Assembly: GCA_041595355.1 (NCBI GenBank)
Contig: JBFHKO010000001.1
Location: 1-40,782 of the forward strand
Origin: Aeromonadaceae bacterium
GTDB taxonomy: Bacteria; Pseudomonadota; Gammaproteobacteria; Enterobacterales; Aeromonadaceae
DNA length: 40,782 nt
Direction of reading: 5' to 3'
How positions within the stretch are numbered: position 1 is the first letter of the stretch; every line of letters starts with the position of its first letter. Below the pieces are notes generated by a model. That model had not been told where the DNA came from. It ran no database searches and saw only the letters and a program-made list of their open reading frames with translations. Of this stretch, positions 1 to 40,782 are shown one piece after another. A program made the translations under genes and the position numbers.

Positions 1-697
1 AGGTCGGCCCGAAGGTGTACACCTTGGAGAGGGCACAGGCATAGGTTTCAACGTTCAGCTGGCCGGAGACGGTGAGAAAGGCCTCCTTGCCAAAGAAGTC
101 CTCGTTGAAATCGACGCGGCCATCATCGGTGCGTGGCAGGTTTTCCAGATCCAGGGTCGAGACGCGGAACATCTCGCCGGCCCCTTCGCAGTCGGAGGCG
201 GTGATGAGCGGGGTAGCAATCCACATGAACCCCTGCTCATGGAAGAAGCGGTGGATGGCCTGGGCCAGGCAGTTACGTACCCGGGTCACGGCGCCCATGA
301 TGTTGGTGCGCGAGCGCAGGTGGGCCTGTTCGCGCAGGTATTCGATGCTGTGACGCTTGGCTGCCATGGGATAGGTATCCGGATCTTCGACCCACCCCAC
401 CACCTTGACCTCGGTGGCCTGCAGTTCGAAGGCCTGACCGGTGCCCTGGGATTGCACCACGGTGCCGCTGACTTCCACCGAGCAGGCGGTGGTCAGATGC
501 AAAACCTCGTCCGCGTAGTTGGGCAGCGTATTGGGCACCACCGCCTGGATCGGGTCGAAACAGGAGCCATCGTGGACAGCCAGGAAGGAGATCCCGGCCT
601 TGGAATCACGGCGGGTGCGGATCCAGCCCTTTATGGTCAGGCTGCTGCCCAGGGCGTGCTGGCCCTTGAGCACCGCGGCTACGGAGGCATGCGTCAT
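1..697 (-). CDS. asnS: Asparaginyl-tRNA synthetase, N-terminal ~232 codons (gene continues past the left window edge)
   Basis: Absent from the ORF track because it is open at the edge. Hand translation of the minus strand from ATG 697-695 gives [53 protein letters not shown]...[32 protein letters not shown]...[24 protein letters not shown]...[29 protein letters not shown]. This is collinear with E. coli AsnS as I remember it. Confidence 0.93.
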
Positions 698-808
698 CTG
701 TTCTTGTTCTCCAACTTGTTGTATTGCCGGGCACGCCTGGCCCGGACTTTTCCGATCGCAACATCTTACCCATGTGGGGTCAGGACTCAAGAAAAGAATG
801 GCCGGCGG

Positions 809-1588
809 CTAGGGGCGGCGGCGCTGGCGAGCCTTGAGGCTCTCCATCAGTTGATTGAAGTTGTCGTTCAGGCGGCCGATTTCATCGTTTTGCTCCACCG
901 GCAGACGCTGGTTATGGTCCTGCAGATCGGTGGCCCGCTCCATGGCCAGGCTGATGCGCTTGAGGGGGGTGACGATGCGCCTGTGGATGATGGCCAGTGC
1001 CAGCAGCAGGCCGGCGCCGAAGATGAGGCTCAGGATGAGCGCCGAGGTAAGGATGTGCTGCTCCACCTTATCCAGCTGACTGTCGAGGGAGAATTCAATC
1101 CTGACGGCGCCCAGCACCTCGCCCTCCCGGGCTTGATGACAGCCCAGGCAGTCGGTGCCGCGAAAGTCGCGGCTGGCGGTGAAGGGGCGCACGACTATGA
1201 GGCGGGTGTTGCCGTTCTCCTGGATCACTTCGCTGCTGCCCACGCCGGCCAGGGCCTGGTGATCGCGGGCATCCAGCGGCGGGCGGGTCTCCGGGCCGGG
1301 GCCATATTGGCGTGCGACCGACTCCCCCCGCAGCACCCGGGCGTCCAGAACATGTGGGTGGGCGGTCATCTTGCTGCGCAGGGTCTCATGCTGGCTCATG
1401 GTTCCGGTCAGCATCATGATGTTGAGGCCATCAAAATAGGACTGGATCTGGTAGTCCACCTGCTCCTCGCTCATCGTCAGCAGCAGCTGCCGGTCGCGCG
1501 TTGCCTGGTAGAGGGTGGTGCTGATGAGCACCAGCGAAAAGAGGATGAGCAGGATGAAGCAGATCTTGCCGGCTATGGACACGCGCAT
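809..1588 (-). CDS. Membrane sensor-like protein: TM - periplasmic domain with c-type haem motif CXXCH - TM - HAMP, with no output domain
   Basis: 259-aa ORF. Hydrophobic segments ICFILLILFSLVLISTTLY and ILTSALILSLIFGAGLLLALAII flank a ~150-aa loop containing TDCLGCHQ (Cys147/Cys150/His151, nt 1136-1150). The C-terminal RRIVTPLKRISLAMERA...NDEIGRLNDNFNQLMESL looks like a HAMP domain. The ORF ends a few residues later. Confidence 0.7.
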   Translation of the reverse strand: MRVSIAGKICFILLILFSLVLISTTLYQATRDRQLLLTMSEEQVDYQIQSYFDGLNIMMLTGTMSQHETLRSKMTAHPHVLDARVLRGESVARQYGPGPETRPPLDARDHQALAGVGSSEVIQENGNTRLIVVRPFTASRDFRGTDCLGCHQAREGEVLGAVRIEFSLDSQLDKVEQHILTSALILSLIFGAGLLLALAIIHRRIVTPLKRISLAMERATDLQDHNQRLPVEQNDEIGRLNDNFNQLMESLKARQRRRP

Positions 1589-1715
1589 GGGGGAGATGAA
1601 GACTCGGTGAGGGCAGCAATACCCACAGTCTAAACAGCCGGGCCGGCGAGATGAAGTGCTATCTCGAGCTTACTGCCAGGGCGCGTTCTGAAAAAGCATG
1701 GTCGGCTCTCGACAC

Positions 1716-1749
1716 GCTGAGCGGCAAACGGGTGCGGATGGCCGCTCAG
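1716..1749 (-). terminator. Weak hairpin downstream of bioA
   Basis: gctgagcggc ... gccgctcagt, 9-10 bp stem with a 15-nt loop and no U-tract. Confidence 0.3.
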
Positions 1750-1756
1750 TTTCCCG

Positions 1757-3028
1757 TCATCGCAGCTCGTCGAGTGCCGCGCCTATGGCCGCGGTCAGGC
1801 GGCTCAGCTGCGCAGGCTCGATGACATAGGGTGGCATCAGGTAGATGAGGCGGCCGAAGGGGCGGATCCAGACGCCCTGCTCGACGAAACAGGCCTGCAG
1901 GCGCGCCATGTCCACCGGCTGGCGGGTTTCCACCACCCCGATGGCCCCCAGCACCCGTACCTCGGCCACCGCCGGGTGGTGGCGGTAAGCGGCCAGTTCG
2001 CTCTCGAGCTGGGACTCGATGGCCGCCACCCGTGCCTGCCAGGGGCAGGCCAGCAGCAGATCGATGGCTGCCGTCGCCACCGCGCAGGCGAGGGGATTGC
2101 CCATGAAGGTGGGGCCGTGCATCAGCACGCCGGCCTGGCCTTCGCAGATGCCGCGCGCCACCTTGTCACTGGTCAGGGTGGCGGAGAGCGTCATGTAGCC
2201 GCCGGTGAGGGCCTTGCCGAGACAGAGGATATCCGGGCTGATCCCTGCCCAGTCGCAGGCAAACAGCCGGCCGGTGCGGCCGAAGCCGGTGGCGATTTCG
2301 TCGGCGATGAGCAGCACCTGATAGCGATCGCACAGTGCTCTGGCCTGGCGCAGGTATTCGGGATGGTAGAAACGCATGCCGCCGGCACCCTGGACGATGG
2401 GCTCCAGGATCAGGGCGGCGATCTCCTGATGCTTTGCCGCCAGCAGCTGCTCAAGCGGCGCCATCTCGTCGGCATCCCAGCTTCCGCCAAAGCTTGCCTG
2501 CGGCGCCGGCACGAAATAGTGCTCGGCCAGAAAGCCCTTGTAGAGGCTGTGCATGCTGCCGTCGGGGTCGGTGACGCTCATGGCGCCGAAGGTATCGCCA
2601 TGGTAGCCGTGCCGCAGGGCCACAAACCGGCTGCGCGGGGTGCCCTGGCTGTGCCAGTACTGCAGCGCCATCTTCAAGGCGACCTCGACGGCCACCGAGC
2701 CCGAGTCGGCCAGAAAGACCCGCTCCAGCCCCTGGGGCGTCAGCTCGACCAGCCGCCGGCAGAGGCTGATGGCCGGCTCATGGGTCAGGCCGCCGAACAT
2801 CACATGCGACATGGCCTCCAGCTGGCCTTTGGCGGCGGCGTTCAGCTCGGGCACATTGTAGCCATGGATGCAGGCCCACCAGGAGGACATGCCGTCGACC
2901 AGCTGCCGGCCATCTTCCAGCTCCAGCATGACGCCCTCGGCGCGGCGTACCGGATAAACGGGCAGCGGCCGGGTCAGGGAGGTGTAGGGATGCCAGATGT
3001 GGTCTCGGTCAAACTGCAAATTGGTCAT
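1757..3028 (-). CDS. bioA: Adenosylmethionine-8-amino-7-oxononanoate aminotransferase
   Basis: 423-aa [20 protein letters not shown]...[15 protein letters not shown]...[19 protein letters not shown] (class III PLP aminotransferase, BioA-type N-terminus). Divergent from bioBFCD as in E. coli. Confidence 0.95.
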
Positions 3029-3040
3029 TATCTGTCCTGA

Positions 3041-3072
3041 TGTAAAGCGGTTTTATTGTCATGCGGTTGACA
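3041..3072. promoter_or_regulatory. Putative BirA (bio) operator in the bioA/bioB divergent promoter region
   Basis: TGTAAAGC-N16-GGTTGACA. This is an imperfect inverted repeat resembling the TGTAAACC-N(14-16)-GGTTTACA bio operator, and it is centred in the 100-bp bioA-bioB gap. Confidence 0.55.
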
Positions 3073-3128
3073 GTCTATCGGCTGGGCTTAGACTAGCCAA
3101 GTCATTCACTTGAGCCGTCGAGAGCCCG

Positions 3129-4205
3129 ATGCACGCCGAAATTCGCCACAACTGGACCGTCGACCAGGTCCGCGCCCTCTATGAGTTGCCGTTCAACGAT
3201 CTGATGTTCGAGGCGCAGAGGATCCATCGCCAACATTTCAATGCCAACGAGGTGCAGGTCAGCACCCTGCTGTCCATCAAGACCGGGGCCTGCCCGGAGG
3301 ACTGCAAGTACTGCCCTCAGAGCGCGCGCTATCAGACCGGGCTGGAGGCGGAGCGGTTGCTGGAGGTGGAGAAGGTGATTCAGCGCGCCCGGGAAGCCAA
3401 GGCGGCTGGCTCGTCCCGCTTCTGCATGGGCGCCGCCTGGCGCAACCCGCGGGATCGCGACATGCCCTATCTGCTGCGCATGATTGAGGAGGTACGGGGC
3501 CTGGGCATGGAGACCTGCATGACCCTGGGGATGCTGAGCGCGGATCAGGCCCGCCAGCTGGCCGAAGCGGGCCTCGACTACTACAACCATAATCTGGATA
3601 CCTCGCCCGAGTATTACAACGAGATCATTACTACCCGCAGCTACGCCGATCGTCTCGACACCCTGGCCCATGTGCGCCAGGCGGGCATGAAAGTCTGCTC
3701 CGGCGGCATCGTCGGCCTCGGCGAGACGGCGCGCGATCGGGCCGGATTGCTGGCGCAGCTGGCCAACCTGAGTCCGCAGCCGGAGAGCGTGCCTATCAAC
3801 ATGCTGGTCAAGGTACCGGGGACGCCGCTCGAGGAGCAGGCCGAGGTGGATCCCTTCGATTTCATTCGTACCATAGCGGTGGCGCGCATCATGATGCCGG
3901 CGTCGCACGTGCGCCTGTCGGCCGGACGCGAAAAGATGAACGAGCAGATGCAGTCGCTCTGTTTCCTGGCCGGCGCCAACTCCATCTTCTATGGCTGCAA
4001 GCTGCTGACCACGGCCAATCCAAGCGAAAACAGCGATATGCAGCTGTTTGCCCGTCTCGGCATCCGGCCGGAGCCGCGCAGCCAAAAGCCTGATGTGATG
4101 CAGGAGCAGGCATTGATGGAAGCGGTGCTGGAGCAGGAGCAGGAGGAGAGCAGCCTCTTCTACGATGCCACCAAGACCCGCGCCCGGGATCGCAATGCCC
4201 TTTGA
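3129..4205 (+). CDS. bioB: Biotin synthase (radical SAM)
   Basis: 358 aa. Radical-SAM motif [10 protein letters not shown], plus [12 protein letters not shown] and other BioB-typical blocks. Confidence 0.97.
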
Positions 4206-5340
4206 TCTGAGCCGCGCCCTGGCCGAGCGCGCGGCGGCAGGGCTGGGCCGTCAGCGCCAGGTCCTGGAGTCGGGACAGGGGCGGCATATCCGCATTCGGG
4301 GACGCGAGTACCTCAACTTTTCAGGCAACGACTACCTGGGGCTGGCGGCGCGTCCCGAGCTCATCCATGCTTGGCAGCAGGGCCTGGCGCGCTGGGGGGC
4401 CGGTTCTGGCGCCTCGCCGCTGGTGACCGGCTACAGCCAGGCGCATGCCGAACTCGAGGCGACGCTGGCCGAGTGGCTGGGGGTGGAGGCGGTGCTGCTT
4501 TTTTCCACCGGCTTTGCCGCCAATCAGGCGGTACTCAAGGCGTTGCTGAATGAGCATCACCTGCAGTGGCAGGATAGGCTCAATCACGCCTCGCTGCAGG
4601 AGGCCGGCGCGCAGTCGCCGGCCAGGCTGCGCCGGTTTCGTCATAACGATATGGCGCAGCTGGCCGGTCAGCTGGAGCCCGAGCGGGGCCTCATCATCAG
4701 CGAGGGCGTGTTCAGCATGGATGGCGATCAGGCCCCCTGCGAGGAGCTGGTACGCCTGGCCCGGGAGAGCCGCAACTGGCTGATGCTGGATGATGCCCAT
4801 GGCCTGGGCGTGCTCGGGCGCGAGGGACGGGGCACCCTGGACAGCCAGGGCCTGGCCGGCAGCGATGTGCAGATCCTGATGGCCACCTTCGGCAAGGCGC
4901 TCGGCTGCGCCGGCGCCATGGTAGCCGGCAGCCGCACTCTCATCGACTACCTGCTCAATTTCGCCCGCGACTATGTCTACAGCACCCATTTTCCGCCCGC
5001 CCAGGCCGAGGCGCTGCTGGCGGCCATCCGCTGGGTACGGCAGGCGGACGCCGAGCGTGCGCACCTGCAGACGCTGATCGACCGCTTTCGTCGGGGTGCC
5101 GCCCGTCTGGGGCTTACGCTTGGCGATTCGCAAACGGCCATACAGCCGCTGATGATAGGGGATGCCCGGGCAGCCGTGGCGCTGGCCGAGCGCCTGCGTG
5201 GGCAGGGCATCTGGGTGACGGCCATCCGCCCGCCCACCGTGCCGGCTGGCACGGCGCGGCTGCGGCTGACCCTGACGGCGGCCCATGATGAACAGGATGT
5301 TGATCGACTGCTGACGCAGCTGGAGGGGTGTGATGCCTGA
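4195..5340 (+). CDS. bioF: 8-amino-7-oxononanoate synthase
   Basis: The ORF frame opens at 4165. I prefer ATG 4195 ([14 protein letters not shown]...), which overlaps the end of bioB. PLP-dependent alpha-oxoamine synthase blocks are present ([19 protein letters not shown]). Confidence 0.92.
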
Positions 5341-6115
5341 GTGGCAATTGGTGGTCGACAAGCAGGATCTGGCGGCGCGCTTTGGCAAGGCCGCCGGGGA
5401 ATACGACAGGCATGCCCAGTTGCAGCAGGCGGTTGGCGAGGCGTTGCTGGCCACTATTCCGCAACGAAATTATCCGCTTGCGTTGGATCTGGGATGTGGA
5501 ACCGGATTTTTTCTGCCAAAACTGAGACCCTTGTGTCAGCAGCTGTTGGCACTGGATCTGGCGCCGGGCATGCTGGCTGCGGCGCGCCGGCGACTGCCGG
5601 ATCCCTGGCTGCTGTGCGGGGATGCCGAGCAGCTGCCGCTGGCGGATGCCAGTGTCGACCTGATCTTCTCCAGCCTGGCCCTGCAGTGGTGTGCCAGACC
5701 GGCGCAGGCCTTTCGCGAGCTGCATCGGGTGTTGAAACCGGGTGGGCTGCTGGTGTTTTCCACCCTGACGGCGGGCACCCTGACCGAGTTGCGGCAGGCC
5801 TGGCAGCAGGTGGATGCGCTGGATCACGTCAACCGTTTCATCGAGCTGGCCGAATTACGGCTGCGGGTTGAACAGGCAGGATTCACTGTGCAGCAGTGGC
5901 ACTCCGTTGCTCACCGGTTGTACTACCCGGGCCTGCCGGAACTGCTGAAAAGTTTGAAGGGCATAGGTGCCAACCAGGTCGGCGGCCGGCGTGCCGGTGG
6001 TCTGGGTGGACGGCAACGCTATGCCGGACTGGAGCAGGGCTATGCCCGCTTCCGCGATACCGACGGGCGCTTGCCTGTGACCTATGACGTTTGCTATGGA
6101 GTGCTGTGCCGATGA
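5333..6115 (+). CDS. bioC: Malonyl-ACP O-methyltransferase
   Basis: SAM-MTase motif LDLGCGTGFF, and its position between bioF and bioD. ATG 5333 is preceded by GGAGG (5322-5326). The track starts one codon earlier at GTG 5330. Overlaps the bioF stop. Confidence 0.85.
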   Translation: MPEWQLVVDKQDLAARFGKAAGEYDRHAQLQQAVGEALLATIPQRNYPLALDLGCGTGFFLPKLRPLCQQLLALDLAPGMLAAARRRLPDPWLLCGDAEQLPLADASVDLIFSSLALQWCARPAQAFRELHRVLKPGGLLVFSTLTAGTLTELRQAWQQVDALDHVNRFIELAELRLRVEQAGFTVQQWHSVAHRLYYPGLPELLKSLKGIGANQVGGRRAGGLGGRQRYAGLEQGYARFRDTDGRLPVTYDVCYGVLCR

Positions 6116-6792
6116 CCAAAACTTTCTTTGTGACCGGAACCGATACCGATGTCGGCAAGACGGTATCAACGGCGGCGTTGCTGAAGGCCGCAACCAGACT
6201 GGGCCTTAAAAGCGCAGGCTTCAAACCGGTGGCCGCCGGTTGTGATCTGATGGATGGCCAGTTGCTCAACCAGGACGTGTTGCAGCTGCAGCGCGCCTCC
6301 AGTGTCAAGCTGGACTACGAGCAACAGGTGGGTTATGCCTTCGAGCCCCATATTGCCCCCCATATTGCCGCCGAGGAGTCGGGACGCATCATCAAGCTGG
6401 ATGTGCTATCCCAGCGCCTTCAGGTGCTTAATGACTCCGGAGCCGAAGTGGTGTTCGTCGAGGGTGCGGGCGGCTGGCGCATTCCCATCGGACATGGTCA
6501 TTTTCTTTCCGATTGGGTCAGGCTCGAGAACTTGCCGGTGATCCTGGTCGTGGGAGCCCGCCTGGGCTGCCTGAACCATGCGCTGCTCACCTATGAAGCC
6601 ATTCATCGTGACATGCTGAACCTGGCCGGCTGGTGTATCAACCGCATCCATCCCAACATGAGCCACTACCAGGCCAATCTGGAGACCCTCAAGAGCCTGC
6701 TGCCGGCGCCCTTCCTCGGTGAAATCCCCTACCTGTCGCGCCCTTTCGATTCGGATCTGGGCCAATATCTGGATCTCTCGCCTCTGCTCTGA
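6112..6792 (+). CDS. bioD: Dethiobiotin synthetase
   Basis: MTKTFFVTGTDTDVGKT P-loop N-terminus. ATGA overlap with the bioC stop (6112-6115). The track ORF starts upstream at 6091. Confidence 0.93.
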   Translation: MTKTFFVTGTDTDVGKTVSTAALLKAATRLGLKSAGFKPVAAGCDLMDGQLLNQDVLQLQRASSVKLDYEQQVGYAFEPHIAPHIAAEESGRIIKLDVLSQRLQVLNDSGAEVVFVEGAGGWRIPIGHGHFLSDWVRLENLPVILVVGARLGCLNHALLTYEAIHRDMLNLAGWCINRIHPNMSHYQANLETLKSLLPAPFLGEIPYLSRPFDSDLGQYLDLSPLL

Positions 6793-6830
6793 GGTGGCCG
6801 GACCCAGCTCCGTTACGGACGCATGCCTGC

Positions 6831-6870
6831 AAGGTGTCGAAAAATTAACGTTTTCGACACCTTTATTTTT
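6831..6870 (+). terminator. Rho-independent terminator of the bio operon
   Basis: aaggtgtcgaaaa / ttttcgacacctt, 13-bp perfect stem, 7-nt loop, followed by tattttt. Confidence 0.85.
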
Positions 6871-6881
6871 CACCTCGCTTA

Positions 6882-6908
6882 CTTGAAATCTGCCGGTGCG
6901 CCCATATG
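6882..6908 (+). promoter_or_regulatory. Sigma-32-like heat-shock promoter upstream of htpX
   Basis: CTTGAAA-N12-CCCATAT resembles the sigma-32 consensus CTTGAA-N13-17-CCCCATNT. htpX is a heat-shock regulon member in E. coli. Confidence 0.5.
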
Positions 6909-6944
6909 ATGAGCCTTGAGAGTGTTCATCCCCAAGGAGCTTGA

Positions 6945-7826
6945 ATGAAACGTGTCTTGTTGTTCCTCGCGACCAACCTGGCGGTAGTACTGGTACTTTC
7001 CATCGTTCTCAACCTGTTGTCCGGTGTTTTCGGCATCAACCGGCAGGGTATGGGCGGATTGCTGTTCTTTGCCGCCATCTTTGGCTTCGGCGGCTCCATC
7101 ATTTCGCTGCTGATCTCCAAGTGGATCGCCAAGCGCACCTACGGGGTGCAGATCATCGAGCAGCCACGCAGCGAGATGGAGCACTGGCTGCTCAGCACGG
7201 TCCAGCGTCAGGCCAGCCAGGCCGGGATCGGCATGCCCGAGGTGGGGATCTACGATGCACCGGATATGAATGCCTTTGCCACCGGCGCCAAGCGCAATGA
7301 TGCCCTGGTGGCGGTCAGCTCCGGCCTGCTCTACAACATGAGCCGCGACGAGGCCGAAGCGGTGCTGGCCCATGAAGTCAGCCACATCGCCAACGGCGAC
7401 ATGGTGACCCTGACCCTGATCCAGGGGGTGGTGAATACCTTCGTCATTTTCCTGGCCCGGGTCGTGGCCGGCCTTATCAGCAACGTCTTCCGCTCCAATG
7501 ACGAGGAGCAGAGCAGCGTTGGCGGCGGCCTGGCTTACATGGGCATCGTCATGGTGCTGGAGATGGTATTCGGTCTGCTGGCTTCCATCATCGTCATGTG
7601 GTTCTCCCGTCAGCGCGAGTACCGGGCCGATGCCGGCGCCGCCAGCCTGGTGGGGGGCGAGAAGATGGTGGCGGCCCTGCAGCGGCTGGCGCGCGGTCAG
7701 GACTCCCAGCTGGAGGGCAGCATGATGGCCTTCGGCATCAATGGCAAACACGGCATGAGCGAGCTGTTTCTGAGCCACCCGCCCATCGAGAAACGCATCG
7801 CGGCCCTGCGCGGTCAGCCACGCTAA
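6945..7826 (+). CDS. htpX: Membrane zinc metalloprotease HtpX (M48B)
   Basis: 293 aa. [21 protein letters not shown]..., HEVSH zinc motif, RBS AAGGAG at 6934-6939. Confidence 0.95.
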
Positions 7827-7852
7827 GCGCTCGCCGACACTCGTGATAACCC

Positions 7853-7886
7853 AAGGCCACGCCACTGCGCGTGGCCTTGTTATTTG
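7853..7886 (+). terminator. Terminator after htpX
   Basis: aaggccacgc / gcgtggcctt, 10-bp stem, 6-nt loop, then gttatttg. Confidence 0.65.
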
Positions 7887-7951
7887 AGCGACGCAGCCTT
7901 GGCGGGCAACTATGCTTGGAGCAATAACTGCGGCACTGCCAAGGAGGCGCA

Positions 7952-8371
7952 ATGGAATCCATTCTCGTCAAAGACTACATGAATCGCCGACCGGTGATCT
8001 TCAGCCCCGAGGAGAGCATCTTCGAGGCCATTCAGCATCTGCTCAACAGTGGCTTGACCGGTGGGCCCGTGGTGGATTCGGAGCAGAAGCTGCTGGGGTT
8101 TTTATCGGAGCAGGATTGCCTGGCCAAGGGGCTGGAGGCGTCCTATTACTGCGAACGCATCGCCCAGGTGGCCGAATTGATGCGCAGGGACGTGCTGACG
8201 GTCTCGCCGGAGCTCAGCATTATCGAGCTGGCCCAGCAGATGCAGCAGAACAAGCCCAAGGTCTACCCGGTGGTGGATGAGGATGACGTACTGCTTGGGG
8301 TCATCACCCGGCGGGATGTGCTGCGCGCCATCGAGCATCATTTGCGCAGCTGCTTCAAGCATCCGCAGTGA
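7952..8371 (+). CDS. Stand-alone CBS-pair domain protein
   Basis: 139 aa. Two CBS-like repeats (VKDYMNRRPVIFSPEESIFEAIQHL...GGPVVD and ELMRRDVLTVSPELSIIELAQQM...YPVVDEDDVLLGVITRRDVLRA). Confidence 0.85.
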   Translation: MESILVKDYMNRRPVIFSPEESIFEAIQHLLNSGLTGGPVVDSEQKLLGFLSEQDCLAKGLEASYYCERIAQVAELMRRDVLTVSPELSIIELAQQMQQNKPKVYPVVDEDDVLLGVITRRDVLRAIEHHLRSCFKHPQ

Positions 8372-8395
8372 GGCCTTGCCGCGCCCGCCACCTGC

Positions 8396-8671
8396 TCAGC
8401 TGCGGTAGAGCACCTTGATGAGATGAAAACCGAATGAGGTCTTGATGGGGCCCTGCACCTGCAGCAGCGGCCCCTTGAATACGGCCTCGTCGAAGGGGCG
8501 CACCATCTGACCGCGAGAAAATTCGCCCAGGTCGCCGCCGCGCTTGCCGGAGGGGCACAGGGAGTGACGGCGAGCCAGCTCGCCAAAATGCGCCCCCTTG
8601 GCCAGCTTGCGTTGCAATGCTTCGCACTCGGCGCGGGTCTTGACCAGAATATGAACGGCAGCGGCTTTCAT
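8396..8671 (-). CDS. ppiC: Parvulin-type peptidyl-prolyl cis-trans isomerase C
   Basis: From ATG 8671: MKAAAVHILVKTRAECEALQRKLAKGAHFGELARRHSLCPSGKRGGDLGEFSRGQMVRPFDEAVF...FGFHLIKVLYRS, collinear with E. coli PpiC. The track ORF is extended 19 codons upstream. Confidence 0.92.
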   Translation of the reverse strand: MKAAAVHILVKTRAECEALQRKLAKGAHFGELARRHSLCPSGKRGGDLGEFSRGQMVRPFDEAVFKGPLLQVQGPIKTSFGFHLIKVLYRS

Positions 8672-8855
8672 GGCAGGCCTCGGAAAATGGGTGGGCCACG
8701 ATTGTAAGGGCCTGCTGCCGGGATGCAAAATGTTTGTGGCGATCTCGCATCTGCGGGTGGCGTTGTTCCAGCCGGCGCTGGAGCTATGCTACCATCTTCG
8801 GGTGTTGCCCCCAGTCCGCAACCGGAGTAGCCCATTGTATTGCAAGCTAATTTAC

Positions 8856-10643
8856 ATGAGAGTCCGGTCGCTGTTTGCCGGGCGCCGGCAAGCGCCATCC
8901 TACAGCCCGTCCCGCACTGCCGGGACGGGCCACGGCGGACTCTGGCTGCTGTGTGCCTGTTTGTGCCTGCTCAGCCCGGGTCTGGCGGCCAAGCCGGTCA
9001 GTTACCAGGTACTGGGCGTCAAGGGCACGCTCAAGGATAATGTCAGTCGCTTTTTGTCCACTTTGCCGGCCATAGAGCCGGATCGGGTCGAAAGCCGACG
9101 CGAGCAGATCCGGCTCAAGGCGGATCGGGCGTTGCAGGCACTGGGGTATTATGCGTCCGAGATTGAGCTGGAGCAGTCCGCGGAGGCGCCGGAGCGGGTG
9201 CGCGTCAGGATCACTGCCGGTCAGCCGGTGCGCGTGCGCCAGTTCGAGGTGCAGCTCACCGGCGATGCCCTGCAGGATGAGGAGTTCGCCCGTATTTTGG
9301 CGCGGCCGGGACTCAAGTCCGGGGATGTGCTGGATCATGGCAAATATGAATCCATCAAGAGCCGCCTGCGGGCCCGGGCGTTGGCGCGCGGCTATTTTGA
9401 TGCCGACTTTTCCATTGCCGAGGTCCGGGTCTATCCGGAAGAGCGCGTGGCCGACGTGCAGGTCGAGTTCGCCAGTGGCCGGCGTTACCGTTTTGGCGAG
9501 GTGAAAATAGAGGGGGTGACCGAGCGGGCCCGACTGGTGACGCCGCTGATCCCCTTTCGCACCGGCGATCCCTATCGCGCCATCCAGCTGGGCCAGCTCA
9601 GCCAGTCGCTCTCCGAAACCCAGTATTTCCAGCAGGTGGATGTGCGTCCCCGCATCGCGGATGCTCGCGATTACCGGGTGCCGGTGGACATAGTACTGAA
9701 ACCCAAGAGCAGCAATCTGGTCGAGACCGGCATCGGTGTGTCCACCGATGAGGGGCCCCGGGTGCAGCTCAACTGGGAAAAGCCCTGGGTCAACAAGTAC
9801 GGTCATCGCCTCAATGCCCAGTTCAAGGTGTCGGCGCCCCAGCAGGAGCTCAATGTCGGCTATCGCATCCCGGGCCTGGATCCTCTCAATGATTATTATC
9901 TGCTGCAAACCGGCTATGTGGCCAAGGATCTGCAGGACACTAATTCGTCCAAGACGCTGGTCGGCCTGCATTACCGGACCCGCAAGCGCGGTGACTGGGA
10001 GCGGGACTATTTCGTGCGCATGGAGTATGAGGACTATACCCAGGGCCTGGAGTCGGGCACCAGCCTGTTGCTGTTGCCGGGGTTGAGTCTGAATCGCCTG
10101 CGCACACGTGGCGGACTGGATCCCGATTGGGGTGATCGTCAGCTGCTGATCACCGAGTTCTCCGATCCCTACTGGGGGTCGGACAGCCGATTCGTCCGGG
10201 TCTGGGGACGCAGCAAGTGGTTGCGCGCCCCCTCGACAGGGCATCGTTTCATTGCCCGCGCGGAGCAGGGGGGCATCTGGGGCGACGATCTGGAGACGAT
10301 ACCACCGTCACTGCGCTTCTTTACCGGCGGCGATCAGACGGTGCGCGGCTTCAGTTATCAGAGTCTGTCGCCGGTCGATTCCGCCGGCCTGCTGACCGGG
10401 GGCAAGTACACCACGGCGCTCAGTCTGGAATATGCCGTGCCGGTGGCCGAAAAATGGCGCCTGGCGAGCTTCGTCGATACCGGAATCGCCACCAGCACCT
10501 ATGACGAACCCTGGAAAATAGGTACCGGCCTTGGTGTGCGCTGGATGACGCCTGTCGGTCAGCTGCGCATCGATCTCGCCTTCGGGGTATCCGAGACCCA
10601 GGTTCCGTTCCGGCTGCACTTCGCCATGGGGCCTGAGCTATGA
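8856..10643 (+). CDS. tamA: Translocation and assembly module outer-membrane subunit TamA (Omp85 family)
   Basis: POTRA-like repeats followed by an Omp85 barrel. The C-terminus ...RLHFAMGPEL is TamA-like. I prefer ATG 8856 (MRVRSLF...LWLLCACLCLLSPGLAA signal) over the track start 8670, which would overlap ppiC. The exact start is uncertain. Confidence 0.85.
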   Translation: MRVRSLFAGRRQAPSYSPSRTAGTGHGGLWLLCACLCLLSPGLAAKPVSYQVLGVKGTLKDNVSRFLSTLPAIEPDRVESRREQIRLKADRALQALGYYASEIELEQSAEAPERVRVRITAGQPVRVRQFEVQLTGDALQDEEFARILARPGLKSGDVLDHGKYESIKSRLRARALARGYFDADFSIAEVRVYPEERVADVQVEFASGRRYRFGEVKIEGVTERARLVTPLIPFRTGDPYRAIQLGQLSQSLSETQYFQQVDVRPRIADARDYRVPVDIVLKPKSSNLVETGIGVSTDEGPRVQLNWEKPWVNKYGHRLNAQFKVSAPQQELNVGYRIPGLDPLNDYYLLQTGYVAKDLQDTNSSKTLVGLHYRTRKRGDWERDYFVRMEYEDYTQGLESGTSLLLLPGLSLNRLRTRGGLDPDWGDRQLLITEFSDPYWGSDSRFVRVWGRSKWLRAPSTGHRFIARAEQGGIWGDDLETIPPSLRFFTGGDQTVRGFSYQSLSPVDSAGLLTGGKYTTALSLEYAVPVAEKWRLASFVDTGIATSTYDEPWKIGTGLGVRWMTPVGQLRIDLAFGVSETQVPFRLHFAMGPEL

Positions 10644-13600
10644 GAATGCGAGCCCGACTGTTATGGCTGGGGCTGGCGGCCCTGTTGTGCCTGTTGCTGC
10701 TGTTGCCCAGCCTGCTGCTGTTCACGCCCCAGGGCAACCAGCTGCTCTGGCAGCAACTGCGCGCCCGCCTGCCAGCCTTGCAGGGGGAGCTGGTCAGTGG
10801 CCATCTGGGGCGCGGCTGGGAGCTGAGCGATGCCGGCTGGCAAGGCGAGGGGATGCAGTTTTCCTCCCGGCACCTGCGTCTGGAGTGGGCGCCGGCGCGC
10901 CTGCTGCGAGGGCAGCTGCTGATCCAGCAGCTCAGCGGCGAAGGGATCCGGATCACCCTGCCCGCTGCCGGCGAGGCGCCAGCGCCTGAGCCTGCCAAGG
11001 TCAGCGCTCCGCACCGCCTGTTTGTGATGCCCCTGGCCATTCGATTGCAGCAGTTGCGGGTGCGCGACTTTCAACTGAACTCGCCGGCAGTCAAGGTGCG
11101 GGTGGATGCCCTGGACAGCGCGGCCAGCTGGCGCGGCAAGACACTGCATCTGTCCGCCACCCAGAGTGCCGGGGTCGAGGTTGAACTGTTGCCGGCAGGG
11201 GAGACGCTGCCCGCTGCCGCCGCGCCTCTTCCGGCCGCCGCCGAGGGAGCCGTTGCCGTGCGGGCAAGCCCGGCCGCGCCCGCCGCGGAGGTGACACCGG
11301 CCGGCGCCTTGGCCTCGCTGCCCGAGGTCTTCATTCCCTTTGCCATTGAGCTTGATGAGCTGACGCTGGCTCAGGGGCGTTATCACCAGCCCGGTTTCGA
11401 TACCGGCATGCTGGATCTGCGCTTAAGTGGCAATTTTACCGGCACGCGCCTTGAGGTACGCCAGCTGGCGGCCCAGCATGCCTTGGGCGAGGCGTCACTC
11501 AGCGGCCAGATGATTTTTGAGCAGTACTATGCCCTCAAGGCCGAGCTGACGGCCAGCACCACGGACCCCTGGCTGCAGGGCCAGCTCAAGGGACGGCAGG
11601 CCCGCATGCAGGCCGAGGGCGATCTGAGCGACTTAGGGTTCAGCCTGACCCTCAGTGGCCAGGAACAACTGCAACTGGCCGGGCGGCTCAAGCCGCTGAG
11701 CAAGGCGTTGCCCTTCAGCCTGGAGGGCAGCTGGCAGCAACTCAACTGGCCATTGACGGGTCAGGCCGTCTATCGGGCGCAACAGGGTAAACTGGCGGCC
11801 AAGGGGGATCTCGATGGGTATCGCCTGCAACTGGATAGCGGGATCAGCGTGCCGGACTACCCGCCCTTCTCGCTGGCGCTCAAGCTGGCCGGCGATCTCG
11901 ACGGGGTCGAACTGCAGCCGCTGCGGCTGAGCGATGGGCAGACGGAGGTTTCGGCCAAGGGCGAGCTTGACTGGCGAAACGGCCTGACATGGCAGGGCAG
12001 CCTGGCGTTATCCAGCAAGGATTTGTCGCGCTTGCGGCCCGAGCTCAGCGGGCATCTCAAGGGCGATACGCGCAGCCGTTTCCAGTGGCGTGACGGGGGC
12101 TGGCAGCTGGCTCTTGAAAAGTTGCAGGTCAAGGGGCAGCTGAACGGGTATCCCCTCGGCCTGTCGGGGCAGCTCAGTGGCAATCATCGACAGCACTGGC
12201 GCGTCGAGCAGTTGCTGCTCGACTCGGGCCCCAACCGCTTGCGGGTAGACGGTAGCCTGGCCGAGCGCTGGGATCTGCGGGCGCGCCTGGATGCGCCTAC
12301 GCTGTCAGCCCTTTACCCGCCGCTGAGCGGCCAGTTGCAGGGGACGGCCCGCATCGACGGCCCGCTCAAGCAACCCGCTGTCGAGCTGGCGCTGAGCATT
12401 CCTGCCCTGCAGGGGCAGGGGCTGCAGCTGAGCCACCTCAGCGTCAAGGGGAATGCCACTCTGGCGCCCAAGGTGGGCGGACGGTTGATGTTGACGGCCA
12501 GGGAGCTGCAGCAGGGAGAAAACCGGTTCCGGGATTTGCGTCTGTCGCTGGACGGTAATGAAGCGGCGCACCGTTTGCGTCTGGAGTTTGCCGGCACGCC
12601 GCTGGCCGGCTTGTTCGAGTTGCAGGGCCGTTGGCGTGCTTCCGGCTGGAGCGGGCGTCTGCTGCGGGGAGAGCTTGATACCGAGATGGGGCGCTGGGCG
12701 CTGGAGCAGCCCCTGTCGCTGGCCAGCAAGTCGCCCTTCACCCAATGGCAATTGGGTGGGCAGTGCTGGCGTTCGGAGGCCGACAGTGTCTGCGTGGAGC
12801 CGGCACGGCTGTCCGCCGCCCAGGGGGAGCTCAGCGTTCGCTTGCAGCAGTTGACCACGGCGCGCTTGAAGCCCTGGTATCCGCCGCATTTCAGCTGGCA
12901 GAGCCGGCTGCAGGGGCAGGGCAAGCTGGGCTGGCGTCAGGGGCGGCCACGGATGGCGCTGACCCTGGAGACCGGGCCCGGCAATATCATTGCCGATGAT
13001 CGCTCATCGGAGTACCGCGCGTTCTCTTTGCGCCTGCAGCTTGATGAGCGGCTGGGCGAAGTGGTGCTGGATTTCGATTCTGCGGCGCTGGGACAGGCCA
13101 AGCTGGATGTGCGTCTGGAGGAGCCGCTGGGTGCGCGCCGGTTGGGGGGCACCGTGATGCTGGAAAACCTGCGCCTCGCCGGCATCGCCCCCCTGGTTGA
13201 CGAGCTGCACCGCACCACGGGGCGTGTGGATGCCAAGGGACGCCTGGCGGGCACCCTCTCTGCGCCGCAATTTCATGGCCAGGTGCGCCTGAGCGAAGGG
13301 GAGATCGATACCAGCCAGGATCTTGCCTCCATCCGGCAACTGCAGGCGGTGCTGGATATCGCCGGTACCCGAGCCAACCTGCGTGGCAGCTTGCTGATGG
13401 GCAAGGGTAAGCTGGACCTGCGCGGTGTCATGGACTGGCAGAGTGGACAACCCCAGGGTGAGCTCAGCCTGTCCGGAGCGGGGTTGCGGCTGGGATTGGG
13501 GGGCTACGGCCGGGCCACCGCCAATCCGCAGTTGCGGATGAGTTTTGGCGAGGAGCTGCGTCTGACGGGCACCGTGGTCATACCCAGGGCACGCATCGAG

Positions 13601-14413
13601 GTGAAGAGCCTGCCCGAGGACGTGGTGGATGTCTCGGATGATGTCATCATAGTGGGGCCGCAGCAGCCGGCGCTGGCCAAGCCAACACCGCTGCCGTTTT
13701 ATCTTAATCTGAAGCTGTTGCTGGGCTCCGATGTGCGGCTGACGGCGCTGGATCTCAAGACCCGGCTGACGGGCAGCCTGGAGCTGAGCATGAGTCCCGG
13801 CAAGAGCCTGCGCGGTCAGGGACGCATCAATCTGGTGGACGGGCGCTACAAGGCCTACGGGCAAAACTTGCTGATCCGCAGTGGTCGCCTGCTCTTCTCC
13901 GGCAATCTGGCGCAGCCTTATCTGGCGGTAGACGCTATCCGCGATCCCGCGACCATGGAGGACGATGACATCACGGTCGGCGTCAGGGTGAGCGGGCCGG
14001 CGTCGGCGCCGGAAGCCCAACTGTTCTCCGAGCCCGAGCTGCCAAATACCGACAAGTTCTCCTATCTGCTGCGGGGCAAGAGCTCCTCGGCCACCGGTTC
14101 AGGATCCAGCAACGAGGCCATGACCGCCATGTTGTTGGGAGCGGGACTGGGCCAGACTGGCGGCCTGTTCGCCAGTCTGAGCGAGAACCTGGGGCTGCAG
14201 GATTTCACGCTGGATACCACCGGCAGCGGCGCCGATACCCAGGTCAGTGTCAGTGGCAACCTGTTGCCGGGGCTGCAGATCCAGTATGGCGTCGGGGTAT
14301 TCACCTCCATCAGCGAGGTGCGTATTCGCCTCGAGTTGATGCCGCGGCTCTATTTGCAGGCACTGAGCGGACTCAATCAGGCGGTGGATCTGTTCTACAA
14401 GTTTGAATTCTAG
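10640..14413 (+). CDS. tamB: Translocation and assembly module inner-membrane subunit TamB (DUF490)
   Basis: 1257 aa. N-terminal signal anchor LLWLGLAALLCLLLLLPSLLLF, long beta-rich body, DUF490-type C-terminus (...GVGVFTSISEVRIRLELMPRLYLQALSG...FYKFEF). ATGA overlap with the tamA stop. Confidence 0.88.
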   Translation: MRMRARLLWLGLAALLCLLLLLPSLLLFTPQGNQLLWQQLRARLPALQGELVSGHLGRGWELSDAGWQGEGMQFSSRHLRLEWAPARLLRGQLLIQQLSGEGIRITLPAAGEAPAPEPAKVSAPHRLFVMPLAIRLQQLRVRDFQLNSPAVKVRVDALDSAASWRGKTLHLSATQSAGVEVELLPAGETLPAAAAPLPAAAEGAVAVRASPAAPAAEVTPAGALASLPEVFIPFAIELDELTLAQGRYHQPGFDTGMLDLRLSGNFTGTRLEVRQLAAQHALGEASLSGQMIFEQYYALKAELTASTTDPWLQGQLKGRQARMQAEGDLSDLGFSLTLSGQEQLQLAGRLKPLSKALPFSLEGSWQQLNWPLTGQAVYRAQQGKLAAKGDLDGYRLQLDSGISVPDYPPFSLALKLAGDLDGVELQPLRLSDGQTEVSAKGELDWRNGLTWQGSLALSSKDLSRLRPELSGHLKGDTRSRFQWRDGGWQLALEKLQVKGQLNGYPLGLSGQLSGNHRQHWRVEQLLLDSGPNRLRVDGSLAERWDLRARLDAPTLSALYPPLSGQLQGTARIDGPLKQPAVELALSIPALQGQGLQLSHLSVKGNATLAPKVGGRLMLTARELQQGENRFRDLRLSLDGNEAAHRLRLEFAGTPLAGLFELQGRWRASGWSGRLLRGELDTEMGRWALEQPLSLASKSPFTQWQLGGQCWRSEADSVCVEPARLSAAQGELSVRLQQLTTARLKPWYPPHFSWQSRLQGQGKLGWRQGRPRMALTLETGPGNIIADDRSSEYRAFSLRLQLDERLGEVVLDFDSAALGQAKLDVRLEEPLGARRLGGTVMLENLRLAGIAPLVDELHRTTGRVDAKGRLAGTLSAPQFHGQVRLSEGEIDTSQDLASIRQLQAVLDIAGTRANLRGSLLMGKGKLDLRGVMDWQSGQPQGELSLSGAGLRLGLGGYGRATANPQLRMSFGEELRLTGTVVIPRARIEVKSLPEDVVDVSDDVIIVGPQQPALAKPTPLPFYLNLKLLLGSDVRLTALDLKTRLTGSLELSMSPGKSLRGQGRINLVDGRYKAYGQNLLIRSGRLLFSGNLAQPYLAVDAIRDPATMEDDDITVGVRVSGPASAPEAQLFSEPELPNTDKFSYLLRGKSSSATGSGSSNEAMTAMLLGAGLGQTGGLFASLSENLGLQDFTLDTTGSGADTQVSVSGNLLPGLQIQYGVGVFTSISEVRIRLELMPRLYLQALSGLNQAVDLFYKFEF

Positions 14414-14441
14414 GACTTGCGCAGCGGCCGGCAATTAACTA

Positions 14442-14473
14442 TTGAAATCTAATTTAGAAGAATCTAAATTATA
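14442..14473 (+). promoter_or_regulatory. Sigma-70-like promoter with embedded palindrome/direct repeat (candidate operator)
   Basis: TTGAAA (14442-14447) - 17 nt - TAAATT (14465-14470). The spacer holds the perfect palindrome TCTAA-T-TTAGA (14448-14458). AATCTAATTTA (14446-14456) is repeated as AATCTAAATTA (14461-14471). This is an AT-rich patch in a GC-rich context, 30 nt upstream of ATG 14501. Confidence 0.45.
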
Positions 14474-14500
14474 AACCAGCTTTTTGCCAAGGACTCCAGC

Positions 14501-16213
14501 ATGACCAAGATCCTGATTGTAGGCGGGGTGGCCGGTGGCGCCTCCGCCGCCGCCCGTGCACGCCGGCTCAGCGAAACCGCCGAAATCATCCTGTTCGAGC
14601 GCGGTGAATTCATCTCCTTTGCCAATTGCGGGCTGCCCTACCATATCGGTGGCGACATCCCCTCCCGCGATGCCTTGCTGCTGCAAACGCCCCAGAGCCT
14701 GAAGCGTCGTTTCAATATCGAGGTGCGGACCTTCAACGAGGTGGTGGCCATCGAGCGGGCACAGAAGCAGGTTACGGTGCGCAACCTGTTGACCGGTGAG
14801 CAATATCAGGAGAGCTATGACAAGCTGCTGCTGAGCCCGGGCGCTGCGCCGCTACGCCCGCCCATCCCCGGCATCGATAATCCGCATACTTTCAGCCTGC
14901 GCAATATTCCCGACATGGATCGCATCCTGGCGGCGCTGGAGCATGATAAACCCGCGCATGCCACCGTGGTGGGCGGGGGATTCATCGGCCTGGAGATGAT
15001 GGAGGCGCTGCATCAGCGCGGCCTCAAGGTGTCGCTGGTGGAACTTTCCGGACAGGTGATGGCGCCGGTGGACAGGGAGATGGCCAACCTGCTGCATCAG
15101 GCCATGGTCGACAGGGGCATCGATCTGCGTCTGAATACCGGTTTGATGAGCGTGGAAACTCTGGATCTGCCGCCGGCAGAGCAGGAGGCGAGCGGTGACT
15201 TCGAGGCGGCCACCGAGTCGGGGGTACGTGGCCTGCGGCTGACCCTGAGCGATGGTCAGCAACTGGATACCGGTCTGCTGATCCTGGCCATAGGCGTGAA
15301 GCCGGAGACACTGCTGGCCGCCCAGGCCGGCCTGGAGCTGGGGCCCCGTGGCGGCATCTGGGTGGATGCCGGCATGCGTACCTCGGATGCGGATATCTTT
15401 GCCGTTGGCGATGCGGTGGAGGAAACCGATTTTGTCACCGGTCAGCCGACCCTGATCCCGCTGGCCGGCCCCGCCAACCGGCAGGGGCGGATTGCCGCCG
15501 ACAACATGCTCGGACGCAACGAATACTACAAGCGCACCCAGGGCACGGCCATCTGCAAGTTGTTCGATCTGGCGGTGGCCAGCACCGGCCTCAATGAGAA
15601 GGCCCTCAAGCGGGCGGGCCTGGCGTTCGAGAAGATCTATGTGCATCCGGGCAGCCATGCCGGCTACTACCCGGGAGCCCATCCGGTCAGCCTGAAACTG
15701 CTGTTCGATCCGGCGGATGGTCGCATCCTGGGGGCTCAGGCCGTGGGCAAGGATGGCGTCGACAAGCGTATCGATGTGCTGGCGGTGGCTCAGCGTGCCG
15801 GGCTGACGGTGTATGATCTGCAGGATCTGGAGCTCACCTACGCCCCCCCTTTCGGCTCGGCCAAGGATGTGGTGAACATGGCCGGTTTTGTGGCTGCCAA
15901 CCTGTTGAAGGGCGATACGGCCATCTGTCACAGCGAGGATGTGCTGGCACGTGGCGATGAGCAGTGGGTGCTGGATGTACGTAATCCGGGCGAGCTGGAG
16001 AGTCACGGTCGTATCGAGGGCGCCATCAACATACCCGTGGATGAGCTGCGCGGGCAGCTGCACAATCTGCCCAGGGACAAGGAGATCCTGGTGACCTGCC
16101 AGGTCGGTCTGCGTGGTCATGTGGCCTGTCGCCTGCTGGTCAATGCCGGCTTCCGGGCCCGCAATCTCTCCGGTGGCTTCAAGACCTTTCAGATGGCCAC
16201 CGCACGTTTCTGA
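14501..16213 (+). CDS. CoA-disulfide reductase / NADH-dependent persulfide reductase with C-terminal rhodanese domain
   Basis: 570 aa. GGVAGGASAA FAD motif, redox Cys in SFANCGLPY, second dinucleotide motif VVGGGFIGLE, and a C-terminal rhodanese with active-site loop CQVGLRG. Confidence 0.9.
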   Translation: MTKILIVGGVAGGASAAARARRLSETAEIILFERGEFISFANCGLPYHIGGDIPSRDALLLQTPQSLKRRFNIEVRTFNEVVAIERAQKQVTVRNLLTGEQYQESYDKLLLSPGAAPLRPPIPGIDNPHTFSLRNIPDMDRILAALEHDKPAHATVVGGGFIGLEMMEALHQRGLKVSLVELSGQVMAPVDREMANLLHQAMVDRGIDLRLNTGLMSVETLDLPPAEQEASGDFEAATESGVRGLRLTLSDGQQLDTGLLILAIGVKPETLLAAQAGLELGPRGGIWVDAGMRTSDADIFAVGDAVEETDFVTGQPTLIPLAGPANRQGRIAADNMLGRNEYYKRTQGTAICKLFDLAVASTGLNEKALKRAGLAFEKIYVHPGSHAGYYPGAHPVSLKLLFDPADGRILGAQAVGKDGVDKRIDVLAVAQRAGLTVYDLQDLELTYAPPFGSAKDVVNMAGFVAANLLKGDTAICHSEDVLARGDEQWVLDVRNPGELESHGRIEGAINIPVDELRGQLHNLPRDKEILVTCQVGLRGHVACRLLVNAGFRARNLSGGFKTFQMATARF

Positions 16214-16241
16214 TACGGAGTCTTACTGGCACAATGACAGA

Positions 16242-16269
16242 GGGCCCGCCGATGCAGATCGGCGGGCCC
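16242..16269. terminator. GC-rich hairpin between convergent genes (bidirectional terminator candidate)
   Basis: gggcccgccgat-gcag-atcggcgggccc, 12-bp perfect stem, no clear U-tract. Confidence 0.55.
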
Positions 16270-16286
16270 GCTGTGTCAGTGGCTGC

Positions 16287-17300
16287 TCAGTCGTGGCTGC
16301 CGGGACAGACGCTGGACGATTGACGGCGCACCAGCACCGGGCGGAAGGCGGCAGGCGCTTGCTCCGGTGTTTCGCCCTTGGCCAACTGGATGGCCATGCG
16401 CGCTGCCAGTCCCGCCATCATGCTGATGGGATAACGCATGGTGGTCAGCTTGGGACGGAAATAGCGAGCGAAGATCACATCGTCGAAGCCGACGACGGAG
16501 ACATCTTCGGGGATGCACAGGCCATTGTCCGCCAGCACCGAGATGACCCCGGTGGCCATGGCATCGTTATAGGCGACCACGGCGGTGATGGACTGCCCGC
16601 GTCCCAGCAGGTTCTGCATGGCCAGCTCGCCACCCTCTTCGTTGGCCTCGGCGCGCTCGATGGGAATGGCCTCGGCCGCCAGCCCTGCCTCCTGCATGGC
16701 TTGTTGATAGCCGGCAATGCGCTCGTGGGTATCGTGAATATCAAATTTGGACGCGATATAGGCAATGTGGCGATGTCCCAGCTCGATGAGGTGCTGGGTG
16801 ATGGCATAGCTGCCATAGCGATTGTCCAGCCAGACGCAGCGATCGGCTATCTCCGGTATGCAGCGGTTGATGAGTACCATGCCCGGTAGCTGCCGGGCGT
16901 AGCTCAGCAGCTCCTCATCATTCAGGGCCTTGCTGTGTACCACCAGGGCATCGCAGGATTTGCCGATCAGCAGCTCCAGGGTCTGCCGTTCCCGCTGTGC
17001 ATCATGCAGACCATTGCCGATGAGCAGGTGCTTCTGGTTTTCCCGGGCGACATGATCGATGGCTTTGGCCATGGCGCCGAAAAAAGGATCCGAGACATCG
17101 AAGACCATGCAGCCCATGGTGTCGCTGACGCCGCTGACCAGGGCACGGGCGTAGGCATTGGGTCGATAGCCGAGCTCATCCATGGCCTTGCGCACCGCCT
17201 CCCGCGCCGCCGGCCCGGCCTTGGGGGAGTGGTTGACCACCCGTGATACGGTGGCGATGGATACGTTGGCAAGCCTTGCCACATCTTTGATGGTTGCCAT
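16287..17300 (-). CDS. galR: LacI/GalR-family transcriptional repressor, closest to GalR/GalS
   Basis: From ATG 17300: MATIKDVARLANVSIATVSRVVNHSPKAG...DVSDPFFGAMAKAI...LLIGNG...RQTLELLI...PGMVLINR...VVGFDDV...LTTMRYPI...LVRRQS. This is collinear over the whole length with E. coli GalR from memory. The track ORF has a 32-codon upstream extension. Confidence 0.85.
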   Translation of the reverse strand: MATIKDVARLANVSIATVSRVVNHSPKAGPAAREAVRKAMDELGYRPNAYARALVSGVSDTMGCMVFDVSDPFFGAMAKAIDHVARENQKHLLIGNGLHDAQRERQTLELLIGKSCDALVVHSKALNDEELLSYARQLPGMVLINRCIPEIADRCVWLDNRYGSYAITQHLIELGHRHIAYIASKFDIHDTHERIAGYQQAMQEAGLAAEAIPIERAEANEEGGELAMQNLLGRGQSITAVVAYNDAMATGVISVLADNGLCIPEDVSVVGFDDVIFARYFRPKLTTMRYPISMMAGLAARMAIQLAKGETPEQAPAAFRPVLVRRQSSSVCPGSHD

Positions 17301-17421
17301 GTTGTCCCTTAAACAGAGGCTAAACGGTCGATAAAGCGGAGTCATTATCGCCAACCGGACCAGAGCGGGCAAGTTGGGTGTCCCAGATGACGTCATCAGT
17401 ATGCCATGGGGCGGCGCATGG

Positions 17422-17437
17422 GTGTGAGCGTTTCCAA
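17422..17437. promoter_or_regulatory. Possible GalR/LacI-type operator
   Basis: GTGTGAGCGTTTCCAA matches 12 of 16 positions of the E. coli gal OE operator GTGTAAACGATTCCAC, with a central CG. It lies ~120 bp upstream of galR. The dyad symmetry is weak. Confidence 0.3.
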
Positions 17438-17457
17438 TTCAGGCATGGGGCGATGCA

Positions 17458-17476
17458 GGGGGACACGGGGTCCCCC
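17458..17476 (-). terminator. Small hairpin downstream of the Anbu gene
   Basis: gggggac-acggg-gtccccc, 7-bp stem, no U-tract. Confidence 0.3.
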
Positions 17477-17489
17477 AGGCGCGGGCCAG

Positions 17490-18212
17490 CTAGAGGGCCA
17501 GCGGTGGCAATTGGTTGAAGAGTTGTGCCAGCCCTTCGCCCCAGATCTTGCGCAGCGTCTGATAGTGGGGATGGCTCTCGCAGACGCGATACTGGGCATC
17601 CGCGGAGAAGCTATCAACCGGATAGAGCATTACGTCCAGGGGCAGGCCTACCGACAGATTGCTGCGCAGAGTGGAGTCCATGGACAGCAGGGCGCACTGC
17701 ATCGCCTGTTCCAGCGAGGTATCGAACTGCAGAACCCTGTCGATGATGGGCTTGCCGTATTTGCTTTCGCCAATCTGGAAGTAGGGGGTATCTTCCGTGG
17801 CCTCGATGAAGTTGCCCTCCGGATAGATGTGAAACAGCCGGGTTCCCTCGTTGCGGATCTGACCGCCCAGCAGGATGTTGCAGCCAAAACTGATCCCGCT
17901 GCGGTGCGGGTGCCCGCCATCACGCTCTATCACCTCCCGTACCGTGGCACCTACCAGGGTGGCCGCGTCGTACAGCGAGGGCACATTCATCATGTTGAGC
18001 TTGTCGTCGTGGCAGCGCTGGCGCAGCAGGCTGAGCACACTCTGGGTGGTGGCCAGGTTCCCGGCACTTTGCAGCACCAGGATCCGCTCGTTTGCCTGCT
18101 GGAACACATGCAGCTTGCGAAAGGTGGCGATGTGATCGACGCCGGCATTGGTGCGGGAGTCGGAGGCAAACACCAGGCCATCCGCCAGGCGCATGGCAAC
18201 ACAGTAGGTCAT
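17490..18212 (-). CDS. Anbu (ancestral beta-subunit) proteasome-like Ntn-hydrolase peptidase
   Basis: From ATG 18212: MTYCVAMRLADGLVFASDSRTNAGVDHIATFRKLHVF...GGQI...YFQIGESKYGKPIIDR. This is a proteasome beta-like fold signature with Thr immediately after Met and no propeptide. It is the last gene of the ATP-grasp/alpha-E/transglutaminase operon. The track start 18239 is 9 codons upstream. Confidence 0.88.
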   Translation of the reverse strand: MTYCVAMRLADGLVFASDSRTNAGVDHIATFRKLHVFQQANERILVLQSAGNLATTQSVLSLLRQRCHDDKLNMMNVPSLYDAATLVGATVREVIERDGGHPHRSGISFGCNILLGGQIRNEGTRLFHIYPEGNFIEATEDTPYFQIGESKYGKPIIDRVLQFDTSLEQAMQCALLSMDSTLRSNLSVGLPLDVMLYPVDSFSADAQYRVCESHPHYQTLRKIWGEGLAQLFNQLPPLAL

Positions 18213-18248
18213 TGATCCGGGTCTCTCTCTGGGTGGCATGTGCCGCTG

Positions 18249-19067
18249 TTACTGGACGGCGGCGTCAAGTGGGCTCGTTATGGTACCGAGTTGGCTCACG
18301 GCGGCCAGGCTGTGCATGGCTTCCTCACCGCCGCCGAAGCGTACCCCGCGTACCGGGCAGGCATCCAGGTAATCCATGCCCACGGCCAGTTTCAGATGCT
18401 GGTTGGGGCGCATGCTGTTGTTGGTCACATCGAAGGTATGCCAGCGGCCCTCTACCCAGGCCTCGGCCCAGGCATGGGTGGCCACATGGGTCGAGTCCGG
18501 CGTGTACAGATAACCACTGACATAGCGTGCCGGTATGCCGTTGCTGCGACAGCAGGCCAAGAAAACATGGGTATGATCCTGACAGACACCGCGACGGGCG
18601 GCATAGGCCTCGGCGGCACTGTAAGTGGCGTCGGTGCTGCCCGGAGTATAGGGCATGTGGCCCAGTATTGCCGTCATCAGGCGCTGCAGGCCCGCCATGG
18701 GAGCGTGCCGATCCTGCCAGGCAAGGGCCAGGCTGCGCAGTGCGTCATCCGGTTGCGTCAGATAGCTGTGACGCAGGTAGATGAGCGGCGACAAGCCTCC
18801 CGGCTGCGGCTCTTCCATCTCGTCCTGGATCTCCACCTCGCCGCGGGCCTGGATATGAATGATCTCATGGGGTTGGTCCAACGTCAGCACATGCAGGATG
18901 TTGCCGAAACTGTCGGTGGTGCAGGTGGCGCCGCGAGGCAGTTTCAGCTCCCAGGAGAGGATCTGCTGGCGACGGGAGGCCTGGGGCGTCAGACGCAGGT
19001 ACTGGGTACTGTGACGTACCTCTTGGCGGTAATGATAATGGGTGCTGTGCTCTATGGTCAGTTTCAT
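18249..19067 (-). CDS. Transglutaminase-like cysteine protease family protein
   Basis: 272 aa. N-terminal bacterial transglutaminase-N type region (MKLTIEHSTHYHY...), then a Cys-His-Asp core: RRGVCQDHTHVF, THAWAEAWV, FDVTN. The ATG overlaps the alpha-E stop (ATGA). Confidence 0.9.
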   Translation of the reverse strand: MKLTIEHSTHYHYRQEVRHSTQYLRLTPQASRRQQILSWELKLPRGATCTTDSFGNILHVLTLDQPHEIIHIQARGEVEIQDEMEEPQPGGLSPLIYLRHSYLTQPDDALRSLALAWQDRHAPMAGLQRLMTAILGHMPYTPGSTDATYSAAEAYAARRGVCQDHTHVFLACCRSNGIPARYVSGYLYTPDSTHVATHAWAEAWVEGRWHTFDVTNNSMRPNQHLKLAVGMDYLDACPVRGVRFGGGEEAMHSLAAVSQLGTITSPLDAAVQ

Positions 19068-19986
19068 CTTAGTTCCAGATAGGCGCGGTGGATGCTTTCG
19101 GCGAGGGCATGGGTCTCTTCCAGAAATTGATCCAGGAACTGATGCAGCCCCATGGCGGTGAGGGAGTCGATATTGCCAAAACGCAGGCGGGCATGCTGGA
19201 TACAGGCCAGCAGCCGTGGCTCCTTGCCGGCGTCGCCCTCAATCTGGCTGAGCAGCGCTTCAACTTCCTCCAGGCAGGCTCGCAGGGAGCGGGGCACCTC
19301 ATTGCGCAGGATAAGCAGCTCGGCAACCTTGTCGCCGGTCGGACTCTGCTTGTAGAGCTCCTGATACGCTTCGTAAGCACCCACCGAACGCAGCACGGCG
19401 TTCCAGCGATAGTAGGCGCGGGCGGTGTCCTCTTCCTGCTGCATCACCTGATACTTGACGGCCAGGATGCGGGCGGTGTTGTCGGCGCGTTCCAAAAAGG
19501 TACCCAGGCGAACGAAACTCAGGGCATCGCTGCGCATCATGGTGCCGAAGGTGGCGCCGCGGAACAGGTGCGAGCGCTCCTTGACCCAGTCGAAGAAGTC
19601 GTTGGCCCCCAGCTTGTCGATGCCTCGGTGGCGTATCTTTCTCATCTCCAGCCAGGTGGCGTTGATGCTTTCCCACACTTCGGCGGAGATACGTCCGCGG
19701 ACCGAATGGGCATTGTCCCGTGCGATACGAATGCAATTGAAAATGCTACCGGGGTTGCTTTCATCCAGGGTGAAAAACTCCAGCAGGTTGCGCATGCTGA
19801 CGCCGTCATATTTGGCCAGATAGGGCGTATGGGTACCGGTGATGGTCAGCGGTGCAACCAGTTCGCTGTGATCGGCATCGATCATCGGCATCAGCGACAT
19901 GCTGTTGGTCACGTCCAGCATGCGGGCGGTGTTTTCCGCACGCTCCAGGTGGCGGGACATCCAGTAGAGTTCACTGGCGGTACGGC

Positions 19987-19993
<7 letters not shown>
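19064..19993 (-). CDS. Alpha-E domain protein (COG2307-like)
   Basis: From ATG 19993: MLSRTASELYWMSRHLERAENTARMLDV... is the typical alpha-E N-terminus, 309 aa. The track ORF (to 20377) is an out-of-frame overlap extension into the ATP-grasp gene. The start overlaps the ATP-grasp stop (ATGCTGA). Confidence 0.88.
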
Positions 19994-21423
<1,430 letters not shown>

Positions 21424-21471
21424 GCTAAACCTCGTTGGTTACGTCTGGTTTATGGATTGATGGAATATCTC

Positions 21472-21487
21472 AGCAAGGGTTATGCCA
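21472..21487 (-). promoter_or_regulatory. Sigma-54 (-24/-12) promoter candidate for the Anbu operon
   Basis: The minus strand reads TGGCATAACCCTTGCT, i.e. TGGCA(T)-N5-TTGCT. The GG..GC spacing matches the consensus TGGCAC-N5-TTGCW exactly. The -12 element lies ~50 nt upstream of ATG 21423. Confidence 0.5.
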
Positions 21488-21634
21488 ATGATAGGGGTGC
21501 GATTCAGGCGGTTGTTGCCCATAATTGGTGCCACATGGCGCACTATTGTAGCGCAACTTGGATTCAAGCGTACCATTGTGGTGCCGAGTGCATCCAGTCA
21601 TCCATGTGCATCTGCAGCCGCCGTTCGCGCCGAC

Positions 21635-21656
21635 GGGCGGCCCCCTCGGGCCGCCC
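21635..21656 (-). terminator. GC-rich hairpin downstream of the DUF2892 gene
   Basis: gggcggccc-cctc-gggccgccc, 9-bp stem, no U-tract. Confidence 0.4.
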
Positions 21657-21662
21657 TGCGGC

Positions 21663-21857
21663 TTAGCCGTGGAAACCGAACCGCTTCAGCAGCATCTCCG
21701 CCGGGCAGATGCCGGTGAAGGCGCTCTGGATCAGGTTGAGGCCGATCAACAGGGTTAACCAGGCGAAGGCGCCATGCACCCAATAGGTCAGGAGCAGCGA
21801 CAGCACTATCATGACCCCCGCCACCACGCGCACCGCATTATTCATTGTCATGGTCAT
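21663..21857 (-). CDS. DUF2892 (YgaP C-terminal-like) small two-TM membrane protein
   Basis: 64 aa. ...NAVRVVAGVMIVLSLLLTYWVHGAFAWLTLLIGLNLIQSAFTGICPAEMLLKRFG matches the DUF2892 pattern (R..G.......L......W......G.NL.QS.FTG.CP). Divergent from the YeeE/YedE pair. Confidence 0.75.
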   Translation of the reverse strand: MTMTMNNAVRVVAGVMIVLSLLLTYWVHGAFAWLTLLIGLNLIQSAFTGICPAEMLLKRFGFHG

Positions 21858-21926
21858 CTCCAGTATATTAGATGTTGTTAATTTAGGTCTTGCTGTTAAA
21901 ATGAGCTGGTACCAAGCAAGCGCTAA

Positions 21927-21971
21927 TGCATGGGCTGCATGGGCTGCATGGGCTGTATTGGCTGCCAGGCC
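21927..21971. repeat. 9-bp tandem repeat (TGCATGGGC x3, plus two degenerate units) in a divergent promoter region
   Basis: tgcatgggc tgcatgggc tgcatgggc tgtattggc tgccaggcc, read directly from the sequence. Confidence 0.85.
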
Positions 21972-22010
21972 GGTGCAGCTACCACACTACTGAGGAGTAT
22001 AGATAAGCAT

Positions 22011-22433
22011 ATGACAATCGGTGATTTTACCCCCTGGTCTGCCCTGGCTGGCGGCATGATGCTCGGCGGTGCCGCCTTGCTGCTGCTGTGGGTCGAGGGA
22101 CGCATAGCCGGTATCAGTGGTCTGCTGGCCGGTTTGTTGAGCCCTCGGCGCGACGATGTACAGTGGCGCTTGCTGTTTCTCGGGGGCCTGATAGCGGGTG
22201 CAGCTCTGGCCTTTGTGCTGGGGCTGAGTCCGTTACCCTTGCTTGAGGCCTCACCCGCCGCATTGCTGGTCGCCGGGCTGCTGGTGGGGCTGGGGGCCAA
22301 ATTGGGCAATGGCTGTACCAGCGGGCATGGCATATGCGGGATGGGGCGGTTATCGCTGCGTTCGCTGGTGGCCACCCTTACTTTCATGGCCGGCGGCTTC
22401 ATCACGGTTTTTTTGATCCGTCACGGGCTCTGA
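22011..22433 (+). CDS. YeeE/YedE family sulfur-compound transporter, half-size subunit 1
   Basis: From ATG 22011 (GAGGAG at 21993-21998): MTIGDFTPWSALAGGMMLGGAALLLLWVEGRIAGISG...GNGCTSGHGICG (conserved Cys motif). The track start 21930 would add MGCMGCMGC from the tandem repeat and has no RBS. Confidence 0.85.
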   Translation: MTIGDFTPWSALAGGMMLGGAALLLLWVEGRIAGISGLLAGLLSPRRDDVQWRLLFLGGLIAGAALAFVLGLSPLPLLEASPAALLVAGLLVGLGAKLGNGCTSGHGICGMGRLSLRSLVATLTFMAGGFITVFLIRHGL

Positions 22434-22443
22434 GGAGGCAAGC

Positions 22444-22881
22444 ATGCGATTGACGAGTCTGTTTTCCGGATTGCTGTTCGGACTGGGGCTGGCGGTCTCC
22501 GGCATGGTGCAGCCGCAGAAGGTGCAGGGTTTTCTGGATCTGGCCGGAGTCTGGGATCCAAGCCTGGCTCTGGTGATGGTCGCCGCCATAGGGGTGTTCC
22601 TGCCCGGTTACCTGCTGCTGATAAAACCGCGTCGGCAGAGCCTGTCAGGCCAGCCTTTTCATCTGAGCAACAAGGCGGGCATCGAGCCGGTGCTGCTGCT
22701 GGGCGCTGCCCTGTTTGGTATCGGCTGGGGGCTGGTGGGCGTCTGTCCGGGACCGGCGCTGGCGTTGCTGGCCAGCGGCCAGGCCAGCGCGGTTGGCTTC
22801 GTGCTGGCGATGCTGGCCGGCATCAAGCTGGGCTGCTGGATACAGGAATGGCAGCTCAGGCGCCTGACGTCGGCCGGATAG
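22444..22881 (+). CDS. YeeE/YedE family (DUF6691-like) sulfur-compound transporter, half-size subunit 2
   Basis: 145 aa. MRLTSLFSGLLFGLGLAVSGM..P.KV.GFLD......WDPSL..VM......GIGWGLVGVCPGPA. This is the typical partner of the preceding half-transporter. Confidence 0.85.
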   Translation: MRLTSLFSGLLFGLGLAVSGMVQPQKVQGFLDLAGVWDPSLALVMVAAIGVFLPGYLLLIKPRRQSLSGQPFHLSNKAGIEPVLLLGAALFGIGWGLVGVCPGPALALLASGQASAVGFVLAMLAGIKLGCWIQEWQLRRLTSAG

Positions 22882-22900
22882 GCGGCATGCCCGCGATGAT

Positions 22901-22927
22901 GTCCAGGGGGCCGCTGGCCCCCTGGAC
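22901..22927. terminator. Hairpin between convergent genes
   Basis: gtccagggggcc-gct-ggccccctggac, 12-bp perfect stem with a very small loop. Confidence 0.55.
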
Positions 22928-22931
22928 CGTC

Positions 22932-23432
22932 TCAGGCGGCGAGGATCTTGCGGATTTCCTGGATGGAAAGCTTGTAGAGGCGAGGGCAGGCCTTCCAGGC
23001 ATTCAGCATGCGCTGGTATTTGTCGCGCATGGCGAGCTCGGAGTTGAGATCGGCACACCCCTTTTCAAGCTCAGGGAAGCGGCGCTCCACATCCAGCAGG
23101 TAGCAGACATAGTCGGCCAGCGCCTTTTCATGGCTGCGGGAATAACCGATGAACTCCAGGCGCGAAAAGGCAAGCTCCCGGCGCTCATCGGCGGGCAGGT
23201 TTTCGTAAGAGACCTTCATGGCATGGTACATCTCCAAGCTGTCCAGTACCTCGCGGCACACCTCTTCGCTCAGGTAGCCGAATCCCTTCTCCAGCTCCAG
23301 CATCTGCAGGCCATAACCGCGCTCAATGATGGTTTGGCATTGCTTGTAGTGCTCGGCGCGCTGCGGATCCAGCTTGCTTAGAATGTCGTATTGGTTGCTG
23401 AGGATCAGGCGCTGGGCGTGGGTCATGTTCAT
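22932..23432 (-). CDS. yfbU: YfbU family protein (UPF0304)
   Basis: From ATG 23432 (RBS AGAAGGA): MNMTHAQRLILSNQYDILSKLDP...QTIIERGYGLQMLELE...EMYHAMKVSYENL...KYQRMLNAWKACPR. This is collinear with E. coli YfbU. Confidence 0.9.
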   Translation of the reverse strand: MNMTHAQRLILSNQYDILSKLDPQRAEHYKQCQTIIERGYGLQMLELEKGFGYLSEEVCREVLDSLEMYHAMKVSYENLPADERRELAFSRLEFIGYSRSHEKALADYVCYLLDVERRFPELEKGCADLNSELAMRDKYQRMLNAWKACPRLYKLSIQEIRKILAA

Positions 23433-23707
23433 CGGTGTGTTCCTTCTGGTCTGGTGACGATGATTCGCAGGACATTTTGCTAAGGATTCTGCTGCAATGT
23501 GAACAATGAGTGCAATCACTGTTATCGCATTGTTGGTGTCGGATTCTGCCACGCCTGGCGGCGTTAAGCGTTGAGCGGCATCAAGCCTTGGCCGGTGAGA
23601 CCACGCAGGCGCGGGAAAATATATTTACCTGATGCCGGGCGCACGCTCTGTTGTTGCTGCGGATTCTGCATTAGCATGGGCGCACTCGAAAATGAGGTGT
23701 GGCAAGT

Positions 23708-24253
23708 ATGCAACGCAAGCTTAAAGCGCTCTTTATTCTGTTAATTCTCGCACTGTCCGCCTTCTACCTGGGCGTCCTGTACCTGGCAGCACATCCGAAC
23801 GTCAGTATGGCGTACCGGATGTATTATCTGGAGATGAAAACCAAGTTCTGGAGCAGAAACCAGACCCTGGCCTACATTCCCGGTACCCCCATCGATCTGG
23901 TCACGGAACGCGCTTTTTATCTGACGCGTCAGGGCTGGTCCAAACCCGACAAGGCTGGCCGAGGCTCCGAATTCAGCGGCGAGGGCGGCCTCTATTTCAC
24001 TTTGCACCGGGTGCCGGGTCGGCTGCGTTTCGAGGGGCAGTTGACGACGCCCGTGGACGGGGTCGAATTGCGCGTCTCGGTGGGGACTCAATGGTCCGAA
24101 ACCCTGCATTTTGACCAGGCCGGGGCGAACCGCTTTGCGGTGGAGCTGCCGAGCGGCCTGCTGGTGGCCGATCCGCTGACACCCAATCTGATCAGTCTGC
24201 ATGCCAGTCATGCGTTGCTGTTCCAGTCATTCATGCTTTCTCACCTGGAGTGA
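23708..24253 (+). CDS. Hypothetical N-terminally anchored membrane/periplasmic protein, first gene of the glycosylation cluster
   Basis: ATG 23708 follows GAGG at 23695-23698 (the track uses GTG 23699). MQRKLKALFILLILALSAFYLGVLYLAA anchor, then a ~150-aa soluble domain. I recognise no family. Confidence 0.55.
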   Translation: MQRKLKALFILLILALSAFYLGVLYLAAHPNVSMAYRMYYLEMKTKFWSRNQTLAYIPGTPIDLVTERAFYLTRQGWSKPDKAGRGSEFSGEGGLYFTLHRVPGRLRFEGQLTTPVDGVELRVSVGTQWSETLHFDQAGANRFAVELPSGLLVADPLTPNLISLHASHALLFQSFMLSHLE

Positions 24254-24265
24254 TGAGGTTTTTTC

Positions 24266-25252
24266 ATGGATAGAGAGCGTTTTACCCTGTCGCTGGTGGT
24301 GCCGGTCTACAACGAAGAAGAAAACATCCAGTCCTTCATCGACAGCATGGATCGGGAACTGGCGCCCCTGCGCGACCAACTGCAGATCCTGTTCATCAAT
24401 GACGGCAGCCGCGATCGCACCCGTGACATCATCACCGAGGTGATAGCGCGCGACCCAAGGGTGAGCCTGGTCAATCTGGCGCGCAACTTCGGCAAGGAAG
24501 CGGCCATGACGGCGGGGCTGGCCCATGCGCGTGGCGATGCCGTGGTACCCATGGATGTGGATCTGCAGGATCCGCCGGCGCTGATCCTGGAGTTTGTCCG
24601 TCTGTGGCAGCAGGGCTACGATACGGTCTATGGCGTAAGGACCGACCGCACCGCGGATACCCCCATGAAGCGGTTGACCGCCGGCGGCTTCTACCGCTTC
24701 TTCAATGCCGTGTCGACAACGATGCAAATACCTGAAAATGCTGGTGATTTCAGGCTGATGGACCGCCGGGTGGTGGATGTGATCAACCAGTTGCCCGAGC
24801 GTAACCGCTTCATGAAGGGGCTGTTTGCCTGGCCCGGCTTCAGGGCCATAGGGGTGCCCTACGAACGCCCGGCACGCCAGGCGGGGACCACCAAGTTCAA
24901 CTACTGGAAACTGTGGAACTTCGCCCTGGATGGTCTGCTCAGCTTTTCCAGCTGGCCGCTGCGGGTCTGGAGTTATGTCGGTGCCGGGGTTGCGGCCCTG
25001 AGTTTCCTGTTCATGCTGTTTATCATCGGCAAGGTATTGGCCACCGGGGTCGACATTCCGGGTTACGCCTCCCTGATGTGCGTAGTGCTGTTTCTCGGCG
25101 GCATGCAGTTGCTCTCCATCGGCGTGCTGGGGGAATACGTGGCGCGCATGTTCCTGGAAGTGAAGCAGCGGCCGGTGTTTGTGGTGGAGGGTGTCTACGG
25201 TCAGTATGCCCGGGAGCCCGCCGGACAGCCGACAGGGCCGGCCGAGGCATGA
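24266..25252 (+). CDS. GT2 polyprenyl-phosphate glycosyltransferase (GtrB/ArnC-like)
   Basis: 328 aa. LSLVVPVYNEEENI, INDGSRD, NFGKEAA, PMDVDLQDPP (DXD region), and two C-terminal TM helices, as in GtrB-type enzymes. Confidence 0.92.
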   Translation: MDRERFTLSLVVPVYNEEENIQSFIDSMDRELAPLRDQLQILFINDGSRDRTRDIITEVIARDPRVSLVNLARNFGKEAAMTAGLAHARGDAVVPMDVDLQDPPALILEFVRLWQQGYDTVYGVRTDRTADTPMKRLTAGGFYRFFNAVSTTMQIPENAGDFRLMDRRVVDVINQLPERNRFMKGLFAWPGFRAIGVPYERPARQAGTTKFNYWKLWNFALDGLLSFSSWPLRVWSYVGAGVAALSFLFMLFIIGKVLATGVDIPGYASLMCVVLFLGGMQLLSIGVLGEYVARMFLEVKQRPVFVVEGVYGQYAREPAGQPTGPAEA

Positions 25253-25620
25253 TGGCGCGTGGCGAATTCTGGCGGCTGCTGCGCTTTGCCATCGTCGGAG
25301 GCGGAGCCACGGCCTCGCATCTGCTGGTGGCCTGGCTCTGTTTCTGGCGTTATCCGGATGCCTCCGAGTTCGGGGTCAATCTGGTGGCCTTCAGCCTGGC
25401 TTTCTGGGTGTCGTTTCTCGGCCACCGGTTCTTCACCTTCAACAAGCCGGGCTCGATACGCAAGTTCCTGATAGTGGCGCTTATCTCTTATGGGTTGAAT
25501 AACCTGCTGCTGACCGTCCTCATCTGGTTGGGACTCGGTGGCTGGCCGGCGATTGCCATCGCTACCCTGATGGTGCCGCTGGTAACCTATCTTCTGGCCC
25601 GGATCTGGGTCTTCGTGTGA
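25249..25620 (+). CDS. GtrA-family small membrane protein (putative lipid-linked sugar flippase)
   Basis: 123 aa from ATG 25249 (ATGA overlap with the GT2 stop): FWRLLRFAIVGGGATASHLLV...FLGHRFFTFN..., four TM helices. Confidence 0.85.
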   Translation: MMARGEFWRLLRFAIVGGGATASHLLVAWLCFWRYPDASEFGVNLVAFSLAFWVSFLGHRFFTFNKPGSIRKFLIVALISYGLNNLLLTVLIWLGLGGWPAIAIATLMVPLVTYLLARIWVFV

Positions 25621-25641
25621 TCTAGTGGAGTTGTCCACCCT

Positions 25642-26829
25642 ATGCGTGCAGAAAACGTAAACGTGCTTGTCGAACCGCTCTCCATCGGCAGGAAAGATTG
25701 GGGCATGATAGTGCTGGCCTTTTTGATCAGCCGGGCCGTGCTCTACGCCATTGGCTTCTTTGGTGCCATGCATTACAACGTGGAGACCGATCTCATCGAT
25801 ACCACGGCGTTGAATCTGGCGGAGTCCATTGATGTGGATATTCCCGGTATTTTCTGCCAATTCGACTGCGGCTGGTTTCTCAGTATCGCCGACATCGGCT
25901 ACGACACCTTTCCCCACGGTCTCACCACCGGACATGCGGCCAACTGGGCTTTCTTCCCCCTGTTCCCGCTGGCCGGACACTGGCTGGGAGAGCTGCTCGG
26001 CATCGGCACCCTGAAGGCCTTTTACCTGATCGCCAATCTTTCCTTCCTGGCGGCCTTGCCGCTGTTTTTCCTTTGCCTGCGGCAATTGGGGCAGAGTCTG
26101 GAAGTGGCGCGCTACGGGGTCTGGCTGTTGGCATTCTCACCCTACTCCATCTATTTCATCGCCCCCTATACCGAGTCCACGTTCATGGCGCTGATGCTGG
26201 TGGTATTCCTGTTTGCCTATCGCCATCGCTGGCTGTGGGTGGCGCTGGCCGGGGTGGCGCTGACGGCGACCCGCAACCTGGGGGTCATGGTGGTGTTCTC
26301 GGTGTTGATCCTGGCGCTGCAGGCCTATGGCTGGCGCGAGCTGGTGCGGCTCGGCGATCGTGGCCTGCGGGTCTGGCTGACCATCTGGGTGATACCGCTG
26401 GCGATCTTCGGCTACATGTTCTACATGCACTTTCACATCGGTGATGCGTTTGCGTTCAAGAACATACAGCTGGCCTGGGGACGCATGTTCGACAATCCCT
26501 TCGAGTATTGGTGGTCCGGGTTTGAAACCGGTGGGCGCAAGTATTATCTGTCGGTGGTCATCGCGCTGGGGTGGCTGCTGAATGGATACCTGTTCTGGCA
26601 GCGGCGCTATGCCGAGGCGGTGCTCATGCTGGTATGCATCTTCGTGCCCATAGTGACCGGCACCAATGCCTTCCCGCGCTACCTGTTCGGCCTCTATCCG
26701 ACCATGCTGGCCATCGTCCTGTTTACCCGCAACAAACCCATGATGCGGCCATTGATCCTGGCGTTGTCGGCGTTGCTCTCCAGCTACTTCGTCATCGCCT
26801 GGGTCAATGCCAAATTCTTCATCGTCTGA
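25642..26829 (+). CDS. Polytopic GT-C-type membrane glycosyltransferase (PIG-V/ArnT/GtrC-like)
   Basis: 395 aa with ~10 predicted hydrophobic helices. The first periplasmic loop carries acidic residues (FDCGWFLSIADIGYD). It sits directly after the GtrB/GtrA-like genes. Confidence 0.75.
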   Translation: MRAENVNVLVEPLSIGRKDWGMIVLAFLISRAVLYAIGFFGAMHYNVETDLIDTTALNLAESIDVDIPGIFCQFDCGWFLSIADIGYDTFPHGLTTGHAANWAFFPLFPLAGHWLGELLGIGTLKAFYLIANLSFLAALPLFFLCLRQLGQSLEVARYGVWLLAFSPYSIYFIAPYTESTFMALMLVVFLFAYRHRWLWVALAGVALTATRNLGVMVVFSVLILALQAYGWRELVRLGDRGLRVWLTIWVIPLAIFGYMFYMHFHIGDAFAFKNIQLAWGRMFDNPFEYWWSGFETGGRKYYLSVVIALGWLLNGYLFWQRRYAEAVLMLVCIFVPIVTGTNAFPRYLFGLYPTMLAIVLFTRNKPMMRPLILALSALLSSYFVIAWVNAKFFIV

Positions 26830-26851
26830 GTCCCCCGCTTCCGGGACCTGA

Positions 26852-26885
26852 ATGATGCGGCCCCCTGGTCACGGGGCCGCATCAT
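26852..26885. terminator. Bidirectional hairpin between the convergent GT-C gene and bcp
   Basis: atgatgcggcccc-ctggtcac-ggggccgcatcat, 13-bp perfect stem. Confidence 0.7.
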
Positions 26886-26892
26886 GGCACGC

Positions 26893-27366
26893 TCAGTCTG
26901 CCGGGCGCTGCAGGTAATCCAGCACCACCTGATGGTGAGTGCTGGTCTTGAACTTGGTGAATACCTGCTCGATCTGTCCCTGCTCATCAATCAGAAAGCT
27001 GAGCCGGTGAATGCCGTCATACTCCCGGCCCATGAATTTCTTCGGTCCCCATACCCCGAAGGCCTCCGCGACCTGGTGATCCTCATCGGCCAGCAACCGG
27101 AAGTTGAGCGCCTGTTTTTCCTCGAATTTTTTTAGCCGCGCCGGCGCATCCGGACTGATGCCAAGCACCACCACGTTCAGGGCGGCCAGCTCGGCCTGCA
27201 CATCGCGCAGACCGCACGCCTGGGTGGTGCATCCCGGGGTCATTGCCTTGGGGTAAAAATAGACCAGTACCTTGCGGCCGCGCAGATCCTGCAGTGTGAC
27301 TGGCTGACCGTTCTGATCCGGCAGGCTGAAATCGGGAGCCGGGCTCCCGCTGGTTAGGTTGTGCAT
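26893..27366 (-). CDS. bcp: Thiol peroxidase Bcp (peroxiredoxin)
   Basis: From ATG 27366 (RBS AAGGAG): MHNLTSGSPAPDFSLPDQNGQPVTLQDLRGRKVLVYFYPKAMTPGCTTQACGLRD.... The track ORF has a 46-codon upstream extension. Confidence 0.93.
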   Translation of the reverse strand: MHNLTSGSPAPDFSLPDQNGQPVTLQDLRGRKVLVYFYPKAMTPGCTTQACGLRDVQAELAALNVVVLGISPDAPARLKKFEEKQALNFRLLADEDHQVAEAFGVWGPKKFMGREYDGIHRLSFLIDEQGQIEQVFTKFKTSTHHQVVLDYLQRPAD

Positions 27367-27383
27367 GGCTGGGTTCACTCCTT

Positions 27384-28012
27384 GTGGCCGAGGGGAAGAG
27401 CTGCTGTCTCGGTGACGGCAAGCCGGTGAATTCGGGCTCGCTTTGCGCCAATCGTTGCTGCAGTGATGGTAGCACGGGGCCTCGGGATGCGGACAGACGC
27501 GCACAGGGTGCGTGCGCCTTGTAATTGCCCGGGGCGGGCCGTACCATACTTCGCCTGCAAGATGGGGGCTGCATGTGCAGCGGCAGTCTCGTTGCCCTTA
27601 TCCCCCCGGCTCCGGCCGGCGCCCTGGGTTTGTCGGTGCTGGCTGACTACAATAAACCGGCCCCGCCGGAGGGCGCGCCATGTCGTCACCCTCGGCGAGG
27701 CTAGTGGTCTGGCGCAAAAGCTTTATAATGTTCCCGCATGAGCCGGCTGCGACCGTGACCTCGCAAGGGCAATGCCCCTGGCAGCATGGCAAGAGCCCCC
27801 CACTGCCCGGCGGCCGGGAGCTGGCCTTGGCGCTGAACCAAAGATTGATGCCGTTACATCAGGCATTGTTTGTTGAATCCAATTCAATCCCGGCCAACAG
27901 GGCGCGTGTCCGCTCGGGATGGATTGCCAATGCTGATCCGCGTCTGCCGCCGACGCCACTGTCCATCGACGGGCAGCGCCGGTGGAGCAGAGGCCGATCC
28001 GAGCGGAGTTGA
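27384..28012 (+). pseudogene. dapA: Decayed 4-hydroxy-tetrahydrodipicolinate synthase (dapA) remnant
   Basis: Collinear DapA-like segments lie in three different frames. Frame A: ...DGKPV...GSTGPRD..(TAA at 27522-27524)..LADYNKPAPPEG, compare GTTGE...PYYNRPSQEG. Frame B: HVVTLGEASGLAQKLYNVPA-TGA(27739-27741)-AGCD, compare [25 protein letters not shown]. Frame C: [22 protein letters not shown]...PRLPPTPLS, compare [21 protein letters not shown]...LRLPMTPIT. About 75 nt here replace ~285 nt of an intact gene between segments B and C. The position matches dapA in the bcp-(gcvR)-dapA-bamC-purC synteny. Confidence 0.65.
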
Positions 28013-28030
28013 TGAGGCGTGCTTAAACGT

Positions 28031-29146
28031 ATGGAGAAAGGAATATCCGTCAGGCTGCTGATGATGGGGCTGCTGGGATTGAGCCTGGTCAGCGGTTGCA
28101 GCTCCGAGGCGGAGCGCAAGCAGGCCAATCGTGATTTTGATTACACCCAGGAGCGGTTGGCGCCGGCGCCCCTGAGTATCCCCTCGAACTTGCAGGCGCC
28201 CGACTTTACCAGTGAGTACCGGCTGCCGCCGCTGCAAAAAAGCGACAGGCCCGTCCTGCTGGGCAGCGAGGTCGATGTGCGCCCGCCGCTGCAGATCCTC
28301 AATCTGACCGCCGGCAGCCGGGGCGAGCTTGGCCCGCAGTCTGTCAGCCTCTGGTTTTCACCGCGCAGTATCAATCAGTCGCTGGACGAGGAGCTCTGGA
28401 GCCTGCTGTTTGCCTTCCTGACCGAGCGCAGCATACCGGTTGCCAGCCAGGAGCCGGGAGTCAAGCGCCTGGAGACCAGCTGGTTTGCCACCACCGAGGC
28501 CATGGAGAGCTGGAACGAGGAGAGTGATGCCAAGCGGATGTTGCGCCAGCGCTATCGTTTCAGCCTGGAGCAGGATCCCGCCCAGCATCGTACCGCCGTC
28601 AGGTTGCAGCTGTTGCAACAGGAGCGTTACCTGAATGGTGATCTGAGCACCGAGCCCCTGACGGCCCTGGAGCAGCGCCGCTATGCGGTAGCCCTGATGA
28701 ACCAGCTGTCGGTGTTCATCGACACGCGTATGCGCAGCGGTATTCGTCAGGGCCAGGCCGGTCACATCCCCCTGCAGTTGGGGCTGGATGGCAATGGCCT
28801 CAGCGCCTGGCTGGCCGATGCCGGCTTCGAACCAACCTGGCAACGCCTGCTGACAATACTGCCTGGCCTCGGTTTTACCGTGACCAGCAAACAGGAGTCG
28901 CTGGGCCTTATCGTCGCCGACTATCAGGATCCGGATGGCCGCTTCTGGCAGTTTGGCAAGTCATCGCGCTTCGGCCTGGCCGCCGGCAGTTATCGCCTGC
29001 AACTGGGCGATCTGGGGCACAAGACCACCATCACCCTGTTCGACGCCGACAAGAAACCGGTGGAAAACGAGGTGGTCAGCAAAATGTACCTGAGTCTGGC
29101 CAAGGCCTTCAGTCAGCCGCCGGTGGCAGCCAAACCGGCCAAGTAA
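28031..29146 (+). CDS. bamC: Outer-membrane protein assembly factor BamC (NlpB) lipoprotein
   Basis: Lipobox LSLVSGC near the N-terminus (MEKGISVRLLMMGLLGLSLVSGCSS). Size and position between dapA and purC match E. coli. The start is uncertain (GTG 28019, ATG 28031 or ATG 28061). Confidence 0.82.
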   Translation: MEKGISVRLLMMGLLGLSLVSGCSSEAERKQANRDFDYTQERLAPAPLSIPSNLQAPDFTSEYRLPPLQKSDRPVLLGSEVDVRPPLQILNLTAGSRGELGPQSVSLWFSPRSINQSLDEELWSLLFAFLTERSIPVASQEPGVKRLETSWFATTEAMESWNEESDAKRMLRQRYRFSLEQDPAQHRTAVRLQLLQQERYLNGDLSTEPLTALEQRRYAVALMNQLSVFIDTRMRSGIRQGQAGHIPLQLGLDGNGLSAWLADAGFEPTWQRLLTILPGLGFTVTSKQESLGLIVADYQDPDGRFWQFGKSSRFGLAAGSYRLQLGDLGHKTTITLFDADKKPVENEVVSKMYLSLAKAFSQPPVAAKPAK

Positions 29147-29210
29147 TGCATGCGCCAGCACCCAAACGTGCTGGCGTTGACAGTTAATCACTCATTGGAG
29201 TCGCTCTGAA

Positions 29211-29924
29211 ATGGAAAAGAAAGCCGAACTGTATCGTGGCAAGGCCAAATCCGTGTACACCACTGACGATCCGACGCGTCTCGTGCTGCTGTTCCGCAAC
29301 GATACGTCTGCTTTTGACGGTGAAAAGGTTGAGCAGCTGGATCGCAAGGGCATGGTGAACAACAAGTTCAATCACTTCATCATGTCCAAGCTGGAAGAAG
29401 CCGGCGTGCCGACCCAGATGGATCGTCTGCTGTCCGATAACGAGGCGCTGGTGAAGAAGCTGGCGATGATCCCGGTCGAGTGTGTCATCCGTAACGTGGC
29501 CGCCGGTTCCATTTGCCGTCGCCTGGGGGTGCAGGAAGGGCTGGAGCTCAATCCGCCGACCTTCGAATTCTTCCTGAAAAATGATGCGCTGCACGATCCC
29601 ATGATCAACGAGTTCCATATCCGCTCCTTCGGTTGGGCCACCGATGAGCAGATCGAGACCATGAAGGCGCTGACCTTCAAGGTCAACGAGGTACTGAAGA
29701 CGTTGTTCGATGAGGCCGGCCTGATCCTGGTGGATTACAAGCTGGAGTTCGGCCTGTTTGAAGGCCAGGTGCTGCTGGGTGACGAGTTCTCCCCGGACGG
29801 CTGCCGCCTGTGGGACAAACAGACCCGTCAGAAGCTGGACAAGGACCGTTTCCGTCAGGGACTGGGCGGCGTGATTGAAGCCTATGAGGAAGTGGCGCGT
29901 CGCCTGGGTGTCAAGCTGGACTAA
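29211..29924 (+). CDS. purC: Phosphoribosylaminoimidazole-succinocarboxamide (SAICAR) synthase
   Basis: 237 aa. [21 protein letters not shown]...[11 protein letters not shown]...[19 protein letters not shown]...[12 protein letters not shown]... is very close to E. coli PurC. Confidence 0.96.
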
Positions 29925-29940
29925 GTCTGATGCACCTTGT

Positions 29941-29961
29941 GCATGCGGCATGCGGCATGCG
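29941..29961. repeat. 7-bp tandem repeat (GCATGCG x3) downstream of purC
   Basis: gcatgcg gcatgcg gcatgcg, read directly, immediately 5' of the terminator hairpin. Confidence 0.85.
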
Positions 29962-29994
29962 AATCGGCGCCTTGGGGCGCCGATTTTGTTTTGT
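29962..29994. terminator. Rho-independent terminator (purC; possibly bidirectional with ypfN)
   Basis: aatcggcgcc-ttgg-ggcgccgatt, 10-bp stem, followed by ttgttttg. Confidence 0.8.
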
Positions 29995-30008
29995 CACCCG
30001 CCCGGCCA

Positions 30009-30203
30009 TCAGCGGGAGCGTTGGTCGTCCTTGGGGGGCTTGGGCTTGTCGGGCCATGAGTCGTCGTCGTCGTCCTTCACCTCGCGGATCTTGTCCCGGT
30101 ACTTGGGCAACTGCTTTTCCAGCCGTTTCATATCCTTGATGGCATTGAGAAAAATGCCGAGCAGGAACAGCAGTGGCAGGCCGATCCAGAGCCAGAGATT
30201 CAT
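30009..30203 (-). CDS. ypfN: Small membrane protein YpfN (UPF0370/DUF2897)
   Basis: From ATG 30203 (RBS AGGAGA): [30 protein letters not shown]...VKDDDDDSWPDKPKPPKDD, compare E. coli YpfN ...LLNVIKDLKRVD...WDDDDDWPKKDQPKK. ATGA overlap with the upstream gene's stop. Confidence 0.78.
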   Translation of the reverse strand: MNLWLWIGLPLLFLLGIFLNAIKDMKRLEKQLPKYRDKIREVKDDDDDSWPDKPKPPKDDQRSR

Positions 30204-30889
30204 GGTGTGCTCTCCTGGGCATGGCTTGTCAGCTGATGCCATAGTTGGGGCAGCTGCGCCAGTATGCAGGCCTTGCCGGCAATATCGGCGCTCTGCAGGC
30301 AGGTTGCTAGGCTTTCCAGGCGCAGCAGCTGTTCGGCCTGTCGCGCTTCGGGGATGAAGCTGAGGTGCCAGGGCTCGTCCCCCATGCTGCTGGCGGCGCC
30401 GGTATAGGGGCGATAGAAGCCGAAATCGGCCATGTGGGCATCCAGCCAGGCACTCAGCGGGGCAAAGTAGCCATCGGCCCGGTATTCCCAGGGCTCGAGC
30501 TGCAAGCGTGCCCCGGCCGGCAACAAATTGGGCGCATAGAGGTCCAGATCTGTCCCCCAGTGATGGCGGCTACAGCCGGGCAGGGCACTCCAGCGCAATA
30601 TGGCTGCCACCTTCTGCGTTTCATCGAGGCGGTCCGTATCCAGCGGCCGGCTGTCGGCATCCAGCAGCGGTCGCTGGCCGGTGAACTTGCCGTTCCAGAT
30701 CTGCAATTGGCGGCCAAAGTTGCGGTGACCCGAGGCAACGGCGAGTTCCAGACCGGCGCTGCGGGCCGCCTGTTGCATGGCCAGGAACGCCGTTGCCGTG
30801 GCGGCGGTGAGCCGCTGGCCTCCCGGCAATTCGATCAGGTGGTGCTCATCCAGGCCCAGCAGCTGGGCCTGGCTGAAGAGGGGGCTCAT
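30200..30889 (-). CDS. M15-family (VanY/LAS-type) zinc D,D- or L,D-carboxypeptidase
   Basis: From ATG 30889 (ATGA overlap with the dapE stop): ...[15 protein letters not shown]...[13 protein letters not shown] (S-x-H-x-x-G-x-D-x-D zinc/LAS motif) ...GDEPWHLSF (second His). Confidence 0.8.
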
Positions 30890-32019
30890 GCCAGCAGCCG
30901 TCTCAGTATGGCCGCATACATGTCGGTCAGCTGCTCCAGATCCGCGACCTTCACACATTCGTTGAGCTTGTGGATGGTGGCGTTGATGGGGCCGAGCTCG
31001 ATCACCTGGGCCCCGGTGGGCGCAATGAAGCGGCCATCCGAGGTCCCACCGCTGGTGGACAGCTCGGTGGTGAGGCCGCTGACGTCGCGAATGGCCGCCA
31101 CGGTCGCCTCCACCAGCTCACCGGAGGCTGTCAGGAACGGGTGCCCGCTCAGGGTCCAGTTCAGCTCGTAGTCGAGACCATGCCGGTCGAGCAGGGCGTG
31201 CACCTTTTCCTTGATGGCCACATCGGTCAGTTCGGTGCTGAAGCGGAAGTTGAACTGCACCTGCAATTCGCCGGGGATGACATTGGACGCGCCGGTGCCG
31301 GCACTGATGTTGGGGATCTGGAAGCTGGTGGGCGGGAAGAAGTCGTTGCCCTGATCCCAGACCGTCGTGGCCAGCTCGGCCAGCGCCGGGGCGGCCTGAT
31401 GGATGGGGTTGCGCCCCAGGTGCGGGTAAGCGACATGCCCCTGCACGCCCTTCACCAGCAGATCGCCGGTGATGGAGCCGCGGCGGCCATTTTTGACCAC
31501 GTCACCGACCTGGCGGGTGGATGAGGGTTCACCTACCAGGCACCAGGTGATCTTCTCGCCGCGCGCCTCCAGGGTTTCCACTACCTTGGGAGTGCCGTTG
31601 ATGAAAGGCCCTTCCTCGTCACTGGTGATCAGGAAGGCGATGGAGCCTCGGTGATCCGGGTGCGCCGTCACGAAGCGCTCCACCGCCACCAGCATGGCCG
31701 CCAGGGAGCCCTTCATGTCGGCGGCGCCGCGACCATAGAGCATGCCATCGCGCACCTGAGGCTCGAAGGGGGGGGAGTCCCACTTCGCCAGCGGGCCTGG
31801 CGGTACCACATCGGTGTGGCCGGCAAAACAGAACAGCGGCCCTTCACTGCCGCGGCGAGCCCACAGGTTGGTGGTATCATGAAATACCATGGGTTCGATG
31901 GTAAAGCCCAGTGCGGCCAAGTGGTCGGCCATCAACTGCTGGCAACCGGCATCCTCGGGCGTCACGGAAGGACGGGCAATGAGATCCCTGGCCAGGGCCA
32001 GAACGGGTGAGTCGGACAT
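30886..32019 (-). CDS. dapE: Succinyl-diaminopimelate desuccinylase
   Basis: 377 aa. [27 protein letters not shown]...FAGHTDVVP...[10 protein letters not shown]...ITSDEEG...[10 protein letters not shown]20 family, DapE-type. Confidence 0.95.
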
Positions 32020-32030
32020 GCAGATATTCC

Positions 32031-32399
32031 TTAGCCGGGAATGGCAAAGATGGCGTGGTATTGTGGCGCGGAGAATCCCAGGTGCAGCTGGCCCGCGTGC
32101 GCCAGCAGGGGGCGCTTGATGAGGGCTGGATGGGTCAGCATCAGTGCAATGGCGCGCTCCTCATCCAGCGCCTCCTTGTCGGCTGCCGGCAGGGCGCGGT
32201 AGGTGGTACCGCGCTTGTTGAGCAGGGCTTCCCAACCCAGTCGGGCACACCATTGCTCAAGTTGGGTCCGGCTCAGGCCATCACGGCGGTAGTCATGATA
32301 CTGGTAGGGGATCTGGTGCTGATCCAGCCAGCGCAGGGCTTTTTTCAGGGTATCGCAATTGCGTATGCCAAAGACGTGCGTGCTCATGATCGCTGTCAT
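32031..32399 (-). CDS. yffB: ArsC-family reductase-like protein YffB
   Basis: ...[34 protein letters not shown]...[14 protein letters not shown]...LIKRPLL. This matches the E. coli YffB pattern and its position upstream of dapE. The start is either ATG 32399 or ATG 32387. Confidence 0.85.
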
Positions 32400-32519
32400 C
32401 GAGATTCGGGTGTGCGGATTCTGTCATCTGGCGCCGATGCTGGCAACCACGCAACAAGCCGGCAACCTGACACCCCCTGGGGAGGGGGCAGGCCCGGGCT
32501 GCCGCCCTGGCGCCGGGGA

Positions 32520-32768
32520 TCAGTCGGCCAGGGTGTAATCTGGCGACAGCTTGTGGGCCAGAAACTTGAAGATATTGAACACGGCGGTGGTGCGTGGCGT
32601 GGGCAGTCCCTGGTCATCGAGAAAATAGTGCCCCTTGAAGATGAGGACGCCATGTTTCTCTTCGACATCCATGGCCTCCATGCCGGCCAGGTAATCATCG
32701 TGTTCGCGGATCAGCTGGTTGGCCAGTTCCAGCAGCGCGTTGCGGGCGATGGGTTGTTTTTGCTTCAT
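32520..32768 (-). CDS. yciN: YciN family protein (DUF2498)
   Basis: 82 aa. [75 protein letters not shown] is collinear with E. coli YciN. Confidence 0.85.
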
Positions 32769-32870
32769 GATAATCTCCTCGATAGCGTGGATGGATGGCG
32801 GGCAGCATAGCGCAAGCGGGCCGGGACTGTCAGCCCACGCGATCCTGGTTGTCGACGCCGGTTGGCGGAT

Positions 32871-32898
32871 AAAAAAACCGCCGGTCGCAACCGGCGGT
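32871..32898 (-). terminator. Rho-independent terminator of ompA
   Basis: The minus strand reads accgccggt-tgcg-accggcggt followed by ttttttt. Confidence 0.85.
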
Positions 32899-32948
32899 CT
32901 TCACTAGGGTCATGGAACAGGGTGGGGTTCCCTGGGCGGAGGCTCGGC

Positions 32949-33980
32949 TCAGGGCTTGACGACTACTTCCTTGACGCCCTTGACTTCGATGCTGACGCGG
33001 CGATCCGGAGCCAGGCAGACGATCAACTGCTGGCGATTCATGCCCTCTGCGCACTGGGTGCCGGTGACCGGATTGGCTTCACCGAGGCCGATGGCGGTGA
33101 TGTTGGCCGGCAGCAGTCCCTTGCTGATCAGGAAGTTGGCAACCGACTGGGCACGGCGCTCGGACAGTGCCTGATTGGCCTGATCGGAGCCGATGCGATC
33201 GGTGTAGCCGTAGACGACAGTCTTCTTGTCCTGCATCTGCAGTTGCTGGATGTCATTGTACAGCTTGGTCAGCGCAGCCACCCCGGCCGGCTTCAGGGTA
33301 GCCTTGTTGAAGTCGAACAGCACATCCGAGGTCAGGGTGAAATGCTTGGTTTCAATCACCGGAGCCGGAGCCGGAGCCGGGGCCGGTGCGGGAGCCGGGG
33401 CCGCCACTGGAGCCGGTGCCGAGCTGCGGGTCGGGTAGTAGACGGCTTCCAGGCCGACGTTATGCACGTCGGTACGGCCGGTCAGGCCATTGCCCAAATC
33501 GTCGATGTAGCGGTAACGCAGTTGCAGATCCAGCGGATCGGCCAGCCGGAAGGCCAGGCCCGTACCGACGATGGGGGCGTAATGCTGATCGGAGGTGCCC
33601 AGGGCGTCGTTGGTCAGGTACCAGCGGTACACACCGACTTCGCCCAGCAGGGAAACATTCTCGCTCAGCGGCAGGCGCGGCAGGGCGGAGACGTTCCAGC
33701 CGTGGGCGCGATAATCCTGGCCGTCAATCTTGCCGTCACCCAGCCAGTTGTAGCCGGCTTCCAGACCAGCATAGTCGCCGAAGGTATAGCCGACGAAGCC
33801 GCGGTAGGACGCGGTATCGCGCACCGAGTCGTTGGCATTGCGGTTGATGTCGGAATAATTGTTCCATCCGGCACCGGCACCAATGAAGGCACCTTCGGCG
33901 TCAGCCGCTTGAACAGATGAGACGACTGCCAGACTGGCCAGTGCGCCGCTGATGAAGAGCGAAACCACTGTCTTTTTCAT
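32949..33980 (-). CDS. ompA: Outer membrane protein A (8-strand barrel + Ala-Pro hinge + OmpA_C peptidoglycan-binding domain)
   Basis: 343 aa. Signal peptide MKKTVVSLFISGALASLAVVSSVQA, aromatic-rich barrel, APAPVAAPAPAPAPAPAPAP hinge, then FDFNKATLKP...GYTDRIGSDQANQALSERRAQSV. Confidence 0.93.
   Translation of the reverse strand: MKKTVVSLFISGALASLAVVSSVQAADAEGAFIGAGAGWNNYSDINRNANDSVRDTASYRGFVGYTFGDYAGLEAGYNWLGDGKIDGQDYRAHGWNVSALPRLPLSENVSLLGEVGVYRWYLTNDALGTSDQHYAPIVGTGLAFRLADPLDLQLRYRYIDDLGNGLTGRTDVHNVGLEAVYYPTRSSAPAPVAAPAPAPAPAPAPAPVIETKHFTLTSDVLFDFNKATLKPAGVAALTKLYNDIQQLQMQDKKTVVYGYTDRIGSDQANQALSERRAQSVANFLISKGLLPANITAIGLGEANPVTGTQCAEGMNRQQLIVCLAPDRRVSIEVKGVKEVVVKP
33361..33417 (-). repeat. 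Coding low-complexity (GCN-CCN)n repeat encoding the OmpA Ala-Pro hinge
   Basis: ggagccggagccggagccggggccggtgcgggagccggggcc... on the plus strand. Confidence 0.8.
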
Positions 33981-34262
33981 TGTGAACTCCTTTAGGTAGA
34001 ACCTTGAATCCCTGCCATCTGAGGCGCTGCCATTATGGTACAGGCTGGGTAGCTTGCACAGTGGCTGCCAAAAAAATCGTACTCATACGGGCAGTTTCCG
34101 GGCCCCGAGCCAAGGGCCATGGGGCTGGTCTTGCCGGTAAGGGACGCGCCTTTTCGGCAGACTCAATACCAGTGTAGTTTGCCTTTTCTAAAAAACATTT
34201 ATTTATAATGACTTAGCCTATTTTAACGCTGAAGGCAGGGCCTGCAGCCCTCCAGCCCAGTG

Positions 34263-34451
34263 ATGCCCGGTCACCTTTTACAGTATGATCAGGCTTCGAT
34301 TGAGTTAAATTTTGACGAAGTCGACAAGTTACAACTGTTAGATCCAACAGCTCGATTTTTTGGTTTACCTTCTGTATGCGACAAGGTAGTATGCGATGGT
34401 TGCCAATTGACAATGCTGCATTACACTTACAACAATACAAAAACAGAATAA
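34263..34451 (+). CDS. Doubtful small ORF (62 aa, acidic, CX4CX2C) in the AT-rich leader upstream of the XRE gene
   Basis: MPGHLLQYDQASIELNFDEVDKLQLLDPTARFFGLPSVCDKVVCDGCQLTMLHYTYNNTKTE. There is no convincing RBS and I recognise no family. It is listed only because it is the sole sizeable same-strand ORF in the island. Confidence 0.2.
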   Translation: MPGHLLQYDQASIELNFDEVDKLQLLDPTARFFGLPSVCDKVVCDGCQLTMLHYTYNNTKTE

Positions 34452-34541
34452 TGAGAGAGTGGGATAAATCTGATGGATACACACTATAGACATGACTGAA
34501 CCAATGCGGACTCTTGTTCCGCAGCATGAACGAGGAATCGT

Positions 34542-34805
34542 ATGAATATCAGCACTCTCTCCGTTGGACAAAAAATTCGCCTGATCCGGGAAACCGTAGG
34601 CCTGAGTCGCCCCAAGTTTGCTGAACTGCTCGGCGTGCCGCCGACGACACTGAAAAATTACGAACTGGGTTACCGCGAAGTGGGTGGCGCCTTCCTGGTG
34701 GCGCTGGCACGCCAGGAGCAACTGCATTGTTTTACCCTCTGGCTGCTGTCCGACAAGACGGCCCTGGAGATTGGTCAGATCAGCCCGGCCGAATACAGCA
34801 AGTGA
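34542..34805 (+). CDS. XRE/Cro-CI family helix-turn-helix transcriptional regulator
   Basis: 87 aa. RBS GAGGAA 5 nt upstream. VGQKIRLIRETVGLSRPKFAELLGVPPTTLKNYELGYRE is a canonical HTH_XRE core. Confidence 0.8.
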   Translation: MNISTLSVGQKIRLIRETVGLSRPKFAELLGVPPTTLKNYELGYREVGGAFLVALARQEQLHCFTLWLLSDKTALEIGQISPAEYSK

Positions 34806-34832
34806 TGCCGCAGCAGGCATGATATTGTCGAC

Positions 34833-34864
34833 AAAACGCCACCTTCGGGTGGCGTTTTGTTTTG
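34833..34864 (+). terminator. Rho-independent terminator after the XRE gene
   Basis: aaaacgccacc-ttcg-ggtggcgtttt, 11-bp stem, followed by gttttg. Confidence 0.88.
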
Positions 34865-34930
34865 CTTGCGTGGCACCGGTATTACACTGGATCCTGATCG
34901 CTCTCCCATTCAATTCAGAGGAATTGCATC

Positions 34931-35737
34931 GTGAACGTGAACAAGTGGATAGGTCTCTGGCTGTTGGCCAGTCTGACAGTCGCCTGTGTGGCATCGCCCA
35001 CCGGGCGGCGCCAGCTGTTGCTCTACCAGGACGCCGAGGTGGCCCAGCTGGGCCTGGCTTCCTTCGATGAGATGAAAAAGCAGGAAAAAATCGCCACCGA
35101 TCCGGCGCTGAACCGGTATGTCGGTTGCGTGGCCGAGGCGGTGACCCGACAGATCCCGGCCCATTACCAGACCGGCGCGGCTGCCTGGGAGGTGGTGCTG
35201 TTTGATTCGCCCCAGATCAACGCCTTCGCCCTGCCGGGGGGACGCATCGGTGTCTATACGGGCCTGCTGAAAGTGGCCAAGGATCAGGATCAGCTGGCCG
35301 CGGTGCTGGGCCATGAGGTGGCGCATGTGCTGGCCAAGCATTCCAATGAGCGGCTTTCCAATACCCAGGTCGCCAATCTGGGCATGGTCGCCGCCGACAT
35401 GGCGCTGGGCGAGTCACCGGTGCGCCAGTCAGCCATGGCGGCACTGGGCCTGGGAGCTCAGGTGGGCTACCTGCTGCCCTACGGGCGGTTGCAGGAGTCG
35501 GAGGCCGATGTGCTGGGGTTGCAGTTGATGGCGCGAGCCGGTTTCCAGCCCGAGGCGGCGGTCAGCCTGTGGCAGAATATGGCCCAGGCGACCAGCCGGC
35601 AACCCAGTGTGGAGTTCCTCTCCACACACCCCTCCAACGAGCGGCGAATCGCACAACTGCAGCAGCAACTGGCGATAGTGGCTCCCGACTTCGAACAGGC
35701 CCGAGCGCTGGGGCGATATCCCCAGTGTCGGGGCTAG
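34931..35737 (+). CDS. M48-family zinc metallopeptidase lipoprotein (LoiP/YcaL-like)
   Basis: 268 aa, GTG start with GAGGAA 8 nt upstream. Lipobox LTVAC, NAFALPGGRIGVYTGLL, HEVAHVLAKH zinc motif, downstream ESEADVLG and THPS..ERI. Confidence 0.88.
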   Translation: MNVNKWIGLWLLASLTVACVASPTGRRQLLLYQDAEVAQLGLASFDEMKKQEKIATDPALNRYVGCVAEAVTRQIPAHYQTGAAAWEVVLFDSPQINAFALPGGRIGVYTGLLKVAKDQDQLAAVLGHEVAHVLAKHSNERLSNTQVANLGMVAADMALGESPVRQSAMAALGLGAQVGYLLPYGRLQESEADVLGLQLMARAGFQPEAAVSLWQNMAQATSRQPSVEFLSTHPSNERRIAQLQQQLAIVAPDFEQARALGRYPQCRG

Positions 35738-35859
35738 GCACGCGCGGCTGGCGCTATCGGCTCCCCGGGCTTGCCCCGGGGGCTTTCAATCCGGCCTGGG
35801 TTGGACGGGAAATTCTGCTATAGTAGGCGACTTTCTCATGCAAGCGGAGTCACGTCACT

Positions 35860-36474
35860 ATGTCCCAATATGAAACCATCGAGCAGAAGGCCAGCTACGG
35901 TATCGGCCGCCAGATCGGCGACCAACTGGCCAATCAGTCTTTTGAAGGCCTGGCACTGTCCGCCGTGCAGCAAGGCATCGAAGACGCCCTGCTCGACAAG
36001 GCGTTTGCCGTCAGCCGTGAGGAGATCGGTGAAGCGTTCCGCCTGCTGACCGAGCGTCTGGAGGCCGAAGAGCAGGCCCGTGGCGAGAAGATGGGCGCCG
36101 AAGGCCAAGCGTTCCTGGCAGCCAATGCCGAGCGTCCGGAAGTACAGGTGACCGAGTCCGGCCTGCAGTACGAAGTGCTCCAGGCTGGCGAGGGTGCCGT
36201 TCCTTCCCGCAATGACAAGGTTCGCGTGCACTATCATGGCACCTTCACCGACGGTCAGGTCTTCGATAGCTCGGTGCAGCGCGGCGAGCCTGCCGAGTTC
36301 CCGGTAGGTGGCGTGATCCCGGGCTGGGTCGAGGCACTGCAACTGATGCCGGCCGGCTCCAAGTGGAAGCTGTTCATCCCTCACAATCTGGCCTACGGCG
36401 AGCGCGGTGCCGGCAGCATTCCTCCCTACTCCGCCCTGGTGTTCGAAGTAGAACTGCTGGACGTGCTGGGCTAA
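35860..36474 (+). CDS. fklB: FKBP-type peptidyl-prolyl cis-trans isomerase
   Basis: 204 aa. N-terminal dimerisation helices, then SGLQYEVLQAGEG..P...D.V.VHY.GT..DG.VFDSS..RG.P.EFP...VI.GW.EAL.LM..GSKW.L.IP..LAYGERG. Confidence 0.92.
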   Translation: MSQYETIEQKASYGIGRQIGDQLANQSFEGLALSAVQQGIEDALLDKAFAVSREEIGEAFRLLTERLEAEEQARGEKMGAEGQAFLAANAERPEVQVTESGLQYEVLQAGEGAVPSRNDKVRVHYHGTFTDGQVFDSSVQRGEPAEFPVGGVIPGWVEALQLMPAGSKWKLFIPHNLAYGERGAGSIPPYSALVFEVELLDVLG

Positions 36475-36496
36475 GCGTCCTCACTTTCGAAGCATG

Positions 36497-36523
36497 AAGG
36501 CCGGATTATTCCGGCCTTTTTTG
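36497..36523. terminator. Rho-independent terminator after fklB (between convergent genes)
   Basis: aaggccgg-attatt-ccggcctt followed by tttt. Confidence 0.8.
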
Positions 36524-36571
36524 ATCCGGCGGCGCTGACTCGGCAAAGAAAGGGGGCGCGCTGTCGCCGGC

Positions 36572-38724
36572 TCAGGTTCCCCGGCGCCATTGGTGATAAC
36601 GGGCCACCCAGCTCAGCAGGCGAGGGGAGACATGGGCGCGTTTCCATTCACCGGCCGCGTACTTGTTGGCTTCGGCCAGGGTGGGGTAGCTGTGGAGGGT
36701 GGACAATATCTTGTTCAGTCCCAGCTTCCAGCGCATCGCCAATACGAATTCGGCCAGCAACTCGCCGGCATGTTCGCCCACCAGGCTGACACCGAGGATG
36801 CGATCCTTGCCTGGCTGGGTCAGGACTTTGACAAAGCCCTGGGTGATGCCATCGGTAATCGCCCGGTCGAGGTCCCGCATCTCGAAGCGGGTCACTTCAT
36901 AGGCGATGCCCTGCTGCCTGGCCTCCTGCTCGTTCAGGCCGACCCGGGCGATTTCGGGATCGGTGAAGGTTGTCCAGGGAATGGCGCTGTAGTCGACCTT
37001 GAATTTGCGCAGGCTGCCGAACAGGGCATTGACGGTGGCATACCAGGCCTGATGACCGGCGGTATGGGTAAACTGATAGGGCCCGGCCACATCACCGGCC
37101 GCGAAGATGTTGGGGTAGAGGGTCTCCAGATAGTCGTTGGTCTGCACGGTGCGCTGCGTCGGAATACCGAGCTCCTCAAGACCGAAACCGCTCAGTCGCG
37201 GGGCGCGTCCGACGGCACACAGCAGCATGTCGAATTCGAGGCGCTGAGTCTGGCCCGCATGCTCGACCAGCAGGCATTTATGTTCTGCTTCGCGTTCGCA
37301 GCCGAGGGCCCGGTGGCCGGTGAGCACGCGGATGCCATCGGCCTCCAGAGCCTGTCGAGCAACATCTGATACCTCCTCATCTTCATGACTCAGGATCCTG
37401 GGGCCCATCTCGATCTGAGTCACCTGCGAGCCCAGGCGCGCCAGTGCCTGAGCCAGCTCGCAGCCGATGGGACCGCCACCCAGTATGATGAGTCGCCTGG
37501 GCGCGGCATCCAGTTGGGCCAATGCCTCCCACAGGGTATCCGAGGTGAGATACCCCACCTCGTCGAGACCCGGCAAGGGGGGCACTGCCGGGCGGGCACC
37601 GGCGGCGATGATGATGCTGCGGGCCGTCAGGCGCTCGGTGTGGCCATCGGGCGTCTCAATCTCGACGGTCCAGGGATCGCACAGGCGGGCATACCCTTGG
37701 CGCACCTCGACCCCGAGGGTGGTGTAACGCTCAACGCTGTCATGAGGGGCGACGCGGCGGATCACCTCATGCACCCGGGCCATCACCTGACGAAATGAAA
37801 CCTGCGGCGGCATGCCGGTCAGGCCGTAGCGTTCGGCGTGACGCAGCTGATGGGCCAGTTTGGCGCTGCGGATCAGGGCCTTGCTGGGGACACAACCGTA
37901 ATTCAGGCAGTCGCCGCCCATCTTGTGGGCCTCGATGAGGGTCACCTTGGCTTTCACGGCGGCGGCAATGTAGGCGCTGACCAGACCGGCCGCGCCGGCC
38001 CCGATGACAATGAGGTTGCGCTCGAAACGGGCGGGCTTACGCCAACGGGCATAGATCCGCCGCCGCTGCCAGACGCCGACCGCCAGTTTGGCTAGCCAGG
38101 GAAAGAGACCCAGCAGTGCAAAGGAGAGCAGCAGCCCCGGTGACAAGATGCCGCCGAGGTGGGTGAGTTGCGCCAGCTGGGTGCCGGCGTTGACGTACAC
38201 CAGGGTGCCGGCCAGCATGCCAATCTGACTGACGCCGTAGAAGGTTGCCCCGCGCATCGGCGTCAGCCCCATCAGCAGATTGATGAGGAAAAAGGGAAAC
38301 ACCGGTATCAGACGCAAGGTGAACAGATAGAAGGCGCCATCCCGGGCGATGCCGGCGTTGACCGCCTCGAGCCGTTCGCCAAAGCGCGCCTGCACACTGT
38401 CGCGCAGCAGATAGCGGGCGGACAGGAAGGCCAGCAAGGCGCCAATACTGGATGCGAACGACACTAGTATGGTTCCCCAGAGCAGACCAAACAGGGCTCC
38501 TGCCGCCACTGTCATCAGCGCCGCCCCCGGCAGCGAGGGGGCGACCACCAGCACATAAACGAGGAAAAACAGTGTGGCCGCCAGGAAGGGGGAGTGCGCC
38601 CGCCATTCAAGCAGGGCGCCGAGCCCCGATTTCAATGCCGACAGGGTGAAGTAGCGCGGCAGATCGAAGGCGAAGAAGAGGATCACCATCAGGATGATGG
38701 CGAGCAGAAGTAGTCCCTTTTTCA
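36572..38724 (-). CDS. Fusion protein: N-terminal DedA/TVP38-TMEM64 membrane domain + C-terminal class-I pyridine-nucleotide-disulfide oxidoreductase (mercuric reductase/lipoamide dehydrogenase-like)
   Basis: From ATG 38724 (RBS GGAGG 6 nt upstream): MKKGLLLLAIILMVILFF... with ~6 TM helices (LRLIPVFPFFLINLLMG is DedA-type). Then NLIVIGAGAAGLVSA, the redox disulfide GGDCLNYGCVPSK, a second Rossmann motif ILGGGPIGCELA, and a C-terminal dimerisation domain ...HSYPTLAE. The track ORF adds 101 implausible upstream codons. Confidence 0.88.
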
Positions 38725-39076
38725 TGTGTGGCCTCCGAGCCTGGAATGGGCGGCCTGCTGTGTGACGGGGCCGTGTTGAGTTGGATGCGTCATGTTCGTC
38801 CCTGGTTATTCCGATGTTGGGGTCTAGATCGGGGCCGGCAGTCCGATTATTACCGCTGTGCAGCATTAAGCATTGGTCAGGATCCCGTGGCCAGCCATGG
38901 TCATTGCCATGCCGATCCGGCATGCAAATGCGAATGCGTGTAAGAAACAGTGTACCCGGGACGACAGAAGGAGTACGAAAACCCTGTTGCGAACCATTAT
39001 CCCGTTGCAGCGGTTTTCTCCCAGCCACCCGGCTGCGGGTTCAACCCACCCCATCAATTCGGATAGGAGCTTGACC

Positions 39077-39379
39077 ATGAACCAGAAAATCAGTGCCGTT
39101 TCCCTTGCGCTGGCCCTCGGCGCCGCCATGACCGTCGTTGCCGTTCCTGCCAGTGCCGCTGATGATGTGGCGGCCAAGGAGAAGTGCTTCGGCGTCGCGC
39201 TCAAGGGCAAGAATGATTGCAAGGCCGGCGCCGGCACCACCTGTGCAGGTTCGTCCAAGATAGACTATCAGGGTAATGCCTGGTCGCTGGTGCCTGCCGG
39301 CACCTGCGAGAAAACGGTGTCACCCACCTCCGCGACTGGCTATGGTCAGCTCGAAGAATTCGAGGAAGTGAAGGCCTGA
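39077..39379 (+). CDS. bufA: DUF2282 secreted Cys-containing peptide: bufferin-type RiPP precursor (BufA-like)
   Basis: 100 aa from ATG 39077 (RBS AGGAG 7 nt upstream). Sec signal [27 protein letters not shown], then [45 protein letters not shown] (4 Cys in the DUF2282 pattern). Directly upstream of a DUF692 gene. Confidence 0.85.
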
Positions 39380-39413
39380 ACAGGTGATTAGCCCGGGATC
39401 AGGGAGCGCTGGC

Positions 39414-40328
39414 ATGAGCACAGTCAATCAATCCGAGCGGCAGGTGCCCGCCAGCGCGCCCCCTTTCTCGGCGGTGGCCGCCTTGCCGCCGCGGGTGGGG
39501 CTCGGTCTCAAACCCGAGCACTTCGCCGAGATAGTCGACCACTGGCCGGATATCGGTTTTTTTGAGATACATGCCGAAAATTATCTGGTTCCCGGTGGCC
39601 CCTTCCACCATTACCTGACCCGCATTCGCGAGCACTACCCCCTCTCCATGCATGGCGTGGGGTTGTCCATCGGCAGCGAGGGCCCCCTTGACGGTGACCA
39701 CTTGCAGGCCTTGCGGATCTTGCTCGAACGTTATCAGCCGGGTGCGTTTTCCGAACACCTGGCCTGGTCCACCCATGGCCCGCGATTCCTGAACGATTTG
39801 CTGCCGCTGGCGTACAGCCCGGCGGCACTGTCCCGGGTCTGTGATCACATTGATGAAGTGCAGTCGATTCTGGGGCGGCGCATGCTGCTGGAAAATCCTG
39901 CCACCTATGTCGAATTCGCGCACTCGAGCTACAGCGAGCCCGACTTCATCAGTGAGGTGATCCGCCGCACCGGTTGTGGCCTGCTGCTGGATGTCAACAA
40001 TGCCTATGTGACCTGTACCAATCATGGCCTGGATGTCGATGCCTATCTGGAGCAGCTGCCGCTGCAGGCGGTAGGGGAGATCCACCTGGCCGGTTTCAGC
40101 CGTGACAGCGATACGCTGGGGGCGCCACTGCTTATCGACAGCCATGGCAGTCGGGTGGACCCGGCGGTGTGGCGCCTCTATGCCCGCATGCTGGCGCGCA
40201 TCGGCGCCCAGCCTACCCTGATCGAGTGGGACAACGAGGTGCCACCTTTCGCCACCCTTTGGGACGAGGCGCGTCGAGCCGAGGGCTTCCTGGCGGCCGG
40301 GCAACCGGCACGGGTGGTGGTCTCATGA
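39414..40328 (+). CDS. bufB: DUF692 family multinuclear non-haem iron oxidative enzyme (MNIO; BufB/MbnB-like)
   Basis: GLGLKPEHFAEI...FFEIHAENY...HGVGLSIGS...SEHLAWS...LLENPATYV...LLLDVNNAYV...GEIHLAGF...PTLIEWD are the TIM-barrel DUF692 signature blocks. I prefer ATG 39414; the track uses GTG 39384. Confidence 0.9.
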   Translation: MSTVNQSERQVPASAPPFSAVAALPPRVGLGLKPEHFAEIVDHWPDIGFFEIHAENYLVPGGPFHHYLTRIREHYPLSMHGVGLSIGSEGPLDGDHLQALRILLERYQPGAFSEHLAWSTHGPRFLNDLLPLAYSPAALSRVCDHIDEVQSILGRRMLLENPATYVEFAHSSYSEPDFISEVIRRTGCGLLLDVNNAYVTCTNHGLDVDAYLEQLPLQAVGEIHLAGFSRDSDTLGAPLLIDSHGSRVDPAVWRLYARMLARIGAQPTLIEWDNEVPPFATLWDEARRAEGFLAAGQPARVVVS

Positions 40329-40782
40329 GCGAACAACGCCGCTGGGCGGCTGCCCTGCTGGATCCCGGGCTGACGCCACCCGATGGCCTGACCACCTGGA
40401 ACGGCTCGGATCCGGCCGGACGGTTCGCCGTCTACCGCAACAATGTCATGGCGTCGCTCATCGATGCCCTGGCACAGACGTTCGCCGTCACCCGTGAGTT
40501 GGTCGGGGAGCCTTTCTTCCGCGCCATGGCCCGGGCGTTCGTGAGTGTCTCACCGCCCGGGTCACCGGTGCTGGCGTACTACGGGCGTGATTTCCCCGCC
40601 TTCATCGCCGACTTTGCGCCGGCGGCCAGTTTGCCCTACCTGGCCGAGGTCGCCCGTCTGGAAATGGCCTATGTGGAGGCCTTCCATGGACCGGATGCCA
40701 CCCCGGTATCTCCCGAGCACCTGGCGGCCGCCCTGGCCATTCCCGAGCGTCTGTCCGGCATGCAGCTCAGGCTGCATCCGAC
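40325..40782 (+). CDS. bufC: DUF2063 domain protein (MNIO partner; BufC/HvfC-like), 5' part, continuing past the right window edge
   Basis: Not in the track because it is open at the edge. ATGA overlap with the DUF692 stop. Hand translation: MSEQRRWAAALLDPGLTPPDGLTTWNGSDPAGRFAVYRNNVMASLIDALAQTFAVTRELVGEPFFRAMARAF.... FxVYRNN is the typical DUF2063 N-terminal motif. Confidence 0.85.
   Translation, partial: MSEQRRWAAALLDPGLTPPDGLTTWNGSDPAGRFAVYRNNVMASLIDALAQTFAVTRELVGEPFFRAMARAFVSVSPPGSPVLAYYGRDFPAFIADFAPAASLPYLAEVARLEMAYVEAFHGPDATPVSPEHLAAALAIPERLSGMQLRLHP

Follow-up and report, generated by a model that had tools for sequence, protein, structure and literature searches.

Gene content and family membership

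The window, which is the whole 40.8-kb stretch of DNA analyzed here, carries at its far edge a precursor gene (bufA), a multinuclear non-haem iron oxidase (MNIO) gene (bufB) and the 5' part of a DUF2063 gene (bufC), with a disulfide reductase fusion encoded divergently upstream (Table 1). The preliminary description had recognized a bufferin-type operon of DUF2282, DUF692 and DUF2063 genes at this edge, and all three genes are found in those places. It had also placed the DUF692 gene 35 nt after bufA and reported an ATGA overlap between the bufB stop and the bufC start; the overlap and the DUF692 identity stand, but the gap from the bufA stop is 34 nt.

Table 1 Coordinates of the buf locus, its upstream region and the divergent neighbor.
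Feature	Coordinates	Strand	Remarks
VTT/DedA (TVP38) and class-I pyridine-nucleotide disulfide oxidoreductase fusion, 717 aa	36572..38725	-	Pfam VTT_dom, Pyr_redox_2, Pyr_redox_dim
Intergenic region common to bufA and the divergent neighbor	38726..39076		
Weak sigmaF-like site toward the divergent gene	38825..38856	-	GGTAATAATCGGACTGCCGGCCCCGATCTA; about 100 nt before the ATG of the reductase
Putative sigmaF/ECF-type promoter of bufA	38939..38968	+	-35 TGTAAGAAA 38939-38947; -10 CGACAGA 38962-38968
5' leader, about 100 nt	38969..39076	+	AGGAG ribosome-binding site 39065-39069
bufA, 100-aa BufA1/DUF2282 precursor	39077..39379	+	ATG 39077, TGA 39379; PF10048
Predicted Sec signal peptide of bufA, residues 1-27	39077..39157	+	A-S-A cleavage before A28; by inspection and homology
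Mature BufA core, 73 aa	39158..39376	+	
bufB, 304-aa MNIO (DUF692)	39414..40328	+	ATG 39414, TGA 40328; PF05114, NF050167
bufC, 5' part, DUF2063 N-terminal domain of the MNIO partner	40325..40782	+	ATG 40325; 152 aa visible up to the window end; PF09836

The Pfam and NCBIfam assignments lie above the curated cut-offs and far beyond chance. The operon reading had been made to depend on a DUF2282 profile match in the precursor and on the oxidase not belonging to another MNIO subfamily. BufA matches PF10048 (DUF2282/BufA1) at 84.1 bits (cut-off 22.4), over residues 34-82, and has more than 4400 homologs, several of which NCBI or UniRef lists under the name "BufA1 family periplasmic bufferin-type metallophore". 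BufB matches PF05114 (MbnB_TglH_ChrH) at 341 bits and passes the BufB equivalog model NF050167 (MNIO_BufB; 378.2 bits, cut-off 310), while it falls below the cut-offs of the other MNIO equivalogs HvfB (222 < 360), MbnB (58.4 < 325), ApyH and ChrH. The His/Asp/Glu motifs EIHAEN, MHG, SEHL, LEN, DVNN, IHLAG, DSHG and EWD are all present, and among solved structures 3BWW is nearest (E = 2e-39). The visible part of BufC matches PF09836 (DUF2063) at 86.5 bits (cut-off 27.2). Its homologs are 251-263 aa at full length, and the C-terminal RRE-like domain, present in the full-length versions of relatives, would fall beyond the window.

Of 66 relatives, 63 keep the order bufABCD, as does the syntenic contig L087 (77-83% identical). 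Because doxX (bufD) directly follows bufC in these 63 loci and in L087, the closest syntenic contig, it probably also lies just past the window edge here. The sole contig with an identical precursor (L001, 1.6 kb) is wholly contained in the window; an exact look-up of BufB matched no further contig, and the last 41 nt of the window had no exact match among the metagenome contigs scanned.

The locus is very probably a canonical bufferin-1 (Buf1, "gig"-type) RiPP cluster of the order bufA-bufB-bufC, in which the window edge interrupts bufC and, in all likelihood, doxX/bufD follows just outside. Gene identities, family membership, the cysteine register, the promoter motif and the completeness of the operon in relatives support this assignment directly, and nothing in the analysis contradicts it. 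The bufferin family is already described in terms of its chemistry, genetics and genomic distribution, with thousands of catalogued clusters and dedicated NCBIfam and Pfam models. The present copy is one more instance, in an uncultured proteobacterium, and matters mainly for correct annotation.

The BufA precursor and its C-terminal tail

The four cysteines of BufA, previously noted as a DUF2282 arrangement, are Cys37, Cys48, Cys56 and Cys77 (Cys10, 21, 29 and 50 in mature-core numbering), with a spacing of 11/8/21. All four are invariant in a 26-sequence alignment and among 75 BufA sequences (74 related loci and the window). The spacing is identical to that of Caulobacter BufA1 (Cys12/23/31/52), and the residues flanking the second cysteine, Asp-Cys-Lys, match Asp22-Cys23-Lys24 of that protein (PMC11626156). 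A Sec signal peptide cleaved after PASA had also been proposed; inspection and homology agree with it, with Lys4 in the n-region, hydrophobic residues 7-23 and an AxA site at P24-A-S-A27 before A28. Among aligned relatives, P24 is invariant and A27 nearly so. The mature core A28-A100 has a computed monoisotopic mass of 7457.55 Da, and the predicted modified product would have a mass of 7447.47 Da (-10.08 Da).

The tail that follows the last cysteine had been singled out as unusual and acidic. Its charge bears this out: at a net charge of -3 it sits at the acidic extreme, which only 3 of the 75 sequences reach, most lying between +1 and +3. Its sequence and length do not, since the pattern S-x-x-S-x-[ST]-G-x-G is present in 73 of 75 BufA sequences, the window's own included. 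In the window the pattern reads S-x-T-S-x-T-G-x-G-Q-L-x-E-F-x-E-x-K-A, and tail positions S5, S8, G11, G13 and F18 are invariant among the 56 tails that are 23 residues long. Judged by these alignments, the subfamily conserves this tail, and the window's acidic version has a few Lys-to-Glu swaps. The S-x-T-S-x-T-G-x-G-Q-L-x-E-F motif belongs to a beta/gammaproteobacterial subfamily and differs from Caulobacter buf1, where the tail after the fourth cysteine has 16 residues (68-aa core, Cys52) as opposed to 23 here. The conserved 23-residue tail may mark off a group within Buf1 that has a further role, for example partner docking or recognition by BufC. An AlphaFold2 model of the precursor built on the 26-sequence alignment was uninformative (mean pLDDT 46.6), and is therefore unusable for judging the tail.

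The upstream region and the divergent reductase

Upstream of bufA, about 350 nt had been described as a long untranslated or regulatory region. Its regulatory content is borne out by a conserved putative promoter, but the stretch is the intergenic region shared with the divergent gene and not an anomalously long UTR. The novelty implied for the tail and for this stretch accordingly falls away, the former being a conserved subfamily feature and the latter an ordinary divergent promoter region.

The putative promoter core, TGTAAGAAA-N14-CGAC at 38939-38965, lies roughly 110 nt upstream of the bufA start codon. The dyad TGTAAG-N-CGAC occurs in 43 of 75 upstream regions as against at most 7 in shuffles, and in the window and 46 relatives (47 of 75 loci) GTAA-N17/18-CGAC lies 65-132 nt upstream of the bufA start codon. 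A PWM built from the 46 relatives scores the window's site at 19.1 bits, with the next best site in 81.5 kb (both strands) at 8.0 bits; the window has CGACAGA as its -10 element where the consensus is CGACTAA. The predicted site matches the SigF-type pattern GTAAnn-N15/16-CGAn upstream of the operon and resembles the Caulobacter sigmaF site GTAACC-N16-CGAA, which was mapped by 5'RACE upstream of CC3254 and the buf1 operon (PMC3511200). As a by-product, the alignment yields a well-supported ECF-type promoter consensus for beta/gammaproteobacterial buf1 operons. A tblastn search of the 40.8-kb window gave no ECF sigma homolog, and neither an ECF sigma gene nor a DUF1109 anti-sigma (NrsF) gene lies in the window; of 80 related loci, 19 have an ECF sigma gene no more than 6 kb away. 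A scan of positions 38600-39500 returned no sigma-70 promoter sites. Its two terminator-like matches fall within coding sequence on the minus strand and were discounted. The upstream region also has short repeats, direct and inverted, which look like chance. Rfam searches of the upstream region and leader (E <= 1) matched no family. Hairpins are predicted in the leader (-31.6 kcal/mol, z = -2.2); across the leaders of the 47 loci the mean z is only -0.85, and most open with an AGCAG-containing hairpin.

The divergent gene encodes a DedA-FAD disulfide reductase with a CLNYGC redox pair. It was considered as a MerA and rejected, since it falls below all NCBIfam cut-offs (MerA 367 < 454; RclA 206 < 740) and also lacks the C-terminal Cys pair. 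Of 80 BufB-centered loci, 12 have a homolog of the fusion next to the buf operon, and the arrangement is syntenic in L087. When sampled from the reductase side, buf genes were nearby in three of five loci and not near in the genomes of the other two. Some relatives adjoin mer genes, glutaredoxin, thioredoxin or DsbD. Toward the reductase, the minus-strand site GGTAATAATCGGACTGCCGGCCCCGATCTA scores 3.8 bits by the PWM, the fifth best in the window; L087 has a clear sigmaF-like site, AATGTAATAACCGCGCCGTCTGCCACGACCTAAG, at the equivalent position and orientation, and in two further loci (L057 and L071) canonical sites lie 90 nt upstream of the reductase homologs. The published bufferin survey, which applied a neighborhood rule of at most 10 bp intergenic distance, does not report the reductase linkage, and we found no literature linking DedA or mercuric reductases to buf or gig operons.

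These observations raise the possibility that the reductase fusion is an unrecognized accessory member of a bufferin/SigF stress regulon. Taken jointly with the separate idea of a functional tail subfamily, the proposal is tentative and, in our judgment, rather unlikely. If it were true, the fusion would be driven from a back-to-back pair of ECF promoters, and it could reduce Cu(II) or oxidized thiol species at the inner membrane alongside the periplasmic bufferin. The recurrent linkage of the fusion to buf operons is the only point of the locus that is even mildly new, and it could guide work on the tie between the bufferin system and cytoplasmic redox metabolism.

Comparison with known systems and proposed function

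The closest described counterpart is buf1 of Caulobacter vibrioides (CCNA_03363-03366), which encodes BufA1, BufB1, BufC1 and BufD1 (Leprevost et al., PNAS 2024; PMC11626156). There, BufB and BufC convert the two central cysteines of the precursor to 5-thiooxazoles, and the peptide, exported by Sec, buffers copper in the periplasm; the second and third cysteines of BufA1 carry -4.03 Da thiooxazoles, and the first and fourth form a disulfide (PMC11626156). The two loci share a DUF2282 precursor with a Sec signal peptide, an MNIO gene followed by a DUF2063 gene, a DoxX gene (in the relatives of the present locus) and a SigF-like ECF promoter with a long leader, predicted here. Such a DoxX (BufD) gene frequently follows bufC in Buf1 clusters and is dispensable for modification. 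Unlike in Caulobacter, the sigF-nrsF pair is absent from the window, and the DedA-FAD disulfide reductase is divergently adjacent. Cupriavidus metallidurans and Legionella pneumophila have gold-induced gene (gig) operons of the same four-gene architecture, DUF2282-DUF692-DUF2063-DoxX (PMC5413113; cited in PMC11626156); these are metal-induced and known from expression and phenotype studies only.

For the chemistry, export, metal specificity and identity of the regulator we infer the following scheme from homology to Caulobacter buf1. A SigF/NrsF-type ECF sigma factor, activated by metal or oxidant stress, would transcribe the operon from the TGTAAGAAA-N-CGAC promoter (38939-38968). In the cytoplasm, BufB and its partner BufC would oxidize Cys48 (in the context D-C-K) and Cys56 (T-C-A), by four electrons each, to 5-thiooxazoles. 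The precursor would then be exported by Sec and cleaved after Ala27, a Cys37-Cys77 disulfide would staple the small folded 73-residue protein, and the thiooxazole thiolates would chelate periplasmic copper and so buffer excess metal.

The metal specificity in this scheme is extrapolated, and SigF regulons of other organisms respond not only to Cu but also to Cr, Cd, Au or hypochlorite. A Buf1-type operon might instead defend against oxidants, reactive chlorine or sulfur species or metals other than copper, in one regulon with the reductase. The responses of SigF/NrsF regulons to hypochlorite in Azospira and to Cr and Cd in Caulobacter, those of gig operons to Au and Cu, the reductase fusions beside buf genes, the promoter motif that recurs in L057, L071 and L087, and the mer and thiol-redox genes that adjoin some relatives are all consistent with such a role. 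The window's own minus-strand motif is weak, however, the reductase is not near buf genes in two of the five sampled genomes, and the sole direct functional data on Buf1 concern copper, namely its binding and a growth phenotype (PMC11626156). We consider this role improbable here and retain copper buffering by a Buf1 system as the preferred reading.

The sister EGKCG family, comprising oxazolin (HvfABC-X of Haemophilus influenzae), fontiphorin and gonophorin ("captophorins"), shares with the bufferins the MNIO subfamily, a DUF2063/RRE partner, Sec-dependent export and often DoxX (PMC13097082), and 5-thiooxazole chemistry on cysteine is confirmed for both. A cluster of that type would have the same enzyme pair and a repeat-containing precursor. 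BufB does match the HvfB model and BufC the HvfC model (35.5 bits), and 3BWW comes from an MNIO-DUF2063 gene cluster of Histophilus somni, but both matches stay under their curated cut-offs (142 for HvfC) whereas BufB passes its own. The precursor itself refutes an EGKCG assignment, being a four-Cys DUF2282 protein and not a repeat peptide with EGKCG motifs, which lacks the DUF2282 fold; we regard such an assignment as highly improbable.

[quoted passage not shown] They use an MbnC partner and a short leader-dependent precursor, and their oxazolone-thioamide product is secreted for copper uptake, in contrast to the periplasmic buffering by bufferins. That the present locus encodes such a chalkophore is barely credible: BufB is a distant homolog of MbnB (PDB 7TCR/7FC0, E about 1e-8), but its 58-bit NCBIfam match does not approach the cut-off of 325, neither MATE nor TonB transport genes adjoin the cluster, the partner is a DUF2063 protein and not MbnC, and the precursor is built of a Sec signal peptide followed by 73 core residues in place of a short leader/core peptide.

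Gene content and family placement of the buf locus

The preliminary description recognized three open reading frames at the end of the window, encoding a DUF2282 precursor (bufA), an MNIO (DUF692) enzyme (bufB), and a DUF2063 partner (bufC). Both the coordinates and the ATGA stop/start overlap between bufB and bufC are confirmed, and profile searches match BufA to Pfam DUF2282/BufA1 at 84.1 bits (cut-off 22.4), BufB to MbnB_TglH_ChrH at 341 bits, and the visible part of BufC to DUF2063 at 86.5 bits. Among the NCBI curated models, BufB passes the BufB equivalog (378.2 against a cut-off of 310) and falls below the cut-offs for HvfB (222/360), MbnB (58/325), ApyH, and ChrH. The locus does not qualify as an EGKCG/oxazolin (HvfABC) or a methanobactin cluster. 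The nearest solved structure to BufB is the DUF692 protein 3BWW (E = 2e-39), and BufB retains the conserved His/Asp/Glu motifs of the TIM-barrel metal site. Judged from sequence, the identities of the three gene products are beyond question.

Features of the buf locus and its divergent neighbor
Feature	Position	Strand	Description
Reductase fusion gene	36572-38725	-	717 aa; VTT/DedA membrane domain and class-I FAD disulfide oxidoreductase
Putative bufA promoter	38939-38965	+	TGTAAGAAACAGTGTACCCGGGACGAC; 111 nt before bufA ATG
AGGAG	39065-39069		Ribosome-binding type, ahead of bufA ATG
bufA	39077-39379	+	ATG start, 100 codons
bufB	39414-40328	+	304 codons; 34 nt after bufA
bufC, 5' part	40325 to window end	+	152 codons before the edge

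A BufB scan of GTDB species genomes yielded 80 loci (61–69% identity) from Beta- and Gammaproteobacteria, including Halothiobacillus, Chromatiaceae, Pseudomonas, Rhodocyclaceae, and Competibacteraceae. Downstream sequence was sufficient in 66 of these loci, and in 63 of them a gene of ~175 aa, identified by Pfam as encoding a DoxX protein, directly follows bufC. The closest relative, Logan contig L087, is syntenic with the window at 77–83% nucleotide identity and carries, in order, the reductase gene (minus strand), bufA, bufB, bufC (261 aa), doxX (167 aa), and a J-domain gene. From this recurrent doxX (bufD) and the synteny of L087, we infer that the window operon is almost certainly bufABCD, with bufC cut by the window edge.

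The BufA precursor and its C-terminal tail

BufA has more than 4400 database homologs, many of them ~100 aa long and 72–82% identical across their full length; several carry the name “BufA1 family periplasmic bufferin-type metallophore”. The DUF2282-type four-cysteine arrangement noted earlier is upheld by both the profile match and the alignment of homologs, in which Cys37, Cys48, Cys56, and Cys77 (CysI–IV) are invariant. Their 11/8/21 spacing is that of BufA1 from Caulobacter vibrioides (core positions 12/23/31/52), which also shares the Asp-Cys-Lys context of CysII. In the Caulobacter protein, mass spectrometry and NMR demonstrated that CysII and CysIII become 5-thiooxazoles while CysI and CysIV form a disulfide (PMC11626156). 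Later work has upheld the thiooxazole assignment in bufferins and carried it over to the sister EGKCG family, where oxazolin was re-assigned. By inspection, the BufA N-terminus resembles a Sec signal peptide, with Lys4 followed by a hydrophobic stretch and P-A-S-A|A, and the predicted mature product comprises 73 residues with a computed pI of 4.9 and a monoisotopic mass of 7457.55 Da.

By homology, we propose that the window locus follows the published Buf1 pathway of modification, Sec export, and copper chelation (PMC11626156). Transcription of the operon would be ECF-dependent and stress-induced, and cytoplasmic BufB and BufC would oxidize Cys48 and Cys56 to 5-thiooxazoles. Sec would export the precursor with cleavage after Ala27, a Cys37–Cys77 disulfide would form, and the product would chelate copper in the periplasm. 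The locus displays every sequence-level Buf1 hallmark that the window can reveal. We assign it as an additional, previously uncharacterized Buf1 member of a known, well-surveyed kind (PMC12452194), one that would not surprise a specialist.

The tail beyond CysIV had been called unusual, which comparison does not bear out. Among 75 BufA sequences (the window copy and 74 extracted from related loci), 73 carry the motif S-x-x-S-x-[ST]-G-x-G C-terminal to CysIV, and S5, S8, G11, G13, and F18 are invariant in the 56 tails of 23 residues. The Pfam BufA1 match stops at residue 82, leaving the tail outside the domain and therefore a feature of the subfamily; it is ~7 residues longer than that of Caulobacter BufA1. 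Because Glu replaces Lys/Ala at three positions (EEFEEVKA versus the consensus AEFKEKKA), the window tail has a net charge of −3, a value found in only 3 of the 75, most being +1 to +3. An AlphaFold model of BufA (pLDDT 46.6) was uninformative on tail function.

The bufA upstream region

The ~350 nt preceding bufA, previously taken as a long untranslated or regulatory region, are the intergenic region shared with a divergent gene whose ATG lies at 38725, and contain a putative ECF-type promoter. Gapped dyads were enumerated across the 200 nt 5' of bufA in 75 loci and compared with shuffles. One dyad, TGTAAG...CGAC, was overwhelming, occurring in 43 loci, whereas no dyad in the shuffles exceeded 7; a looser pattern, TGTAAG(A/G)AA-N-(C)CGACTAA, lies 65–132 nt 5' of the ATG in 47 of the 75. 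A weight matrix derived from the remaining 46 sites gives the window site 19.1 bits, and the runner-up on either strand of the whole window scores 8.0 bits. The conserved motif is built like an ECF promoter and closely resembles the sigmaF site GTAACC-N16-CGAA mapped by 5'RACE upstream of Caulobacter buf1, where leaders are also long (PMC3511200). Searches of the bufA upstream region yielded neither a sigma-70 promoter nor an Rfam family nor any convincing repeat, and no ECF sigma gene was found within the window. Such a gene lies within 6 kb in 19 of the 80 related loci, and published surveys report sigma/NrsF genes as frequent Buf1 neighbors.

Directly past the −10 element, most related leaders (e.g., L021, L041, L057, and L071) open with a conserved (C/T)AGCAG and then a hairpin. 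The window leader lacks AGCAG yet is predicted to fold (z = −2.2); the mean over 47 leaders is only −0.85. Elsewhere, the second- and third-best matrix matches, both weak (~8 bits), fall within 33981–34930, a stretch of ~950 nt with lower local GC and no convincing ORF between OmpA-like and M48-type-peptidase-like ORFs.

The divergent reductase gene and the remaining window

The divergent gene encodes a member of a very large conserved family; NCBIfam cut-offs rule out MerA and RclA. Of the 80 BufB-centered loci, 12 have a homolog with 58–70% identity next to the buf operon, either divergently upstream or on the same strand directly after doxX. Sampled from the reductase side, three of five diverse homologs lie no more than 7 kb from buf genes; at other loci, the gene belongs to an rSAM(DUF3641)-reductase-DUF547-GT2-DUF2064 cluster. 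A canonical TGTAAGAA-N-CCGACTAAT site lies 90 nt 5' of the homolog in L057 and L071, and the reductase-bufA intergenic region of L087 (2300–2450) holds two back-to-back sigmaF-like motifs ~100 bp apart, one toward each gene. The minus-strand counterpart in the window (38825–38856) is degenerate, at 3.8 bits ranking fifth. DedA does not appear in the published Buf1 survey, which applied an intergenic limit of 10 bp, and no mention of the linkage was found in the literature searched. We regard the linkage, which goes slightly beyond that literature, as a lead rather than a finding.

The fusion occurs near buf operons in the window and in L029, L030, L035, L038, L043, L044, L046, L049, L057, L061, L063, L071, L083, L084, and L087. 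In Herminiimonas (L083:1–12500) and Eoetvoesiella (L084:1–12500), a bufABCD-C92 peptidase cluster lies between merT/merR and a glutaredoxin gene, with a radical-SAM(DUF3641)-reductase fusion-DUF547-GT2-DUF2064-thioredoxin-DsbD cluster on the other side; the whole is a dense metal/thiol-redox island.

The remainder of the window (~62% GC) is ordinary chromosome, and nothing around the buf genes points to a mobile element. There are bioA/B/F/C/D-like genes, TamA/TamB, a CoA-disulfide-reductase-like/rhodanese gene, as well as a LacI regulator, and translations alone suggest PurC, DapE, ArsC-family, OmpA-like, M48-type peptidase, and FKBP isomerase ORFs. Several ORFs without a Pfam match (22848–23378, 23699–24250, and 25642–26826) adjoin a family-2 glycosyltransferase (24266–25249), and AT skew is strongly negative across 22000–28000 (−0.17 to −0.19 versus ~−0.03 elsewhere). 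At 14523–14691 on the minus strand, Rfam reports V_AS7 (Vibrio antisense RNA AS7; 114.5 bits, gathering score 90), opposite the 5' end of a pyridine-nucleotide disulfide reductase/rhodanese gene (14501–16213) in antisense orientation; the match may reflect mere coding-sequence conservation.
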